Positions 1-64,000 of a DNA stretch of 64,000 nt are shown here, piece by piece. The notes under the pieces are model-generated. The model searched no databases, had not been told where the DNA came from, and was given only the letters and a program-made list of their open reading frames with translations. Each line of letters starts with the position of its first letter. Positions within the stretch are counted from its first letter, which is position 1. The DNA is taken from the sequence record NC_070952.1. The stretch is one strand, 5' to 3'. The position numbers and the translations under genes were made by a program.

Positions 1-903
1 TTATGCCATGTACTTCGGATCTGAAATTTGACGCGCGTCTTGCTGCATCAGACTGGTCAGACCGTTGTTCTGGATACCCTGAAGTGTAGCAGTAGGGACC
101 AGGAAGCCTGATGGCGCTGCACGACCGGCCGGGTTGTAAAGAGGCATACGCTTCATTACAGCACGAGCAATCTGTTTAGCAGCCAAGGTATCGAACTCAA
201 TCAGACCAGTAAACTCGGTACTGATTTCACGAACTGCGCCTGAGCCGTTATCGACATCAAAGCCAAACTCGTAGTTCGGACCTTCTTTCGGCATCTGTGC
301 CAAGCAAATGAATGCGTGGCGAACGTCTTGCCAGTTACGAGTTGGTTCAAAGTAAACCGAGCTCATAGAGATCTCATCCAGAAGCAGATCACCGGTATAA
401 CCCAGGGTGATGATTTTCGGATGGCGGATCACTGGGTCGTTCAACAGATAGTCGATCCAGGTATCAAACAACTTGGAGAAGGACTCGCCTTCAGGATCCA
501 GTGCCATGTGCGTCACGGAACCGTACTGACGGCTAGAACCAACAGGGAAGCTCAGGGTAGAACCGCCTGCCCAAGTAATGTCATGATAGTCAACAGTCGT
601 ACGTGAAGTCAGACCACTCCAGTTACGGCTACGAGTTTCCATGTATGCACGAAGCAAACCATGAAGCTCAGCACCCGCTGGTAGTGAACTGAACGCAGAC
701 GGCGTTGACAAGTTAACGCAATAAGGACGCTGTGATACGTAAGGTTGCTCTGAAACGTAGCGGAAGTTGTTCGGTGCGAAACCGTACTCACCACCTGCTG
801 CTGCGTTGATCACCGGCGTATTACCGATATCGAATGCACGTTTGAATTCAGAGTTACCCGGCATCAAGGTCAGGTTATCGCGATGCGGAAAGTTAGTGCT
901 CAT
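1..903 (-). CDS. Tail tube protein (phiKZ gp30-like)
   Basis: 300-aa ORF directly downstream of the sheath gene; size and position match the jumbo-myophage tube gene. Confidence 0.7.
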   Translation of the reverse strand: MSTNFPHRDNLTLMPGNSEFKRAFDIGNTPVINAAAGGEYGFAPNNFRYVSEQPYVSQRPYCVNLSTPSAFSSLPAGAELHGLLRAYMETRSRNWSGLTSRTTVDYHDITWAGGSTLSFPVGSSRQYGSVTHMALDPEGESFSKLFDTWIDYLLNDPVIRHPKIITLGYTGDLLLDEISMSSVYFEPTRNWQDVRHAFICLAQMPKEGPNYEFGFDVDNGSGAVREISTEFTGLIEFDTLAAKQIARAVMKRMPLYNPAGRAAPSGFLVPTATLQGIQNNGLTSLMQQDARQISDPKYMA

Positions 904-916
904 TTCTTATTCCTTA

Positions 917-3133
917 TCACGCTGCTGTGGTTGTTGCCAGGCTGTCTTCGTTGTACGCTTCCAGCACGGAATCCATCATGTACACACCTTTACCCAGCCA
1001 CAGCTTGGTAACCGCATACATCACAGATTTAGAAGTTGGTGAATCTTCAAGGAACGAAGTCACTACTTCCCAGTTGGAGAGTACAGAACCGAAGCGATCA
1101 CGAATCAGAGCTTCTGCGTTATCTTTAACTGTTGACAGATAACCTTCTTTGCCCAGCTGAGTATCGCCAGAAACTTGGATCCACTGATCTTGCAGGATCT
1201 TCTCAACAGCCACACACTTCCACACGTTGGTCAGATCTTTCAGCACACTGTTGATGTTGTCATAAACAGTAGGCAATGCCGGACGGCAGAACTGAGATTC
1301 AGTGATTGGAGTAACAGTGATGTTACCGTTGATCAAGTTAGCTGCTGCAGGGTTGTCTGCTTCGAACTGAACAAGCGGATCGTGTGCAATACGCAGAATA
1401 CGGTTGCCTTCATGATCCGGCATTTCTGCTTTATACATACGACCATCTGAACCACCACCTGCCAGAGCAAAGGCGTACATCAGATCGATGTTCAGAGAGA
1501 AACGACCCCAGGTAGGTTCGTCGATGTAGCGCGCATTCCACAGGTTAATCGCCGCACGGCACGCGTGGGACTTATAAACGTCTGATTCTGGGATCATGTT
1601 AATACGAGTACTAAGCATGGTCGCTGTAGAATACAGCTCGTCCTGGGTTTTGGTTTTCAGATATTCAGTTGCACAAAGAACAGCAACGAAATCTTTACGC
1701 ACAGACATAAAGCTGATGATCAGGTTTTTGATCGACTGCTTATAACCAACATCCCAAAGGAAGGATACACGGTTACGAATCACATCTTTAATATCCAGAG
1801 ATGATTTGTATTCGGTCAGCCAAGCTTCGAGCAACATCTGGTTCATTTCCCAGCACTGAGCTTGAGAGATGATCGCATCTGGATCAGTGTTGTCATCAAC
1901 CCACTCACCGTTAGTATCTTCGTTCCAAGTAGATGGTTTAGCGAGATACTTGCCATCTGCGTCAGCGTACGGGTTGATCCCGCCATTAGACTGCAGATAG
2001 TGGTTCAGGCTGATACGAGTACCAGTCAGGGTGTTGGTCGCATTTGACAGTGTGAAGTTACCGCCGAACACAATACGCTGATATGGAACACCTTCGTGGT
2101 TCAACAGATCCCACATGTTCATGATCGCGTATTTCGGGAAACGTTTTGACTGGACAACTGGTGGAACCAGAGTACCGTCACCGTATTCAGCATCATACAG
2201 TTCTTTTGCTACGGCGTTTACGTTCGCGCTGTAAACATAGCTGTCGCTGAATGGTGCATCAACAGTTTCAACTTGACGGTTAACGTTGGCACCAGTATAG
2301 GAGTCAACAGCCGCTTTCAAGCTGTAACGCACGTTCGTTGAAGTCACTACATCAAACATAGTGAACGTGGTATCTGGGGTACCGTTTACGGTAGCCGCAG
2401 GAACGCGCAGACCTGCATCGGTCACGGTACCGATGTTCAGGATAAACGGATAGGCACCGTTCGCTACAATGAAGTCAGTTACCGCATCCCAGTCAGTCAG
2501 TGTGGCGTGACCAAAAGCAGCATAACTATCATTATAGAAATCACCAATCCCGGAGATCAGTTCTTTCAGTGGCCAGAACTTACCAGTGGTTCCTTCAGGA
2601 ACTTCCGGAGTGGTAGTATCAGAAGTCACTTCAAATGGTTTTGCAGTGCCGACGTCACCTTTACTTTTCAAGACAGCAGGACAAACCCACTTACCTGGAA
2701 CAGTTGGGACATCTTCATCTACAATGGCGTTACCCGCATCGTCATATTCATAATCACCGGTGAGCGTGTCACGTTTGTAATTAGGAACAGCACCGCTGAA
2801 AATAACAACACCTGCAATTACACGAGACTTAACTGTGTTATTGACCAGACGTTTAAAACCAAAAGAGGCCTGTGCTGCGGCACCCAACTTTTGAATGGCG
2901 AAAGTAATCGGATTATAATATAACCCGAATGCGTCATTGGTGTCCCCAAACTTATCAGTAAAGGTTGCCATTGACACCGTACCGTGCTTGGTATCGCCTT
3001 TAGGCGTTACTGCCGCAAAGTCCGGAAAGTGAGCAGGTGAAGAAATAACTGGTGTTGCAGAGGAGAACGTCTCTCGACTTACAATGCCGTTATTGACTAC
3101 TTTACCTGGTATCACTTTGGAAAATGTATCCAT
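917..3133 (-). CDS. Contractile tail sheath protein (phiKZ gp29-like)
   Basis: 738 aa; sheath-like C-terminal domain (ITVTPIT...RPALPTVY...VLKDLTNVW); next to tube gene and near terminase; high-expression codon usage. Confidence 0.8.
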   Translation of the reverse strand: MDTFSKVIPGKVVNNGIVSRETFSSATPVISSPAHFPDFAAVTPKGDTKHGTVSMATFTDKFGDTNDAFGLYYNPITFAIQKLGAAAQASFGFKRLVNNTVKSRVIAGVVIFSGAVPNYKRDTLTGDYEYDDAGNAIVDEDVPTVPGKWVCPAVLKSKGDVGTAKPFEVTSDTTTPEVPEGTTGKFWPLKELISGIGDFYNDSYAAFGHATLTDWDAVTDFIVANGAYPFILNIGTVTDAGLRVPAATVNGTPDTTFTMFDVVTSTNVRYSLKAAVDSYTGANVNRQVETVDAPFSDSYVYSANVNAVAKELYDAEYGDGTLVPPVVQSKRFPKYAIMNMWDLLNHEGVPYQRIVFGGNFTLSNATNTLTGTRISLNHYLQSNGGINPYADADGKYLAKPSTWNEDTNGEWVDDNTDPDAIISQAQCWEMNQMLLEAWLTEYKSSLDIKDVIRNRVSFLWDVGYKQSIKNLIISFMSVRKDFVAVLCATEYLKTKTQDELYSTATMLSTRINMIPESDVYKSHACRAAINLWNARYIDEPTWGRFSLNIDLMYAFALAGGGSDGRMYKAEMPDHEGNRILRIAHDPLVQFEADNPAAANLINGNITVTPITESQFCRPALPTVYDNINSVLKDLTNVWKCVAVEKILQDQWIQVSGDTQLGKEGYLSTVKDNAEALIRDRFGSVLSNWEVVTSFLEDSPTSKSVMYAVTKLWLGKGVYMMDSVLEAYNEDSLATTTAA

Positions 3134-3240
3134 AGTACTACCTCATTAATTTTTTTGATCAAAAAAATCAATCGTATGACCCAAAATTCGGGCATTACAG
3201 TTAACGTTAACACGCATAACATTATTTCAGGACTAGAGAC

Positions 3241-4116
3241 ATGATTCTAGATGGTTATAACACTACCGTGGGTAGTCGTTTCAAAATCAAGGATAAAGTA
3301 GCTGAAACAATAAAGCTGCTCCAAACCACACAGCGCTTAGATCAAATTGATAACCGCGGCGTGTTCGGTGTTGATCACAAAAATGATTTCGGACTTCCAA
3401 AATTTGTTTATCCGTTATCAGTTTTCAATTACAAACGAGAACCAGTGACAGTACTTGATCAACGTACCTACTTTAATACAGCGGGTAAGAATATCAACGT
3501 ACCGGAATACAACGTAATGTTGCTTGCTTCTATTTTACAGCAAGATTTGCAGCGTAACAATCTCACACTGGTTAAAACAGTGCGTCCGTATACGCTTAAG
3601 GCGTTTGCAAATGCATACGGTAATGCGATCGCACGTACTGTGACGCTGGACGTACTTCAGAAGATGACACTGCGTATCATCATCGCGCATTACTTCGTCT
3701 GTTTGTTTGAAAGTCCAGAAGTTGATTATACCTTTATTAGTCAGAATGCGATCTCTCGTTCTCTGCGTATCCCTCAGTCTGATGTATTAGAAATCATTTC
3801 TGAATTAGGGTACCTGAGTAACTTGCAAGATCTGCTTACCGCTATTAAAGGGAACGCTTCTTTATTTAGTCTTTCTCGCTTAGACTTGGGTGGCTTGGTC
3901 GCTGCAGGTTCTTCTATCTTCTTTGCCACATCCGGGTTCCGTATGTTGATGGGTGCAGCTTTGGAAATGCCAACGCTGTTTACCGCTATCTGTTACGGGG
4001 CTGCAACTGAGAAGCTCTATCAGAACACTGCGGTCGGTCAAGAGTTGAACGTTAAAAATGACAGTTCAGTATCGAACTTCATTCAAACGGTCGGCTTCTA
4101 TTATACCGGTCGATAA
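3241..4116 (+). CDS. Conserved virion-associated protein (phiKZ gp28-like position)
   Basis: 291 aa, divergent from sheath; CGTATG late-promoter motif upstream; synteny only. Confidence 0.5.
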   Translation: MILDGYNTTVGSRFKIKDKVAETIKLLQTTQRLDQIDNRGVFGVDHKNDFGLPKFVYPLSVFNYKREPVTVLDQRTYFNTAGKNINVPEYNVMLLASILQQDLQRNNLTLVKTVRPYTLKAFANAYGNAIARTVTLDVLQKMTLRIIIAHYFVCLFESPEVDYTFISQNAISRSLRIPQSDVLEIISELGYLSNLQDLLTAIKGNASLFSLSRLDLGGLVAAGSSIFFATSGFRMLMGAALEMPTLFTAICYGAATEKLYQNTAVGQELNVKNDSSVSNFIQTVGFYYTGR

Positions 4117-4142
4117 ACTTTATTTTATCTTGGGGTAAATGA

Positions 4143-6962
4143 ATGTCTACTGCTTATCAACAAAATTACACCCAGGAAAATAACCCACTTGTAGACTATG
4201 CTATTCACAATATGTGGGGGAACCCTGAACTTCCCTCACAATACCAGATAAAACTGGCCCGTGTGTCTGGCTTGCAAGGCTTTGTTAACGATTTCGTTTA
4301 TATGGGTAAACGTCGGTATTTGCCGACGACCTATAACTTCTATCACGTCTTTACCTTAGGTGGACTTGATACCGGGTTCTGGAATTTCGGAAATCGTGGT
4401 AAGAGCTGGTATCCTGTCGATACCTGGGTTAGTGCTTCAGCGTTCGCTAAGAACCGTGCCGTTGCCATTGACGTATACGTCGCTGACGGTACAATGTTCC
4501 CTCGTGAAGGGACATTAATTATGCCGTGCTTTGATGGCGTGACGCTGGTAGCCATTCCTGTTAACAAGAACTTTCTTATGCCGCTGGATAAGAGCCTTTA
4601 TATTCATTGTTATTCATCGGATATAAATGTTCGCAACATGACCCCTGCTAATACGTTAAAGTACAGCTTTGGTTATGTTGGCAGCGTCTATAATAATGCC
4701 GACGACTGGAGTCGGGTGTTGACCAATTACAACGCCTGGAAAGCTTACGATATTGGGATGGTTTCTTTCTACCATAACGGCAAGCTTAAACCGATTGCCG
4801 GTGTTACCCTTAAAGCGGGTGATTTGATTGAAGCAACTTACGATCCCTCAATTGAGATGATCTTGAGTTACGAGTATTCAAAGATGCCGGACTATTTATC
4901 GACACTCGATAATAAAAGAAAGGTTATTCTTTTCCCTGGCTTTATGGATCTCCCACGTTATTATCGTTATTACGCTGACTGTACTTTTTACGTCACCAAT
5001 AAAGTTAATAATGAAAGCTATTATTTTAACCGTAATTCTGAAGATGCTATTCGTCAGCTGACACATCAAGATTACGGGATGGCTGCAGACTACATCGAGT
5101 ATTTGGGTAACCGTTTAATCAGTGAAGATAAAACGAACTCCAGCAAGATGACGGATATTGAAGTCACCGTTGCGTACCACAATACGCTTTGGAAAGTTGA
5201 GCTGGGTCCAACCGCCAGTCGCATTAACGATTTGTATCTGCTTGAAGACCCTGGTCAGATTCTCGGGGCAATGACGGGATCCAATTCTAACGTCAAAGAG
5301 TGGAAAGCATCAACGCTTGAAAATGCACCGACTAACTTAGTGCTCAATGGGATCATTCAGTCGCTCACTACGGACTCGGTACGTCAAGGGCTAGGTTATC
5401 ATGGTTGCAGCGTTGCACTGTCTAACACGCCATTGTACATGCCTTATATTACACCGGGTGACCCTGGCTTTGATGACTTCTACCCAACGGCACCGTTTAC
5501 CTCGGGATTGGGGTATCAGGTTCCACCTACCTTCATCGAAAGCTCCACTGCGTATGAGTATGATAAAGATGGATTACTCATTCGTAAAGTGGGTGTGCTT
5601 GATCAGCAATGGTACATGCCGCAGGAAGATGGGTTCTATGTTGAGTGGGCGTTAGGGCAAGCATCAACCTGGCTGGATTACATCATCAGTAAGACCGATG
5701 TGAAACTGCGTGAAGGTTACGGGTTCCGTGTCTATAAAGCACAATGGGCGATTGATCCAGATTACGATCCAACAGATATTACCGCCAATGAGATTAAGGT
5801 CTCTACTGACGGGACAGATCCGTATGGTGAAAATGGTCGGGAATTAAAAGTCTACCGTTCTGATGAAACCACTAACAACGCTGGTGATGATTTACCGCCG
5901 GGCGGTTACCCTGTCGGTGACTGGATTGACATTACCGGGGACAGTACGCAATACGATATTGTCAACGGGTATGTGGTCTGGAAATTCGATACGGTGAACT
6001 GGGTAGGGATGGTGGTATTTGATACCGTTCATTTATATAATGAATTTAACCTTACTCACATTGATAACTCATTGAGCTTTGGTATCACATTCAAATGGGC
6101 TATCGGTGGGATTCAACTTCCATTGGAACCGGGTCAAATTGATATCTGGATGAACAAGCACCCGCTGATCGAAAATGTGGATTACATTATGGATTTCCCT
6201 AATGTCTACATTATCAACAAGATGTGGTTGCAAGAAGGTTCACAGTTTATTCAGTATCGTGGTACGGGTCTATCGAAGAACGGATTGGTTCGCACCAGTG
6301 AACTGGGTATCGTGGCGGATGGGGTTATTGGGTACAATGGTCGTTACAATCTTCGTATTGACCGACCGACCAAGACGATTGTGAATGGGCGGTTGTATTT
6401 AACCCAGACTGTGGATCAGGCTGAAGACATTCATCATGGCGACAACATGAAGAGTATGAATGGCATGCCTTACGAGGTGAAGCACATTTACTCTGCTAAT
6501 AAGTATGTGGATAAGTATGACGCATACTGGGGCTATGATGATGCGTGGGCGCTTGACACGACAATCGGAAACTACCTGACCGCGAACGTCAAATATAAAT
6601 CCGTGAAGCCATCGGCTCCGATTTATATGGCGGGTGATAAATATACTTTGTTTAGTCCGTTCCTGAGCATGGTGGTTAATGAACTGCTGTTAGGGTTTAT
6701 GATTGCACCAACTCCATCAGGTCGGGAAGTTCCTTATTCCCCGCAGACAGTAGATGAAGTGATCAAAGATTACGAATGGATGTTAAAGTACGACCCGATT
6801 ATTCTTGGGTTTGATCTTCAGTTCTTTACCGTTCATCCTTACAGTAATCTTACCCGTCCAACTGTTACGCCTAATCAGCTTACTTTCATCAAGATGGTTA
6901 ATGAACTTTACCTTAAAGGTAAGGTCGCAATCGAAGGACACTTTGAGGTGAAGAATGAGTAG
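4143..6962 (+). CDS. Large virion/baseplate structural protein (phiKZ gp27-like)
   Basis: 939 aa, aromatic/beta-rich; synteny between sheath and terminase. Confidence 0.55.
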   Translation: MSTAYQQNYTQENNPLVDYAIHNMWGNPELPSQYQIKLARVSGLQGFVNDFVYMGKRRYLPTTYNFYHVFTLGGLDTGFWNFGNRGKSWYPVDTWVSASAFAKNRAVAIDVYVADGTMFPREGTLIMPCFDGVTLVAIPVNKNFLMPLDKSLYIHCYSSDINVRNMTPANTLKYSFGYVGSVYNNADDWSRVLTNYNAWKAYDIGMVSFYHNGKLKPIAGVTLKAGDLIEATYDPSIEMILSYEYSKMPDYLSTLDNKRKVILFPGFMDLPRYYRYYADCTFYVTNKVNNESYYFNRNSEDAIRQLTHQDYGMAADYIEYLGNRLISEDKTNSSKMTDIEVTVAYHNTLWKVELGPTASRINDLYLLEDPGQILGAMTGSNSNVKEWKASTLENAPTNLVLNGIIQSLTTDSVRQGLGYHGCSVALSNTPLYMPYITPGDPGFDDFYPTAPFTSGLGYQVPPTFIESSTAYEYDKDGLLIRKVGVLDQQWYMPQEDGFYVEWALGQASTWLDYIISKTDVKLREGYGFRVYKAQWAIDPDYDPTDITANEIKVSTDGTDPYGENGRELKVYRSDETTNNAGDDLPPGGYPVGDWIDITGDSTQYDIVNGYVVWKFDTVNWVGMVVFDTVHLYNEFNLTHIDNSLSFGITFKWAIGGIQLPLEPGQIDIWMNKHPLIENVDYIMDFPNVYIINKMWLQEGSQFIQYRGTGLSKNGLVRTSELGIVADGVIGYNGRYNLRIDRPTKTIVNGRLYLTQTVDQAEDIHHGDNMKSMNGMPYEVKHIYSANKYVDKYDAYWGYDDAWALDTTIGNYLTANVKYKSVKPSAPIYMAGDKYTLFSPFLSMVVNELLLGFMIAPTPSGREVPYSPQTVDEVIKDYEWMLKYDPIILGFDLQFFTVHPYSNLTRPTVTPNQLTFIKMVNELYLKGKVAIEGHFEVKNE

Positions 6963-8712
6963 CAATTTATTTAGTGGTTCCGCTACATCCACTGCCGACA
7001 CAACAGGGGTGGTTCCTGCAAACCAACCCAACCTAATGAATGAAGGTGACATCAAAAGGATTTTGTATTTAGATCAGATTTATGATCCAGATATTCACCC
7101 TGTTGCGGATATGGCAAAATACTTGGTTCCTCTTGAAGGAACTGTTGTTATCGATGTTGATGATAATCGTTTTCTGATTGTTACTCATGTTGACAAATAC
7201 AACACCTGGAAAAGTACGTTTGCAAACTACTTCCTCTTACCTGAGAAAGATGTTTCTGACTACAACCTGTACCCACAACACGAATATGGATTCTTGCAGG
7301 GTGAGTTGGCATTAGCCATTGACTTCTCTACCCGTCCTGCAACAGCTCGTGTGGATGCCAATGCAGTAGCGCCTAACGCCGCATACGCAATGATCTATAA
7401 AGGAGCGATCATCAGTGAAAAGGGTGAAATCATTTCTGCGACGTACTCTGGTCAAGATTTGGTTAATAATCAAATCGGTGTGTCTCCTGTTGTCTACGAT
7501 AACTTGGAGAATAAAGTTGTAGTGGGATGTAATACGTTCAGTGTTACACAAAACGAAGCGGCACTCCCTAATGGTACACGTTGTACTCTGGTGTATTACG
7601 ATCAGGCAGGACGACCAATCCCACCGACCTATCCGGTCGTGGTTCAGCACTGTGCGTATCTGCGTGATCACCAGTTGGATGTCCGCTATATCGAATCCAT
7701 CGAACTGCTGGCGCCGTGGTTCACCAACTCCACTAAACCTAACACGATGTTCATTCCGGTGAACTTGCCGTTAAGTGCTGTAGAGTTTCGTGCGTTGGTT
7801 CGTTACAGTAATGGTGACACGGTCGAGATGCCAGTTAACTCCTTTAATGGGGATAATGGGTTCCGTCTTGACGGCATCACTCAGTACAAACCAACCACAC
7901 CTGGTCAGATCTCTGATGCAGTTATCCTGTCGTACTTCTTCGGGGATGGTGAGCAAGCGTCTATTGCTCAACCGGGTGCACCACGTCACATGTCCAATGT
8001 GTACGAGATTGTGGCGGTTCCTGCACAAGGTGCGTACAGTCCTCGCATCTATACTTACCCATATTGGGATTCCGCTTCAGGTTATAAACTGAAACACTGG
8101 TTGACTGACTTGGATCGTAAGTATTGCCGTGATGTCACTGACGTTGTTACCCTGAACGAATCGTCTCCGGTCTTCCAGGGACAGAAGTACGGTGAAGAAC
8201 AGTCAATGGTGTTCAACCTGAATATGCGTGACGTTTCTGCTATCTATGAACCGTGGGCATTTATTCAGTACAGCACAATCACGTTGTATAACCCACCGAC
8301 TGCACCTGGTCGTAAATGGGATGTCCGTCACTCATATAACGAGCCGGGCTTTAACAACATGACTGTTGAGTTCTGGACTCAGACCGGTGGTGGTAACCCA
8401 GCCCGCTTTGCAACAGTTACAACGGTTGACGAGTTCCTCAATGCAGGCTACTGGTCGTTTGCACCGATGTATGATCCACGTACTGAAGTTAAAGCACCTG
8501 CTCCTACTCACTTCGATCTTGTTCGTGAGGATGGAACATTCAGTAGTGCGATTCCTGTTGCAGCATTCAATCAGCTTCCTATCTCCAGTATTGCACTGAG
8601 CACGGGAACCACGTTATATATCCGTTGGGTATTACGTGAGGAAGACGGTAACGAATTGCAGCTGGGTGTCTCTGCCGCTATTTGTAATCAGATCACTGCA
8701 CCAACAACTTAA
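6955..8712 (+). CDS. Virion structural protein (phiKZ gp26-like)
   Basis: 585 aa, overlaps previous stop, beta-rich; followed by a terminator. Confidence 0.55.
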   Translation: MSSNLFSGSATSTADTTGVVPANQPNLMNEGDIKRILYLDQIYDPDIHPVADMAKYLVPLEGTVVIDVDDNRFLIVTHVDKYNTWKSTFANYFLLPEKDVSDYNLYPQHEYGFLQGELALAIDFSTRPATARVDANAVAPNAAYAMIYKGAIISEKGEIISATYSGQDLVNNQIGVSPVVYDNLENKVVVGCNTFSVTQNEAALPNGTRCTLVYYDQAGRPIPPTYPVVVQHCAYLRDHQLDVRYIESIELLAPWFTNSTKPNTMFIPVNLPLSAVEFRALVRYSNGDTVEMPVNSFNGDNGFRLDGITQYKPTTPGQISDAVILSYFFGDGEQASIAQPGAPRHMSNVYEIVAVPAQGAYSPRIYTYPYWDSASGYKLKHWLTDLDRKYCRDVTDVVTLNESSPVFQGQKYGEEQSMVFNLNMRDVSAIYEPWAFIQYSTITLYNPPTAPGRKWDVRHSYNEPGFNNMTVEFWTQTGGGNPARFATVTTVDEFLNAGYWSFAPMYDPRTEVKAPAPTHFDLVREDGTFSSAIPVAAFNQLPISSIALSTGTTLYIRWVLREEDGNELQLGVSAAICNQITAPTT

Positions 8713-8722
8713 TCTCATAGTT

Positions 8723-8748
8723 CCTACTCTTCCGAAAGGGAGAGTAGG
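8723..8748 (+). terminator. Intrinsic terminator
   Basis: CCTACTCTTCC-GAAA-GGGAGAGTAGG hairpin right after the 8712 stop. Confidence 0.7.
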
Positions 8749-8766
8749 AGTATGTTTAGTTCCATT

Positions 8767-8820
8767 TTAACTGAGGTCTATATTATCTAAGTGTATAACT
8801 CAATTAAATTAATTTAAAGG
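8767..8820 (+). repeat. 54-bp direct repeat copy 1 containing an early promoter and RBS
   Basis: TTAACTGAGGTCTATATTATCTAAGTGTATAACTCAATTAAATTAATTTAAAGG, identical to 11837-11890. Confidence 0.95.
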
Positions 8821-8829
8821 AACTTAGAC

Positions 8830-9384
8830 ATGATCGTTAACCAATCAAACCTCTCTACTATCGCTGCCAAATTTTTATTAGAACTGGGGAAAAGTCCTAG
8901 CGGTGTCATTCCCCGTCATATTAACGTATGGCCTTCAAATAACGTTACTGCCACTCGTTTCATAAACGAGGGGGAGATTTCTTATGTCATCAGTATTGAT
9001 GGCGAAGACATATGCTCAATTTATACCCCAGCTGATATGGACAATATCCGTCATGCTGATATTGCTGAAGCAATTATCGATAAATTAAATAAAGGTGCGA
9101 AGAAATATATCGAGTGGGCAATCGAAAGGGAAGTGGGCTCAATCTTGGATACTGTTCGAGACCCTCGGTTCACTACCTCTTCATTACCCGGTGGTTTAAA
9201 TGCGTTTATCCAAACGGAAAAGACGGGCCAGGGTGAGATCAAGTTTATTGATATTTATCAGGGTAGTACGTTGGTTTATTCATCCCCGCATGCAACGCAG
9301 TATGATGTAGCGCTCGCAACGGCTCTTAGCAAAGTACTTGTAGGTAGCTATCAGACAACTGAATTAATTATCGATATTCCATAA
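8830..9384 (+). CDS. Hypothetical early protein (promoter-gene-terminator cassette)
   Basis: 184-aa ORF with AAAGGA RBS, between repeat promoter and terminator. Confidence 0.75.
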   Translation: MIVNQSNLSTIAAKFLLELGKSPSGVIPRHINVWPSNNVTATRFINEGEISYVISIDGEDICSIYTPADMDNIRHADIAEAIIDKLNKGAKKYIEWAIEREVGSILDTVRDPRFTTSSLPGGLNAFIQTEKTGQGEIKFIDIYQGSTLVYSSPHATQYDVALATALSKVLVGSYQTTELIIDIP

Positions 9385-9387
9385 GAC

Positions 9388-9417
9388 AGAACTCCTACCC
9401 GGTTGGGTAGGAGTTCT
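9388..9417. terminator. Bidirectional terminator between convergent genes
   Basis: AGAACTCCTACCC-GGTT-GGGTAGGAGTTCT, 13-bp stem. Confidence 0.8.
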
Positions 9418-9436
9418 TTATCTATCTTATTTTTTT

Positions 9437-11758
9437 TTATCTGAATCTAACACTTGAACCGAAACGAGAACGCTTTGCCACAATACGTTTAGAACGTTCT
9501 GTTTTTGCTTCCTCAATGATGTTATCGATTGTGATGGTTTTCTTCATCTCTTTCGGAATACATTCAGAGAGTTTGCGTATTTCAGTTTCAATACGTTCCG
9601 CAATCATGTTGTTGGTTGAGGTCATCAGTTCTTTGGTCAGGTCGTTAATACGGGATTTGACCTTAATAAAGAATTCCAATTGGTTCTTGGTGTACTGTGG
9701 AGTATCACCATTATCTTTCAAGGTAATAACTTGGGTCATGGTCATCCCCTGGGGAATCCCGTAGAACGATTTGTTATAACCGAGTTTGATAAACCAATAG
9801 GTCAACAGCCATGCAACCACCAAGTCATCGTGGGTCTTGTTACCGTGGTCAATACGCCCGTCTTTGTTAACCTCTAATCCAATCAACTCATCGACCAGAA
9901 GTTTATAACGAATCCCAGCACCTGTTAATGAAACAGCTTCATGAATAAAGCCATACATTTCACGACGTGTCTGAGGACCAGTATAGAAACCAAAGAAGCG
10001 TTTGTATTTCAGATAAAACTCTTTACTGCGATGCTTGAAATGAATCTCCATGACATCCCGGTATTCCGCTTTGTATTTGATCGGATCCTGAATAATGTCA
10101 TTAAAGATACGCTTGAATGGATCAATGTCATACGCCGGAAGGGTTAACAGGAGACGCTCGATCATGTGGGCTGCACGGTTACGTTCGATGATCAGGAGAC
10201 TGTTAGGAATACGTACCAGAAGCTCTTTTAAGATTTCTGTTACATCATCGGCAAACGCCAATGGGTAGCGACCAACTCCTAAGTTCTCACCTGACTTCAT
10301 GCGACGTGCAACTAACGTCATGGCATCTCGGTTGTTTGCGTCTGACGTATCCATACCAAAGAGAATGAACTCATCGGGATCTTCAGCGAAATTAGTCAAC
10401 CCTTCTTTAGTCACGAACCAGTCAATAAACAGACCGGTGTCATTAACTTCCTCGTTCCAAACCGCATCTTCCTTACACTCGGATAACTTCTCACGAGTAA
10501 AGTCATCAAAGAGTTTACTCTCTCCTTCTTCCGTCCACATCATCAACAAGTCAATCTTAGCCTTAGACCACGACAGACCCAGTTTATCCATTGTCTCTTT
10601 AACCCAACCATGTCCCAGACCTAACTGCAGGTGTGTAAACATCATGCCGATTTTTGGAGAAGTGGTGTTAACCGGCGCCGCTTTAATCAGGCGGTGAACG
10701 AGATGTGATTCAGAGAAACTGTCAAAGAACGCTTCACGCCACTCGGTTGATTCCATGAAGTCCCGGTGCATGTATGCGCCTTCTTCTTTCAGAATCGAGT
10801 TTGGTGTTGTGGCTTTGGCGGTAAAGTAAGGGATCCCTTTCTCACGGGCTTCCTTTTGGGCTGTCAGGGTCGCAGGACCCGAGCCGTTGATGATCTCCTC
10901 AATGAACTTGGTCCATGCTGGTTCGTCATACAACAGCCCTTCAAGTGTTGCACCACGCGAAACGTTCTCCGCACCATCACGGCCACCGGAAGGAACACGG
11001 ACCTCAAAGGTGTTCTTGTTCTCTACCCCAAAGGCTTCATAGGAGAGAACGTTACCCGCATCCTTATCTTTGTAAGTAACATTAATAAGGTATTCAGGTA
11101 ATCCTGCACGTATCTTTTTGATGGCTTCGATGAACTGCATTCGGTTCGATGCAGCAAGGGTAATCAACCCCATTCGATAACCACGACCTACAAAGTACTG
11201 CATGATAAATGCCAGTACCTGCATCCCTACCGTTTTACCGGATTGACGAGGCATCAGTATTGTAGTTGGGATGTGACACAAACATGCCCAGATAAAGGAC
11301 AATACGGCACGGTTACCACGAAAACGACGACCCCCGATCATGATCACTTCACGAATGATATACCAAATGTTTTCATTACACTCGGCATGAATCATCGCTT
11401 TGGTGACGTCATCGAGATTCTCATCCCAAGGGTCCACATCTTGCAGCATCGGGTTATTGAGCTGCAACATGAAATAATAGTTCTTAACGCCCATCCCACG
11501 AAACAATTCAGCTGTTCGTTTAAAGGATTTGTTTGAGGTATTGAGATGTACCCCGGCATTGTACCGTTGAAAGTCTTTTAAGAAGCGGACGGTTTTTAAT
11601 GTCCAGAGTGTGTCTTCTTGAAAGTGTGCGAGAACGCGGTCGTCCTCATCAGCCAACTGAGTACGTTTATTTTTATCATCCATTAAGTATTCTGGTAGGT
11701 TACTATACTTTAACCCAAGATGCTCCAGAACCTTTTTGGCTCTATCTGCTTGACTCAT
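9437..11758 (-). CDS. terL: Terminase large subunit
   Basis: Walker A PRQSGKT, Walker B LLYDEPAW, RNase H-like nuclease motifs FGMDTS and HDDLVVAW; 773 aa. Confidence 0.92.
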   Translation of the reverse strand: MSQADRAKKVLEHLGLKYSNLPEYLMDDKNKRTQLADEDDRVLAHFQEDTLWTLKTVRFLKDFQRYNAGVHLNTSNKSFKRTAELFRGMGVKNYYFMLQLNNPMLQDVDPWDENLDDVTKAMIHAECNENIWYIIREVIMIGGRRFRGNRAVLSFIWACLCHIPTTILMPRQSGKTVGMQVLAFIMQYFVGRGYRMGLITLAASNRMQFIEAIKKIRAGLPEYLINVTYKDKDAGNVLSYEAFGVENKNTFEVRVPSGGRDGAENVSRGATLEGLLYDEPAWTKFIEEIINGSGPATLTAQKEAREKGIPYFTAKATTPNSILKEEGAYMHRDFMESTEWREAFFDSFSESHLVHRLIKAAPVNTTSPKIGMMFTHLQLGLGHGWVKETMDKLGLSWSKAKIDLLMMWTEEGESKLFDDFTREKLSECKEDAVWNEEVNDTGLFIDWFVTKEGLTNFAEDPDEFILFGMDTSDANNRDAMTLVARRMKSGENLGVGRYPLAFADDVTEILKELLVRIPNSLLIIERNRAAHMIERLLLTLPAYDIDPFKRIFNDIIQDPIKYKAEYRDVMEIHFKHRSKEFYLKYKRFFGFYTGPQTRREMYGFIHEAVSLTGAGIRYKLLVDELIGLEVNKDGRIDHGNKTHDDLVVAWLLTYWFIKLGYNKSFYGIPQGMTMTQVITLKDNGDTPQYTKNQLEFFIKVKSRINDLTKELMTSTNNMIAERIETEIRKLSECIPKEMKKTITIDNIIEEAKTERSKRIVAKRSRFGSSVRFR

Positions 11759-11836
11759 AAGACATTCACCTTCGTTGGTGCAAACATAAGCTTAGAGCGC
11801 TGTACAGCGCGTTACAAAGGATAGTTTAGTTACATC

Positions 11837-11890
11837 TTAACTGAGGTCTATATTATCTAAGTGTATAACTCAATTAAATTAATTTAAAGG
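11837..11890 (+). repeat. 54-bp direct repeat copy 2 containing an early promoter and RBS
   Basis: Identical to 8767-8820. Confidence 0.95.
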
Positions 11891-11898
11891 TATTCACT

Positions 11899-12666
11899 AT
11901 GAAACTTCCAAGCCACATCATTCATACCCTGGAGTTCAGCAACTGCGATAAATTGGCTGAAACCAAATTGCCTGATGACCACAGTCGCCAAGAGCGCATC
12001 TCAGAGATTAAACAACTGGCTAAGAAATATCAGGGTGTTCCTGGGATGTTTCTTTATGTATCTTTCAAATTAGAACAACTCAATGGTTTCACTGATGAGT
12101 TCTACCAGGAATGGGTAAAGCTCATAAAAGAAATTGAGGCAACAGAAGAAAAAGGAATTGCTTTGTTGGCGATTCCTGAAAATGAACTTCCCAAAGATGT
12201 TCACGGGAATAAAGCTGATTTGGAAACTCATTCTAAATCCCCTGAACATAAATTACTTGAAAAACAAATCTGTGGTTTGACCAATGCTCCTGATTTCACT
12301 ATGTCAGAAAAAGATCATACAACTTTCTTGCAGATAGTGAAAGGAATGACTTTTGAAGCAGGGACTTCAGAGATGGCGTTGGCTTTTATTACCGTTGCCA
12401 TAATGGATAAAGACAAACTTATCATTGAGCGAGATAAGCGTGAGGAAGATTTCCCGGTATTGATCAACATCATTGTTGATATCTACCGCCATGCCTCCGA
12501 TGCCAAATCCACGCTTCTTTTAACAAAAGAAGCTTTAGAACGCCACATTAATCATCCTGATGTCGCGTTTAAACTTGCTCTCTTTAGTGGGGTAACTAGT
12601 TTCAAAGATGTGATCCATCTGGTCCGTAAACCTAACCAACCACAACTTTCTTTAATTAAGGAATGA
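11899..12666 (+). CDS. Hypothetical early protein
   Basis: 255-aa helical ORF just after repeat copy 2. Confidence 0.75.
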   Translation: MKLPSHIIHTLEFSNCDKLAETKLPDDHSRQERISEIKQLAKKYQGVPGMFLYVSFKLEQLNGFTDEFYQEWVKLIKEIEATEEKGIALLAIPENELPKDVHGNKADLETHSKSPEHKLLEKQICGLTNAPDFTMSEKDHTTFLQIVKGMTFEAGTSEMALAFITVAIMDKDKLIIERDKREEDFPVLINIIVDIYRHASDAKSTLLLTKEALERHINHPDVAFKLALFSGVTSFKDVIHLVRKPNQPQLSLIKE

Positions 12667-13238
12667 ACATGAATACTGAACTGAAGAAGTTTTTGGACTT
12701 TATTCTGAATCCTGAAAATCGTTTTGATATCAACAACTATATCGCTAGTCGCAAGATTAACGATAACAACTTAACCCTGACCTGTGGTTATTTAAATGGC
12801 GCGGCTTGGATCTTGGGTGTCGCATTTGATCAGTTGATCAAAGTGCGTTTTAACTACTTCGAGCACAGTTGTGGTTTCTACGTCAATATTGACGGGACTG
12901 AGTTGACAAGTACAGTTTCTAAGTTTGTGCTGGACCACTTCTTCACCAACGGTGTATTGTTGGGTCATCCTGACCAACCGTCAACATTAAGACCAGTTAA
13001 AGACATGAACTATTATATTTGGGAGGCAGTGGTCATTGATGTTCAGACGCTGTGCTTCCTCAAACTTATCTCTGATGATCTGTACCGCGAAGCTGCGAAC
13101 ATCAGTAAAGAAACAGTTGAGGGTAATTTCTTCAGCGATGAACTAAAAGAGCGCGCTTGCAAAGTTGAATTTGAAGTTTCTAAATATCGTAAAGAGCTTG
13201 ACGCTCATTATGGTAATGAAGATAAAGCCCGAATCTAA
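12663..13238 (+). CDS. Hypothetical protein
   Basis: 191 aa, ATGA overlap with the previous gene. Confidence 0.75.
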   Translation: MNMNTELKKFLDFILNPENRFDINNYIASRKINDNNLTLTCGYLNGAAWILGVAFDQLIKVRFNYFEHSCGFYVNIDGTELTSTVSKFVLDHFFTNGVLLGHPDQPSTLRPVKDMNYYIWEAVVIDVQTLCFLKLISDDLYREAANISKETVEGNFFSDELKERACKVEFEVSKYRKELDAHYGNEDKARI

Positions 13239-13248
13239 ATAAAGACTT

Positions 13249-13276
13249 CCTCTACTCTCCGTCAGGAGAGTAGAGG
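13249..13276. terminator. Bidirectional terminator
   Basis: CCTCTACTCTCC-GTCA-GGAGAGTAGAGG between convergent genes. Confidence 0.8.
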
Positions 13277-13297
13277 ATCTTAATCAATTATTTTTTT

Positions 13298-13921
13298 TTA
13301 TTCTGGGATCAACGACGGGTCGATAATCGCCACAATTTCATCCACCGTTGTTTCTGGTGTAATGAAATGCACTTTAACGTCTGGATTGCTAAAAGTAATC
13401 CATTGGATTGCGGTGAGGTAATCTTCTTTGAGTTTCATCCAGTTGCCTGGGTCCATCAAAGCTTTCTCTTTCTCATCCGCGACACGGTCAGATACCGCTA
13501 AACGTTCAAGGTAAGTATCGTGATCGATGTCCAAGAAGAACAGGTGATCAGGATAAATATCGTGCCATTGATCTTGAAGGGTCTGTGCCATGAAGTTCAG
13601 GATATTCAAAGGACGGTTATACACGCCTTCGCCTACCTGATAGACCATGGTGCTCACAACAGAACGATCACCAATAACACCCGGTGAGTGGCGGTTAGGG
13701 GTGATCACATCGCGGAAGGCTTCCAGACGGTTTGCAGCTAACAGAAAAATCTCTGTTTCTTTATTAAAAGTATTATTGATAATTGCGTTCTTTACTGCTT
13801 TCGCGTTTTCCGATTCAGTAAAAGGTTCCGCAACTAAGCGATAGCCCAGACGTTCAGCAACCTTTTTAGTTAAGGTTGATTTACCAGCAAAGTCTGGTCC
13901 TTCAAACACAATGTATGACAT
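13298..13921 (-). CDS. tmk: Thymidylate (dTMP) kinase
   Basis: P-loop FEGPDFAGKST, LLAANR, GDRSVVSTMVYQ motifs. Confidence 0.92.
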   Translation of the reverse strand: MSYIVFEGPDFAGKSTLTKKVAERLGYRLVAEPFTESENAKAVKNAIINNTFNKETEIFLLAANRLEAFRDVITPNRHSPGVIGDRSVVSTMVYQVGEGVYNRPLNILNFMAQTLQDQWHDIYPDHLFFLDIDHDTYLERLAVSDRVADEKEKALMDPGNWMKLKEDYLTAIQWITFSNPDVKVHFITPETTVDEIVAIIDPSLIPE

Positions 13922-13922
13922 G

Positions 13923-15377
13923 TTAGGTCATTGACTCCATAACAAGAGTACGGAGGACGATATAAAGCATCAGGCTGGTACGTAGAGACGTGATCTTAAT
14001 CTCGGTCTTAATACCGGTCATGGCTTTAACAAGCTCGTCACCGTTCGTTCTGAGCCGCAAGAGAAGGGCATTGGAAGATTTATTAGATGTGTACGCACCC
14101 CGCAACTTGAAGAACACATTCTTCAGGTCTTGATGTCGAATCGCATTTGTAGAAAGGTATTCAAACAAATGGGTGGTGACGTCATCAACAAACTCCCGAT
14201 ACTTTTCCCCTTTGGCATGAGCATACTGACTTGGGAAATCCCGAATGATCATTTCGAGTTTATCTTCATCGGTACGGGGAATTGCTTTAGCAGCATAAGT
14301 TACCAGTTCCTGTTTATAAAAACTATTCACATCCATTAAAACGTTGGAGATGTAGTTCTTATATTTGGTCTCGCGTTTCTGAACATCTTTAATATTCAGT
14401 TCGCCATCCATCACAGCCAGACCGGAATCGGTTTCTACCAGATCAGCGGAATCCTTAATCTCATACAGCACTTTGGTGTAATCGTTGACCACACCTTTGA
14501 GACGGGACTCCATATCGTTGACCATGTACACCAGTTTCTTATCGTTGTCCATCTTAGCGAAGGCATCGAAGTGAATACCGGTACGAGGATCAATGATAAA
14601 CTCACCACGGGCTTTAAACAGATCAGTCCATGAACCGTACTTCTTAATATCAAACTTCAAGGAGAGCTTGTTATAGGCCGTAATGGCCACACTTGGTTTT
14701 ACCAGGTAACCGAAGTAGTGGTTCATGATCGACGTCATGATACGGTAGTGGAATAACATCACCAGGTTTACTAACGCATCGTCTTTCACGTTCTTTGGAA
14801 GATCGGAAATATAGACACGGTGCATCAGATAAATGATGGACAAGTTAAAGGCTTCTGATGACACTTTAAAGTCTTTGTTAATCCATTTGGTTTTGATAAG
14901 CTCATCGCGCAGACGCACTTCATCCACATCAATAATGTCACGGAAGAAGGTCACACGGTCACCGGTCTTAAACAGCACGCGGTGAGTACCGAGATACGGG
15001 GAACCAAAGAACTCAGTGTGGTCATTGTCTTTGGTAGCAAACCCATAGACGTACCGACGAAGTGTTGATACCCAACGTTGGTTAATCACCAGATCATCGA
15101 CCAATCCATCAAAGATCTCTTTAACGGCATTGTCACGGTCGTAAACAAAGTTAGGAGCAAGTGCTTCCAGGCCAGCGATATATTCGATGTTGTCATTGAA
15201 TGACTCCATCCCACCGTAAGCATTGTACCGTATAACTGGAGCAAAAAGGGAAAGGGGATCTTTTCGGGTTTCCATCCCCGCGATAAGTTCGCGCAGCTCT
15301 TGTTCAGATAACTGGTTTTCTTCCTGATCGACTGACATCAAGCCAGTATAAATGTTACCGCTTAACAATGCAGTCAT
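13923..15377 (-). CDS. Conserved jumbo-phage protein, probably virion-associated
   Basis: 484-aa clean ORF in an operon downstream of a late-type promoter motif. Confidence 0.5.
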   Translation of the reverse strand: MTALLSGNIYTGLMSVDQEENQLSEQELRELIAGMETRKDPLSLFAPVIRYNAYGGMESFNDNIEYIAGLEALAPNFVYDRDNAVKEIFDGLVDDLVINQRWVSTLRRYVYGFATKDNDHTEFFGSPYLGTHRVLFKTGDRVTFFRDIIDVDEVRLRDELIKTKWINKDFKVSSEAFNLSIIYLMHRVYISDLPKNVKDDALVNLVMLFHYRIMTSIMNHYFGYLVKPSVAITAYNKLSLKFDIKKYGSWTDLFKARGEFIIDPRTGIHFDAFAKMDNDKKLVYMVNDMESRLKGVVNDYTKVLYEIKDSADLVETDSGLAVMDGELNIKDVQKRETKYKNYISNVLMDVNSFYKQELVTYAAKAIPRTDEDKLEMIIRDFPSQYAHAKGEKYREFVDDVTTHLFEYLSTNAIRHQDLKNVFFKLRGAYTSNKSSNALLLRLRTNGDELVKAMTGIKTEIKITSLRTSLMLYIVLRTLVMESMT

Positions 15378-16231
15378 TATCGTTTCCTTGGAACAATCAT
15401 TTTCAACTGGTCGGTTTTACCTTTGGCATCAGCATACGCCATATACTTCTTCATTCGTTCATTATAGAACTCTTTGAATTGCTGAGCAGCATCTGAGTAT
15501 CCTTGAATATCATCTTGGACATCATCAACGGTAACACCGAAACGAGAAACGGCTTCTTGCATCCCACGACGACAGGTCTTATAGATGTACGCTTTCACAC
15601 CCAGCTCAACCAACTCGGCAAACTTGTCGAACATCTTAGTGGGGACACCATTAAAGTTCTCGTCGTAAGACAAGATCACTTTAGCGATCATGTTAAACAT
15701 GGCAGAACCGGCATCACGAATAATAAAGGAGTTAGGTCCTACCATCGTGAAGCTGTTAAACGAACGGGTGACATTACTGTCCGTCAATCCGCTGATCAAT
15801 CGGTTCATGCTGTTGTTCATCGCACTGGCACCGCAACTGGCGTAGTTACCAAAGTTATAGCCGTTAGCGACAGCCCGGTTAATGTTACCAGGGTACACTT
15901 CCACCACTTCTAAGATACGACGACCACCTGTTAGGAAATCAGGGACGTTAACCCAAATGACTCCACCGGCCAGATTTTCAATCTGAGCACCAGAAAGATC
16001 GATGATCTCAGTTTGACCACCGGCCACCTGAAGCAATGGCGCTACCATCTTGTTAACGACTTTCTCACGGATACCTTGCTCAACAGTGAACGAGTCATTA
16101 CTTGGTCCCCAGATACCACCGTACCCATTGTTGGGATTATAGAAGGCAAGCTTCAATAAATAATCGGTAATGTCCGTGGGTCCATTTATTACATAGTCGA
16201 TAGCAAAATCGACTGGGTTGCTTAAACTCAT
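15377..16231 (-). CDS. Conserved jumbo-phage protein, probably virion-associated
   Basis: 284 aa, GAGGT RBS, CGTATG motif at 16281-16286 on the minus strand. Confidence 0.5.
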   Translation of the reverse strand: MSLSNPVDFAIDYVINGPTDITDYLLKLAFYNPNNGYGGIWGPSNDSFTVEQGIREKVVNKMVAPLLQVAGGQTEIIDLSGAQIENLAGGVIWVNVPDFLTGGRRILEVVEVYPGNINRAVANGYNFGNYASCGASAMNNSMNRLISGLTDSNVTRSFNSFTMVGPNSFIIRDAGSAMFNMIAKVILSYDENFNGVPTKMFDKFAELVELGVKAYIYKTCRRGMQEAVSRFGVTVDDVQDDIQGYSDAAQQFKEFYNERMKKYMAYADAKGKTDQLKMIVPRKR

Positions 16232-16346
16232 AGTTACCTCTATTTCGAAATAGTCTTATTACAAAGATAATAAGATGTCTCATACGTTATCCATCCTAGG
16301 ACACATATGGAACGAGCTCATATGATCAAAGAGAAAACCATGCATA

Positions 16347-16377
16347 AACCCCCACCCCCGTGAGGAGGTGGGGGGTT
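16347..16377 (-). terminator. GC-rich terminator-like hairpin
   Basis: AACCCCCACCCCC-GTGA-GGAGGTGGGGGGTT; stem is better on the minus strand (C-A becomes G-U), where T-rich sequence follows. Confidence 0.6.
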
Positions 16378-16379
16378 AA

Positions 16380-17375
16380 GATATTGTTACCCAGCTTTGG
16401 TGTTTATAAACACCCTAGAAAAGACTCTGCGTAAATAACACGGGTGCCCCCGATCCATTACGAAAATCCTTAATAGGCTGTCTACTCTACTGATTGACAA
16501 CTTCTCCCTTGGCATAGGGAGCGGACTGTTTATTATCCACAAGGTACCGCTTGCCAACGGGCCATAGGAATAATGCTGACGTTCCTCTAGAATCGTAGAT
16601 TGAGGCTGCTCCTCACAGTTAAGGCGGAGCGATTCATGACGGATCTGTCAGGAGTTGGAGTCTCCAGATAACAGAACCCGTTTCGTCACTTTGTTTGTCA
16701 TCGCGGACTCATCAGATGGTTACGATGCCCCCACCACGGGAGAAATCCACTCCATATCACGGAGAGCAGATAAGGTTGAGAATCTTGATATCACCCAGGA
16801 AGACTAGCAAGTCTCCTGCTTTAGCCGCCTTTGATGCAACGTAAATGTGCTCGGCGGTTACCCTACGGTTTTCGTTCAAGATTCTCAAGAGGTTGTACCA
16901 ATGGTTGAAACACTGTGAGCGCTTATCCGTCAGGTATAATTAAAGCTCTATCTGGATATCAGCCACTGGTACAAAGAGGTTAACGACGACGGATCATCGT
17001 TAAGGAAAGGGCGCAACTTACCCATTTCTAAAGATGTTGTATCCTAATGGTGTTCCCATGGAATGTTTCGGGTTCGTTTCCAATTACTCGGCGTTATCGC
17101 CAAAGTGTCCTGAGCTTGGACGAAGGGAACCTATTCTCTTTAGACGCGTTGCAATGATACAGTAATTTTCAAACTATTGTATCGCCCACCAAGAGCTACT
17201 TCAATTAGTGAACTTAAGTCACCGTTCACTCTTGGATTTAACCCAGCAGTGCAACCTGCCGAGCATTGCCCTCGTTACTACCCACACCTGGATAACAAGG
17301 GTCTTACAAACGAATATAACGGGGTGATGAAACCATGTCGGTCCGCAGACCGGCAATCAGTTACACTCGAATGAA
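16380..17375. ncRNA. Candidate ~1-kb structured non-coding RNA, family not recognised
   Basis: No credible ORF; many nested helices (13-bp 16776-16788/16876-16888; 16893-16908/16959-16974; 16822-16829/16853-16860; 17027-17034/17137-17144); less AT-rich than other intergenic spacers. Confidence 0.65.
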
Positions 17376-17388
17376 TTACATAATATAC

Positions 17389-18006
17389 TTATGATATATG
17401 AAATCCTGGGGTGTTAGGATCTTGGTCTTCACGAACAACGATTAGCTGTGTGTACCGAGTATCTAATTTTCCCGTGGTCGCATCAACTTTACGCCAACTT
17501 TTGGATGTGGAGCGTGTATCGAGATACCAAGTCACCGTAACCATTTCGTCTACGGGCTTGAGTACGTTAGGATTTTTACCTTCTCTAACGGTGATGAATT
17601 CCAAATGAGAATACGACATACCACAATCTCGAACATACGCCATTTTTAACGCGGTATCACCACAGATGTCCAGGCTAAACCATTTTGTTTCGCGTTTGTC
17701 GCGATACCACACTTTAAGTGGGGCTTGCTTATGGATAACTGTAATTGTCTTACCGTCATCGCCAATGATGTACGCTTCCTGATCTTCAAAAATAAAGATC
17801 GGTTTACCTCCGTTTTTAGACCAGTTTAATACGGCCACAACACCCGGTTCAGGAGTTTCCTCCTCATAACCAAATGTTCTTTTACCGAAACTACCGTTCA
17901 TATCAGGATGAACCACAGTAAAGTCAGCGCATAAGTGGACATAATCAGTATCTGTAGTTCCGTCTTCGCAAAGGGTAATTTTCTTCAGTAACATATTTTC
18001 TCTCAC
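17389..18006 (-). CDS. Hypothetical protein
   Basis: 205-aa ORF in the minus-strand cluster. Confidence 0.65.
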   Translation of the reverse strand: MRENMLLKKITLCEDGTTDTDYVHLCADFTVVHPDMNGSFGKRTFGYEEETPEPGVVAVLNWSKNGGKPIFIFEDQEAYIIGDDGKTITVIHKQAPLKVWYRDKRETKWFSLDICGDTALKMAYVRDCGMSYSHLEFITVREGKNPNVLKPVDEMVTVTWYLDTRSTSKSWRKVDATTGKLDTRYTQLIVVREDQDPNTPGFHIS

Positions 18007-18055
18007 AGTTAGTAGTAGTGGTCGGAGATCAAAATAGAAATAGGGTATTGCTACC

Positions 18056-18193
18056 CTACACGTTTAACTTATATCCTTCTTTAACTTTGGTCATACTGAA
18101 TGCACCACCATCGCCATCAAGGTATAAGGTTTTTTCAGCATTCTGATTTTGGCGTCGGATCTTTTCTTTCAAAGAAGTCTTTTTCTTTTTCAT
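18056..18193 (-). CDS. Small basic protein (45 aa), not in ORF track
   Basis: MKKKKTSLKEKIRRQNQNAEKTLYLDGDGGAFSMTKVKEGYKLNV; fills the operon gap. Confidence 0.5.
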   Translation of the reverse strand: MKKKKTSLKEKIRRQNQNAEKTLYLDGDGGAFSMTKVKEGYKLNV

Positions 18194-18220
18194 GGTCAAA
18201 ATTTATCGCCTTTATCAAAA

Positions 18221-18358
18221 TTAGATTTTACAACCTTCGCAGTCGGCTTCATCACCGATAGCAGCGGCTTCTTTGTTTGCCTCGTCCTGACGCTCTTTAT
18301 TGCGAGCTTCAGCTTCATCGAGACCATCAAATGCCAAATCGTCTAAATCGAAATCCAC
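18221..18358 (-). CDS. Small acidic CxxC peptide resembling the class I RNR alpha C-terminal redox tail (45 aa), not in ORF track
   Basis: GTG start with GAGGA RBS inside the grx 3' end; MDFDLDDLAFDGLDEAEARNKERQDEANKEAAAIGDEADCEGCKI. Confidence 0.7.
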   Translation of the reverse strand: MDFDLDDLAFDGLDEAEARNKERQDEANKEAAAIGDEADCEGCKI

Positions 18359-18362
18359 AGTT

Positions 18363-18617
18363 CTATTCCTCTACTTCGGGCTTATTAGGCTTATTAAGAT
18401 AAGACACCAAATCAGTATAACCACCGACATGAACATCATCAACAAAGATCTGAGGAACGGAAGTAACAGGACCACCCACGATCTTTTCAAGACCTTCTTT
18501 ACCGAGGCCTGTTTCAATGATATCAATATATTCGTTATCGACATCGCGTTCCTCTACCAACTGTTTAGCGCGTTTACAAAAGACGCACTGATCCTTACCA
18601 TAAATTACAACTTTCAT
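18363..18617 (-). CDS. grx: Glutaredoxin (Grx/NrdC-like)
   Basis: 84 aa; IYGKDQCVFCKRAK active site, SVPQIFV, GGYTDL motifs. Confidence 0.93.
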   Translation of the reverse strand: MKVVIYGKDQCVFCKRAKQLVEERDVDNEYIDIIETGLGKEGLEKIVGGPVTSVPQIFVDDVHVGGYTDLVSYLNKPNKPEVEE

Positions 18618-18784
18618 TTCTTTTTCTTCCTGGTTAATTTCTGGCGGTCACGGATATTGGAGACCTTTTCTAATCTGCGGTGAATACTGTTAAGCAGGTT
18701 AGGAGTATATCCAATAGATCCGCCTACGTCGGTGTTAACCAACGGAACCTCATTCATAACCAATTTACTGGTTGAAAGAATCAT
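18614..18784 (-). CDS. Small hypothetical protein with basic C-terminus
   Basis: Likely real start MILSTSKLV (56 aa) inside the listed 112-aa ORF; ATGA overlap with grx. Confidence 0.5.
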   Translation of the reverse strand: MILSTSKLVMNEVPLVNTDVGGSIGYTPNLLNSIHRRLEKVSNIRDRQKLTRKKKK

Positions 18785-18789
18785 GATAA

Positions 18790-18915
18790 TTACCCAAAGC
18801 TGATGTGGATGAATGAGAAGATCCAACGGAGACCCTCGATAGCACACCAACCAGCGACGGCGCACACTAAACCGAAGACAATTATCATTCCGGTCCAACC
18901 ATTGCCCGACATCAT
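18790..18915 (-). CDS. Small membrane peptide (41 aa), not in ORF track
   Basis: GGAG RBS; MMSGNGWTGMIIVFGLVCAVAGWCAIEGLRWIFSFIHISFG. Confidence 0.55.
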   Translation of the reverse strand: MMSGNGWTGMIIVFGLVCAVAGWCAIEGLRWIFSFIHISFG

Positions 18916-18932
18916 AAATTATCTCCAGACAA

Positions 18933-18962
18933 ACAAAAAGAAAAGGGATCAATCGACCCCTT
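18933..18962 (-). terminator. Intrinsic terminator closing the tRNA/tRNA-like array
   Basis: Minus strand AAGGGGTC-GATT-GATCCCTT followed by TTCTTTTTG. Confidence 0.75.
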
Positions 18963-18982
18963 CTCTCTTCGTTAATAAAGGG

Positions 18983-19080
18983 TTACACGCCACACCTACC
19001 GACAGATGGGAAGTGGATCCCAGGTATGGTCACCTAAGTACCCCTGGCCTGTTGCACCCCGGCTACAGCATGGCGTGTAA
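18983..19080 (-). ncRNA. tRNA-like cloverleaf element 2 (98 nt, no CCA)
   Basis: 10-bp closing stem TTACACGCCA/TGGCGTGTAA enclosing three hairpins with 2/1/4/0-nt linkers, as in tRNA. Confidence 0.65.
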
Positions 19081-19082
19081 TT

Positions 19083-19186
19083 TGGCGCGGTCTTGGGAGT
19101 TTAACCCAACTACTGTGAAGATATCCAATGGTTGAAACTAATCATCCATCATCATACCTTCACGATATCTCTAAAGATATAACCGC
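19083..19186 (-). ncRNA. tRNA-like element 1 with 3'-GCCA and extended anticodon-position arm (104 nt)
   Basis: GCGGTT/GACCGC stem + G + CCA; T-arm TTGGG-TTAAACT-CCCAA; ATATCT-TTAG-AGATAT arm; long GTGAAG...CTTCAC arm. Confidence 0.7.
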
Positions 19187-19191
19187 AGATT

Positions 19192-19277
19192 TGGAGCCAA
19201 GTACAGGATTCGAACCTGTGAAGCCTTACGGCAGGGGATTTGCAATCCTCTCGCTTTGCCCACTCACGAAACTTGGC
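19192..19277 (-). tRNA. tRNA-Cys(GCA) with long variable arm, encoded CCA
   Basis: GCCAAGT TT CGTGAGTGGGCAAAGCG A GAGGA-TTGCAAA-TCCCC TGCCGTAAGGCTTC ACAGG-TTCGAAT-CCTGT ACTTGGC T CCA. Confidence 0.93.
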
Positions 19278-19283
19278 GAATCT

Positions 19284-19778
19284 TTAAACTGTTTTATTCT
19301 GATCATCAACAACAGGGGTTGCTGGCGCAGAAGAAACTACAGTTTGGGGTGACGCTGGTGAAGCCGTTAACACGGGAACAACTTCAGGTTTCACTTCTTC
19401 CTTTTCCAGATGAAGTTTTACCAGTTCTTCCTTAGTCAAGGTTTCAAAATGCTGAACTAACGCTTCGATCTGCTGAAGGTGTGATTCACCATTGACTTTT
19501 AAAGTAGAGAGTTCGACAAGTACCTTGGCTTTAAACGTTTCCCACAGTCCATCTCCCACGTCTTTGAGTTTCTCTTGGACATCGGCAGGAAGAAGCTTCG
19601 TTTTAAGCTCGTTAACTTGTGCTTGTAGTTGACTTTGAATACCATCAACATAAGCCTGCAGTTTAGGGTCTGTTGCAACACTACCGGTGGTATTATGTTT
19701 ACGGAACAAAATCGCACCGGCAATACCGACAGCAACACCTACAACCAACATAACTAACAGCATCCCAATAGAATTCAT
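19284..19778 (-). CDS. N-terminally membrane-anchored coiled-coil protein
   Basis: TM helix MLLVMLVVGVAVGIAGAILF then basic RKH and heptad-rich region; AAGGT RBS. Confidence 0.7.
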   Translation of the reverse strand: MNSIGMLLVMLVVGVAVGIAGAILFRKHNTTGSVATDPKLQAYVDGIQSQLQAQVNELKTKLLPADVQEKLKDVGDGLWETFKAKVLVELSTLKVNGESHLQQIEALVQHFETLTKEELVKLHLEKEEVKPEVVPVLTASPASPQTVVSSAPATPVVDDQNKTV

Positions 19779-19914
19779 TTTACTTACCTTTATATTTTTA
19801 TTGACTGAGAAAGTTCAGTCAAAAGATAAATAAGATGAACTCTAATAATATTGCCGCCTTGATATTTAAATCAGTAATTCCCGATTTTTCGGGTATTGCG
19901 GGCGGCCATTACTC

Positions 19915-20139
19915 TTATCCAGCATTATACTCGGATAAGATTATACCCTCAGGGACAAGAGCGTTTATAGCGACCGTGCTTACGTTAAGGAATTCATCCG
20001 AAGATGATTGATCTCCCTCAGCGAATAAAGCCAACGCTAACTCACGTGATCTTTCCTCTGTGGGTGCCGCTACCACTGTAGCGCAATAGTTATCGTAATC
20101 CCGATATTTATCGGTACGTTCAATAAGATAAAGTTTCAT
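19915..20139 (-). CDS. Small hypothetical phage protein
   Basis: 74 aa, MKLYLIERTD...VVAAPTEE..RELA pattern typical of small phage proteins. Confidence 0.65.
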   Translation of the reverse strand: MKLYLIERTDKYRDYDNYCATVVAAPTEERSRELALALFAEGDQSSSDEFLNVSTVAINALVPEGIILSEYNAG

Positions 20140-20369
20140 CTATTTAATCTCGATTAGATACAGTAGGTGTACTTTCAGAAGCTGTGAAAGGACTGTTCTC
20201 ATCTTGACGTAAAACTTATCTATTGATTGATCAACCAAATTGTGGTCCTGTCATTCTGGATCTCTTCCCGTCGACTGGAACATGTATAATCGAGAGAGAT
20301 ACTAGATCCGCCCATTGGCTTTCTCTAGCTGGAATTCTTTTAACAGAATATAAAGAGCTGATTAAAAAG

Positions 20370-20669
20370 TTACTCTACTTCAATCCAGTCTTCAGCCTGC
20401 AGATCCGAAGAGGATGGAACCCAGGAATTCACGCGACCATTGGTTTCGTTAACAATAACAAAGAAAGGATCGATAAAAGCAGGTTCACCGTTTTCCAATT
20501 GAACTTCATTGGTAGCAATTGCACCGTGGATCTTAACGTACAGCTTTTTACCGTTCCATCCAACGCGAGCAAACTTACGAGGCTTCTTAGTTTTCAGTGA
20601 ACCACGCATGGCTTCGTTAGCGATAGCATAACTGACCGTAACTGGAGCAGCGGAATTAGATTGTGTCAT
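20370..20669 (-). CDS. DUF2829-family phage protein
   Basis: RVGWNGKKLY and WVPSSSDLQAEDW signature motifs; GGAG RBS. Confidence 0.8.
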   Translation of the reverse strand: MTQSNSAAPVTVSYAIANEAMRGSLKTKKPRKFARVGWNGKKLYVKIHGAIATNEVQLENGEPAFIDPFFVIVNETNGRVNSWVPSSSDLQAEDWIEVE

Positions 20670-20699
20670 ACGTTCTCCAAAATAGATATAGTTATCTTT

Positions 20700-21200
20700 C
20701 TATGAATACTCGTAAATACACATAGAAAGAGGGGACGTTGATTCCCCCTTGCCCAATGTACAGGCTAAGCAACACAGTATCCGAAATAACAGCGCGTCAT
20801 TTCTTTATGCCAACTTACAAAAAAAAATAAGCATAAAGAAGCAACACGATAAAAAGCCTAGAGGAAGGAGGAAAAGGGAGACCAAGCCTCTAGGCTTTAC
20901 TTATCACGACTAACAATACAACAGCAAGAAAACATGCCCCCATGCTTTCTTTAAAGACACTTGTAAAAATACCTTTAAAGAAAGGGGGAGGAAGGCCGCC
21001 TCCCCACTTTATAACGAGATGAATAATGAATGGCAAAAATACCAAGAAGCACGATGGCGTCATACTTCTTTATGAACACTCGGGAATATGGAATGCTCAT
21101 AAAAAAGTAGAGATGTTCGAGCAAACATCTCTTTTATCAAATGATAAGAATGATTGGCAATACAATAAGAAAATTGAACAGTCTTTTCTTACATAAAATA
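20700..21200 (-). ncRNA. Candidate structured leader/sRNA
   Basis: ORF-free; 12-bp stems 20853-20864/20887-20898 and 20945-20956/20973-20984; G-U pairs in the 21045-21070 hairpin favour the minus strand. Confidence 0.4.
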
Positions 21201-21225
21201 AGTAACTCTCATAATAAATTAAATA

Positions 21226-21245
21226 GATATTATCAGAGTGAAGTA
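21226..21245 (+). promoter_or_regulatory. Early (virion RNAP-type) promoter
   Basis: GATATTAT-CAGA-GTG; same D-A-Y-ATTAY-N4-RTG motif at 8779, 11849, 28773, 38162, 47931, 53123, 57568, 62714; resembles the phiKZ early consensus TATATTAC. Confidence 0.7.
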
Positions 21246-21276
21246 TCTAACTTAGTTTTTAACCTTAGGATAGAAA

Positions 21277-21876
21277 ATGAATATTGAAACTGTTCGTACT
21301 GAATTCACAGATTTACTGATTGACCATTTTGATGTGCAGTCGGTAAAAAGCTATATTGTAGATCCAACCATGTTACGTAACATGGGCGAGTCCCGTTATA
21401 ACAAAGTTATTGGGATCGAGATTATCATCAACCGCACCATGCGTTTGCATATCTTTGGATCAGAGCGTCAGGGGAAGATGCTGTTTACCCGTCCTAAAGA
21501 AGGGATCGATAAATACATCATTGGGGAATTGCGTTCTTACGATTTCTATTTCTGTTTGAGCGACAAACACCCAAGTCACCGCAACCTTGTTGCTCGCATC
21601 ATTGATATCTGGCTGGGTCACTTAGCAGCAGAGAACATCAGATCCACATTGTCCTTCTATCTGAAGGAAAGTGGTAACGTTCTCGATTACTGCTTTGGGT
21701 ACAAGGTATTATGTACACAACGTGACACCAAAACGTATGACGCAGTATTTGATGTATTGGTTAACAAGAACGGCCGGTATCACACTTACCGTGGAACATT
21801 CACTAATGGTAACTTAAGCGCCATTACTGATGAAGATAATGTGAGCGTTCCGCCGGAGAAAATGTTTGAGGTTTAA
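21277..21876 (+). CDS. Hypothetical early protein
   Basis: 199 aa, first gene after the early promoter, AGGA RBS. Confidence 0.75.
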   Translation: MNIETVRTEFTDLLIDHFDVQSVKSYIVDPTMLRNMGESRYNKVIGIEIIINRTMRLHIFGSERQGKMLFTRPKEGIDKYIIGELRSYDFYFCLSDKHPSHRNLVARIIDIWLGHLAAENIRSTLSFYLKESGNVLDYCFGYKVLCTQRDTKTYDAVFDVLVNKNGRYHTYRGTFTNGNLSAITDEDNVSVPPEKMFEV

Positions 21877-22245
21877 ATGGATCCTGTTATATGGATTTTA
21901 TCCCTGTTTATAGTGGGTCTGGTTATTGCCGGACTTGCGCACCTTTCATGGCTCTATGCCAATAAACTAACCAAGAAGGAGAGACTCATGTCTCGTAAAG
22001 CAAAGTTCACTGGAATCAAATCTCGTGCAAAAGAAATCGTTCACTTGGATTATCTCCGGGTGTATCACGAAGTACTGAAATATGAAGAAATTCTGGATAT
22101 CGATCTGGATACCATTTATAACGCAGTACTGACCTGCTTCCAGTGTAAACTCGCTAAGGACAAGATGTCTGATGTTCCGGATCCGATTGATATCGAGATC
22201 ATGATCAAAGAAGTAATGGACAAGCTGGTTAAAGCCAACAAGTAG
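21877..22245 (+). CDS. Membrane-anchored hypothetical protein
   Basis: N-terminal TM VIWILSLFIVGLVIAGLAHLSWLY. Confidence 0.7.
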   Translation: MDPVIWILSLFIVGLVIAGLAHLSWLYANKLTKKERLMSRKAKFTGIKSRAKEIVHLDYLRVYHEVLKYEEILDIDLDTIYNAVLTCFQCKLAKDKMSDVPDPIDIEIMIKEVMDKLVKANK

Positions 22246-22385
22246 ATGGTTATATTTAATTTCTAACTCCTATCCTTATCTATTGATGGGGTAGGGGCTT
22301 AGGTCCTATCCGATTAGGATAAAAATTAAATATATTAACGAACGTAGTGAGTATCCTTATTCTGTAGTTAATACCAGAGGTAATT

Positions 22386-22826
22386 ATGTATTACATTAGC
22401 GGTCTCGATTTAGTGGGATTAGTAATCTTAGGATTTATCCTGGGGTATGTTTGGTTTGAATCTCTTTTGCCTTATCTTAAAGAGATCAGGGCTAAGAAAA
22501 AAGAAATCGATGATGAAACTACTCAGGAAGATCGGGTCGACATGTTTCTCACTGAAGTAGAGAGCATGCTGAAGAAGATGTATACTTACGGTGTTCTCGA
22601 TAAGTTTTATTTAAACGACTTTAAAAAGGCGGTTTATATTTCCGCCCATGATCTGTTAGCCGACACTGTTTGTAACGTGCATGTTGAATGGGTGTCTTCT
22701 GATGTACACTATACGGTCACCATTGATATTGATGAGGAACGCTATGAGTTAGTAGCGCCGTGGCGGTTACCAACCTTGGATCCTGAAGAGTTTGGAATAA
22801 AATTTACCGTCCCGTATAACCGATAA
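22386..22826 (+). CDS. Membrane-anchored hypothetical protein
   Basis: GAGGT RBS; N-terminal TM. Confidence 0.7.
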   Translation: MYYISGLDLVGLVILGFILGYVWFESLLPYLKEIRAKKKEIDDETTQEDRVDMFLTEVESMLKKMYTYGVLDKFYLNDFKKAVYISAHDLLADTVCNVHVEWVSSDVHYTVTIDIDEERYELVAPWRLPTLDPEEFGIKFTVPYNR

Positions 22827-22930
22827 TTTCTATATTGTGACTCTTACTGCGTAAATGTAGTAAGATGATTAAAATATAAATATGGACATTACACACACCT
22901 TCAACACTCAAACCCCTGAGGATATAGTTA

Positions 22931-23608
22931 ATGTTTGACTATAAAAATGTCGCTGTAATCTACCTTCGTATGTTTCTATCCATTTTAGCAGCCAACTTTA
23001 CCGCTGCTAATAAACGTCTGGAAAAGCTTGTCCTTAATCAGGTCGGAAATGCTTACCCACAGCAACTTCTTTTTTGCGCTAATGGTGTCTCTGCGACGAT
23101 CATGATGCGTGAAAGTATCTATTACCTGATTGTGAGTATAGCAACGGGAGAGGGAGCAAAAGAGTTTAAACTGGGTAAAACGGCGACGATCAGTAAATCG
23201 ATATTGAATCAGCTTGAAGTCTGGTTCCATAAAGAACACCGCCAAATGTATAATGAATCCATCGGGATCATTACTGCCAGTATTAAACGCGTCACCATCA
23301 AGCCTTTCATTTCAGAGATCGGTTGGATTAAACGCCTTTGCTTTACTCAAAACGTGAAGAACATCAGTTACGGTTCCCAACACCTTGATCAGCTGTTACC
23401 AACCCGTGTAACAGTACAGCGTGGGATTACCAACAAGTTGCAGGTTTTTGTGGATATCCACACCGACAACATCAAAGGTGAACTCACGAAGTTCATTCCA
23501 GTTCATGCTGGAATAATGCGCAGCTACTACGCGAACCAGGCTACAGACCCGGTGAACAAATGGCTGCGTGAAGTGCTGCTTGAGCACGTTGATGTAAACT
23601 TGAAGTAA
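22931..23608 (+). CDS. Hypothetical protein
   Basis: 225 aa, GAGGA RBS. Confidence 0.7.
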   Translation: MFDYKNVAVIYLRMFLSILAANFTAANKRLEKLVLNQVGNAYPQQLLFCANGVSATIMMRESIYYLIVSIATGEGAKEFKLGKTATISKSILNQLEVWFHKEHRQMYNESIGIITASIKRVTIKPFISEIGWIKRLCFTQNVKNISYGSQHLDQLLPTRVTVQRGITNKLQVFVDIHTDNIKGELTKFIPVHAGIMRSYYANQATDPVNKWLREVLLEHVDVNLK

Positions 23609-23682
23609 AATAACGAATGGATAGGGGGCTCTGCCTCCTGTCTGTTTATCTTTTGCTGTTCAATAAATCGAGAATAATAATT

Positions 23683-24081
23683 ATGGGTGATCTACACATA
23701 ACTGGTTTTCAGTTGTTAGGGATAACTGTTCTGATTGCCATTGTCGCTTTAGCTTTTTGCGCTATCTGGTTAACCTGTATATTACTGGGGGAAACGCAAG
23801 ATCTCAAGAAAGCGGTGAAGGACGTTCAGTGCGCATATGGTAACATTGAGATTGAACTCAATAAAAAGTTAAAGGTAAACAATGCGATTCATTATTCTGA
23901 CTTGGTTAAGATTGTCAGGGTGGTGGGGAACATGGTACCAGGGGTCGAAATCGTAATTGATAAAGAGTTTGAGAACGATCGGTTGCATATCCTGATAGAA
24001 GCAGGTGGGATTAAATCCAAGCTTACCTTGATTGCAACTATCGTGGAATATGGTATTCCTCGTTTCCATGAACAAGTATAA
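23683..24081 (+). CDS. Membrane-anchored hypothetical protein
   Basis: Likely start MGDLHITG at 23683; N-terminal TM. Confidence 0.65.
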   Translation: MGDLHITGFQLLGITVLIAIVALAFCAIWLTCILLGETQDLKKAVKDVQCAYGNIEIELNKKLKVNNAIHYSDLVKIVRVVGNMVPGVEIVIDKEFENDRLHILIEAGGIKSKLTLIATIVEYGIPRFHEQV

Positions 24082-24174
24082 GTGATTTCTTAATTGCCTT
24101 TTATATACTATGTATTATAATTCTCTTTCTCGTACTCTTTTCTCTACTCTCTAATTACCTTAAAAAGTGGTTAT

Positions 24175-24199
24175 GGGAGAAGGGGAAAGGGGATGAGGG
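24175..24199 (+). other. Canonical G-quadruplex motif in a 310-bp intergenic region
   Basis: GGG-AGAA-GGGG-AAA-GGGG-ATGA-GGG. Confidence 0.5.
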
Positions 24200-24393
24200 C
24201 CTTCCCTTGACGTTGTCCGGGTAGGACTATATTTAAATATATTTACAGGAAAGTATTATAAAGAGAATATATAAAGGGAATAAAAGGGATTAAGGAAAAA
24301 CAGAAATCCTGAAAATTGAAAAAAGAGAAAGAACCTTGGTTACCCTCATCGGTAACCAAGGTAGGATGAACTTTAATTATTTTAGGATTTTAA

Positions 24394-24918
24394 ATGAACG
24401 TTAAAGAGGAACTGCAACGGTCAGTAGATGTTTACGCTACTAAGTTGAAGAAAAAGATTGAGAAAGACATTGACACAATGTTAACAAGTTTGAATGAGCA
24501 ATTTGTATTACCAAAGCCCGAGTTACAAAAATACCTGTTAGAAACATTTGTCAATAAATTTAGTGCGGATATTGATCAGTGCGATACTCAGGCTTTATTA
24601 CATTTTGTCATTAAGTTCTCTGAAGTCCTTAACTTGCTTAAAGCACATAAGTTAAAAGATTTCTCCCCCTTAGCGGTGAATGGGTATATCTTCACGCCTA
24701 ATGGTGGTATTCCTGCATCTATCGATGTGGAACATGTGGAGAGTAAAACACCACTGGGTAAGATTGTGATTCAGTTGGATATGATCACAGTAAGAACAAG
24801 TGTGCCAGAGATCCAATATCACGTGGACTCTAGCTACGTTAAAGACGATGTCGTAATGAATGTGCTCGGTAATTTTATTGTCAAGTTTAAAAACAATATC
24901 TCACCACTGAAAGGTTAA
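24394..24918 (+). CDS. Hypothetical protein
   Basis: 174 aa, AGGA RBS. Confidence 0.7.
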   Translation: MNVKEELQRSVDVYATKLKKKIEKDIDTMLTSLNEQFVLPKPELQKYLLETFVNKFSADIDQCDTQALLHFVIKFSEVLNLLKAHKLKDFSPLAVNGYIFTPNGGIPASIDVEHVESKTPLGKIVIQLDMITVRTSVPEIQYHVDSSYVKDDVVMNVLGNFIVKFKNNISPLKG

Positions 24919-24924
24919 TTTATT

Positions 24925-25284
24925 ATGTCGCATTATGCTAAATTATCGTTAATCGATGATGACATGGTCAAAGAGTTAAATCCTATCTTGGATTACTGCG
25001 ATTATCATTCTTATACTCGTGACATTTTCAGTGTGCCACGCATCGAGGATATCTGCGATGCATTGATGGAGATCCTGGATGTCAATTACGATAACGAGAT
25101 GGATTTCCACGTTCTTAATCCTGAATTGATTGATCGTATTGTATCGGGATTGGAAGAACGTCAGGGGATGTGGAGTGATGGACTGCAACTTAAATCTAAA
25201 CGTTTAATTGACGGGTTGAAAGAACACCGCGATACGTTTGCGTTTGAAGGCAGTGATTCCTTGTTGTTGAGTTGGGCTGATTAA
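24925..25284 (+). CDS. Hypothetical protein
   Basis: 119 aa, operonic. Confidence 0.7.
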   Translation: MSHYAKLSLIDDDMVKELNPILDYCDYHSYTRDIFSVPRIEDICDALMEILDVNYDNEMDFHVLNPELIDRIVSGLEERQGMWSDGLQLKSKRLIDGLKEHRDTFAFEGSDSLLLSWAD

Positions 25285-25356
25285 TTATAAACCACTACTA
25301 AGATGATCTGGCTTCGGCTGGGTCATCTTATATCTTAACCTTAGAGAGATTAAATC

Positions 25357-26070
25357 ATGCTGAATAAAGATAATGCTGTTAAATTCCTTGAAACAGTAAC
25401 CTATGACGAAATGATGGGTTACGATGCAGTACTGGTATCCGAAAATGAACACAGTCAGTCTACTAATCCTGATTGGGCATCGGCTCGTCAGTTTATCCTT
25501 GATACCGGAACCAGTATGTACGGTTGGGATGATGAAAGAACGATGTTCCTGGGAAGACTGTCCAACTTCCACAATGCCGAGGTTGCTTGTGAAGATTGGC
25601 GCTTTAATTACTTCTGGGCACTAACCAAAAATCTTCCTGAATCGACATTAGAAGAACAGTTCCCCACTTTGAAAAAGTTAGGCGACGAACTGACCAAGTT
25701 AAAAAGAAGTGCACTAGTCTATAAGAACCGAATGATGGAAATTTTAATGGTTCAGGACTCTATTACGTTTATGTATCCCCTTATTCATTTGGAAGATGAC
25801 ACTATTGAAATCCCCGAAATGGATTGGATAGGTAAAACAGTTGCCTGGCAAAATTCTTCATCGAGAACGGTTCGTTTCATCAAAGAAACCATTGATACTC
25901 ATCTCGGTGAAATTATGACCTATTCCCCCACCCCCGATCTGCAAGAAAAATTCAGTGTAGGTCCGTGCGGTCAGGTAGGAATTGTAACGGGTAAGATCAT
26001 GAAACAAACTCGCATCATGGGTATGCATGGTGTAATTGATCTGACCAATAATAAGTTATCTGCAGTTTAA
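25357..26070 (+). CDS. Hypothetical protein
   Basis: 237 aa, operonic. Confidence 0.7.
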   Translation: MLNKDNAVKFLETVTYDEMMGYDAVLVSENEHSQSTNPDWASARQFILDTGTSMYGWDDERTMFLGRLSNFHNAEVACEDWRFNYFWALTKNLPESTLEEQFPTLKKLGDELTKLKRSALVYKNRMMEILMVQDSITFMYPLIHLEDDTIEIPEMDWIGKTVAWQNSSSRTVRFIKETIDTHLGEIMTYSPTPDLQEKFSVGPCGQVGIVTGKIMKQTRIMGMHGVIDLTNNKLSAV

Positions 26071-26087
26071 CCTTAGAGAAAAAACTC

Positions 26088-26426
26088 ATGACAACAGTAA
26101 CACGTAAGAAACTGCGTAACGAATTAAAAGAACTGATGACGCCTGTCATCAAACATATTTACAAATTGGTGGAAGAAGGTAAAGCCACCGATGTACTGAA
26201 ATTCCAACATCGCGATAACGATGTGGAAGCGCATTTTACCAGTGATAATGGAAACTTGGTTGTTTATGTCATTGACTGGTACGGAGAGACGGTCGCATTT
26301 AAGATAGCTCCGCAACAACTGGCAGATACAACGGCTATGGGTGAGAAATGGATTATCGACAAATTCTCCACACTCAACACGCAACTTATCGATCGTGTCT
26401 ATAAGTCCCTTACCACTCTTCACTGA
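26088..26426 (+). CDS. Hypothetical protein
   Basis: 112 aa, operonic. Confidence 0.7.
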   Translation: MTTVTRKKLRNELKELMTPVIKHIYKLVEEGKATDVLKFQHRDNDVEAHFTSDNGNLVVYVIDWYGETVAFKIAPQQLADTTAMGEKWIIDKFSTLNTQLIDRVYKSLTTLH

Positions 26427-26433
26427 GGTCATT

Positions 26434-26844
26434 ATGTCTAGAATGTCTGAAGAAGAAATAAAAATTATCTTTAATAAAGTTTATCCTGCCAATGACATCG
26501 CCCATGAACAGTTTTATTACATGTTTAACCAAAATAGTATTCCAAAGGGATGTATTCTGGATGTTCCTGTTCGTTCTTGTCCTTGGGCTATTGACAATGT
26601 GGTATTTCAATTACATTGCGTCTTAAGTGAAGAATTTCCCGATCAGATTCTGCTAACTCGATTTGGTAAAGAAGTAGGTAAAATCTGGCATGAATACGAT
26701 AACTTTATTCACCTATCTTCTACCGAGTCAGGATTAACTTATAAATTTCCATTGAAATCTAAATTGTCGGTATCAACAGAAGAATGTGTAAACGCCATGA
26801 TGTGGTTCTTCTGTCCTAATGAAATAATGTCGATTAAAGAATAA
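26434..26844 (+). CDS. Hypothetical protein
   Basis: Likely start MSRMSEE at 26434 after GAGGT RBS. Confidence 0.7.
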   Translation: MSRMSEEEIKIIFNKVYPANDIAHEQFYYMFNQNSIPKGCILDVPVRSCPWAIDNVVFQLHCVLSEEFPDQILLTRFGKEVGKIWHEYDNFIHLSSTESGLTYKFPLKSKLSVSTEECVNAMMWFFCPNEIMSIKE

Positions 26845-26853
26845 GGATTTAGA

Positions 26854-27018
26854 ATGTCCCAAGAACAAATGAAAGATTTATTTCAGCGTGTTCGTGAAAT
26901 GACTAAAGAACGTAACTTTACGATTGTTACTCCAAAAGCTTCGCCAATGATGGGCCGACCACCTGAACCTAAAGACGGTCCACTCATTATTGACTACCTC
27001 TCTACTCTGGAACATTAA
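26854..27018 (+). CDS. Small hypothetical protein (54 aa), not in ORF track
   Basis: AAGGA RBS; MSQEQMKDLFQRVREMTKERNFTIVTPKASPMMGRPPEPKDGPLIIDYLSTLEH; fills the operon gap. Confidence 0.6.
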   Translation: MSQEQMKDLFQRVREMTKERNFTIVTPKASPMMGRPPEPKDGPLIIDYLSTLEH

Positions 27019-27020
27019 TC

Positions 27021-27923
27021 ATGCAAACTCAATTAGTATCACTGACCATCGGTCCAATTGTTGAACATTATCTTGAAACCACCCCACTGTCGCAAGGTAT
27101 CATTGGGATTCAAGTCCCCGGTTTTATCACTGTCGATGACCTTAACAAACTTGTTACTGAACTCTTTGCGTTGGGTATCGGTACAAGTGAAATGCAAACG
27201 GTTATTATCCCACCACCGCAGCTCGGTACATTTGACGCATCTAAAAAGGCTGACGTGGAATCGATCGGTGGTCGTGTATTCCGTGATCGTAATGACGGGA
27301 TTCGTTATAATCGTGTTTATATTGCGTTGTACTGGGACGACCTGGGTAAACTGAACTCAATGCGCCATGACATCTTCTTCCAAGTAGAAGAACGTCAAGT
27401 AGGTGGTTACCAGGTTTCTATTACTGATAACCGTGAGTTCGGCGGTGACAAGGTTGTATACGGTAACCAACTGAAGAGTGTGATCGGCACACTTGCTTCG
27501 CAATCTGAAGATAAGCCGGTAGATATGTTATTCTCCCTTAAATCATTGATGTTGAGAAAACCGGATGATTTTTGGATAGAATTCCCAGAATTCACCGATG
27601 AGAAACTTATGGCAGCAAATCTTCTGAAATATGTTCAGGATAATGAACAAATATTCACTAACGTTATTTGGGTCATTAAGGATCGTATTAGCAAAGGTAC
27701 ATTTGGTGTTGGGATCATTTTAGAATTTCCAAAATGTCTCAATATCAGAGTCATCATGACAGATGGTCCTCGCGGTAAGTTTGTCCGTATTCAAGTAGGA
27801 ATGACTTTCTTCTTCTTCTCCATAGACCGCCCTATTATTCATGACTGGGTTAAGTTGATGATCAACCAACTCGAAGCTCACATGAACGCTTACCTGTTGG
27901 CCAAAGAAAATGAAGTACGTTGA
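27021..27923 (+). CDS. Hypothetical protein
   Basis: 300 aa, operonic. Confidence 0.75.
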   Translation: MQTQLVSLTIGPIVEHYLETTPLSQGIIGIQVPGFITVDDLNKLVTELFALGIGTSEMQTVIIPPPQLGTFDASKKADVESIGGRVFRDRNDGIRYNRVYIALYWDDLGKLNSMRHDIFFQVEERQVGGYQVSITDNREFGGDKVVYGNQLKSVIGTLASQSEDKPVDMLFSLKSLMLRKPDDFWIEFPEFTDEKLMAANLLKYVQDNEQIFTNVIWVIKDRISKGTFGVGIILEFPKCLNIRVIMTDGPRGKFVRIQVGMTFFFFSIDRPIIHDWVKLMINQLEAHMNAYLLAKENEVR

Positions 27924-28347
27924 TAGTAGTAATATTAGCGAGTTCCTTTATGAGATTGGGGGAAACCGTTATAACAACGTCAACTGGTTTAAACGCAAGT
28001 GGTGGGGTGTAAAGATTGCATTTCGAAACCGACCTTTTAAGAAGTTGGATAAACTTAAAAGAAAGTTTCTGCTAGAAGACATTCAGTACGTTCGATGCTG
28101 GGACGTGAAGTTTAGACGTCTTCGTTATTTGGATGATACTGGTACTCTACGCAGTGCAATGTTTAAAGTAAAATGGATCGCCGGTGTTTGTTATATATCC
28201 CAGTATCCGGGTGGTGTTCCACTCATTGCCAGTAAACCAAAAGGCCCCATGAAGTTTCGCGTTGTTGAATGTTCAGGTATCGAATATCGATGGCTTGGAT
28301 TACGGCGTGTTTTTACATGGGAAATCAATTACCAGTCAGCTCTGTAG
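27910..28347 (+). CDS. Basic hypothetical protein
   Basis: 145 aa, overlaps previous gene. Confidence 0.6.
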   Translation: MKYVDSSNISEFLYEIGGNRYNNVNWFKRKWWGVKIAFRNRPFKKLDKLKRKFLLEDIQYVRCWDVKFRRLRYLDDTGTLRSAMFKVKWIAGVCYISQYPGGVPLIASKPKGPMKFRVVECSGIEYRWLGLRRVFTWEINYQSAL

Positions 28348-28689
28348 GTGAACATGTCTGAGGTTATCAATAAAGAAGACTTACGAGGTTATGTCAAATG
28401 CCTCGTAAGCAATCTGAAAAACATTTGTGATCCTGAAAAGTTTGATCCCAATATGCGTTTCCGGGATGGACCCAAAATGGTTATTTATATTGAGGAAGAT
28501 CGAGGTAAGATTATTATTGCCCATTTCCAATACCTTAATCATTATCATATAAAGTTCCCTCTTTTCCCTAAAGGTAAGATATCTGAAATCACCGATGAAG
28601 ATATTAAACGATTCCTAAGGGACGAGACAAATGTCATCGAAGGGGTCACCAATAACGTTTATAACCTTTTCAATCAACTTAAAAAATAA
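28348..28689 (+). CDS. Hypothetical protein
   Basis: 113 aa, followed by a terminator. Confidence 0.65.
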   Translation: MNMSEVINKEDLRGYVKCLVSNLKNICDPEKFDPNMRFRDGPKMVIYIEEDRGKIIIAHFQYLNHYHIKFPLFPKGKISEITDEDIKRFLRDETNVIEGVTNNVYNLFNQLKK

Positions 28690-28698
28690 TAACTCACC

Positions 28699-28726
28699 CC
28701 TCTACTACCCAACTGGGTAGTAGAGG
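28699..28726 (+). terminator. Intrinsic terminator (near-identical to 36202-36229)
   Basis: CCTCTACTACCC-AACT-GGGTAGTAGAGG + T-rich tail. Confidence 0.8.
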
Positions 28727-28772
28727 TTTATCATGTTTATTATTTTTGTTTAGTTACATATTTATTTAGGTA

Positions 28773-28792
28773 GACATTATTACTATGTATAA
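28773..28792 (+). promoter_or_regulatory. Early promoter
   Basis: GACATTAT-TACT-ATGTATAA. Confidence 0.6.
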
Positions 28793-28830
28793 ACTCTAAT
28801 CTTTTAATCTTATTAACCAAGGAACCTATC

Positions 28831-29391
28831 ATGACCGTTATTACCAAGTTGATCGTTGAACAAGCCGCGCGTTCTATTACTTCTTTCATGTCCAATATCA
28901 CCCCAGAAACTAAAAAGGGTAATCACCCAATTCTGTTGACCGGTGGTGTTGAAGTGGAAGTTGAACTTAAAGCCGGCTTGGAAAACAAACTTGTTCTTAT
29001 TGCCAAAGTCGGTAACTGCATCGTGTACCGTGACAAAGTCACGTATGAACAATTGTGGAATATCAAGAATAATGCAGAAGTGTTGTATGATGCATTATTC
29101 TTCCGTACTCTGGAAGCGCTGTATGACAATGCACTGATTGCTGATTTCTCGCTGATGAAATTGATCAGTGCAGTAAGCAATCAAAAAGTAAACGAAACCA
29201 AACTGGAACTTCCAGCTGGCTTCACTGTTGAACTTAAGAAAGACGGAATTCTTATCTTTAACGCAGATAAGAAACACATTGAACTGCAGGAATTCAAAAA
29301 CAATGATTACCCATTGTCTCCTGCACTGTGTATTTCTAAGACCATTGTTGTCTACATGGTTGCTGAGAACTTCAAACCGTTTATCATTTAA
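28831..29391 (+). CDS. Hypothetical early protein (paralog set A)
   Basis: 186 aa, AAGGA RBS, two internal alpha/beta repeats. Confidence 0.75.
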   Translation: MTVITKLIVEQAARSITSFMSNITPETKKGNHPILLTGGVEVEVELKAGLENKLVLIAKVGNCIVYRDKVTYEQLWNIKNNAEVLYDALFFRTLEALYDNALIADFSLMKLISAVSNQKVNETKLELPAGFTVELKKDGILIFNADKKHIELQEFKNNDYPLSPALCISKTIVVYMVAENFKPFII

Positions 29392-29404
29392 GGATCCATT
29401 CGGC

Positions 29405-29959
29405 ATGTTATTAAACAGCGCATTAGTAAAAAGGATTGAGGGTCTTCTGAAAGCATCCTTATCCAACATTGAAAATGGCAAATACACCATTGAGCACGAT
29501 TTGGGTCCAGAGCTTACGATCTTTTATGTTCGCGATACACTTATATCTCATTGGATTATCAATAACTTTTATTTTGAAAGTAGTGTCGGATCAATTTCTG
29601 AATCGCGTGCACTTACTTGTAAAGATATTGCCGAACTTCTGATCAAGCTCAGCATTGCAAAAGCAGATCAAATCGATAACATCCAGGATATGTTCAATGG
29701 TATCACTACCAACGTTGAACATGAATCTCCCATTGGTTTAACTGTTAAGTTCCATTGCGATGTTGACTCACGCCGTTTAATGATCTCGCAAACAGCCAAT
29801 CCCAATAATGTTCTTTATGCATTGGAAGAAGCTGTGAATCAAGATATGTCAATCAATCCAAGATTGATGACTCCTTCTTCTGATTTCCAGCACCGTACGT
29901 TATCTCTGTTTTCTGATTATCTCATGGCTGACTTGATCACTCATGATGTCGCAATTTAA
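29405..29959 (+). CDS. Hypothetical protein (paralog set A?)
   Basis: Likely start MLLNSAL at 29405 after AAGGA. Confidence 0.65.
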   Translation: MLLNSALVKRIEGLLKASLSNIENGKYTIEHDLGPELTIFYVRDTLISHWIINNFYFESSVGSISESRALTCKDIAELLIKLSIAKADQIDNIQDMFNGITTNVEHESPIGLTVKFHCDVDSRRLMISQTANPNNVLYALEEAVNQDMSINPRLMTPSSDFQHRTLSLFSDYLMADLITHDVAI

Positions 29960-29990
29960 TTTAAACCCTTTAACTTAGTAAGGATGTATT

Positions 29991-30803
29991 ATGAAAAAGA
30001 CCTTTACCCCAGAACTGATCTCCGCAATCGTTGCCGAAACTTCCCGTTTGATTTCTTTGATTCCTGCAGATGAAGCGGGTCAGGGTGAAACAAAAGTGGA
30101 TGGCGTGGATTTGGTTGTTGTAGTTCGTATTCCTGACCAGCCTGCTCTTGGTGCAACTATTCGCAGAACCGTGTATTTAACTTACGGTAAAATGATTATT
30201 GCTTATGGTCTTAATCCTCGTTTGCTCAGTGATAATATCTCCAATAACCCATTGCGCGTTATGTTGTCTTCATGTCTGGGTGCTAGACGCGAACGCATCG
30301 ACATGTCCCAGCTTGCTACCATGATCAGTCAACAGAGTGTCGCGCATGCCATAAACTCGGGTTCTGCAATGGGTTACTTAACGGTGACTCAACCTGCTGA
30401 TTTCAAAGTAGAGCTTCCAGGCGGCGTTGTATTTTCTCGTACGGATAAATCTCTTTCCGTGGTAAGGGGGGACGTGGGTCTGTGTGTTATATCAACCACT
30501 ATCCCTCATGTCATTGAGCAACACATGAACCAAGCTGCCCATTTGGCAATTAGCTATGCGGACGACATTATCATTCCAGCACGTACGGTTGATACATCTG
30601 TCGACTCAGTGTTAGCGAACGGTGTACTTTACATCAAAACCGGTGATAAGAGTGTCGCTTTCTATTTTGATGACGAGCACACTAAAGCGCTTGTTGCTCA
30701 ACAGAGTTCCCAACATTTTACACAGGGAATGATTCTCGATCCAAACCAGCAGTTCGGTCATCCTTTTAATGGCATGAGACCTGGCGGATATAGCAACTAT
30801 TAA
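29991..30803 (+). CDS. Hypothetical protein (paralog set A?)
   Basis: 270 aa, AAGGA RBS. Confidence 0.75.
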   Translation: MKKTFTPELISAIVAETSRLISLIPADEAGQGETKVDGVDLVVVVRIPDQPALGATIRRTVYLTYGKMIIAYGLNPRLLSDNISNNPLRVMLSSCLGARRERIDMSQLATMISQQSVAHAINSGSAMGYLTVTQPADFKVELPGGVVFSRTDKSLSVVRGDVGLCVISTTIPHVIEQHMNQAAHLAISYADDIIIPARTVDTSVDSVLANGVLYIKTGDKSVAFYFDDEHTKALVAQQSSQHFTQGMILDPNQQFGHPFNGMRPGGYSNY

Positions 30804-31123
30804 TGCCAATACCTAAAAAGCACAAAGCCAGAGTGGAGAAGTTTATCAGTATTGTTTTGGGTAAAGTAGTGAGTGAGGAACTGGACCGCTCTTTCTTTAA
30901 GAAGGGTGCCCTGGATCCCAATTACACCATTGCTCTTTACAGTACTGGACTTCTTCCACTCTACACTGATTCTCGTATAGAGGTCATGGGTGATATTAAT
31001 GGTGTGAAAACACCTATTGCTATTTTGACCTGTGATGCTTTATCTAATAAGAGATTGGACAAGTCCCTGGTGGATGAACTCACCCAATCTTTCATGAAGC
31101 TCAGAATTAAGGAAATCAAATGA
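30803..31123 (+). CDS. Hypothetical protein
   Basis: 106 aa, TAATG coupling. Confidence 0.65.
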   Translation: MPIPKKHKARVEKFISIVLGKVVSEELDRSFFKKGALDPNYTIALYSTGLLPLYTDSRIEVMGDINGVKTPIAILTCDALSNKRLDKSLVDELTQSFMKLRIKEIK

Positions 31124-31863
31124 GTCAAGTTCATTACTCCCTCCCCATTGCGTTAGGGTTGCAGGTTCCGATTACCGATATGGTAAGGAACGTTATTCGT
31201 GATATCCTCACTAACTTTAACGCCGTTATCAACACCCAGCGTACCTATCAGTTGGTGATTAATAAAGAAACCGGGGAATCTGTTGATTTCGCATTTAAGA
31301 TCAAAAAGAACCCCCTGGATGAAATCGCAGGTGATAATCCTCTTCGCGGTATTACTGATATGGAAGCATATCGTAAACGCCCATTGGTAACCGCCACTAC
31401 GTTTCTCCATGGTCGTCCTGTGGCGATTACGCTTCAACAAGAGGATTTCGATAAACCTCTTGAAGAAACATTACAGGATCCAATGGTTGATAATGTAGCA
31501 GCTATGTTCCGAGACCACATCGTTGGCGGTATGGCAGCAAGCTTCTATCAGCACGGGCTGCGGGATCGCATTTCTTTGTGGAACCACGAAAGTAATTTTG
31601 AAGCCATCCGCGATCATTTCAACGGCATGATCGATGTGATGTGGGATGGAAATGGTTACGCTATAGATGTCCTGGCCCCTGATCATTCTAACGACGATAA
31701 GTTACGCGTCGTGAAACGAAATATCAGTTTTAATGCATTGCTGCAACATCAGGACCCAAATAACAAGAACGTTGATGTCTGCCAACGCTATCTTGACTTG
31801 GGAATCATTTCACTTATCGCCCTCGGATTAACCGAGCGGGGCTTTACCTGGACCCTGAACTAA
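31120..31863 (+). CDS. Hypothetical protein
   Basis: 247 aa, ATGA coupling. Confidence 0.75.
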   Translation: MSQVHYSLPIALGLQVPITDMVRNVIRDILTNFNAVINTQRTYQLVINKETGESVDFAFKIKKNPLDEIAGDNPLRGITDMEAYRKRPLVTATTFLHGRPVAITLQQEDFDKPLEETLQDPMVDNVAAMFRDHIVGGMAASFYQHGLRDRISLWNHESNFEAIRDHFNGMIDVMWDGNGYAIDVLAPDHSNDDKLRVVKRNISFNALLQHQDPNNKNVDVCQRYLDLGIISLIALGLTERGFTWTLN

Positions 31864-32183
31864 TGGAAAAAGCTCACCTGCATCCCAGTATCACCAATAT
31901 CAAGATTTCCACCCTGGTAGAAATTGCTGCAAAAATCAGTGCCGAAGATCCAAAGCTTAAACTGGGTGATGCTTGCAAACATGTGTTGCAAGAAGCCGGT
32001 GTGGTTTTGGAAACCAAGGTCTGGGGGTTTACCCGTGATCGTGCCAAGCTGATCCTTGAAGTATTGATCAACGGCGTGTCGGTTAACAAAGTGGTGCTGG
32101 GTTCGAAAGGTAGTAGCTACCGCATTGCCACCAACCCACACTTCATCTCAGACTACAAACGTCGGACCGGGTTACTCGCATGA
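31863..32183 (+). CDS. Hypothetical protein
   Basis: 106 aa, TAATG coupling. Confidence 0.7.
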   Translation: MEKAHLHPSITNIKISTLVEIAAKISAEDPKLKLGDACKHVLQEAGVVLETKVWGFTRDRAKLILEVLINGVSVNKVVLGSKGSSYRIATNPHFISDYKRRTGLLA

Positions 32184-32266
32184 TAAAGACACTGAGATCA
32201 TCTCGCCATTCCGAAAAACTATGAAGGGGGCGGCATGTTGTCGTCCCCGTTTTTGGAATCTTTATC

Positions 32267-32509
32267 ATGGCTCGTACTCGCGCTTATCGTCGTACCAAAC
32301 TCGCACTGAAGAAAAAGAACTGTAGCCGCTATTATGTTGCAGGATATTGGGGCGTAGAAGGTGTTCCTCAAACCGATAAGAAAATTGTCGGTAAGGTTGC
32401 CGCTGCCACCAAAAGCTGTGATGGATGGTGTTGTAACAAACCCCGTAAAAATCATGGTGAACTCTTTTCTGATGTGCGTAACAAACAACGTTATGTTGAT
32501 CAAGAGTAA
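32267..32509 (+). CDS. Small basic Cys-rich protein
   Basis: MARTRAYRR...KSCDGWCCNKPRKNHGE, putative Zn-binding. Confidence 0.65.
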   Translation: MARTRAYRRTKLALKKKNCSRYYVAGYWGVEGVPQTDKKIVGKVAAATKSCDGWCCNKPRKNHGELFSDVRNKQRYVDQE

Positions 32510-32520
32510 ATGAGGTTAAT

Positions 32521-32967
32521 ATGCAGGGATTAGAATTTGCTGTCAAAAAGGGATCACTTATTATAACTGATCTTGAGAACAAAGGGTCTCTGCATATTTC
32601 CTTTCGTTGTTACGGGAAACCTGCCATCTCTCCAGCCTTCGAAGCTTGGAATGATATTGAGACATCGATTAATTCCGGTAAACTCAATTTGCGTCTTTAT
32701 GGACACAATACCATTCGTGAACAAAATGGTTTCGCTATGTCGGGAAATGTGGTATTAAGTTCCTGTCACTTGTACGATCCCGTTCTTCATGATAGTTTCA
32801 TGCACATGGTGTTTTTAAAGCCACGGTCTGAAATCATCGGGTCCACATTGATGAACATTGGGTTTTCCCATTTTGGAACTGTATCGTTTAAAGAGTGTCA
32901 ACTCGATACTACTCCAAAGCGAGTTTCATCACGTTATTCTTCTTTTTACCGCAATCAATTAACATAG
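32521..32967 (+). CDS. Hypothetical protein (paralog set B)
   Basis: 148 aa, GAGGT RBS; aligns by eye with 33514-34023. Confidence 0.7.
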   Translation: MQGLEFAVKKGSLIITDLENKGSLHISFRCYGKPAISPAFEAWNDIETSINSGKLNLRLYGHNTIREQNGFAMSGNVVLSSCHLYDPVLHDSFMHMVFLKPRSEIIGSTLMNIGFSHFGTVSFKECQLDTTPKRVSSRYSSFYRNQLT

Positions 32968-32975
32968 AGGTATTC

Positions 32976-33434
32976 ATGCTCAATTTATTCCAACGACTCG
33001 CCTTACTGTTTCCTAGTGCTGATACAGCAGATACTATTGAGCTAGCCTGCGCCTCATTCGGTACTGTTCGTAATGCGGTCAGCGCTCAGTTGAAAACATT
33101 GATCGGTGAAAGTTCTGCGTTGGGTTTGGAAGAACTGGAGGAAGGTAAGATCAAACTGAGTTCACTACATAAAGAACTCAAGATCAGCCAAACTACCGAC
33201 CTGCTTCAGATCAATAAACCAATTACGGTTCGCCTGACATTGATTCCAACTAACGAAGATATGTACAGTTTGAAAATGAGCCTGTACCTCACTGATCCAC
33301 AATCAAGTTATGTGATCGAGCATCACGTTGTTGATTTCACTGTTGAATCAGTAGATGAGAAGCGTATCCACAAACGCGTGGAACGTATGTTGTCAGAACT
33401 GCACCGTTTTGCTGCTCCTGCCATTGCTGGTTAG
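32976..33434 (+). CDS. Hypothetical protein
   Basis: Likely start MLNLFQ at 32976 after GAGGT. Confidence 0.7.
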   Translation: MLNLFQRLALLFPSADTADTIELACASFGTVRNAVSAQLKTLIGESSALGLEELEEGKIKLSSLHKELKISQTTDLLQINKPITVRLTLIPTNEDMYSLKMSLYLTDPQSSYVIEHHVVDFTVESVDEKRIHKRVERMLSELHRFAAPAIAG

Positions 33435-33513
33435 TCTGTAACCAAACTTTAACGAGTAACCTTCCAGAGATCTGGAAGGTTACTTCTATTTATTTACTTT
33501 AGAGAATATCATT

Positions 33514-34023
33514 ATGTCAAATAAACATGTTGTTATTTTAGGTCAAGGTTCTACCGCAGGTACCATCAAAATCGAAGACCACAATACCGGTGGTTCATTG
33601 TTGATCAAACACAGCGTGAGCGAAGCTTGGGCTGAAGCCATTGATGACAATACTGATAATCCACTTGTCGAGCTGGCTAATGGTTTAAACGGTGTCTTGG
33701 AATCAGGGAAACTTTCTTTGACCTTGATCGGAAATGACAACCTTATTACTTTTAAGGATGACGATGCTCCTATCCTTGAAGGTGGGGTACTGTTACGCAA
33801 TATCAAACTCAACAGCCCTTATTTGAGAAACTGTAAACTCACGGATGTTGATATTCCAAATGCCGATAACGTGACTATCCATTTTTCCAAAGTGGATGGC
33901 CTGTATATGGAAACAACCAACCGCATCCATATGGTCAGCTGCTACATCGACGATAAGCACGGTTTGGATAACGTTACCAAGCTCCCGCTTCATTTCTTGA
34001 TGAACAAGCGCACCGGCGAATAA
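33514..34023 (+). CDS. Hypothetical protein (paralog set B)
   Basis: 169 aa; shares GxLxIxD..xGSL, SGKLxLxLxG and xxLxxxxL repeats with 32521. Confidence 0.7.
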   Translation: MSNKHVVILGQGSTAGTIKIEDHNTGGSLLIKHSVSEAWAEAIDDNTDNPLVELANGLNGVLESGKLSLTLIGNDNLITFKDDDAPILEGGVLLRNIKLNSPYLRNCKLTDVDIPNADNVTIHFSKVDGLYMETTNRIHMVSCYIDDKHGLDNVTKLPLHFLMNKRTGE

Positions 34024-34070
34024 TTAACCTCAGGGAGTCATTGGCTCCCTTCCTGTTTGGAGAAAGAATT

Positions 34071-36191
34071 ATGTCAAGCATTCATTTAGTACACCGTTAT
34101 GTTGTTGAACAAATCCTGTCTATCACAACCAAATGTGAATTCAAAAACTATGGCGGCACTGGCCGGGGTTTGGTCGATCGTATTATGGGTTCTTTCAATA
34201 TACCCGAAACTGGTTGGCTCCAAGCAGTCTATACCGGTAACATACTGAACACTGCAAAGTTAATGGATCTCATCAAAAACAAACTTGATGAAGATCAACT
34301 TGAAGATGTGATCGATGTTTGGAAAGAACTGTGTAATAAAGGTTTTTCTGAATCATCAATCATGGGTCACGCTCGCAACTTCGCAGCCGAAATTCGCAGC
34401 CGTGGATTTGGGAAAAAGCCGTTCTTTGAGTTGGATGTGGACGAATGGACAGTCGTACTCAGGACCGTGAATAATACAATTAAAAGCGCCCGTGGGTATT
34501 TCGAGAAAGCATTCAGTTCAACCACAGTTGAGGAGTTCAATGTCTATCAGCAAAAACTCCTGAGAACGTTGGTGACTTATCCTTATATCCAAGAAACATT
34601 CATCGAAGATAGTTTCTCTCAACAACTTCGTCACCATCTGCAAGCAATGTCTGATCCAGTGGTGCGTACCGAACATTTGATCACTAAGCTTAAAGAAGAA
34701 AACGACTTTTTGTTCAAAGAAGTTAAAGTCAAGCAATCTAAAGAAGGGACAGAAATTATGCTGGACCAGATGCACAAACAACATCCCCACGCTAAGCCGT
34801 ATATCCATTTCCTGGGTACCGATCACCATATCGGACATTCATTCCATTTCAACGCCGATGCCTCGCGCTTTGCACAAGAGTGTAATTACATTCGCAGCCT
34901 TATGTTAGATCTACCTAAAGACGGTAAGATCCCACTGTGTGCAATTAAATCCATCATCCACCGTTCAGCTCACCAGAAGCGGCTGTGTCAAGAACTGTTT
35001 ATTGATCAAACCGACTGGGAAAACTTTGATAAAATGGATCCTCAAAAACGTGGACTCAAACTCGATGTGATCTTTAACGCCGTTATGACACACGAAAGCT
35101 TGTCTGCGGACAATGCTGACCAGTCATTGTCTTTACCTGATTACCCTAATTTAGCAGAAGAGGAAGTACCTGTGGAAGATTCACGTTATTTGGCAATAAT
35201 CAAGGAACTCTATCCTGATGTTTATGCTGAAATTAAAGAGAGCGGTGATTCTTCAGATGAAGGTGTCAATGCGATACTTCTGAAAAAGATTACCAAAGCA
35301 AATCAGCAACGAAAGGCTGAAGATCGTATTAATTTGATTGAACAACTTTCAGATAAATTAACCGATCAATTTAAAGTGCTGCTGACTACTGCTACCCCGT
35401 TTGATCCGAGTGGCGAATGCAAGAATCCTGATTACCGTATTCATAGTAAAGGCAGTGAGATCATTGATCTTCTTCGACAGCACCAAAATCCGATCGATCA
35501 CTTTATTGGTATTGACTTGGGGGGTTTGGAAACTCGGCCCAAGCAGGGGTTCCAGGTAAAATCTCGTCAACCGCAGCATGCGCTTGCATTTCTTATTCAA
35601 ACTCCACCTGAACATACCGCGTCAGAGATTGAGACTACTTCTAATGTTGTCATCAACCAGAAGTTTATCATCCATGATGTAAATGGGGATTTCTTCTCCG
35701 AATACAAAATGACCTGGACAGATGGTGTTGCTCGTATCATGCTTAGCCACGATAAACCAGGCAATGGAGTAGGTCGCCAATTCCGCCACTTAGAAAATTT
35801 AAGCGGGAAGATGACCCAGGACGAAGCATTTAGTCGGTTCCAATCTTTGCGCCGCGTCTCCCTTAAGGATCCTATTAATCCACGACCAAATCCATTTGGC
35901 GGCCCTGTTGGGGATAACAATCAACAACAACCTGTTCCATCAACTGAACCAGCTATTGGTACAGAGATGGTGTCGCGTGTTATCATTATTGATAATAACC
36001 GTCATGAGTTGATGTTCAATACTGTTACCAAACGCCTGACCATCTTTGGTGCGGGTAAACAAATCTACAGCGGCATTGTTAAAAATGAATACCAGGCAGC
36101 ATATGTTTGGAACCGTTATAAAGACGGTGCTGTTATTGGTTTTGGTATTCACGCAATCAACGGAGCAATAGCGTCACTGAACGGTTTGTAA
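34071..36191 (+). CDS. Large multi-domain hypothetical protein
   Basis: Likely start MSSIHL at 34071 after GGAG; ~706 aa, no recognised motif. Confidence 0.75.
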   Translation: MSSIHLVHRYVVEQILSITTKCEFKNYGGTGRGLVDRIMGSFNIPETGWLQAVYTGNILNTAKLMDLIKNKLDEDQLEDVIDVWKELCNKGFSESSIMGHARNFAAEIRSRGFGKKPFFELDVDEWTVVLRTVNNTIKSARGYFEKAFSSTTVEEFNVYQQKLLRTLVTYPYIQETFIEDSFSQQLRHHLQAMSDPVVRTEHLITKLKEENDFLFKEVKVKQSKEGTEIMLDQMHKQHPHAKPYIHFLGTDHHIGHSFHFNADASRFAQECNYIRSLMLDLPKDGKIPLCAIKSIIHRSAHQKRLCQELFIDQTDWENFDKMDPQKRGLKLDVIFNAVMTHESLSADNADQSLSLPDYPNLAEEEVPVEDSRYLAIIKELYPDVYAEIKESGDSSDEGVNAILLKKITKANQQRKAEDRINLIEQLSDKLTDQFKVLLTTATPFDPSGECKNPDYRIHSKGSEIIDLLRQHQNPIDHFIGIDLGGLETRPKQGFQVKSRQPQHALAFLIQTPPEHTASEIETTSNVVINQKFIIHDVNGDFFSEYKMTWTDGVARIMLSHDKPGNGVGRQFRHLENLSGKMTQDEAFSRFQSLRRVSLKDPINPRPNPFGGPVGDNNQQQPVPSTEPAIGTEMVSRVIIIDNNRHELMFNTVTKRLTIFGAGKQIYSGIVKNEYQAAYVWNRYKDGAVIGFGIHAINGAIASLNGL

Positions 36192-36201
36192 TTAACCTAT
36201 T

Positions 36202-36229
36202 CCTCTACTACCCAACCGGGTAGTAGAGG
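36202..36229 (+). terminator. Intrinsic terminator
   Basis: CCTCTACTACCC-AACC-GGGTAGTAGAGG + TTTG. Confidence 0.8.
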
Positions 36230-36263
36230 TTTGTTAACTCTATTTTATTTTTGTTGGTTTTAT

Positions 36264-36269
36264 CGTATG
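36264..36269 (+). promoter_or_regulatory. Late-type promoter motif (CGTATG)
   Basis: Same motif at 3173-3178 (+), 16281-16286 (-) and 47884-47889 (-), each upstream of a gene start; phiKZ late consensus is TATG. Confidence 0.5.
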
Positions 36270-36317
36270 TGTAGCACAAAGTTACACAACACCTGCAAAT
36301 TAAATTAGGAGATTAGC

Positions 36318-38096
36318 ATGTCAAGTAACGAATTAACTTTGGTGCCGTCATACGCTGCATTAAAGGCGACCAAACCCACAGTACAAGGACAACGGGCTTT
36401 ACTGACCGGATGGAACGAAGGAACAAATGTCGGGGGTGGTTATTTCATCGGTTACTTGGTGAATCGCAACGTAACCCAGAAGTACAGTGACGGTGGTCTC
36501 ATCGCTCACGGTAAGGATTATTATTGGGAACGTGTTGTTAGTGATCCGTCTAAACTCACCGTTATTGATTTTGGTGCGATTGCTGATGGTAAGACCGATA
36601 TTGCCGATGCGGCGCAAGCCATGCATAAATGGTCTTTAGCTAACTACCCAGGAATTGGTATCCAACTTCCTGCGGGGCGACTGTACTTATCTAAATTGGA
36701 ACTTCTTACTGAATCAAGTTTCTTCCGTTTATCGGGTCCGACAGTTAACTTCGGTTACTTTGCCAACACGGTTATCGTAACAGATACTGGCCCTGTGAAT
36801 GATAAAGGCGAACCAGTAGAAGATTTCTTGATTGATGTTAAACACCGTTGGGTCGAATTATCGAATATTATCTTCCAGTGTGAAAGCGCCCCAGGCAAAC
36901 TTAACAAGAAAGGTATCTTCCGTAACAACGTTATCGGTGGTCAGTACTTCAACGGTAAAAGTCTGAAGTTCAATAAAGTGGGTGGAACCTGCCTTAAACT
37001 GATGGACACGTTGGATGCCAAACTTGACCAATGGTACGCAAGTAGCTGTACCGGTGATGTTTTAGTGAACACCTGGTCTGATCGTTCTGCTGGCAGCTGG
37101 AACCATACCACTGCCCTGGAGCTGACCAACTTCAATATCCAAAGTAACACACTGGGTAAAGTCTTCGACCTTCAGCGTTGTACTCAGGCACTGATTCGTA
37201 ATGGTTGGATTGAACACAGTGATGATCCAGGGACGTTATGTGGTGGCCATTGGACTATTGAAAACCTCAGCATGGAAGATTGCAAAGCCAAGCTGAAGGT
37301 GTCTTGTGCTCAGTTAACGGAAATCAATAAAAACCATCAGGGTGATTCATCAGGTATCGATTATACTCGTGATACCTCAGACCAATGGTTGAGTGAGTGG
37401 GAACGTGGTCGTGTAGACATTAACCCGTACGGTGTGTATGTCGAACGGTCATTAGATGTCGGGACTTACATGTCTCGTAATAAAATCAGTAACCCAGGAA
37501 GCTTGTCCAATTGGTTTAAATTGGGAGACTTCTATTTATCTGAAGAAGGCGATACCGTAGACATCAATATGGTAGCCTGTGGGAATATCCTTTCTACTGG
37601 TGCAAGTCTTCCTGATATCGATGGAGTCAGACAAGGTGGAGGTAACACCTTAATCCGCATTCAGACTTTACAGAATGCCGGGTTAGGCGGGACTTTCCAA
37701 CCAATGGGCTCAAGTCCTGTTAGTGCAGCTAAGCTTGTGAAAACAGGTTCTGGACGTTTCGCGGTTTATGTGCAACTTAAGCCGTATACCAAGAACGTCA
37801 TCCCGATGATCACCGCTACATCGAAAACGCGTTATGAATCTGGCGTCTCTTATTACTTTACCCCAGATATCAATAAAGTCGCTATCGATGATTTAAACAA
37901 GATAACCGGCATCACCGATATCTTAGAGCAGTGGTCAATCGGTGCTGCTGCAGGTATTGGGGTGACCAATACCGGAGATCTGATCCTGAAAGGTAAATTG
38001 GTGAATAACCATCTTGCTGTTCAGATCAACTTCGGTACGCAGAATAACCCTAATGTTCAAACCCGTTTCTTAGAGTTGAAAACTAAAGCAGAATAA
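36318..38096 (+). CDS. Tailspike-like beta-helix protein, AmsF/WceF-like (candidate EPS depolymerase)
   Basis: GGGYF...WERV...VIDFGAIADGKTD pectate-lyase-like N-cap followed by beta-helix repeats; own late promoter and terminator. Confidence 0.6.
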   Translation: MSSNELTLVPSYAALKATKPTVQGQRALLTGWNEGTNVGGGYFIGYLVNRNVTQKYSDGGLIAHGKDYYWERVVSDPSKLTVIDFGAIADGKTDIADAAQAMHKWSLANYPGIGIQLPAGRLYLSKLELLTESSFFRLSGPTVNFGYFANTVIVTDTGPVNDKGEPVEDFLIDVKHRWVELSNIIFQCESAPGKLNKKGIFRNNVIGGQYFNGKSLKFNKVGGTCLKLMDTLDAKLDQWYASSCTGDVLVNTWSDRSAGSWNHTTALELTNFNIQSNTLGKVFDLQRCTQALIRNGWIEHSDDPGTLCGGHWTIENLSMEDCKAKLKVSCAQLTEINKNHQGDSSGIDYTRDTSDQWLSEWERGRVDINPYGVYVERSLDVGTYMSRNKISNPGSLSNWFKLGDFYLSEEGDTVDINMVACGNILSTGASLPDIDGVRQGGGNTLIRIQTLQNAGLGGTFQPMGSSPVSAAKLVKTGSGRFAVYVQLKPYTKNVIPMITATSKTRYESGVSYYFTPDINKVAIDDLNKITGITDILEQWSIGAAAGIGVTNTGDLILKGKLVNNHLAVQINFGTQNNPNVQTRFLELKTKAE

Positions 38097-38203
38097 CACC
38101 GTATAGAGAACAGGGGTAAAACCCTGTTCTCGATTATGCCGCGCTAAAATAATTTCAAACAAATATTATCATCATGTACACTAATGTATAAGGTTTTTCT
38201 AAC

Positions 38204-38668
38204 ATGGATAAAAAGCGAGCCGTATTAAAGGTTACCGTATATGCCGTTATCTCAGACATCCTGAAATGGATTCTTACTAAAGGTCGAACAACGATAACCC
38301 CCAAACGTGATTTCCAAGCCAAAGACCTCAAAGGTGTTTTTGTTATTGTTGATGAATTGGAACCCCTTCGTGATACTGAAGAAGTGTTATTTCATTTTCA
38401 GATATCTGCTGTTGGGAATCCCAACCGTTACCCGATCGACATTCTTGAAGTTGTCTGTCGTAAAGAGTGTCCGAATAAAAGATCGGGTATTTATATCCGA
38501 TTCAGAGGTGGCGAAGTCCCAATCACACTGCATCCAAATATCTTGGTTTTAGATGACCTTTCTCTTAATGCATTAGTCGGTGTCATTATTGACTCTAATG
38601 ATGACCTACTTAACCTTATCAATCAATCCAGCGGAGGTACGCGTGAGATTAAAAGATCTGGTAAATGA
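38204..38668 (+). CDS. Hypothetical early protein
   Basis: 154 aa, after promoter motif at 38162. Confidence 0.65.
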   Translation: MDKKRAVLKVTVYAVISDILKWILTKGRTTITPKRDFQAKDLKGVFVIVDELEPLRDTEEVLFHFQISAVGNPNRYPIDILEVVCRKECPNKRSGIYIRFRGGEVPITLHPNILVLDDLSLNALVGVIIDSNDDLLNLINQSSGGTREIKRSGK

Positions 38669-39017
38669 GATCCTGATTGATGCGGCATTAAAGAACCCAC
38701 CTAAGCCTTACAGAAACGTTTACTTTATCAAGGTGTTAAACCCTGGTGATCGAAAAAGTTTATTTGTAAGCTTTCGTTATAAGTCATCTAAAAACGAAGT
38801 CTTTATTTGTTTCGTTGAAATCGATCTCAATAACACCGAAAGAAATGTGTCTTATGGGATAAGCTTCCTTATTCCCCGAGCACGTGAATCCACCACGTTC
38901 TTTAAGAAGTCAGAATTTATCCCTTATAAGGATATCATCGAAATCTTAAAGATGAAGGTTATTCCCACCTTCGTTGAGAAACTACAAAAAGTCGAGAGCC
39001 TGTATGAACAAGACTGA
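38643..39017 (+). CDS. Hypothetical protein
   Basis: Likely GTG start at 38643 after GGAGGT. Confidence 0.6.
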   Translation: MRLKDLVNEILIDAALKNPPKPYRNVYFIKVLNPGDRKSLFVSFRYKSSKNEVFICFVEIDLNNTERNVSYGISFLIPRARESTTFFKKSEFIPYKDIIEILKMKVIPTFVEKLQKVESLYEQD

Positions 39018-39399
39018 TATCATAAAACAATACGCTGAGAGAAAGCTGCGTGAAATTTGCAAAAGCTCTCAGGGTAAGCCGATTCCAAATTGGCACAACA
39101 TCGAAGACATGCAAGGGTTTAGCTTCCGCATTACGGAAGGCGAGCTTAAGCTGGTATTCGGTATCACAGTTTACCCAGTTGACGAAGTCGGTCCTGGAAA
39201 CTTCCTGGTAAGGCTGATAGGGACGTTTGTCAATGACCCTGTAATAAGAGACGGGTACGAATTCCAGGCAGCTCCTTTGGGCCTTGGTATTCAAATGGAC
39301 CACGCTATGTTTGCTGAAGGTGAACAAGAGCTGATGGACGGCGTTTTGGAATGGATCTATGATGAGGCTGACAACATCCTGTGTCAGATACTCGAATAA
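39004..39399 (+). CDS. Hypothetical protein
   Basis: Likely start MNKTDII at 39004. Confidence 0.65.
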   Translation: MNKTDIIKQYAERKLREICKSSQGKPIPNWHNIEDMQGFSFRITEGELKLVFGITVYPVDEVGPGNFLVRLIGTFVNDPVIRDGYEFQAAPLGLGIQMDHAMFAEGEQELMDGVLEWIYDEADNILCQILE

Positions 39400-39534
39400 C
39401 GTCTGTAATCAATCCTAAGCGTTTTATTTAAGTAATACTGGTCGTTCTATCATATAGACGACTAAATCGCATGAAGAAGGATTTGGAGCTTCATGCCAAC
39501 TGACTAAGTAACGTTAACCCTTAAAGGAAATTAA

Positions 39535-40485
39535 ATGAAAGACTTTAACATCTATGCAGTAGGTGGTACTGGGATCAACATCGCTAACCGTTTTCTGAAA
39601 GACAACCGTAATGGTCGCGCCGTCGACACTATCGTTGGTTTCGATACGTCAAGCGCTAACCCAGTTTCAGATGGTCTGTTCAACGTTGAGCGTGTGCCGG
39701 ATGCCGAAGGTTCTGGCGGTAACAAGAAAGCGCATGCTGATAAGTACCCTGATTTCGCCAAACAGATGCTGGCCAAATATCCACCGAACCGTTTGAACAT
39801 CGTGGTGTTCTCAACCGGTGGTGGTACTGGTGCATCTCTGGGTCCGTGGATTGTCCGTAATCTGCTGCAGCGTAAAGTTCCCGTCCTGGCGATTGTTATC
39901 GGTGACCGTTCAAGCTACAACGAACATGATAACACAATCGGTACCCTGGGTTCGCTGTACAACCAGACCAAGCTGGGTCATTCGGTTCTGTTCTCTTACA
40001 TCGAAAACAAACCAACGGTTACTCAGGGTGACGTCAACGCCAATGCAGCTGCCCGCATTGATAATGCGATCATGTTGTTCAGCATGGAAAACGAACGTAT
40101 CGACTATGCCGACGTGTTCAACTTCTTCTTCTACACTACCGTAGTTGATGCAGATCCGGTGTTGACTCAGTTGACTTTCCTGACTGACAATGATGTAGGC
40201 AACTACAAAAGCAAACCAGTCGCAGCATTAAGTCTGTACGCTGATGCGGATCAAATCAAATCTCCGTTCGAAGATCTGCTTTATCGTAAAGCGGGTATCT
40301 ACGGTGAAACGTATCGCGGTATCACCCAGACTACTCACGCAGTCCTGGATCACGGTGACACGCTGGAAAACCTGAAAGAGATGATCAACAACAAAGCAGT
40401 GAAAACTGATCAACTCGCTGGCCAGTTCCGTAATAAAGGTAATCTGAACTTCGGCGGTAACGCTGACGATGATGGCATGATGTAA
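39535..40485 (+). CDS. phuZ: PhuZ tubulin (phage spindle)
   Basis: VGGTGINIA, tubulin signature GGGTGAS, acidic C-terminal tail; 316 aa. Confidence 0.93.
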   Translation: MKDFNIYAVGGTGINIANRFLKDNRNGRAVDTIVGFDTSSANPVSDGLFNVERVPDAEGSGGNKKAHADKYPDFAKQMLAKYPPNRLNIVVFSTGGGTGASLGPWIVRNLLQRKVPVLAIVIGDRSSYNEHDNTIGTLGSLYNQTKLGHSVLFSYIENKPTVTQGDVNANAAARIDNAIMLFSMENERIDYADVFNFFFYTTVVDADPVLTQLTFLTDNDVGNYKSKPVAALSLYADADQIKSPFEDLLYRKAGIYGETYRGITQTTHAVLDHGDTLENLKEMINNKAVKTDQLAGQFRNKGNLNFGGNADDDGMM

Positions 40486-40523
40486 TAAAGGAGGCCCTAG
40501 GTAATCCTAGGGCTTTTGCCCCC

Positions 40524-40826
40524 ATGAAAAAAATTTTGTTTAATCTCGTCCATGAACGAACGGCATTGAACGTGGTTTCCGAAAATGACATTGGGTTGGC
40601 ACATTCCATCTTGGCAAGCATTTGTCAAGAAAATGGGTTTCCGGTGGCAGAAGGATATTACGATCCTAGCCTGTCTTTTGACCATACTTATATCTATAAA
40701 AGTATCCGCAATTATGTCGAGCCTTTATTGCTTGGCGTTTGTGTTACCGACTATGCTGTCTTGGCTAGTCTGGGCAATCTTAAATTTCAACTCACACTTC
40801 ACTCGAGCAACCCATGTATAATGTAG
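40524..40826 (+). CDS. Hypothetical protein
   Basis: 100 aa. Confidence 0.6.
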   Translation: MKKILFNLVHERTALNVVSENDIGLAHSILASICQENGFPVAEGYYDPSLSFDHTYIYKSIRNYVEPLLLGVCVTDYAVLASLGNLKFQLTLHSSNPCIM

Positions 40827-41296
40827 AAAGTCGGACACTTAAGACAGAGATAGGAATCCTGTTATATTCATCGGTCACTGAAGACAAAAAGATCGAAGAA
40901 ATAATTGCGTATTACTATCCTCTTCTTTTGGATATGATGGTGAATGTTCTTAACAACCGTCATCGTTCAACGGAAGATGCAATCTTCGAAGAGCTGAAAA
41001 AGTATTACGATGATCCAGGACTTCAGTTGTTCTACGGTATGCTTTACGAAGAAATTCGTATGATCAAGAAACAGTTTATTATTGCCGGTTTTGACCCACG
41101 GTTGAAATATAAACTGGTCGAACGTACTCTCCCACGCAGTACCATTAAACTGCATGCGATCTGTATGGACCTGGAAGCAACCATGGACCATATGTTGGTT
41201 CAACCTGAAACTGGATCGGACAATCAAGATGTCAGTGACGCCGTTATCGACAACCCAACAATTGACCAACTCGAGTCCTACTTCGATAAACGGTAG
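40814..41296 (+). CDS. Hypothetical protein
   Basis: 160 aa. Confidence 0.7.
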   Translation: MYNVESRTLKTEIGILLYSSVTEDKKIEEIIAYYYPLLLDMMVNVLNNRHRSTEDAIFEELKKYYDDPGLQLFYGMLYEEIRMIKKQFIIAGFDPRLKYKLVERTLPRSTIKLHAICMDLEATMDHMLVQPETGSDNQDVSDAVIDNPTIDQLESYFDKR

Positions 41297-41855
41297 AATC
41301 GAATTTGGTTCTTTTGATTCAATCATCGAAGAGTCCCTCGAACAAAAGCAATACCTTTCTTACCGGTTAATCAATATCGCTGACAAACCCAATTTGATCT
41401 GGGGATTGCGGGAATGGCTAATTCGCCAAGCAGGGTACTTTGAAATTGTTGGATATGTACGGACTCCTGATCTTGCTTACTGGTATGACAATGAAGCATT
41501 AATAGAAGAGTTTGATGATCTTCTTTTATTGTTCCGTGATTATGTCAGATTCCAGAAAGGAATCAATTCAGACAACAAGTACAAGCTGTACCGGTTCATG
41601 GATAACATGAACTTCATCTTGCGTGAAATTGTTGAAGGTGAAACCGACGAACCCACTGATCTCGGTTACACTGTGAATGAAACGTTTTTCAGTGAGCTCT
41701 GGCCAGAGTTAGCAAAGGAATTTAAGAAATTCGAAGGTATGTTGGAAGACAAATACGGACATCAGCTTGATGTCGGGGCGCTTTTCAACCAAGTCTGCTG
41801 GAATGGCAATGGTTTAGCTTGGGAAGCATCAAAGGTCGTTAAAGCAGAGGAGTAA
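41154..41855 (+). CDS. Acidic hypothetical protein (start uncertain)
   Basis: Coding from about 41290 onward; true start not evident. Confidence 0.6.
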   Translation: MRSVWTWKQPWTICWFNLKLDRTIKMSVTPLSTTQQLTNSSPTSINGRIEFGSFDSIIEESLEQKQYLSYRLINIADKPNLIWGLREWLIRQAGYFEIVGYVRTPDLAYWYDNEALIEEFDDLLLLFRDYVRFQKGINSDNKYKLYRFMDNMNFILREIVEGETDEPTDLGYTVNETFFSELWPELAKEFKKFEGMLEDKYGHQLDVGALFNQVCWNGNGLAWEASKVVKAEE

Positions 41856-41857
41856 GA

Positions 41858-42157
41858 ATGAAGTTGCATAGTTGCAACATCTTTCCGATTCTCCGTGTAG
41901 CTACACGATATCAGCTGGATTCTGAGAAACTCTTTAGTATCATTTTGGATTTCCTCTCGCATCGTCGGGAGGAAATCCTTAATACTCAGCTGTCCAGATG
42001 GTTCAATCCATTCGACGTTGATATTAAAAGAGAACTCAAACCTATTTTATATGAGCTGATAAGTGAATTGAACTATACGGATAACGTAGACAATTTCTTT
42101 ATCAAGAATAACCGTTTCTATATTAAGGACCACGTAAATGAATCTAATGAGTGGTGA
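41858..42157 (+). CDS. Hypothetical protein
   Basis: 99 aa, GAGGAG RBS. Confidence 0.65.
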   Translation: MKLHSCNIFPILRVATRYQLDSEKLFSIILDFLSHRREEILNTQLSRWFNPFDVDIKRELKPILYELISELNYTDNVDNFFIKNNRFYIKDHVNESNEW

Positions 42158-42470
42158 TGATCCGATGTACCTGCCAGACCTGCCCATCGTATTTAGTTGG
42201 TCGCTGAGTCTTCCAGGTGTTCCTTTTACTAGCATCCTCAATAGTGTCATTCTGTTGTTCAACACGTACAACATTCGACATTCATCGGCTTTGGATTCTG
42301 AAGCGGATATGCAAATCACAACCGGTAACCCGGAAACCGACGAACGGTTTATGGCTGATTATTTGAACTTCAAAATGTTTCTGGATGGACTTAACCGGGA
42401 ATATGAGGATATTCAATGTGATCTCCAAGGAACCGGGATCGGTTTATACATGACCTTTAAGTGCAGGTAA
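42138..42470 (+). CDS. Hypothetical protein
   Basis: 110 aa. Confidence 0.65.
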   Translation: MNLMSGDDPMYLPDLPIVFSWSLSLPGVPFTSILNSVILLFNTYNIRHSSALDSEADMQITTGNPETDERFMADYLNFKMFLDGLNREYEDIQCDLQGTGIGLYMTFKCR

Positions 42471-42473
42471 TGC

Positions 42474-43148
42474 ATGTACATAAAAGCAAACCACTTCAAC
42501 TACGATAAGCTATTGGGAGGTATCGTAGAACACTTAGATCTTCAGGACACACCGCTTGATGATCAAATGGTGTCAAATGTATTTAAAGGGTTTGAGTCTA
42601 CCTATAAAGAACTCCGTGCTAATCAGAAGTTGGAAGAGTGGCAAGAACAGATCGTCGTTCAGTTCTTAGCTTCGATCCAAACCACGGTGATGTATTATGC
42701 TAGCTCATGGTTCAATGATGATGACGAACCACGAGAAGTAATGGGTTATACCGAGGTATTGGCCAAGTTGCTGGATTCTCTTGCGGATTGTCTTACCGGT
42801 ACTGGCGATGACGATATGATCGAATATGTGGACTCTTTCATAGACCGTATCGTAACCGGTGACATCAAAGAAGTTAAATTTACTAACGATCTGAAATATT
42901 GTCTCATCAATGGTGCAGAACTCGACGCAGAACAGTTTGCTAACTTTCTGCGCAGCTGGGTAGAAAGTCATCTGTCAAATGAACTGGAAGGGATCAATGG
43001 TTTCTTGTTCGATGCGATCAATGAAAACGTTCTTCCTCGAGAGTACATGAAAGATATTAACGTCATGGACATTCCTGGATCAAAAGCAAAACACGGGGAT
43101 ACTTTGATAACCTTCCCACTTATTTTGCTTGAGGTTCATAACCGATGA
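42474..43148 (+). CDS. Acidic hypothetical protein
   Basis: 224 aa. Confidence 0.7.
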   Translation: MYIKANHFNYDKLLGGIVEHLDLQDTPLDDQMVSNVFKGFESTYKELRANQKLEEWQEQIVVQFLASIQTTVMYYASSWFNDDDEPREVMGYTEVLAKLLDSLADCLTGTGDDDMIEYVDSFIDRIVTGDIKEVKFTNDLKYCLINGAELDAEQFANFLRSWVESHLSNELEGINGFLFDAINENVLPREYMKDINVMDIPGSKAKHGDTLITFPLILLEVHNR

Positions 43149-43567
43149 CAGATATCGCCCTTATCAAGAAAGATGACATCATCAATTTTGATATGATTGC
43201 ACCGGGCATTTATGGGGATCAGTATAAGGCAGCATTGGTTAGCGGGATCGTTGACTATAATACCGCTCGATTGATTGATCCCTCTATTGATGTGAAACAC
43301 GCCAACTTCTATCCTTTCTTCAAAGATAAAGTTGACAACGTCAATAGCCCGAGTATTTATAACTACTTTATCCTGCAGTTAGACAAAACCAAGTCTAACC
43401 TGGTGGTGATCGGTTTCCCTTGGATTAATGTTGATTCACTGGTGACTATCACTACCCGTAACGCAACTGTACTCATTCAGAACTTCCAGGAATGGCAGCG
43501 CGCTCCGCTGGTTGATTTCTTGAACAGCTTGAATGTGACTTACACGTATAAAGTAGACGATCAATAA
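43145..43567 (+). CDS. Conserved hypothetical protein upstream of DNA polymerase
   Basis: 140 aa, GAGG RBS, followed by a terminator hairpin. Confidence 0.7.
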   Translation: MTDIALIKKDDIINFDMIAPGIYGDQYKAALVSGIVDYNTARLIDPSIDVKHANFYPFFKDKVDNVNSPSIYNYFILQLDKTKSNLVVIGFPWINVDSLVTITTRNATVLIQNFQEWQRAPLVDFLNSLNVTYTYKVDDQ

Positions 43568-43659
43568 AAATAGTATCCTATTACTGGACCTACCATACGG
43601 TAGGTCTGGTAATATATTTACCTATTATTATTATTTTTTCTCTTAATGAGGGAATCGAG

Positions 43660-45738
43660 ATGTCTGGAGTGGGTCCATTTCTCTCAGAGGAATACAGTAG
43701 CGACCGCAACATACTGAAACACGCTATTAGCCAACATGCGACGTTTCTTGCGAAGACGCGCGGTGAAGATGAATCTGAGATCAGAAATAATCTGATAAAA
43801 TATTTTAAAGAGAAGAAAGATGAGTTCCGTTCTCGTCGTGCCAAAGTCATTATTAAGAATAAACTTGGCGACCGCGAAATGCACGTTATCCCTTTCTCTT
43901 CTGTATTAAAGCACGTACAAGAAAAGAACTACCACTTCTCCCCTTCCATGGTTGGGTACACTAACTCAGAAGAAGAAGAGTGTATCAACTCAGTCGGTAC
44001 CCGGTTGTTCATTGATAACCGTAACTACTATAAAGGTCTGCGCAAGAAAGCCCACAAAGCGGGCGATGATGATCTTTATGATAAGTACCACGAATTACAG
44101 AACGCCTTTAAGATCTTTAACAACGCACAGTCAGGGGCAATGTCATCTGAAGGAACACCGATCAACAACAAGACCGGACACACTTCATTAACGTCTACCT
44201 GCCGCTGCCTGACGTCCACAGCGAACTTAATTAACGAACAGTTCATTGCCGGTAACCGTTTCTATAACACTCCGGAGAATACGTTACAGTCGTTAATGGC
44301 ACGTCTTCAAGTTACCGACCTGAAGAAACTGGAAACAGTAATGGAGAAATACAAACTTCATTACCCAACCGTTGATCAGGTTATGGAACGTGTGCGTTAC
44401 TGTTCAGGTCGTTATTGGGATTCCGCGAAGTTCATGGATATTATTCATAACTTCTTAAAGGAACTGTCGAATCTTCATTTGGCATCTATTCTGTATACCC
44501 TTGATCTGGTCTCTTTATTTGCCCACAACAAAGAAACGATCTCCACGTTCTTTGATGAATTTGCGGCACTTAAGAAACCGGAAGAAGGGAAAGAAGCCAA
44601 AGATTACCTCGCACCGGATAACGATGACAAATATGTACTGGCGGTATCCAAGCTTCCGCGCAGTGCAACCATGTTGGATATCTCTGCACTGAACCAACAT
44701 CACGATTACGTTGAAAAGAAATACGCTGACTTAATGAACGTGTTCTTCAAATCAGTGATTCCACCGTCAGGGTTATTCGATGTAACGTCTTCTATTCGTG
44801 ATTGTGTATTGACTTCAGATACCGACTCCTCTATCTATACCGTGGATGAGATGATCGAAGCGTACACTGATGATCGTGATAAAGGGATTAAACTGAATGC
44901 GGTATTGACTTACTTCATTCGTATGATCTCTGTTGACCAGCATCAGCAGTTGTCTGCTAACCTGAACGTCAGTACCCGTAACCTGCGTATGCTGGGGATG
45001 AAGAACGAGTACTATTTTGGTGCGTATGTAACAACGTTGATGTCAAAACACTATTACGCCAGTCAGCAGATGGTTGAAGGTGTGATGAACGAAAAACCTG
45101 AAATGGAAATCAAAGGGGTTCACCTTAAGTCATCGAAGATTGCCAAGAACATTAAAGACTTTGCTCAAAAGCTCATGGTTGATACCTTAGAAGCTATTGA
45201 ACATAAGCACAAACTGGATGCACCTGAAATCTTGAAAGGGATTGGGGATCTGGAGCGTACCATCGTTAATGATATTAACAGTGGTGATTGGAAATGGTTA
45301 TCTCGTCAAGGGGTTAAAGGTAAAGCAGCTTATACCAATCCAAATGGTTCGGTGTACTTCTACCATGAGCTGTGGGAGAATGTGTTCAGCAAGAAATACG
45401 GTCCTGCTCCTGAGCTTCCTTATGTGGGTGTGAAGATGTCAGTTGCTTTGGGATCCAAATCTAAGATGAAAGCCTGGATTGACTCCATCGAAGATAAAGA
45501 AATCAAAGCCAGTCTTGAAGAGTTCTTCTTGATGACCGGTCGTACAGATCTTGGTAACATCGTTATTCCAATGGAGCGCCTTCAGTACATCCAAGGTATC
45601 CCAGAAGAGATCAAACAAGCGGTGGATTATCGTACTGTAATTAAACAGAACCTGAAGTGTGTTTATGAAGTCTTAAACTCAACAGGTCTGTACTTTATGA
45701 ACGATTCCATTACGCGTTTGGTAAGTGACGAGCATTAA
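43660..45738 (+). CDS. Split B-family DNA polymerase subunit (phiKZ gp50-like)
   Basis: QNAFKIFNNAQSG (KxxxN motif), LTSDTDSSIY (DTDS), KHYY...KGVHLKSS; position upstream of chmA. Confidence 0.85.
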   Translation: MSGVGPFLSEEYSSDRNILKHAISQHATFLAKTRGEDESEIRNNLIKYFKEKKDEFRSRRAKVIIKNKLGDREMHVIPFSSVLKHVQEKNYHFSPSMVGYTNSEEEECINSVGTRLFIDNRNYYKGLRKKAHKAGDDDLYDKYHELQNAFKIFNNAQSGAMSSEGTPINNKTGHTSLTSTCRCLTSTANLINEQFIAGNRFYNTPENTLQSLMARLQVTDLKKLETVMEKYKLHYPTVDQVMERVRYCSGRYWDSAKFMDIIHNFLKELSNLHLASILYTLDLVSLFAHNKETISTFFDEFAALKKPEEGKEAKDYLAPDNDDKYVLAVSKLPRSATMLDISALNQHHDYVEKKYADLMNVFFKSVIPPSGLFDVTSSIRDCVLTSDTDSSIYTVDEMIEAYTDDRDKGIKLNAVLTYFIRMISVDQHQQLSANLNVSTRNLRMLGMKNEYYFGAYVTTLMSKHYYASQQMVEGVMNEKPEMEIKGVHLKSSKIAKNIKDFAQKLMVDTLEAIEHKHKLDAPEILKGIGDLERTIVNDINSGDWKWLSRQGVKGKAAYTNPNGSVYFYHELWENVFSKKYGPAPELPYVGVKMSVALGSKSKMKAWIDSIEDKEIKASLEEFFLMTGRTDLGNIVIPMERLQYIQGIPEEIKQAVDYRTVIKQNLKCVYEVLNSTGLYFMNDSITRLVSDEH

Positions 45739-45782
45739 TAGTATCGAGTGAGGGCGGGAGTACCGCCCATGACTCTTCCGTA

Positions 45783-46604
45783 GTGATAAACCCAATAAGC
45801 GAGGAGCTTATAATGAAAGAAGAAACAGGCTTTGTAGATAATCCATTCATTTGGAAATCGCCCTCTATATTAGCAAGTGTCAATATCGATCCAACCAGAT
45901 ATTCTCACCTGTTAATTTATCAGGATTATTGTCAGATCGTTGTAGGGCATGTGACATCTCCGTCGCTAGATAAATCAGATGCTGCAACAATATTGAAAGA
46001 ACTTAAAGGACTTATTTCTTCGTTTGGATCGACTAAATCCAGACTGTCCGCAGTTAAGTACACACCAACAACGATTAAAGTAGGACAGTGTATATTGTTG
46101 GGTAGACCAGGACACGACGGTCTTGTGAGAGCGTTGGAGTTATACGTCTCTGACGGCCCTTATCCCAAGAACATTCCCTATACTAACAAAATTGACAGTG
46201 GATCAGAAATTATAGTCAAGGAAAGGGTAGGTAAGGTCAGCCTTCATTCATGGTGGGATTTCAAACGTTATAGTTTTGGGTCTTCCATGCAATTAACAAT
46301 CGTCGGTCCCTATGAAATATTTTCATTTGGATTCAATGACAAAACGACCATCGATAAGTTATCTGAGGCCGTTAAATTTCTGATTAAAACAGACATCAGA
46401 GAAATAAAAATAGACACCAAACCTGAATGGCCTGATGAACTTAACCTGCGTGTGTTCAAACAGTCTGTCTGCGGTGAGCCAGCTGTTTGTATTTCTACTG
46501 ATACCATTATGGGTAACCAGCGGTCCCTAATTTTTATTGGCAAGGAATCAGGAGCCCGATTCTTAGAGTTCTTGAAAAAGGCCAAACGGTCGACTGAAAA
46601 ATAA
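45783..46604 (+). CDS. Hypothetical protein
   Basis: 273 aa. Confidence 0.65.
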   Translation: MINPISEELIMKEETGFVDNPFIWKSPSILASVNIDPTRYSHLLIYQDYCQIVVGHVTSPSLDKSDAATILKELKGLISSFGSTKSRLSAVKYTPTTIKVGQCILLGRPGHDGLVRALELYVSDGPYPKNIPYTNKIDSGSEIIVKERVGKVSLHSWWDFKRYSFGSSMQLTIVGPYEIFSFGFNDKTTIDKLSEAVKFLIKTDIREIKIDTKPEWPDELNLRVFKQSVCGEPAVCISTDTIMGNQRSLIFIGKESGARFLEFLKKAKRSTEK

Positions 46605-46627
46605 TCAATTTTATGTAAAACAATTTA

Positions 46628-46657
46628 GAACTCTACCTGGATATCCAGGTAGAGTTC
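46628..46657. terminator. Perfect 30-bp palindrome / bidirectional terminator
   Basis: GAACTCTACCTGGATATCCAGGTAGAGTTC between convergent genes. Confidence 0.75.
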
Positions 46658-46666
46658 AACGTTGCG

Positions 46667-47764
46667 TTATGGTTTTATATCTTTTACTACCGTCCAAATA
46701 TCGATGAAGTGTTTCTTCCACATCGGCATAGGGATTTGGTTGATTTGACTTTGTAGCTGAACTTTACTGTAATAGGTATTCAGTTGAGCTTTGATCTGCC
46801 CGTCCACAGCCCCTACAATGTTATTGTAGCGGATATACTTCTCCACCATACCCAAAGATGCCAATGACCAGACCCAACTCATCTGGACGAAGTACAGGCT
46901 CTTATAGGCTTCAGGGAAAATCATCTTGGCAAGATCAACACTTGGATTGACTTTCATGTTAACTTGCGTGAATTCGGTAAACGACTGCATGGGGTTAATT
47001 AACATCCACCGGTTTTTATAATCGGTATAGTTAACCAGCTGAGTATAATAGTTTTCCAGATTGAATCCCCCTTTAGAGATATCAATCGCTTCAGCATTAC
47101 CATTAAGGTAATTGAAGTTAACCAACTCATTATGATAAACGTAGCAGTTCATCAACGGGAAGTTAGCCAGATAACCGTGTGCTGAGTTACCCCATTCTAC
47201 ACCGCGTTGTAACCAACGATACAGTCCGATAATTAATGCGTACACATCGACATTAACAATAGAGTAAATCGCGTCATCAGCTTTATAGGTGCGGGTATCG
47301 ATCAAATCCATGATGTCCCAGCGTTGTACTGTGTCCGTGGTATAGATCGGATACAGAGGTACCAGTTCATCTAAAGGAATACTGAAGTATGCATTAATTT
47401 GTGAAGCACTGGGATTACCGAAAGGAACAACCAACAACGTGTTGTGATTTATCTCTGGGTAGACTGCCCCGATATGATTCTCTCCTTTACTGTATAAAGA
47501 AGTTAAATCCGTTAAGCTTGCAATCTGCTGAGAGCGAGTATTGATTTGTTCTACTAACTCTGCTTTGGTCCAGCTGGTATCAACAGAGAAGGATTGCAGA
47601 AACTGCACTAACGGATTTTGATTACGAACAGTGCGATTACCTAGATTGATAAAGTTAAAGAAGTGATCCTCATTTCTCGACATTATACGTTCTAGGTTTA
47701 TTAGTCCGGGGTACGATTTGATTCCGTAGTTCAACCCATTCGGTTGAAGCTTTAAATAGGACAT
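46667..47764 (-). CDS. Conserved Chimalliviridae core protein (phiKZ gp52-like position)
   Basis: 365 aa, divergent from chmA, GAGGT RBS. Confidence 0.55.
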   Translation of the reverse strand: MSYLKLQPNGLNYGIKSYPGLINLERIMSRNEDHFFNFINLGNRTVRNQNPLVQFLQSFSVDTSWTKAELVEQINTRSQQIASLTDLTSLYSKGENHIGAVYPEINHNTLLVVPFGNPSASQINAYFSIPLDELVPLYPIYTTDTVQRWDIMDLIDTRTYKADDAIYSIVNVDVYALIIGLYRWLQRGVEWGNSAHGYLANFPLMNCYVYHNELVNFNYLNGNAEAIDISKGGFNLENYYTQLVNYTDYKNRWMLINPMQSFTEFTQVNMKVNPSVDLAKMIFPEAYKSLYFVQMSWVWSLASLGMVEKYIRYNNIVGAVDGQIKAQLNTYYSKVQLQSQINQIPMPMWKKHFIDIWTVVKDIKP

Positions 47765-47930
47765 TCGATAAACCTCATAAGAGACTCCGTAATTAAATAT
47801 TACACTTCTCTATACTATGTAAACTAATTCTTAAGGCTCGTCCTTAAGAGTACACGGGAGTCGTACGTTTATTTTTAAGTATACATACGATTTACTGTGT
47901 AAAAAAGATACTCCTATAATTTTTGAAGTC

Positions 47931-47950
47931 TATATTATTATAGTGCATAG
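47931..47950 (+). promoter_or_regulatory. Early promoter of chmA
   Basis: TATATTAT-TATA-GTG. Confidence 0.65.
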
Positions 47951-48044
47951 AAGACAAGATGTCATTTCATCTTTTCTCCCACCATGTAAATTAACGTTAA
48001 TCTATATATCTCATATCACGAATTGAATAAAAGGAATATGTAAC

Positions 48045-49958
48045 ATGGCTCTCGACTCTCATAACTCTTCTGACAACGCGTCTAACAACAACAACTCAGG
48101 GAAATCTCCTATGTCAAGCACCAACCCACTGCTGGCTCTTCTGGGACAGCAGAACCTGATCTCTTCCACCAACAACATCGCTGAAGTCAACGAAGTTGCT
48201 AAAAGCCTGGAAGAAGTGATCGAAGCGCTGAACAAAAACACCGCCAGCGATATCCAGAAACTGACTCTGCCAAAAGAAGTGCGCAACATCACTTCCGATA
48301 TCTCTCCGAATCTGCCGGGCATCACCCTGCACACTATCATCGGCGCTGCGGTTTACGTTCAGCCAGTTCTGTTCTACAAAGCCGGCATCACCGAAGTGAC
48401 CGAATCTATCCACCTGGCCAACGAACCTGCTGCGCGTGCAATCGCCAAGCCTGCTTCTGGCTTCATGGATGCAACCCTGCTGGAAAAGATCAAAACTCAG
48501 TATGCGTTCGTTGATGGCAAACAAGCCAGCAAAGTGATCATCCTGGCACCGATCGTTCGTAACCTGGAACCGTACATCAAAAACCAGATCTCAAGCGACG
48601 ACATGATCCTGCAGGTGCGTAACAGCATTCTGAAAGAATGGTCAACCTCTCTGTGGAACATCGCATCTCTGGAAGCGACCAAAGAAGGCGTTGAATTCCC
48701 GAACCCGTTCAAAGACGGTAAACTGTTCGGTAAGGATGATACTGCAGTTGCTCGTATCGAACCAGTTAACAAACTGATCATCGACGGCGTACCAACTCCG
48801 TATAACCTGGCTGCGAAAATCTCTACCAGCAACAAAAACAACACCACCTCGCCAAACAGCTCTCAGAGCAAATCTGTTGCAACTGCGCACATGACCGTTT
48901 CTCTGGAAGCGATGTCTCAGAGCCAGTTCATGCAGGCACGTGCTCGTCAGCCTGGCCAGGTTGTTGGTCCACTGGTTCCAGTTGTTTCTACCGGTCTGAC
49001 CGTTCCAGGCGAAACCCTGAACAACAACAGCTCTCTGCTGACTGCACTGCTGGGTCTGTATGCATCTATCGGTGCAAACAACATCAGCTACCTGTCAGAA
49101 GCATTCCGTGGTAAGGAAGTGGGTCACCGTGGTAACATCGGTAACTTCAACCACTACCTGTCTCAGATTCTGCAGGGTTCTTTCGGAACTCAACAGTATA
49201 TCACTGAGAAAAACATCACCAATGCACAGGTTGTTAATCAGTGGCTGGGTACCTACATCGCTCCGCAGGCTGTGTACGTTCTGGATCTGTCTACCTTCAC
49301 TAACGATGTCGCGAACACCGACTTCTGGTGGAACCTGATCGGTAAGGGAGCTGGCTCTACTTATCATCGTACCCTGGTTACTCTGCTGGACGCACTGTCT
49401 AACGGCGAGTTCAGTAAACTGGCTGCTGCTAACGCTGCTAAAGGTAACAACCGTAATCCGCGTACCGAATGGGTTGCAGGTGACGCGATTCTGAAAACCA
49501 CCAACATCATCATGCCTAACGGTATTGCTCAAGGCAAAGATGGCAAGTGGTTTGATCTGGCTGAAGTTGACGGCATGTTCCTGCGTCAGGATTCTTACTA
49601 CGGTCAGAACGAAGCAGCGATCAACGAATACCAGGGTCTGATCAACGGTTCTATGGGTGGCGATAACATCAAGATCCGTCAGTACAACATCTATAACCGT
49701 CTGAACCAGCTGTTTGGTGCAAACGTTGTTCTGGATGGCTGGAACCGTCGCTTCATCTGGGAGAACAGCTTCTTCGCAACGTTCGCTCAGGCTATGGCTA
49801 CTGCTGGTACTCTGTCTCTGTCTGGTTCTAACACTGCAACCATGTGGAGCATGAACACCGGTAATGATTACCTGAACTACGCTATTACTGCTCAGCTGTC
49901 TCAGTCTGTACAGGCTGCAGGTTTCGGCAACTTTAATGGTACGTTCTCTCAGTACTAA
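48045..49958 (+). CDS. chmA: Chimallin, phage nuclear shell protein
   Basis: 637 aa, strongly host-optimised codons, early promoter, lies between DNA polymerase and nvRNAP beta-prime-N as in phiKZ gp50-gp54-gp55. Confidence 0.85.
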   Translation: MALDSHNSSDNASNNNNSGKSPMSSTNPLLALLGQQNLISSTNNIAEVNEVAKSLEEVIEALNKNTASDIQKLTLPKEVRNITSDISPNLPGITLHTIIGAAVYVQPVLFYKAGITEVTESIHLANEPAARAIAKPASGFMDATLLEKIKTQYAFVDGKQASKVIILAPIVRNLEPYIKNQISSDDMILQVRNSILKEWSTSLWNIASLEATKEGVEFPNPFKDGKLFGKDDTAVARIEPVNKLIIDGVPTPYNLAAKISTSNKNNTTSPNSSQSKSVATAHMTVSLEAMSQSQFMQARARQPGQVVGPLVPVVSTGLTVPGETLNNNSSLLTALLGLYASIGANNISYLSEAFRGKEVGHRGNIGNFNHYLSQILQGSFGTQQYITEKNITNAQVVNQWLGTYIAPQAVYVLDLSTFTNDVANTDFWWNLIGKGAGSTYHRTLVTLLDALSNGEFSKLAAANAAKGNNRNPRTEWVAGDAILKTTNIIMPNGIAQGKDGKWFDLAEVDGMFLRQDSYYGQNEAAINEYQGLINGSMGGDNIKIRQYNIYNRLNQLFGANVVLDGWNRRFIWENSFFATFAQAMATAGTLSLSGSNTATMWSMNTGNDYLNYAITAQLSQSVQAAGFGNFNGTFSQY

Positions 49959-50051
49959 TTAGTGCTGTTTGTAGTTTAGGTAGTTAACTGAAATAACAAG
50001 GATAGCGGGCACGTTCCGCTATCCTTGTTTTACTAACGGGGTTTATTTTTT

Positions 50052-51644
50052 ATGTCGAAAACGGTGGCGGACATTCTAAATAAGTACGCGGATGATAAGA
50101 TGATTCCGAGTATGTTATTTAAAAGTATTATTGAGGCAGGTGGTACTGAACCACGGCAAGATGATCCTCAGTTCTACACACCCCTGTACCCAGATTTCGA
50201 AGATTTCAATGTCAAGCACGATTTGTCGATCACTCCTCCAGTTTATCTGAATGATTTTGACTTCAATATCGAAGAGCATCGTGAAGCCATTGTCGAACTC
50301 CTTCGTACCGAATACGAAGGTAACAGTTTCGATACTGTAGCCAGTTGTAACTGCCGTAAACACCGCAGTAACATTTATATTGGTTCTGGGTTCACCTGTG
50401 ATGAATGTGGTAGCGAAGTCGTAAAACCACTGTCGCAGCGCATTGAAACCAAGGTCTGGTTAAGAACTCCTGCATATGTCTCTGGGTTTATTAATCCAGC
50501 AATGTGGGCTATCTTCTTCTGTAAGTTGAATACCAAATCACCAAAGGTCAATCTGGTTGAATATTGGATCAACCCAACCATCCGTGAAGACAAACGCTTC
50601 CGGGATCCCAACAACAATGCATTTAAAATAGCGGCTAAGATCGAGAGCTTCCGTGCAACGCTGAATATCGATTTTGGATATAACAGCTTCATCGATAATC
50701 TGGACTTGATCGTATTATCTGCAATCGAACAAGATGTCAGCAAAGTCCTCGACCTGACAGAAAAAGATCGTGAAGACTTCGCCGCATTCTGGCACAAGTT
50801 TAAGACAAAAGCCGTCTTTAACTATTTGCCACTCCCAAACAAGATCACCACTGTGGTAGAGTCCGACCAACGTGACCGTTATGTGAATAAGGAACAAACG
50901 GATCTGGATAAGATCTATTTCACGTTAGCCGATACTTATACTGTGGATGATGTCCGTGCTACTGAAAACGAAGACCTCATGGGTAAAAACATGAAGCCTT
51001 TAGTTGATGCACTGATGGAAGTTCAAAAGAACATTCTGTTTGGTAAGAAAGGTATGATTCGTTATCATGCCGGTGCAGGTAAACTTCCGTTAACTGGTCG
51101 TTCTATTATTACCGGTGAATCGGGCGTGTGTCGTTCAGATACGATCGTCCTGCCTTGGCTGTATGGATTAACTTGTTTGGACAAACATTTAACCAACTGG
51201 TTGTACCGTAAAGGGTATACACCATTAAAGGTTAAAGACATCATCAAAACAGCGAACAGCTTCCGCCATCCGCTGATTGAAGAATTCTATACCTGGATTG
51301 AAACCAACCGTTTTGCAATGGCAACCGCTGGTCGAAATCCGTCAATCCAATATCTGTCTGCACGTGCTTTCTTCGTTGAGTTCTCTCGAGACCTTGATGA
51401 TAAATCCATCCGTATTCCAATCACCACTGTTAAGGAATATGGTGCAGACTTTGATGGCGATGCTATGTATGTAATCTTTGTACCGGATATGGCGTCTAAG
51501 ATCGAAGCTTATAGTAGCTGGGGTCACCATCAGATGTTGGATCCGAACCGTCTCTTTAAAGTAAGTCGTTTTGGTACCCACACAAAAACTAACCTGTTGA
51601 ACATCAACTCGTTAATGCTGAGTGAGCCAATCGAAGAGGAATAA
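50052..51644 (+). CDS. Non-virion RNA polymerase beta-prime N-terminal subunit (phiKZ gp55-like)
   Basis: Zn-binding CNC...CDEC, GRSIITG, GRNPSI, catalytic GADFDGDAM. Confidence 0.92.
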   Translation: MSKTVADILNKYADDKMIPSMLFKSIIEAGGTEPRQDDPQFYTPLYPDFEDFNVKHDLSITPPVYLNDFDFNIEEHREAIVELLRTEYEGNSFDTVASCNCRKHRSNIYIGSGFTCDECGSEVVKPLSQRIETKVWLRTPAYVSGFINPAMWAIFFCKLNTKSPKVNLVEYWINPTIREDKRFRDPNNNAFKIAAKIESFRATLNIDFGYNSFIDNLDLIVLSAIEQDVSKVLDLTEKDREDFAAFWHKFKTKAVFNYLPLPNKITTVVESDQRDRYVNKEQTDLDKIYFTLADTYTVDDVRATENEDLMGKNMKPLVDALMEVQKNILFGKKGMIRYHAGAGKLPLTGRSIITGESGVCRSDTIVLPWLYGLTCLDKHLTNWLYRKGYTPLKVKDIIKTANSFRHPLIEEFYTWIETNRFAMATAGRNPSIQYLSARAFFVEFSRDLDDKSIRIPITTVKEYGADFDGDAMYVIFVPDMASKIEAYSSWGHHQMLDPNRLFKVSRFGTHTKTNLLNINSLMLSEPIEEE

Positions 51645-51646
51645 TT

Positions 51647-52300
51647 TTGAACGTAACTGCTGCCTTTATGAGAGCATCCGGTGGGTCAATGACTGATGGG
51701 AGCGCCGCTGTATTTGATAGTTATATGGCCTCGATGTACCAGAAGTATGACAACCTTACCGGGTGGCTTGGAGATACTCTCAACTCCGTAAAAGAAGCCC
51801 ACAGTAGCTTTATGAATAGCCGCATGTGGGAATTCAGTAATCGTGTTAACGGAAAAGACGGTCAGTATGTAGGACGATTCGAAATTGGCTATCTCTCTGA
51901 AATCAAGTATCAGCAACAAGCTACTGGATTCATGAGAGATTATATCATGGCCAACCCATTGGTTATGGACCTCTATCAACAACAACGCGTCTCTGGTTTC
52001 GATGGAGATTTCCATGCTGCGTGTTCTGGTATCGGTCGGGATAACTATTTCTATAATCGTTCTATCGATGGCAAAGTCATGTTTGATAAAGAGGAACAAA
52101 CTCTGAATCGAACAGCGTTCACCAGTTCACGAGATGACTTAACCCATCTTGGATTCTCTGAACGTGTTGATATCCATCGAACCTGGCAAGCTACTAACCT
52201 CCACTTGTTACAGAATCTCTTTGACCCAACCTCGGTGTTGAACGATAAGATTCTTTCAGTCGAAGAAGTGGAAGAACGTCTTAAAAGTAACGATGAATAA
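51647..52300 (+). CDS. Conserved core protein (phiKZ gp59/Imp3-like position)
   Basis: 217 aa, TTG start with GAGGAG RBS; synteny only. Confidence 0.5.
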   Translation: MNVTAAFMRASGGSMTDGSAAVFDSYMASMYQKYDNLTGWLGDTLNSVKEAHSSFMNSRMWEFSNRVNGKDGQYVGRFEIGYLSEIKYQQQATGFMRDYIMANPLVMDLYQQQRVSGFDGDFHAACSGIGRDNYFYNRSIDGKVMFDKEEQTLNRTAFTSSRDDLTHLGFSERVDIHRTWQATNLHLLQNLFDPTSVLNDKILSVEEVEERLKSNDE

Positions 52301-52367
52301 TAAATGAAGCGTAACCAGGGATATCCCTGGTTACCTTTTCTTCTTTATTTTTTTTTGGAGAAAGAAG

Positions 52368-53093
52368 ATGGGAACGGTACACCAAGATGAAAATAGTCGT
52401 ATCCGAACTGTCTCGTCTCAACCTGACCAATATAAAGTTTATGGTAAAGATGATGAACGGGTCGCTAAGCTAGAATTCAGTACCAATGGTTTGACTGAGG
52501 AACATCTTCTTCTGATTCTTAAAGACCGCTTTAAGTCCGAAAAAGACCCGATAGGAAATCATATAAGAGATTGTTTGGACTCTGCACTGTTTGCAGTTAG
52601 TGCAGGTAAAATTAAAAGGGTTCCCAAGCTTATGTCAAACCACGGTTATGCTGAATTGCATGTTGATTTATCCAGCGGTACGAAACTGTATAAAGACATC
52701 ATACCGGCTGTAGGTGAAGATGCGGATCTTATTCCTGTGAATAAGTTACACGCCACCATTATGTATGATGAACGAAATCCTGATATTATCCCATCTGTAT
52801 CTAATAAGGTCTATAAAGGCAAGGTAGTAGGTGTGGAGATGTTAGGTAAGGTAGGTTCAAAATGGCGGTCTTGTGCCCTCATTCTTGAATCTGAAGGTGT
52901 GCTTGAGCGACACAAAGAACTCGTCAAGGAAGGCTTTAAGCATTCTTATGATGATCTGCTGCTCCACGTTTCCCTGGTATACGGTACTGATTCAGAGGTT
53001 GCTTATCCTGTTATCAAGCAACTCTTTGATGAAAAGAAACTACCAGAGTCAATTACCCTTTGCGCTGAAACTTGGGATCAGATAAAAGACTGA
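52368..53093 (+). CDS. acb1: Acb1-like 2H phosphodiesterase with N-terminal Tad1-like domain
   Basis: KLHATIMY and LHVSLVY HxT/HxS motifs; IPVNKLHATIMYD and ERHKELVKEGFKHSYDDLLLHVSLVY match T4 57B/Acb1; N-terminal NGLTEEHLLLILKDRFKS resembles the Tad1 core. Confidence 0.8.
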   Translation: MGTVHQDENSRIRTVSSQPDQYKVYGKDDERVAKLEFSTNGLTEEHLLLILKDRFKSEKDPIGNHIRDCLDSALFAVSAGKIKRVPKLMSNHGYAELHVDLSSGTKLYKDIIPAVGEDADLIPVNKLHATIMYDERNPDIIPSVSNKVYKGKVVGVEMLGKVGSKWRSCALILESEGVLERHKELVKEGFKHSYDDLLLHVSLVYGTDSEVAYPVIKQLFDEKKLPESITLCAETWDQIKD

Positions 53094-53122
53094 CCAATTT
53101 AAGTTGCATTCGGTTTCAGACC

Positions 53123-53142
53123 TATATTACCTAAGTGATAAA
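53123..53142 (+). promoter_or_regulatory. Early promoter (exact phiKZ-type TATATTAC)
   Basis: TATATTAC-CTAA-GTGATAAA. Confidence 0.7.
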
Positions 53143-53183
53143 CCTAAACAGTTTAAACTCATTTAATATAGAGAGAGGCGATT

Positions 53184-53348
53184 ATGTTTGATTTCTTTAG
53201 CTCAACTACTCCAGATGGCGTTGCATTAGTAGGTTCTTTTATCGGCGGCATCGGTGCAATGGTATTTGGTTATGCGGGTATTCGTGGAATTGTGAGTGCA
53301 GTAAAGGTACTCTTAACTCCTACACAGCAAATGGCTAAGCGTAACTAA
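53184..53348 (+). CDS. Small single-pass membrane protein (54 aa), not in ORF track
   Basis: GAGG RBS; MFDFFSSTTPDGVALVGSFIGGIGAMVFGYAGIRGIVSAVKVLLTPTQQMAKRN; own promoter and terminator (53361-53388). Confidence 0.7.
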   Translation: MFDFFSSTTPDGVALVGSFIGGIGAMVFGYAGIRGIVSAVKVLLTPTQQMAKRN

Positions 53349-53454
53349 TAAAGAAGTAAGCAGGATCTCCCTTAATTGGGAGATCCTGAATCTTTATGCA
53401 TTTATTTTTTTTGTGTTTTTATCTTTTGATTGCCTTATTAATTGGAGAAAAGAA

Positions 53455-53874
53455 ATGCCTAAAGGTGTTGTTGCCTCAATGGACACCGTGGGGTTCATAC
53501 AAGAACCTGCTGTTAAAATTGACCGTGCTATCGCATACTGGTTTGCTAACCGTATCGACCAGTGTATCGTATTGCGTGATGTCCATTCTTACCAGTACGT
53601 TGTCGCTAACCACCAAGATGATAAAAAAGGTGAAGCATTATTCCTCGCTGACATAAAACAAAACCTCAACGAGTATATGTTGCAAATTTTTGATTCAGCA
53701 TCGATTGACGCATGGGCTAACCGTGCCAATGAGGGAGACAAAATGTTTACCCTGGTTCTTTCTGGTGTGGTGGGTCAAGACGGTAAAACTTATGATATTG
53801 CTCGCTCTGTCTATGTTGAAGGCGGGTCCTATAAACTTATTGATACAGCTCGAGAACTTAATAATGGCCAATGA
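53455..53874 (+). CDS. Conserved core hypothetical protein
   Basis: Likely start MPKGVV at 53455 after GGAG. Confidence 0.7.
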   Translation: MPKGVVASMDTVGFIQEPAVKIDRAIAYWFANRIDQCIVLRDVHSYQYVVANHQDDKKGEALFLADIKQNLNEYMLQIFDSASIDAWANRANEGDKMFTLVLSGVVGQDGKTYDIARSVYVEGGSYKLIDTARELNNGQ

Positions 53875-54658
53875 AAACGATTTCAATAAAGTAGACAAAC
53901 AGAAACACGGTAAGTTGATGGAGTTTTTAAATTCTGTCCGTTCTCTGGATGTTGCGGGTAAAAAGATTATCCAGTTACCAGACGGTGAGTTTGCCGAATA
54001 CATTCTTATGGAAGAAGAGTATTTTGTCGATAACTGGCTGACCCAATTCGCTATTGGCTTTATTGATAAAACCAACTACTTTAATCAGGATGGCTGGTAT
54101 CGCTTGACTGACGGATTCACCAAAGGGGTGATTGTTATCAATGCCGAGAAAGACCCGGTAGTGATCATCCGTAAGTTTATCGATATGGACATGAGCGTCA
54201 ATAACCAGAGTTATCTGGAATACTACGTTCGTACCATCGGCGCCAATGCCAAGTTCAACCCGAACAAAGCCGAAGTGGATGATGCGCTTAATGAGCTGAC
54301 CAACATTGTTGAGAAGCTGACTGAACAAAACCCGGATTACGATACCCTGACCATGATGGTGCCGTGGGATTACTATCTGAGCAAGGGTGTGAATCCCCGT
54401 GTACTGAAACAAGTCATTTACATCCGTGACAAGTTTACCTATCAAGATCAACCGATCGCAGGTAACGATGAACTTCTGAAACAGATCGAGGATATTCTCT
54501 ATCGTAATGATGCTAAGAAGGTTATCTCATTCAGTGAGAAAAAGCTCATTAACGAAATCACCGGAAATACATTTATTTTCCACGACGGTGGTAATATAGT
54601 AGAAACCAATTCTCATTCTTCTGACGAACAGAAAGAATTCAACCCGTTATCTGATTAA
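53864..54658 (+). CDS. Conserved core hypothetical protein
   Basis: Likely start MANEND at 53864. Confidence 0.7.
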   Translation: MANENDFNKVDKQKHGKLMEFLNSVRSLDVAGKKIIQLPDGEFAEYILMEEEYFVDNWLTQFAIGFIDKTNYFNQDGWYRLTDGFTKGVIVINAEKDPVVIIRKFIDMDMSVNNQSYLEYYVRTIGANAKFNPNKAEVDDALNELTNIVEKLTEQNPDYDTLTMMVPWDYYLSKGVNPRVLKQVIYIRDKFTYQDQPIAGNDELLKQIEDILYRNDAKKVISFSEKKLINEITGNTFIFHDGGNIVETNSHSSDEQKEFNPLSD

Positions 54659-54685
54659 TATCTGTATCGGGTGTAAAGGACAAAT

Positions 54686-55822
54686 ATGAAAAAGCTGTTC
54701 AAGGCGGTCTTAACCACCGACCACCACACCATACACCCGAACACCCCAACTCGGCACATACTCAATAACCTGGACACGTTTTACTATAAAGAAACAAATC
54801 TGGCAACCATTGATTTTAATGTGCTGAACGGGGATTTCTTTCACGATTTAGCACCCGCTAATGACCCGAACATGATGCTCTGTCATCGTTGGATCAAGAA
54901 GCACCTGCAAATCTGTCATGACAACAAAGTCCATGTCAGGATATTGGAAGGGACTTCATCCCACGATTGGGGACAGCCTGAGTGCTTTGATATCCTGAAG
55001 CCGAAAGACAGTCCGTATATTAAATACATCAATACCTTGAGTATTGAGTTTATCCCTGAATTGAATATCCACTGTATGTATGTCCCGGATAACTTTGGTC
55101 ATACCTCCACGGACATCATTTATGACAATGCGCTGAAACTGTTGGCTGAATGGAACTTGAAGGAAGTTGATTTCATTTTCCTACACGGTGGGTTTGATTA
55201 CCAACTTCCACCGATTGCCAATAAGAAAGGAACATTGTACGATTCCATCAAGTGGAGTGCATTGGCAAAGCACGCGATCTTCAGTGGACACATTCATAAA
55301 CCTTCAACGCGATACAACATTTATTGTGCGGGTTCTTTTGACCGTACAGCATTTGGTGAGATGCACCCGAAAGGCGCTTATCGTTTTGAGTTTAATGACA
55401 CGGACTTCAAAGCCGAGTTTTGGGAAAACAAGAACGCACTGATTTACGATAAGATCTTGATCAATAAAGAGATGGATACGAAAGCAGTCGCGAAAGAGAT
55501 TATGAACTACTTGGCGAAACTTCCGCCAAAGAACACCCATATCCGTTTAGTGGGTGGGTTGTCATCTGTGACCACACCTTTGATTAATGATTTCAAGGAG
55601 CAGTATCCGCAATACTCGTTTGACCTTGAGAACGTAAAAGAAGATAACATCGAAATTGATGACACTTTATATATCCCTGAGATGTATAACGGTGTTGCAT
55701 TGACCAACGGAAACCTTAAGGATAGTTTGTTTAACTTTATGGAATCCACCCTTCAACAGAACACCGACATTGATCGAAGTCTGTTAGAGGAATTACTCGA
55801 TGAGGTCATGAATGTCAATTGA
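54686..55822 (+). CDS. sbcD: SbcD/Mre11-like metallophosphoesterase nuclease
   Basis: TTDHH, NGDFFHD, EGTSSHD, LHGG, SGHIH, GSFDR motifs. Confidence 0.88.
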   Translation: MKKLFKAVLTTDHHTIHPNTPTRHILNNLDTFYYKETNLATIDFNVLNGDFFHDLAPANDPNMMLCHRWIKKHLQICHDNKVHVRILEGTSSHDWGQPECFDILKPKDSPYIKYINTLSIEFIPELNIHCMYVPDNFGHTSTDIIYDNALKLLAEWNLKEVDFIFLHGGFDYQLPPIANKKGTLYDSIKWSALAKHAIFSGHIHKPSTRYNIYCAGSFDRTAFGEMHPKGAYRFEFNDTDFKAEFWENKNALIYDKILINKEMDTKAVAKEIMNYLAKLPPKNTHIRLVGGLSSVTTPLINDFKEQYPQYSFDLENVKEDNIEIDDTLYIPEMYNGVALTNGNLKDSLFNFMESTLQQNTDIDRSLLEELLDEVMNVN

Positions 55823-56609
55823 GAGGACTAAAGGTACGTTGCCCATAAGTGTGGGCACTGCCTTGGCATTGGAAGCGTTAACCGCAGTTCCGATGTACAA
55901 GTACCACTCCTTTCTCCTCAACTTAAGAACCATTGTCCGTAATGCTCGCCAAGCTTATGACCAATATGTCCCAACGACGTCTGAATTATACCAAGCGTGT
56001 AAAGAAGACATTATTGGGTTAGCCGAATTCATTGCGGGAATGAAATTAAAAACAGATTTGGATATTAAGTTCTACTATCCATCTTATCGGAGATTACCGA
56101 ATCTGTTTCCGCTGGCTAAACTTAAGAATGTGGAGAAAGACGGGACCGATAAACAGAAAGAGATCGCCAGACTCGACAAGAGTGTGATCGATAAACTTCT
56201 GCCAGAGTTTGGTAAGAACATCAACCATGTTGACAGTGTAATTCCAGAATTTGCTGGCCAAGCATTAATCCTCACCAGTCACCCTGTTGATTTGGTAACG
56301 ACGAATTCTTATGCCCGCTTAAATTTGCTCGAGTCCCACACTGGAGCAATAAAGAATTACACATTGTTCTATACTAAGCTAACCGGTTCAGATAAACTTA
56401 CTAACATCCCCATGAATAAACTGACTATTCAGATTTTTGGGGATAACTCGATCAACTTCTATTCTCAGTCTATTGCTGTCAAGAATGAAGTCAAGCAACT
56501 TGCGGATGTAGCACATTGGAGCACAGCTTCTACGCCGCAAATGGTTGCACGTTCTATTCGCTCTCTGAACAACACACCAGAGAAAGAAATCCTATTAAAA
56601 ATGATTTAA
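55812..56609 (+). CDS. Conserved core protein (phiKZ gp66-like position)
   Basis: 265 aa, overlaps sbcD; synteny. Confidence 0.55.
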   Translation: MSIERTKGTLPISVGTALALEALTAVPMYKYHSFLLNLRTIVRNARQAYDQYVPTTSELYQACKEDIIGLAEFIAGMKLKTDLDIKFYYPSYRRLPNLFPLAKLKNVEKDGTDKQKEIARLDKSVIDKLLPEFGKNINHVDSVIPEFAGQALILTSHPVDLVTTNSYARLNLLESHTGAIKNYTLFYTKLTGSDKLTNIPMNKLTIQIFGDNSINFYSQSIAVKNEVKQLADVAHWSTASTPQMVARSIRSLNNTPEKEILLKMI

Positions 56610-56624
56610 TAAAAGGAATATTCC

Positions 56625-57434
56625 ATGTCTTTCCCTCAAGATCAGATCCAACGCCGTCCGCAGACCATGTTCAACGATTTCCGCTACCCGATGCCTACTT
56701 CTGACAAACCAGTTGAAGGTGCTAAGTACCCGGCTCGCTGGACCTGGGAATGTGGCTTGAACGGCAACATCTATTTCAAAGTCAACGACGGTGTTTGGGG
56801 TCGTGATGATAAGAACGCCAAAAGCAAAGAAGTTGAACTGAGCTGGGCTGACCGTGGTGCACTGTTTGGTCTGATGGAAGAAGCCATCCGTAATCCAGAC
56901 TTCACCAAATCACAGTACGTGGTTAAGAAGACAGTATTTGGTAACGGCGGTCGTATGAATGACCACCCATCCGTACTGGCTACCTTTACGGTTATCCGTG
57001 ACAGCGATGGTCGTATTCTGGTGGGTTACACCAAAGGCACCTATAAAGTGATGTTCCCATTCACCTCTCCATTCGACTCGGTTATCCTGGTTGCAAGCAA
57101 TGGCGGTGAACCTGTAGAAAACCGTGGCCTGATGTCACGTGTCTACTGTAAAGCCTTTATCGACTTCTCCAAAGTTAAGCTGGACGATTACGAGTTTAAT
57201 AACTTTAAACCTCGTGAGAAGAAAGGTGATAACGCTGGGGCTGGTAATAACAACCAGGGCGGTAATCGCGGGGGAAACAGCAGCTGGGGTGGCAACAGCA
57301 ATTCCGGAAGCCAGGGCGGAGGCAATTCAAGCTGGAACGGAAATGGTGGTGGTAACTCCAATAGCGGCGGCAGCACTGGCGGTCAAACTCGTCAAGCTCC
57401 ACCACAAGAATTTGATGATGAAATCGACTTCTAA
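56625..57434 (+). CDS. chmC: ChmC-like single-stranded nucleic-acid-binding protein
   Basis: Folded N-terminal domain plus G/N/S-rich disordered tail ending EFDDEIDF; two genes upstream of PicA-like gene. Confidence 0.65.
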   Translation: MSFPQDQIQRRPQTMFNDFRYPMPTSDKPVEGAKYPARWTWECGLNGNIYFKVNDGVWGRDDKNAKSKEVELSWADRGALFGLMEEAIRNPDFTKSQYVVKKTVFGNGGRMNDHPSVLATFTVIRDSDGRILVGYTKGTYKVMFPFTSPFDSVILVASNGGEPVENRGLMSRVYCKAFIDFSKVKLDDYEFNNFKPREKKGDNAGAGNNNQGGNRGGNSSWGGNSNSGSQGGGNSSWNGNGGGNSNSGGSTGGQTRQAPPQEFDDEIDF

Positions 57435-57612
57435 TAAGTAACCTCTTTTAGAGAGTATCCCTCACGGGATACTCTCTAGTTACTATGTTGTCTTTTAATA
57501 AAAACAGTAGTCACAATCAATAGGTCACTAATCTCTTCTTTTATATAACTCTAAATTATCTTAAGCAGATATTATTAGAGTGTATAACCCATAATAGTTT
57601 TGGAGAATAACT

Positions 57613-59244
57613 ATGCTATATCTTACTCGTATGTCGGGTAAAAAGAATATTGACGGGATCATTGTACAACACAATGGCGAAGAGATCGTCTTCAGTGGCG
57701 GACAGAAAGTTAACGGTGGCGATGCCAACCAAGAACTGTTCGAGTATCTCAATGAGTTCTTCCAAGGTTGTATCCCAGCAAAATTGGATACCTTGTGGAA
57801 GCTGCTAAAAGAAGGTAAACGCATTCTGGCTCCAGGTTATTTCGATGAACCTGAAACCGACCAACTTATCGAGCTGCGTAAAAACAATCAGGATTATAAG
57901 TTCCTGACTGAGCGGTTAGAAAAAGTCATCAATGAAATCTATCGTGAATTCCCACCGGCTGATGTGGTGTATGGTGCGACGGTTACCGGACGCACTCAAG
58001 CACCGAAAGATCTGATGGCGATGTCTCAACTGGGTGACTATCCAGAAGAAACAACGATCGATGAACGTAAATATGCTGAGCTGGTTAAACTTGCTTTTGC
58101 AACCCAACTCTGTTTCCCAATCGTTAACCAATTGCTTGACCATGTTTCCATCATGACAGGTAAGGATAACAAAGACGCTGTAGCGGGCGAACATCTGATT
58201 TCCCATATCAGGCCGTTAACCGACATGGCGGGCTGGAAGATTCTTGATGTTTATGTCCGGGCATCGTGCATGCGTCAGGAAGCACGCCGTAACAGTATTG
58301 CGGTTGTCAGTGATGTCAAGTACATTAACTACATCGTGTATAAAGGTCTGTTCAACAAGCTGTGTCTGACCTTCTTACCAAGCAAGATCAACGGTAAGAA
58401 CTTGTCGAAAGAGTTGAACTCACTGGTTGAAGGTGAAATCCGTGGCGGAGCTGACGTGAAGTTCAAAACGTACAGCGATCCAAAGCCAGGGTCTGATGAC
58501 CAATCTATTCCAGAAAGCTATCGCATTACTCAGGCGGTAAACGGAACGGATGAAATGGCACAGGCAGAGTACTTCACGTTCAACTTGTACAACGAAGAAA
58601 ACTCAACAGATCAATACGGGAATCCGACAACAATCTGGGTGAAGAAGAATAAAGACTTCTTCTATCATCAGTGTACCGGGTTTGGAATCAAAAACCAGAA
58701 GTTGGCTGAGAAGTTATTCAACACACTTCCCCGTATCTGGAATTTCCGTTTGACCCTGATTCATCTGAAACTCCTACAATTAACCTTCCGGGGTGATATC
58801 AACTATAACTTGTACCCAGCGTTGAAGTATGACCAGTTAATGGCAGCAATCTGTCTGGCACAAGTGAAGTTGTTTGAGATGGGCTTTGAACATCTGGCAC
58901 AGTTGTGTTCGGTCGTTCGTAACCCAAGTTATCCGACCGTGTTCTTGGACGATGACTTTAAACTCAACACCAAAGATCGTGATGGCTTAGTGGAGATGTG
59001 TGACATTTATGTCGGACAGTCTACTTCCAGCACAGATAACATCCTGGTAAAATCTGTAACCGATCTCCTGGATGAACTCAGTACATCCGGCTGGGATTCC
59101 ACCATTGAACCTGGTCTTCTTGGTGATGAACAATTCGTGGCGTTAATGTCGACCGGTCAAATGTATCAGGTTGATCTTCTTCCCGCCATCAAGCGTGAAC
59201 TCATCGAACTTATCAAACAGTCAAATACTTTAGAGGTAGAATAA
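57613..59244 (+). CDS. nvRNAP promoter-recognition subunit (phiKZ gp68-like)
   Basis: 543 aa, early promoter at 57568, position between ChmC and PicA. Confidence 0.65.
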   Translation: MLYLTRMSGKKNIDGIIVQHNGEEIVFSGGQKVNGGDANQELFEYLNEFFQGCIPAKLDTLWKLLKEGKRILAPGYFDEPETDQLIELRKNNQDYKFLTERLEKVINEIYREFPPADVVYGATVTGRTQAPKDLMAMSQLGDYPEETTIDERKYAELVKLAFATQLCFPIVNQLLDHVSIMTGKDNKDAVAGEHLISHIRPLTDMAGWKILDVYVRASCMRQEARRNSIAVVSDVKYINYIVYKGLFNKLCLTFLPSKINGKNLSKELNSLVEGEIRGGADVKFKTYSDPKPGSDDQSIPESYRITQAVNGTDEMAQAEYFTFNLYNEENSTDQYGNPTTIWVKKNKDFFYHQCTGFGIKNQKLAEKLFNTLPRIWNFRLTLIHLKLLQLTFRGDINYNLYPALKYDQLMAAICLAQVKLFEMGFEHLAQLCSVVRNPSYPTVFLDDDFKLNTKDRDGLVEMCDIYVGQSTSSTDNILVKSVTDLLDELSTSGWDSTIEPGLLGDEQFVALMSTGQMYQVDLLPAIKRELIELIKQSNTLEVE

Positions 59245-59246
59245 TC

Positions 59247-60785
59247 ATGAGCGGTATTCAATTAGTCAGTGCAAAAGTAGGTCTCACCAACTATTATCAT
59301 AATCAAGTTGTTCGTAATCCGGCGATGGATATCCCAACGCAAATGATCGACCAGCTGACTTTTGAGAATCACTCTGGTGGTGTTAAAGGTACGACGCTGA
59401 TGCATACCGCTGTAATGTCTGGCGGCCTGAGTGCACAACCAAGTGACCATGCTTACATCCAAGGTGGTTGGGGTGAATCCAAAGGTCTGATGATGATGGA
59501 CTTCACTACTCAAGACAGCCCGGCGTTTATTGAGTATATGCATGTATTGGGCTACGTGTCCAATAACGCATCTCTTGAAGGTCTGACCATGGATGCAATC
59601 TTCCATCCAGTCATGTCTTGGAAAACCCAGGAAACAGTAACCAGTAACTTTGGTGACATTGCCAATCCAACCAGCATCCAACGCAAGATCGGTCAGCGTA
59701 CAGATTACATGTATAATGACGGCACCGGCGGCCAAGGGTTGGTAACCTTGCGTCCTTCTGATGTTATCGAATATGGTCTGGAATCTGCCAGTCGTAACAG
59801 CATCATTGATCGCATGGATGACGAAGGTCTGGAAGGGTTCAATCCAGTTGTTAATCCAGCGAATGCTTCTATTGACCGTGCCGGCGTTATTGCATCTAAG
59901 CGTGCCAACACCAACCCAGTTAACTATGCATCTGATATCCTGAAAGCCGGTGTGGATTTCCAGGCCAGTAAACTGATGTCAGGTAATAGCCTGATGGACG
60001 CAGGTCAGAGTCAGTTTGACGGCCTGTTCGGTGAACTGAATACCCTGGGTTATCAAGCACAACAATCTGAACCCCAGATTCTGCGTGACAACTTCTTCCG
60101 TGAAATGATGCAGCAGTTGGGTGTTCAACAGTCCCGTGGTTTTAACGGTTACAGTATCGCCGATTTGTTACTGGGCTTTGAAAACCTGAACGACGTGTTG
60201 GACTTGACCTTCATGAACGCTGAACAGTTCACTGTGGAAGATTACACTCTGAACACTGAACAGTTTGGTACCTCCAGTTATGCTGAGATCATTGCATCTG
60301 AGCTGGAAGCCAACATGTTGGACTTGATGCTGAAGTTTGGTCTGAACATCATTTCCTTTAAAGGTTCTAACTGTGACAACTTCGGTGGTGACGGCGGTTT
60401 AGATAACATCGTTATTCTGCCGTATAACCCATCTTCGCTTCAGCAAGATGACTTCCAGTTGGGTCAACGTTGTGATGCATTTGTCGAAGCCCTGCGTACC
60501 CAGATCTTTACTCGCCTGAACGGCCTGAACATCAACCAGATGACTCCTATCCGTTTCAATGTTACAGCTGAGCTGTTTGGTACCACTGTTATCGATGTGA
60601 TGATCGTGGACAACAACAACATGGGCGCTGCATTCAGTATGGAAGACACCAACGCACCTGTGGGTATTGTGCGTTCATTCCCAACGTTTGCAATTAATAC
60701 TACCAGTCCTATCTTAGGTACCAGTGAGTCTGCACAGGTAGCTGGTTCTAACTTCTTCTCCAACATCGAGAGCTATTTCCAATGA
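59247..60785 (+). CDS. picA: PicA/Imp1 nuclear-shell import factor (phiKZ gp69-like)
   Basis: 512 aa, conserved position after gp68-like gene. Confidence 0.6.
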   Translation: MSGIQLVSAKVGLTNYYHNQVVRNPAMDIPTQMIDQLTFENHSGGVKGTTLMHTAVMSGGLSAQPSDHAYIQGGWGESKGLMMMDFTTQDSPAFIEYMHVLGYVSNNASLEGLTMDAIFHPVMSWKTQETVTSNFGDIANPTSIQRKIGQRTDYMYNDGTGGQGLVTLRPSDVIEYGLESASRNSIIDRMDDEGLEGFNPVVNPANASIDRAGVIASKRANTNPVNYASDILKAGVDFQASKLMSGNSLMDAGQSQFDGLFGELNTLGYQAQQSEPQILRDNFFREMMQQLGVQQSRGFNGYSIADLLLGFENLNDVLDLTFMNAEQFTVEDYTLNTEQFGTSSYAEIIASELEANMLDLMLKFGLNIISFKGSNCDNFGGDGGLDNIVILPYNPSSLQQDDFQLGQRCDAFVEALRTQIFTRLNGLNINQMTPIRFNVTAELFGTTVIDVMIVDNNNMGAAFSMEDTNAPVGIVRSFPTFAINTTSPILGTSESAQVAGSNFFSNIESYFQ

Positions 60786-62260
60786 ACAAATTAAACAAAC
60801 TGTACGAAGCAATGCTGAAATCCTGGGGCTGTAAGTTTGCTGAAGATCACGCTATCGTACTGACTATGTCCGGTGTTGATGTTCCGGTTAAAGTCGACGG
60901 TAAACAGACTTATCTTCCGACGTCTGAAAACTTGAATGGCGTGACTATCGGGAAAGTGTTCTTCCATCCGGCATGTGAGTCTATCATGTCGAAAGAAACC
61001 GAAGTCTTTAAAGTGGTTCGTAAACTGACCGCAGCTAAGATCTATGCTGTCTTCCAACCGATCTTTGAAGTTATCTTAAATGTGGCTTCCAAGAAATCAG
61101 GTAAAACCCTGAGCGGTAAAATGCTGGAACAGCTGGAACCTTTCAAGTCTGTTACCAAAACCGTTAAGCAAGAAGTTAACGACGTTATCAAAACTATCTC
61201 GATTGATATCGAAGACCAGGGTATTGATTCTCGTCTGATTAACTTCTCCCTGATTAAGGGTGGTAAAACTGACAACGACGAAACCGCCTATTATACAGCA
61301 ACGCCTTCTTTCCCGTTCTACGGTGAACTGTATCGCGTAGTCAGTCAGAACGAACATCTGAAGCCGTCTGACCGCCTGAGCTTTAATGGTCAGAATGTTT
61401 CTTTGCAAGCACTGAACATCGTTATTGCATTGTTCGAACTGGCGATGCCGGCGTGTATAGATCCATCCCGTAAGAAGTATTCGTCTACTTCTCCAGACGC
61501 TGCCCGTTTGATTGCGTATCTGCATTCTTATGGTCTGGTTGCTTCTGACCTGAACAGTTTGATCGGTAAGTTCCGTAAAGAGTTTGACTCTATTGGGATT
61601 TACGGTATCGACCTGGATTGGATCTCTGACCTCGATGAAATCGGTGAACTGAAATCCCTGATCCCGGCTCTGGATTATAACAACTATAATCTGACCGCAT
61701 CTCCGGAAACAGCAAACTCCATCAACGTCAACCGCATCAGCAGCTTTAACCCAGCGCTGGGAATGTTCAACCCAACGGGCAATAACCAGCAAAACCAGAA
61801 TGTCCAGATTCAGCAGCCCGCTCAGAATAACCAACCAAAGGTCCCGGATTCCCGTCCTGGTGAGAATTACATCGGTTGTGAATATTCTCCGTCTAACGGA
61901 ATTTATGAATATAAGTTCCAGCAGTCAAACGGCATGGTGCGTGTAAAACGTCTGGCTGAAGACGGTCGGTTCATCTCTGAAGATGTTCAAATGCCACAGA
62001 TGAATAATGGTAACAACATGGGAATGAACATGAATCCCATGATGATGAACATGATGAATATGATGAACAACCCAATGATGAACAATGGATTAGTTCCACT
62101 GGTCGGCATGGGTATGGGTAACCAAGGTGCTTTTGTCCGTGATCCATATAGCAACAACATGGTTCCGAGCAACGGCATGGTCACCAATAATGGCCTGAAC
62201 AACAATTCATTCCCTCAGGATAATGGATTGTTTTCTGGCGGCGTTAACAACGGTTATTAA
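60782..62260 (+). CDS. Conserved core protein (phiKZ gp70-like) with Asn/Met-rich low-complexity tail
   Basis: 492 aa; C-terminal QMNNGNNMGMNMNPMMMNMMNMMNNPMMNN. Confidence 0.6.
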   Translation: MNKLNKLYEAMLKSWGCKFAEDHAIVLTMSGVDVPVKVDGKQTYLPTSENLNGVTIGKVFFHPACESIMSKETEVFKVVRKLTAAKIYAVFQPIFEVILNVASKKSGKTLSGKMLEQLEPFKSVTKTVKQEVNDVIKTISIDIEDQGIDSRLINFSLIKGGKTDNDETAYYTATPSFPFYGELYRVVSQNEHLKPSDRLSFNGQNVSLQALNIVIALFELAMPACIDPSRKKYSSTSPDAARLIAYLHSYGLVASDLNSLIGKFRKEFDSIGIYGIDLDWISDLDEIGELKSLIPALDYNNYNLTASPETANSINVNRISSFNPALGMFNPTGNNQQNQNVQIQQPAQNNQPKVPDSRPGENYIGCEYSPSNGIYEYKFQQSNGMVRVKRLAEDGRFISEDVQMPQMNNGNNMGMNMNPMMMNMMNMMNNPMMNNGLVPLVGMGMGNQGAFVRDPYSNNMVPSNGMVTNNGLNNNSFPQDNGLFSGGVNNGY

Positions 62261-62282
62261 TCTCTAAACGAAAAGTAAATAA

Positions 62283-62310
62283 CTACTCCCTACGATATCG
62301 TAGGGAGTAG
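62283..62310. terminator. Perfect 28-bp palindrome / bidirectional terminator
   Basis: CTACTCCCTACGATATCGTAGGGAGTAG between convergent genes. Confidence 0.75.
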
Positions 62311-62327
62311 CATTACTGTTTAATTTT

Positions 62328-62672
62328 TTATTGTCGAACGGTACGTGTACTCTGAATCAGTAAATCAATTTGTTCGTAAGTAACTGTGTAGATACCTTTA
62401 AGGTGAGAAAAATCTTGATTGGGGTTTTCAATTCCGTTGATAAAGGAAATCGTCCAAATTAATTCTTCTGGGATTGCAGTCATCCCGCTGGTACTGGTTC
62501 GTAACTGGCGTAGGAATTTATGGAAGTTGTACCGGTATGCGTATTTAATACCGAGTTCTAAAAATGGAGTATATGAGGCGTTCTTAAGTAAGACCTCTTT
62601 GCAAGATCGCACTATGACCTTGTATTCGTCGGTGTAGTAATAAGAATCACCGCCAGTATAAGGAAGGGGCAT
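62328..62672 (-). CDS. Small conserved hypothetical protein
   Basis: 114 aa, GGAG RBS, divergent from RNAP beta. Confidence 0.6.
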   Translation of the reverse strand: MPLPYTGGDSYYYTDEYKVIVRSCKEVLLKNASYTPFLELGIKYAYRYNFHKFLRQLRTSTSGMTAIPEELIWTISFINGIENPNQDFSHLKGIYTVTYEQIDLLIQSTRTVRQ

Positions 62673-62753
62673 TCTGAATCTCCAATAATTTTCGCGCCAA
62701 AGATAATCAAGCAGATATTATCTTTATGTATAATAAAAGAGGTGTCATGCAAC

Positions 62754-64000
62754 ATGGATAAGCACAATCAGATTAAACCGAATACGGCAGGTGTCGCTAT
62801 CGGTATGAACACTAACAGAGCAACCAACTCTTCCTCACGCTTGTATATGCTCGGGAAGAACCAAGGTAAAGCGGCTGTTATCCACGGTACCACAAACCGT
62901 AAGTATATTTCTGGTGATGAACAAGAGTATACGAAAGGCGCCCGTAAAGTAGAAACAGAGTCTGATGTAGAAGTTGAAGAGATTCTGTTTGTTCGAGATA
63001 TCGTTAATGAAAAGGAACCTACTCAGTGGGGTTCTCACTTCGTTATTGTAAAGGATCTCGAAACCGGACTTTACGACGTAATCGAATTGTCTAAGTTTCA
63101 CGCTCAAAATATGGATCTTGGCTTTGAGTTTAAATACGACAAAGACTTGCTCCGCTCGATTCATAAAGGTGCACGATTCCGTAAAGGGACGGTATTTGCA
63201 ACGTCTGCTCGTATCACCGAAAGTAATGAGTGGGTACCTGGTGCCGAAACCAAAGTAGCTGCAATGTCCCACGTTTATACCGAAGAGGATGCCGTTGTTA
63301 TCTTTGAGCATTATGCAAAGAAGATCGGCGTTACTTTCAAACGCAGTCATGACTTCCAGTGGAATGAGGATGAGTATATTCCGTTGAACCTTTATGGGAC
63401 AATCGATCATCCACAACCTTTCCCACTGTCTGGTGAAACTGTGCGTGCTGACGGTATCGTTATGGGTTTTCGTCGTAAGGATGCGGATTCAGCGATGGCC
63501 GGTCTTACCAAGAAAGCATTGATGGAACCGGATGACATTTATGATATCTTATTCCACAGCAGTGCTAACTGTGTGGTTGCCGATATTGAAGTTTCCACCG
63601 AGCGTTATAAAAACGTCTCGAACAACAAACGTGCTGAGAAACGCAGTCAACCCCATACGGCTATTCTGGAACGTATTGAAGAAGCGCAGAATGCTTTTGC
63701 TAACTCCGTTGTTAAATGGTTTAAGGAAAAGCAGAAAGTATATAAAGACAAGAAAGTTCCAATCTCTCGTGCACTGTGGAACTTGATCTGCTTTAACGGT
63801 ATGGGGGATATCACCCGTGACTTCAGTACACCGAACAGTCAGGGTCGTTATAACAAGGTTAAACGTAAAACCGGTAATATCCAATTGAAAGATTGGCGTA
63901 TCCGTATTCACCTTCGTGAAGATGTAGAAGGGAAAACGCGATTCAAGAACACCGGGATGGACGGTAACAAATCGATCATCATGAAGGTTCTGCCTTCACA
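62754..64000 (+). CDS. Non-virion RNA polymerase beta C-terminal subunit (phiKZ gp71-73-like), truncated by window end; not in ORF track
   Basis: Translated by hand: MDKHNQIKP...NSSSRLYMLGKNQGKA (cf. DANRALMGSNMQRQA), HVYTEEDAVVI, KNTGMDGNKSIIMKVLP (cf. GRHGNKGVISKILP); early promoter at 62714. Confidence 0.88.
   Translation, partial: MDKHNQIKPNTAGVAIGMNTNRATNSSSRLYMLGKNQGKAAVIHGTTNRKYISGDEQEYTKGARKVETESDVEVEEILFVRDIVNEKEPTQWGSHFVIVKDLETGLYDVIELSKFHAQNMDLGFEFKYDKDLLRSIHKGARFRKGTVFATSARITESNEWVPGAETKVAAMSHVYTEEDAVVIFEHYAKKIGVTFKRSHDFQWNEDEYIPLNLYGTIDHPQPFPLSGETVRADGIVMGFRRKDADSAMAGLTKKALMEPDDIYDILFHSSANCVVADIEVSTERYKNVSNNKRAEKRSQPHTAILERIEEAQNAFANSVVKWFKEKQKVYKDKKVPISRALWNLICFNGMGDITRDFSTPNSQGRYNKVKRKTGNIQLKDWRIRIHLREDVEGKTRFKNTGMDGNKSIIMKVLPS

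Follow-up and report, generated by a model that had tools for sequence, protein, structure and literature searches.

Introduction

Small stable RNAs have been known from the tRNA cluster of phage T4 since the 1970s. The function of two of them, RNAC and RNAD, is still described as unknown (PMC3014915, PMC9697503). In T4, tRNA-Arg is followed on the same strand by 1 nt, rnaD, 6 nt and rnaC; RNAC (species 1) is 139 nt long and RNAD (species 2) 119 nt, and both have tRNA-like pieces, namely a canonical T arm adjoining the 3' end of rnaC and a terminal CCA in rnaD. In hairpin-type substrates of RNase P, such as the 4.5S RNA precursor of E. coli and the C4 RNA of phages P1 and P7, a long terminal helix with a single-stranded (N)CC(A/C) tail behind it is enough to set the position of the 5' end. 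In the tRNA-miRNA units of murine gammaherpesvirus 68 and in the engineered 'tRNA scaffold', a tRNA-shaped module confers processing and stability on an unrelated RNA cargo set within or beside it. Finally, YrlA of M. smegmatis is cut by RNase P and has CCA added, and its tRNA fold has been proposed to act as a stabiliser (PMC4201824).

The locus analysed here lies in Erwinia phage AH04, a 262.6 kb jumbo phage, from which a stretch of 64 kb (hereafter the window) was available, and consists of one real tRNA gene tightly packed with two non-coding structured RNAs, E1 and E2. Both are real new RNA families, of a kind already known yet unexplained, as the T4 tRNA-cluster RNAs are. The design is in fact equivalent to that of T4: E1 and E2 are comparable to RNAC and RNAD in size, do not code for protein, and follow a tRNA gene on the same strand with nucleotide-scale spacing. 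By analogy, they are most likely stable non-decoding RNAs cut from a tRNA transcript. There is, however, no homology in sequence or structure to the T4 RNAs, since a covariance model of E1 (R1) scores rnaC at 16.5 bits, which is the level of ordinary tRNAs, and BLAST of E1 and E2 matches no T4-like phage, their carriers being the phiKZ-like jumbo lineage.

Likeness to the other systems is also partial. E2, like the 4.5S precursor and C4, has a helix formed by its 5' and 3' ends and then an (N)CC(A/C)-type tail, but it matches no SRP/4.5S model and shows no target complementarity in the 64-kb window. E1 shares with YrlA the condition of a non-coding RNA bearing a tRNA-mimicking module; YrlA, however, ends in a Ro60-binding stem and holds its tRNA-like part internally, whereas the ends of E1 are its acceptor stem, and E1 has neither a GG D loop nor a UUCGA T loop. 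With canonical phage tRNAs, E1 and E2 share loci and probably transcripts, but they cannot decode and escape the Rfam tRNA model. E1, together with a further element described below (E4), looks like a natural version of the tRNA handle, with a putative cargo within the anticodon arm, even though the two handles named above are eukaryotic viral or artificial.

Architecture of the AH04 array

On the minus strand, the array has the following components.

19192..19277, minus strand: tRNA-Cys(GCA), 86 nt (ARAGORN; Rfam RF00005, 39.3 bits with alignment; GenBank AH04_19)
19083..19187, minus strand: E1, a 105-nt anticodon-less tRNA-like RNA (MFE fold, covariation, covariance model R1)
18983..19080, minus strand: E2, a 98-nt rod-shaped structured RNA (RNAalifold consensus, pair counts, model R2)
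18933..18974, minus strand: terminator-like hairpin, core GGGGUC-GAUU-GAUCCC, then UUUUCUUUUUGUUU (whole-array fold)

A preliminary description of this DNA had proposed the same order and tight spacing, the tRNA-Cys and a terminator; order, spacing and tRNA-Cys were borne out by our analysis, and a terminator-like hairpin is present. The gap between tRNA-Cys and E1 is 4–5 nt and that between E1 and E2 is 2 nt; in homologous loci the spacers range between 1 and 18 nt and are A/U-rich for the most part. A fold over the whole array gave z = -4.9, with the modules each folding independently. The tRNA-Cys, which is the sole annotated tRNA of AH04, has class-II architecture with a 14-nt variable arm (GCC-GUAA-GGC), discriminator U73 and an encoded CCA, and an orthologue is present in Shewanella phage SXP01. 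The putative terminator is a 19-bp hairpin with a GGGGUC/GAUCCC core and a U tract, and hairpin and tract are kept in an AH04-like contig; a simple consensus terminator scan gave no call, a likely reason being that the U tract is itself base-paired to an upstream A/G tract. AH04_18, a small membrane-protein gene, starts at 18915, 18 nt past the hairpin. A tblastn search for syntenic loci in isolates with the AH04_20 protein matched AH04 alone. The N1M2 product annotated as 'methionine--tRNA ligase', considered as a neighbouring phage tRNA-binding protein, turned out to be a Tad2-like domain unrelated to AH04_21.

As had been anticipated, standard tRNA finders miss both elements: ARAGORN calls tRNA-Cys alone, and the same result was obtained with Rfam at gathering threshold over the window and with Rfam 15 at E <= 10 over positions 18800–19400 (601 nt), where the tRNA model had no match on E1 or E2. 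Weak Rfam matches to snoZ40 (18.7 bits) and ctRNA (18 bits) were dismissed as noise. ARAGORN reported no tmRNA, and neither a tmRNA family nor the YrlA model (RF02553) matched E1 or E2 at E <= 10; weak YrlA matches, at 18–21 bits against a threshold of 69, fell on other elements and tRNAs of related loci, and no Ro60-like product is found by name among AH04 genes 1–64. Inspection of the invariant parts by eye for a K-turn, loop E, T-loop, CsrA site or SRP domain IV yielded none that was convincing. A host or plasmid origin was addressed by blastn against 5,426 E. coli genomes and the PLSDB plasmids, in which nothing matched, and a scan of genome contigs with the E1 loop word returned two chance matches (R1 scores of 18 and 9 bits) in which the word alone was covered. 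In GenBank the E1 and E2 genes are unannotated and, in phage Moabite, they are covered by a spurious ORF call. The practical point is that such genes are invisible to ARAGORN and Rfam.

E1 is a tRNA-shaped RNA without an anticodon

The E1 sequence of AH04 folds with a minimum free energy of -37.7 kcal/mol (z = -4.7), and none of 200 shuffles was equally good. Every stem previously listed for it is present, namely GCGGTT/GACCGC followed by G-CCA, the 6-bp hairpin ATATCT/AGATAT, the arm closed by GTGAAG/CTTCAC, and the T-position arm TTGGG-TTAAACT-CCCAA. Covariation, suggested in the preliminary description as a check, showed that a four-helix cloverleaf is kept among six homologues, with 96% of cells paired and compensatory change in all four helices (18 of 34 pairs), compared to 0–3 in slid alignments used as control. 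R1 scores AH04 E1 at 119 bits and finds one copy per genome in six other phages, at 100–114 bits. E1 is a genuine tRNA-shaped mimic on the grounds of its acceptor stem, CCA end and T-position arm, as had been proposed. Its parts are listed here.

19187–19181 with 19092–19086, minus strand: acceptor stem, first pair U-G; CCA tail at 19085–19083
19165..19180, minus strand: D-position hairpin, 6-bp stem and tetraloop, no G18-G19 (compensatory pairs 4/6)
19115..19163, minus strand: extended arm at the anticodon position (compensatory pairs 7/16)
19132..19145, minus strand: invariant 14-nt apical loop AUGAUUAGUUUCWA (alignment columns)
19093..19114, minus strand: invariant AGUAG junction (19114–19110) and T-position arm (19109–19093; T-arm compensatory pairs 3/5)

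The acceptor has seven pairs, the first being U-G or C-G, and is paired in six of six sequences; the U or C at -1/+1 pairs with G, and CCA is encoded in four of seven copies, those without it being SXP01, N1M2 and pEt-SU. The D-position tetraloop is variable. In the extended arm, a variable outer stem of 10 bp is separated by a GA/G internal loop from an inner stem of 6 bp (UGRUGG/CCAYUG), which carries the 14-nt apical loop, the part presumed to be functional. The inner TGA/TCA pairs formerly drawn in this loop turned out to be specific to AH04, as the remaining five homologues read TCT. The T-position arm has 5 bp and a 7-nt loop, UUAAACU, which conforms to UUARANN in six of seven homologues; in Survivor, a 7-bp/5-nt hairpin takes its place. 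In the pEt-SU copy the long arm is precisely missing and R1 still scores 42 bits; either the core is functional by itself, then, or this copy is decaying.

Compared to a canonical tRNA, E1 replaces the 5-bp anticodon stem and 7-nt anticodon loop by an interrupted arm of 16 bp that ends in a 14-nt loop, and its elbow differs in that G18-G19 are absent, the T loop is UUARANN rather than UUCRANY, and position 56 is A. Because of the tetraloop D hairpin and of A instead of C at position 56, E1 lacks the canonical elbow that is contacted by the specificity domain of RNase P. Its acceptor stem, which ends in an unpaired CCA and is stacked with the T-position arm in the manner of a minihelix, could still be read as a sign that these tRNA-like RNAs can be aminoacylated and take part in translation or in a pathway that depends on aminoacyl-tRNA. 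We consider this highly improbable, in view of the missing anticodon, the A at T-loop position 56, a CCA that is unencoded in three of seven E1 copies, and the negative outcome with tmRNA finders and models. The first acceptor pairs, moreover, vary freely (G-C vs U-A at 2:71, and A-U, G-C or U-G further in), and such free covariation argues against a conserved synthetase identity.

E2 is a rod-shaped RNA with an invariant core

The closing stem proposed for E2 is real, reaches 12–13 bp with G-U pairs, and shows six compensatory pairs. The three-arm 'tRNA topology' attributed to this RNA did not hold, given that arms 1 and 3 were paired only 61% and 65% across homologues, with zero compensatory changes. 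The consensus is a rod, P1-P2-P3-P4, paired 95% across homologues and with 11 of 27 pairs compensatory.

19080–19069 with 18994–18983, minus strand: P1 (RNAalifold consensus)
19065–19060 with 19001–18996, minus strand: P2 (RNAalifold consensus)
19059–19057 with 19010–19008, minus strand: P3 (RNAalifold consensus)
19047–19043 with 19024–19020, minus strand: P4 (RNAalifold consensus)
within 19042–19025, minus strand: apical hairpin of variable length (RNAalifold consensus)
19011..19056, minus strand: sequence-invariant core, strands UGCAACAGG (19056–19048) and GAUCCACUU (19019–19011) flanking P4 (alignment columns)
18980..18982, minus strand: 3' tail CCC (flank table)

E2 has no anticodon arm, and its terminal stem of 12–14 bp with N-CC(A) is unlike a 7-bp acceptor. 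Taken alone, the sequence shows a modest stability gain over shuffles (z = -2.3), so that support for the structure comes from the comparison of homologues; model R2 scores AH04 E2 at 105 bits and finds it at 83–103 bits in five other lineages. In full, the conserved words read GGGGURCAAYAGRYCAGGG and CAUACCUGRGAUCCACUUMCCA; they recur in the contig UViG_3300010002. Being invariant, these cores are beyond covariation testing. The statement that E2 lacks a CCA is correct for AH04, with its CCC tail, but not for N1M2, pEt-SU, Moabite and Survivor, where N-CCA is found; overall, four of seven copies end in N-CCA and the remainder in CC.

Covarying peripheral helices, an apical hairpin of variable length and invariant internal-loop nucleotides are the pattern typical of ribozymes and aptamers, and E2, possibly with E1, might be a ribozyme whose self-cleavage helps to separate the RNAs of the polycistron, or else an aptamer that captures a small molecule, for example an immune signalling nucleotide. 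This is very unlikely, however, as Rfam 15 gave no ribozyme or riboswitch match at E <= 10, and by eye we could see neither a pseudoknot nor a familiar catalytic core, the invariant parts having been searched for hairpin, hammerhead, HDV and twister cores and for SECIS-like features with none convincing. The position of E2 in its clusters also varies, which ties it to no single processing junction or downstream gene.

Alternatively, the invariant single-stranded loops of 9–14 nt that both RNAs display on stable helices might pair with phage or host transcripts, and E1 and E2 would then be trans-acting antisense or regulatory RNAs with an RNase P-type end for maturation. A precedent would be the C4 RNA of P1/P7, reportedly described by Hartmann et al. 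in 1995 as a phage antisense RNA matured by RNase P. We nonetheless hold such a role to be unlikely, because a search of the 64-kb window, own genes aside, found no complement of the E1 loop or of either E2 loop strand with up to two mismatches.

Homologues, movable modules and further tRNA-derived elements

Homologues of E1 and E2 were found in about nine related jumbo-phage lineages, invariably within tRNA clusters and in varying order, with family samples that are small (6–7 sequences each). The order is Asn-E2-E1-E3-Arg in N1M2, Tyr-E2-E1short-E4 in pEt-SU, E2-Ser-E3-E1-E4 in UViG_3300010002, Asn-Ser-E2-...-E1 in Survivor and E3-E1-Cys in SXP01, and the canonical tRNAs of these clusters are Asn, Tyr, Ser, Arg, Met and Cys. 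E1 and E2 thus behave as movable modules of tRNA clusters, beside two further tRNA-derived families that we name E3 and E4. Judging from the sequences available, the E1 and E2 families appear limited to one clade of phiKZ-like jumbo phages, whose hosts are Enterobacterales and Shewanella. Widening the searches, with eight scans of viral contigs and one of a metagenome, gained three uncultivated jumbo-phage contigs only, and neither R1 nor R2 found extra copies in the 64-kb window. Fifteen loci collected with a loose E2 pattern, and three more collected with another one, proved to match by chance only.

E3 is a complete tRNA body in which a UACG tetraloop stands in place of the anticodon loop, and therefore this clade does make non-decoding tRNA derivatives. 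Whole-genome BLAST with E3 and E4 matched AH04 at tRNA-Cys/E1 only. E3 aligns to the 3' half of class-II tRNA-Cys/Tyr genes, an indication that duplicated tRNAs give rise to such elements. Together with the loss of one arm from E1 of pEt-SU, this alignment could lead one to see E1 and E2 as functionless, decaying tRNA pseudogenes, or else the locus could be coding on the plus strand, where ORFs span 18803–19135 and 19128–19352. The chance of either is close to negligible. Decay is already contradicted by covariation, as neutral decay cannot account for helices that all show compensatory changes, nor for loops that stay invariant in phages of six host genera. The invariant modules persist although the RNAs overall are just 51–93% identical, in contrast to the adjacent protein AH04_20, for which tblastn gave no homologue among isolates. 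As to coding, all six frames of the E1 homologues contain stop codons, and for E2 neither strand offers a frame that is open in every homologue, with antisense frames stopped in N1M2 and Moabite; the ORFs, which the preliminary description had weighed as the potentially conserved feature, are not conserved, nor could ORFs spanning the elements be, because element order differs among phages.

Proposed processing and role

The explanation that we favour, and to which we would assign a probability of roughly 0.55 as a whole, is that the array is co-transcribed, processed by the host into three stable RNAs, and that invariant modules in E1 and E2 bind a partner. tRNA-Cys, E1 and E2 would form a single transcription unit, which host tRNA-maturation enzymes would split into separate RNAs, with RNase P making each 5' end, and endo- or exonucleolytic trimming and CCA repair each 3' end. 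The acceptor-like terminal stem with its N-CC(A) tail would serve both RNAs as a processing and stability handle, to which E1 would add a tRNA-like core with the T-position arm. The working part would be the sequence-invariant module, that is, the 14-nt loop of the long arm with the AGUAG junction in E1 and the internal loop around P4 in E2, and it may bind a trans-acting partner that is itself highly conserved, the likeliest candidate being a host protein or nuclease associated with tRNA or translation. Against this explanation are the missing elbow of E1, the CCA left unencoded in SXP01, N1M2 and pEt-SU, the deviant T loop of Survivor, and the retention by pEt-SU of an E1 that is devoid of the presumed working arm.

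A functional specialisation of this explanation, already put forward in the preliminary description and plausible as such, is that E1 and E2, with E3 and E4, act as decoys or inhibitors of tRNA-targeting immunity that spare the real tRNA pool. Candidate targets are anticodon nucleases, acceptor-end modifying toxins of the CapRel or MenT/AbiE type, PARIS AriB and retron PtuAB. The preliminary description also named synthetases, EF-Tu and Ro60 as proteins that the RNAs may bind, which likewise stand as candidates. Phage tRNAs are in fact documented as counter-measures to tRNA-targeting systems (PMC10264068, PMC11464382, PMC11555353), the tRNA body of E3 with its tetraloop fits an uncleavable competitor, and the patchy and shuffled distribution of the elements is typical for accessory counter-defence genes. 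A Tad2-like anti-Thoeris gene is also conserved directly upstream in AH04, N1M2 and pEt-SU, so that the neighbourhood does carry anti-defence content. The one part that E1 and E2 share, an acceptor-like stem with an N-CC(A) end, could be what such effectors read, but processing needs alone explain this end equally well. Furthermore, neither RNA has the 7-nt anticodon-like loop read by PrrC, RloC and colicin-type nucleases, their invariant modules resemble no part of a tRNA, and a stoichiometric decoy would require very high abundance. A decoy role is therefore possible but, on balance, unlikely.

The same tentative standing, well short of even odds, applies to the broader idea that E1–E4 are a phage repertoire of non-decoding tRNA mimics devoted to RNA counter-defence, as uncleavable competitors or sponges for host immune effectors that read the tRNA body or the CCA end. 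Since phage tRNAs counter tRNA-cleaving immunity, E1–E4 become testable candidates for RNA-only anti-defence, and such a reading, if true, would hand RNAC and RNAD of T4 a candidate function. Under the processing and partner-binding explanation, too, the families matter for that T4-era question. A jumbo-phage lineage unrelated to T4 carries at least two conserved RNA families of well-defined structure and of the T4 kind (four in the clade), whose invariant modules point to specific putative binding sites and offer comparative material and mutational targets. In the T4-like phage CF1, an E3-like RNA adjoins an rnaD homologue.

The array and its two RNAs

The sequence of the window is exactly that of Erwinia phage AH04 (MZ501267), a member of the genus Meadowvirus that infects Erwinia billingiae and has a 262,639-bp genome; record and window coordinates coincide. 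According to the genome announcement, its sole tRNA is Cys(gca) and its closest phages are N1M2, OBP and pEt-SU (PMC8567782). The phiKZ-like lineage assumed in the preliminary description fits the tubulin/FtsZ-like gene annotated in AH04. Every annotated gene of 13923-20669 lies on the minus strand, and the annotation is empty between the tRNA (19192-19277) and gene 18 (18790-18915), where two new conserved structured RNA families, E1 and E2, are found.

Features of AH04
39535-40485, annotated tubulin/FtsZ-like gene
19277-19192, minus strand, tRNA-Cys(GCA) (ARAGORN; Rfam, 39.3 bits)
19187-19083, minus strand, E1, a 105-nt anticodon-less tRNA-like RNA
19080-18983, minus strand, E2, a 98-nt rod-shaped RNA

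The spacer between tRNA-Cys and E1 measures 5 nt and shrinks to 4 nt when the acceptor stem is taken to begin with the U at 19187; 2 nt separate E1 from E2, and a long hairpin and a U tract come next on the minus strand. Within the whole 366-nt array the modules fold separately (z = -4.9).

Folded alone, E1 reached -37.7 kcal/mol, against -21.8 +/- 3.4 in shuffles (z = -4.7), and took exactly the shape drawn beforehand by eye. Across six sequences (64-88% identical) its four-helix model is 96% paired, with both-side changes in 18 of 34 pairs spread over all four helices; sliding the partner strand as a control left 0-3 such pairs and lowered pairing to about 40-47%. E1 resembles a tRNA in its 7-bp acceptor stem that directly abuts the T-position arm (5-bp/7-nt), in its junction linkers of 0/1/5/0 nt, and in the CCA encoded by four of seven copies, but it departs from one in that a variable tetraloop caps the D-position hairpin, the T loop reads UUARANN, and a 16-bp interrupted arm occupies the anticodon position; the Rfam tRNA model, in fact, does not match E1 at all. 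The distal part of the long arm, its 14-nt loop AUGAUUAGUUUCWA and the AGUAG junction are invariant, and the inner UGA/UCA pairs earlier placed within this loop are present, but in AH04 only. In pEt-SU a 58-nt version lacks precisely the long arm and still scores 42 bits.

E2 alone forms a long terminal stem and is just modestly more stable than shuffles (z = -2.3). In six sequences sharing 51-93% identity, its RNAalifold consensus is a rod of helices P1 (12-14 bp), P2, P3 (GGG/CCC) and P4 (CCAGG/CCUGG), 95% paired, with 11 compensatory pairs mainly in P1 and P2 and one in P4 (Moabite, UCAGG/CCUGA). The initial account of the locus was real and largely accurate, with the exception of the cloverleaf it assigned to E2: in arms 1 and 3 of that tRNA topology pairing reaches just 61-65%, and compensatory changes are absent. 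The apical hairpin varies within the AH04 group (CGC/GCG or UAC/GUG), and a short loop replaces it in N1M2, pEt-SU and Moabite. Because the strands flanking P4 show zero variation in the alignment, their folding lies beyond a comparative test. Directly past P1 the 3' end reads U-CCA (N1M2, pEt-SU), CCA (Moabite), C-CCA (Survivor), CCC (AH04 and its relative) or CC-U (UViG_3300010002), and therefore E2 too ends like an acceptor stem.

Distribution and coding potential

A blastn search of 50,697 phage records returned E2 matches at 80-90% local identity in phages pEt-SU (Edwardsiella), Moabite and Yaphecito (Serratia), N1M2 (Klebsiella) and Survivor (Pantoea), while E1 matches came from Shewanella phage SXP01 as well as N1M2 and Survivor. 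When IMG/VR was scanned for patterns, three more carriers emerged, all uncultivated jumbo-phage contigs of 260-267 kb; further scans, including metagenome and bacterial-genome collections, yielded nothing beyond the same carriers or chance matches, and E. coli genomes and plasmids gave zero matches to E1 or E2. They always reside in the tRNA cluster of the carrier at few-nt spacings, in differing order and combination. The covariance models built here found each element once per genome, and no second copy in the window.

E1 and E2 are non-coding. All six frames of the E1 homologues are interrupted by stops, no E2 frame on either strand is open throughout the homologues, and homologue lengths (94, 97, 98, 99 and 100 nt) differ by amounts that are not multiples of three. 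Conserved ORFs spanning the two elements were ruled out, as element order changes between phages. For these same reasons the annotated Moabite CDS overlapping E2 in the sense direction (CPT_Moabite_079, L005 1411-1575, a 54-aa hypothetical protein) is probably spurious; its frame is not kept in AH04 or AH04's relative.

Related elements in other phages

Two more unannotated families, E3 and E4, were found in the same tRNA clusters. E3, a tRNA-derived family absent from AH04, is carried by SXP01, N1M2, Moabite and relatives, and UViG_3300010002. Against the Rfam tRNA model it reaches 20.7-31.5 bits, and in the Rfam alignment a 4-nt UACG loop caps its anticodon stem. Class-II tRNA-Cys/Tyr genes of these phages align with the 3' half of E3. 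Its D region is expanded, and Serratia phages 2050HW, BUCT660, Haymo, Totoro and Kodama and Pectobacterium phage vB_ParM-25 also carry it. E4 (~135 nt; pEt-SU and three uncultivated contigs), which has no Rfam match, combines a 7-bp acceptor stem, a GG-containing D hairpin (GUGG loop) and a canonical T arm (UUCGACU or UUCAACU) with a large two-hairpin insertion in the anticodon arm.

E3, E4 and T4-type elements (L, locus in another phage, own numbering)
E3: L009 192-278; L002 1453-1537; L003 1751-1837; L005 (Moabite) 1294-1378; L026 (2050HW) about 2383-2470
E4: L006 about 1645-1780; L009 393-545; L010 6047-6185; L029 5170-5310; possibly L004 1590-1745
E3-like gene and rnaD homologue of Citrobacter phage CF1: L037 1187-1275 and about 1290-1390

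The T4 cluster ends in tRNA-Arg, 1 nt, rnaD (119 nt), 6 nt and rnaC (139 nt); rnaD has a CCA end, rnaC a canonical T arm next to its 3' end, and neither has an Rfam family. E1 and E2 share this design and differ in sequence and fold. They represent, in another phage lineage and with other architectures, the kind of unexplained RNA exemplified by T4 RNAC and RNAD, whose roles are stated as unknown (PMC3014915; PMC9697503). In T4-like phage CF1, an E3-like gene whose UACG is replaced by a larger loop lies directly upstream of the rnaD homologue, a pairing that links the jumbo-phage elements with T4-type small RNAs.

Possible maturation and role

RNase P accepts tRNA minihelices and 3'-RCCA hairpins such as pre-4.5S RNA and P1/P7 C4 RNA. 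By analogy with bacterial tRNA operons, the array would be transcribed as a single precursor; in E1 and E2, the 5' end would be set by RNase P and the 3' end by trimming and CCA repair. The tRNA-like end might additionally shield them from exonucleases, as proposed for the tRNA-like part of YrlA (PMC4201824). Aminoacylation is unlikely, given that the acceptor pairs covary freely. The invariant modules may bind a putative partner, presumably itself highly conserved, since they are unchanged in phages of Erwinia, Klebsiella, Serratia, Edwardsiella, Pantoea and Shewanella; the neighboring protein AH04_20, unlike these modules, has diverged past tblastn detection among isolate phages. We lean, at a probability of roughly 0.55, toward E1 and E2 being non-decoding, protein-binding RNAs matured by the tRNA pathway. 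No antisense target for them was found in the 64-kb window. That they act as anti-defense decoys is an attractive but rather improbable special case of the favored reading: E3 looks uncleavable, phage tRNAs are known to act against tRNA-cleaving systems (PMC10264068, PMC11464382, PMC11555353) and a conserved Tad2-like anti-Thoeris gene sits just upstream, yet neither E1 nor E2 imitates an anticodon loop.

Other observations

That gene, AH04_22 (20370-20669, minus strand, "hypothetical"), encodes a Tad2-like domain (E = 3e-15). N1M2_258 (L034 3701-3940, minus strand), labeled methionine--tRNA ligase, appears misannotated because it has the same domain (E = 2e-17), and pEt-SU has a DUF2829 protein at the equivalent position. 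Synteny is kept across the Tad2-like gene, the AH04_20-like gene, the tRNA/ncRNA cluster, a small membrane protein and glutaredoxin.

The only AH04 tRNA is an unusual class-II tRNA-Cys: its anticodon is GCA, its discriminator is U73, and its anticodon stem contains a single A-C mismatch. Its variable arm, 14 nt long, resembles those of the pEt-SU and Moabite tRNA-Tyr(GUA) genes. The tRNA's SXP01 orthologue (L002 1653-1739) has an identical acceptor stem.

Window positions 16232-17388 (1.16 kb) hold no annotated gene or long ORF, match no Rfam ribozyme and contain, on the minus strand, the words CUGAUGAG...CGAAAC; the 17185-17244 patch has counterparts of 80-90% identity in Kosakonia phage Kc263 and in Yubaba and Sureiya of Serratia, and about 16674-16734 matches Pantoea phage Survivor.

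In the related clusters, a non-canonical tRNA-like gene of an uncultivated phage (L009 801-878; 42 bits; ACA anticodon by ARAGORN) has an over-long anticodon region. A tRNA-Asn 5' half precedes an HNH endonuclease ORF (L027 4960-5480; L029 4490-5000), and in L029 a complete second tRNA-Asn gene comes after the ORF; the arrangement resembles insertion of a homing endonuclease into a tRNA gene or next to one. L027 4520-4960, which lies between this interrupted tRNA-Asn and the AH04_20 homologue, is ~440 nt long, G+C-rich and hairpin-rich in appearance; it has no gene call and no Rfam match at the gathering threshold, and may be an additional large non-coding RNA. Another RNA may lie in the ~270 nt between tRNA-Ser and E3 in Moabite (L005 1000-1290) and 2050HW (L026 2120-2380), a stretch partly conserved between both phages and overlapped solely by a 40-aa ORF call.

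Follow-up and report, generated by a model that had tools for sequence, protein, structure and literature searches.

Two anti-defence families, both well studied, are the closest described counterparts of the locus considered here. Acb1 (T4 gp57B; FBB1, 7T26/7T27; BCSR5, 9Q2G/9Q2Y) is a phage-encoded enzyme that acts on host cyclic-nucleotide signals, is described as a single-domain monomer, and in FBB1 has the catalytic residues H44, T46, H113 and T115 (Hobbs et al., PMC9117128). Tad1 (CbTad1, 7UAV/7UAW; CmTad1, 8KBB) is a sponge in which an antiparallel β-sheet is followed by the helices α1 and α2. The CbTad1 pocket for gcADPR and cyclic dinucleotides comprises F82, N92, R109 and R113 (Li et al., 10.1101/2023.11.15.567273), and is closed over the ligand by a C-terminal lid (residues 116-122) and the β4–α1 loop, while R90 and T97 belong to a cyclic-trinucleotide site and hexamer contact (10.1101/2023.11.15.567273). 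Polypeptides carrying two anti-signalling modules are known as sponge-sponge fusions, namely Tad2-Acb4 of Pasteurella phage Pm86, which is active against both Thoeris and CBASS (10.1101/2025.07.12.664507), and Sequestin (PF21825) joined with Tad2 or Acb4; each of these modules also exists as a separate gene. A fusion of Tad1 with Acb1, or an account of one in AH04 or Meadowvirus, was not found in the open-access literature searched.

We analysed such an architecture in Erwinia phage AH04 (MZ501267), a member of the genus Meadowvirus. The window, that is, the whole stretch of DNA under study, is identical to the opening 64 kb of its genome, coordinate for coordinate. The ORF in question, AH04_67, had been delimited in a first-pass annotation made from the sequence alone, and translation returned the same position, strand and length. 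The ORF and the signals preceding it are as follows:

52368..53093, + strand: whole ORF AH04_67 (gp67), 241 amino acids plus stop, ATG start, annotated as 'phosphoesterase', laid out as a Tad1-derived N-terminal domain, a linker and an Acb1-type 2H phosphodiesterase
52357..52360, + strand: GGAG Shine-Dalgarno, read from the sequence, with a spacing of 7 nt to the ATG at 52368
52311..52334, + strand: terminator-like hairpin with a T-rich run behind it, lying between gp66 and AH04_67, from a consensus scan only

The GGAG motif upstream of the first ATG supports translation from the annotated start, so that the N-terminal domain is made, whereas only a weak and distant AAGGG precedes M89, the methionine at which the Acb1 part begins. 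The hairpin suggests that transcription of AH04_67 may be more than a simple continuation of that of the RNA polymerase gene. Two genes upstream of AH04_67, gp64 encodes the nuclear shell protein (phrog_4795, E = 5e-119) and is followed by gp65, the RNA polymerase β' subunit; the presence of the shell gene marks AH04 as a nucleus-forming jumbo phage, in agreement with the chimallivirus setting proposed at first reading. The accompanying description of the gene as inserted inside this core block was imprecise, in that acb1 occupies the position in every relative examined and only the tad1 part is variable (split, fused or absent). PADLOC and NCBIfam gave no match for AH04_67 or its neighbours, and the Pfam and GenBank annotations of the protein cover the Acb1 half alone, leaving the Tad1 part unannotated.

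The C-terminal part of AH04_67 belongs to the Acb1 family, and its features are these:

52632..53090, + strand: Acb1-type 2H phosphodiesterase domain, residues 89-241 (phrog_755, PF23474, profile, Foldseek, pLDDT)
52749..52757, + strand: first catalytic motif, H128-A-T130 (HxT), aligning to the first HxT of FBB1 Acb1
52965..52973, + strand: second catalytic motif, H200-V-S202 (HxS), aligning to the second HxT of FBB1 Acb1

An assignment of residues ~90-241 to Acb1 had been made by eye, and the matches place it far beyond chance. Residues 88-240 match phrog_755 (E = 1.1e-22), Pfam PF23474 is assigned to the identical protein and to all its homologues, and two homologues bear the UniRef name 'Anti-CBASS protein Acb1'. 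Searched against the PDB as a single sequence, the protein gave weak Acb1 matches (E = 0.14-0.36); a 30-sequence family profile matched FBB1 Acb1 (7T26) at E = 9.3e-13, in an alignment that pairs the two catalytic motifs, and the enzyme of Burkholderia phage BCSR5 (9q2g) at E = 5.5e-8. The AlphaFold (AF2) model has a pLDDT of ~89-97 across this domain, and its top five Foldseek matches in the PDB are all phage Acb1-type structures (9q2y/9q2g/7t26/7t27; E = 4e-8 to 1e-5, with 4.4e-8 for 9q2y and 4.3e-6 for 7t26). CPDase, LigT, Usb1 and a poxvirus cGAMP phosphodiesterase rank below them.

In the 30-sequence alignment, the H, T and H of the two motifs are invariant and the S is nearly invariant. 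Ser in place of the second Thr is tolerated in 2H enzymes. Judged from the sequence, the predicted catalytic tetrad of AH04_67 is complete (H128-x-T130 / H200-x-S202), and the domain is an Acb1 member on every testable feature, namely sequence and family profile, 2H fold, tetrad and a length of ~153 aa. Differences from the described enzymes are the HxS in place of the second HxT of FBB1, an identity of 13-19% to the solved Acb1 structures, and an N-terminal extension of 88 residues, where described Acb1 has a single domain. We consider it probable that the domain is an active Acb1-type nuclease; by homology, it would most likely open the 3'-5' bonds of CBASS cyclic di- and trinucleotides without a metal.

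The extension corresponds to a Tad1-derived domain:

52368..52601, + strand: Tad1-derived domain, residues 1-78 (AF2 models, hhalign, stand-alone HMM, Foldseek BFVD, dN/dS)

A resemblance of residues 1-~80 to Tad1 had likewise been noted from the letters, and it reflects true homology, although one that becomes visible through stand-alone orthologues and is not detectable directly. As a single sequence, the N-terminal domain returned no Tad1 match in the PDB, a profile of fused proteins alone reached Tad1 at E = 0.7, which is not significant, and the AH04 N-terminal part matched phrog_2428 at E = 0.17. A word-index search with the domain alone yielded zero candidates among 5.8 billion proteins because the AH04 sequence is too divergent, and OBP_060, a stand-alone counterpart from Pseudomonas phage OBP, was used as the query instead. 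OBP_060 matched solved Tad1 (7UAV, 8KBB-8KBH) as a single sequence at E = 1.9e-8, in an alignment of 75 ungapped residues reaching the Tad1 C-terminus, and matched phrog_2428 at 2e-21. A profile built from 26 diverse stand-alone relatives matched CmTad1 at 4.7e-23 and CbTad1 at 8e-21.

The step from these proteins to AH04_67 is made by BLASTP of the AH04 N-terminal part against OBP_060 (E = 4e-11), and by hhalign of the fused-only against the stand-alone profile (probability 99.0%, E = 5.3e-18, 81 columns). When the window was translated in six frames into 620 segments, an HMM made exclusively from stand-alone proteins matched the AH04 ORF and no other segment (E = 1.5e-8), and the HMM aligned to the AH04 N-terminal part over positions 2-67 of 108 alone, that is, the sheet and α1. 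Since the stand-alone intermediates tie the AH04 N-terminal part to solved Tad1, we regard the domain as a Tad1 homologue; the core motif at the start of α1 is conserved in it. The alignment also confirmed two differences from Tad1 pointed out in the first-pass annotation, namely that the domain lacks an insertion after the 'EF' strand and has a divergent end of the last helix, and the CbTad1 sequence used in that annotation was accurate.

Structure prediction agrees with this assignment in the order of the elements, and less clearly in the comparison with solved structures. The AF2 model of the isolated N-terminal domain (pLDDT ~84) has four β-strands (residues 2-6, 11-15, 18-25 and 31-36) and two helices (44-54 and 61-78), in the order described for Tad1. 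In Foldseek searches of BFVD, the model matched the 108-aa protein G9I9V2 (TM 0.77, rmsd 1.7 Å, 27% identity), whose length and identity fit OBP_060, and N1M2_39 (A0A6B7ZEW3; TM 0.75). Against the PDB, Foldseek with the monomer model did not match any solved Tad1, and no match of any kind had an E below 0.4. We do not read this absence as proof of a different fold, because the model is monomeric while the Tad1 domain is oligomeric, and because the OBP and N1M2 models do match. The Tad1 pocket is located at the dimer interface. Pur-alpha and polo-box proteins appeared among the PDB matches of the domain as noise.

The stand-alone relatives form part of a wider pattern in which the two modules occur as a pair, as a fusion, or as the nuclease alone. 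The split state is found in Pseudomonas phage OBP, Klebsiella phage N1M2, Serratia phage Yubaba and Shewanella phage SXP01, where a protein of 108-150 aa is followed in one reading frame by an Acb1 of 153-156 aa, with nothing between the two ORFs but 0-2 sense codons and one or two stops. The pairs OBP_060/OBP_061 and N1M2_39/N1M2_40 are orthologous to AH04_67 and lie at the same locus, between the RNA polymerase β'/phrog_3254 and SbcD-like genes; their Acb1 parts are 58-60% identical to that of AH04 and their Tad1 parts ~30%. Unlike AH04_67, they encode two proteins, and their Tad1 part is complete (N92, R109 and R113 equivalents, loop and lid). The fused state is found in AH04, Kosakonia phage Kc263 and three IMG/VR contigs, and the single ORF is conserved in 16 protein clusters of 53-100% identity. 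Pantoea phage Survivor has acb1 only, behind a 93-nt spacer. An origin of the split genes in sequencing errors was rejected, as in-frame stops, one or two in number, recur in four independent genomes, and metagenomic contigs of matching length encode Tad1-like and Acb1 proteins separately.

The junction of the two parts can be placed on a single codon:

52632..52634, + strand: M89, fusion junction, aligning with the acb1 start codon of OBP, N1M2, Yubaba and SXP01

Upstream of M89, ~9 codons are missing, the Tad1 lid and the stop among them. Counted from the conserved 'AL..(V/L)' of α2, the Acb1 Met lies 11 residues away in AH04 and 20 away in N1M2, which fits a single 27-nt in-frame deletion of lid and stop. 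In the stand-alone proteins the match to Tad1 runs through to the C-terminus, implying that the split state is ancestral. We propose that the ancestor carried a small Tad1-family sponge gene directly followed by acb1 in one frame, an arrangement kept in OBP, N1M2, Yubaba and SXP01, and that in the lineage of AH04 and Kc263 an in-frame deletion of ~9 codons would have taken the lid and the stop codon(s), joining the ORFs at the former Acb1 start.

In a tree of the Acb1 domain, the fused proteins can be placed on one side of a single branch (one change, support 74/87), in a backbone that is poorly resolved (15/36 branches open). Together with a loop deletion shared by the fused proteins, described below, this one change fits one fusion in the Meadowvirus/Branisovskavirus lineage; a single origin is thus compatible with the data but not proven. 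A two-domain profile search of 1.84 billion representative proteins recovered 1103 relatives at E ≤ 0.001, and among the best 150 of these 1103 both domains were covered solely by the AH04-type cluster. The same 150 representatives contained neither a second type of Tad1-Acb1 fusion nor any other sponge-Acb1 fusion, and showed GNAT and unclassified domains instead. We are highly confident of the architecture, a Tad1-related N-terminal module followed by Acb1, and of its origin as outlined here.

Whether the fused domain could act as Tad1 does depends on the elements that bind the ligand, two of which fall at the following positions:

52476..52481, + strand: site of a 9-residue deletion, between F37 and S38, which removes the β4–α1 loop 'QxGxxxExG'
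52602..52631, + strand: linker AGKIKRVPKL, residues 79-88, in the place of the distal half of Tad1 α2 (R109/R113 region)

Pocket positions were transferred to AH04_67 through the ungapped OBP_060–CbTad1 alignment and family alignments, a residue-by-residue mapping rather than a superposition on solved Tad1. The 9-residue loop deletion is common to all aligned fused sequences (15/15), and the deleted loop includes a Gly that is invariant among the stand-alone proteins. The F82 region falls in a 5-residue deletion in AH04, and 4-5 residues are absent there in most fused proteins. The N92 column is G63 in AH04, with Asn in 6/15 fused proteins; the R109 column is G80, with Gly in 11/15; and the R113 column is R84, with Arg or Lys in all fused proteins. 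Three of the four Tad1 pocket residues (F82, N92 and R109) thus appear to have been lost in AH04 and R113 alone kept. The columns of the cyclic-trinucleotide site, R90 and T97, are P61 and D68 in AH04 and were already P74 and E81 in OBP_060; the trinucleotide-site residues would never have been present in the ancestry of the domain.

Beyond single residues, the distal half of Tad1 α2 is replaced in AH04 by the Gly/Pro-containing, low-confidence linker, which is predicted to be non-helical (pLDDT <50 at residues 85-88, no helix past residue 78), and the equivalent of the CbTad1 lid (116-122) is absent, having been deleted at the fusion junction. The N92, R109 and R113 equivalents and the loop Gly are invariant in the 26 stand-alone relatives, so that the loss of pocket columns is specific to the fused lineage. 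Relative to Tad1, the AH04 domain is a fused form that is predicted to have kept the β-sheet and helix core; it has lost both mobile elements closing the pocket and, by the mapping, most pocket residues.

These changes bear directly on the proposal, made when the gene was first read, that AH04_67 is a bifunctional protein whose N-terminal domain sequesters gcADPR or a cyclic oligonucleotide, and so blocks both Thoeris and CBASS or feeds the signal to the Acb1 site. The proposal has some basis: the domain is a genuine Tad1 homologue under purifying selection (see below), Tad1 itself binds CBASS nucleotides, and fusions of two anti-signalling modules are known, such as Tad2-Acb4 of phage Pm86 (10.1101/2025.07.12.664507). 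In addition, Asn at the N92 column in 6/15 fused proteins and a basic residue at the R113 column throughout would be compatible with a reduced pocket. However, a working gcADPR sponge of the Tad1 type is unsupported by a domain in which both pocket-closing elements and distal α2 are deleted, N92 and R109 are Gly, the F82 region lies in a deletion and R90/T97 are Pro/Asp, all the more as the lost pocket columns are invariant in the stand-alone relatives and the model of the domain has no Foldseek match to solved Tad1. A tight sponge would also compete with the attached enzyme for one ligand. The described sponge-sponge fusions unite two active binders; AH04_67 unites a reduced, binder-derived module with an enzyme. 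We consider the bifunctional arrangement unlikely, and the hand-over of signal to the nuclease or the coverage of Thoeris doubtful given the eroded pocket.

The loss of the ligand-binding elements might also be taken to mean that the Tad1 part is decaying and contributes nothing, and that it is translated only owing to the loss of a stop. The domain does evolve somewhat faster than the enzyme (pN 0.10-0.22 vs 0.05-0.09 for the C-terminal domain), and Survivor and like relatives manage without it. In a comparison of AH04 and three metagenomic relatives (pS ~0.4-0.6), the dN/dS of codons 1-88 is nevertheless 0.09-0.24, far below 1, and that of the Acb1 part 0.06-0.11. The reading frame is open, with no stops, across 16 clusters that diverge by ~47%, the fused proteins share an invariant block of core residues, and the fold is confidently predicted. 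The dN/dS values, open frame and invariant core indicate that the domain is under purifying selection, less tight than that on the enzyme, which implies that it does something; a functionless remnant is accordingly very unlikely. A related candidate, in which the N-terminal part is an untranslated pseudogene remnant and M89 the true start, was rejected on dN/dS, the conserved frame and the Shine-Dalgarno.

With the pocket elements changed specifically in the fused lineage, a non-canonical accessory role is favoured over a Tad1-like sponge. Our preferred reading, to which we give a probability of roughly 0.55, is that AH04_67 is an Acb1-family anti-CBASS phosphodiesterase that absorbed a neighbouring tad1-like gene, and that its N-terminal domain is an accessory module and not a canonical sponge. 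Candidate roles for such a module are self-association, weak substrate capture and targeting; most likely it would self-associate and so make the normally monomeric Acb1 multivalent, or would capture substrate with low affinity. A more specific version, in which the domain has been retuned into an open, low-affinity binding or self-associating platform that concentrates cyclic oligonucleotides or a Thoeris-type ADPR signal at the Acb1 site, seems to us distinctly unlikely. If it were true, gp67 would be the first natural 'capture-and-cleave' enzyme derived from a sponge and a nuclease, and would show the conversion of a sponge into a substrate-recruiting domain.

Targeting in the sense of a protein-protein adaptor, for example for loading into the capsid or placement in the infected cell, has a parallel in ΦKZ gp184, an inner-capsid vertex protein of another chimallivirus (PMC11297242). 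The C-terminal region of gp184 (8y6v_I) is similar to Tad1-like proteins (E = 2.4e-5 and 3.4e-15), and GenBank lists the Acb1 homologues from pEt-SU and from several pEa_SNUABM phages as 'putative structural protein'. Yet the capsid-resolved part of gp184 is described as mainly β-strands, and the stand-alone Acb1 of relatives bears no such module, and we regard a targeting or packaging function as highly improbable.

The locus can be viewed as a 'Rosetta stone' that, in nucleus-forming jumbo phages of the OBP-like kind, links an Acb1 nuclease functionally with a sponge of the Tad1 type, with three evolutionary states (pair, fusion and nuclease alone) captured together. It also offers a testable case for the fate of a sponge domain tethered to an enzyme with overlapping ligands, be it pocket loss or retuning. 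It further shows chimalliviruses, whose DNA is shielded by the nucleus, to carry dedicated counter-measures against diffusible-signal immunity beside the gene for the shell. In practical terms the gain is modest: labels such as 'ABC transporter ATPase' or 'hypothetical' on Tad1-like ORFs, and 'RNA ligase' on Acb1 genes, can be corrected.

In all four phages that encode the Tad1-like and Acb1 proteins separately (OBP, N1M2, Yubaba and SXP01), the two ORFs lie in the same frame with only 0–2 sense codons between them (loci L002, 2995-3792; L004, 2872-3765; L009; and L010). Therefore, tad1-like and acb1 would become fused by loss of the stop or by any deletion that preserves the frame. Fusions involving Acb1 also appear to be common. 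Among the best 150 of 1103 relatives, library matches placed an N-terminal GNAT acetyltransferase domain together with the Acb1-like domain (phrog_755) in four proteins (P0063, P0126, P0152, P0099), and N-terminal regions of 100–240 aa preceded the Acb1-like domain in six others (P0093, P0111, P0150, P0133, P0098, P0057).

A local hmmsearch detected two Tad1-like domains in tandem in each of the proteins P0166 (284 aa) and P0172 (258 aa). Many stand-alone Tad1-like proteins (including those of L009 and L010, P0036, P0038 and P0044) carry an N-terminal extension of ~45 residues with the motif ERMD..L.S......GLSREQ. In Kosakonia phage Kc263, where the gene is fused as in AH04, an unannotated 54-codon ORF resembling this extension lies directly upstream of the fused gene in a different frame (L005, ~2800-3000). 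AH04 lacks a counterpart of this sequence; the spacer upstream of gp67 is 67 nt.

Based on sequence comparison, the C-terminal residues ~153-227 of ΦKZ gp184 (PDB 8y6v chain I) share significant similarity with Tad1-like proteins (E = 2.4e-5 against the stand-alone protein OBP_060, and 3.4e-15 against the profile of 26 stand-alone relatives). In ΦKZ, another chimallivirus, gp184 is a minor component of the inner capsid vertex complex (PMC11297242); a capsid-packaged Tad1-like domain is unexpected.

GenBank labels the Tad1-like ORFs of N1M2 (N1M2_39) and SXP01 "ABC transporter ATPase", a term that PDB 7UAV likewise carries as its molecule name, and the acb1 genes of relatives "RNA ligase", "RNA 2',3'-cyclic phosphodiesterase" or "putative structural protein" (the last in pEt-SU and pEa_SNUABM_47/50/12). 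These labels likely reflect annotation carry-over.

Downstream of gp67, a second strong palindromic hairpin follows gp68:

53184-53348, gp68, small membrane-like ORF
53361-53388, both strands, hairpin with terminator-like score (11 bp stem, 7 GC pairs)

In a consensus scan, this hairpin and that at 52311-52334, between gp66 and gp67, were alike in being terminator-like on both strands.
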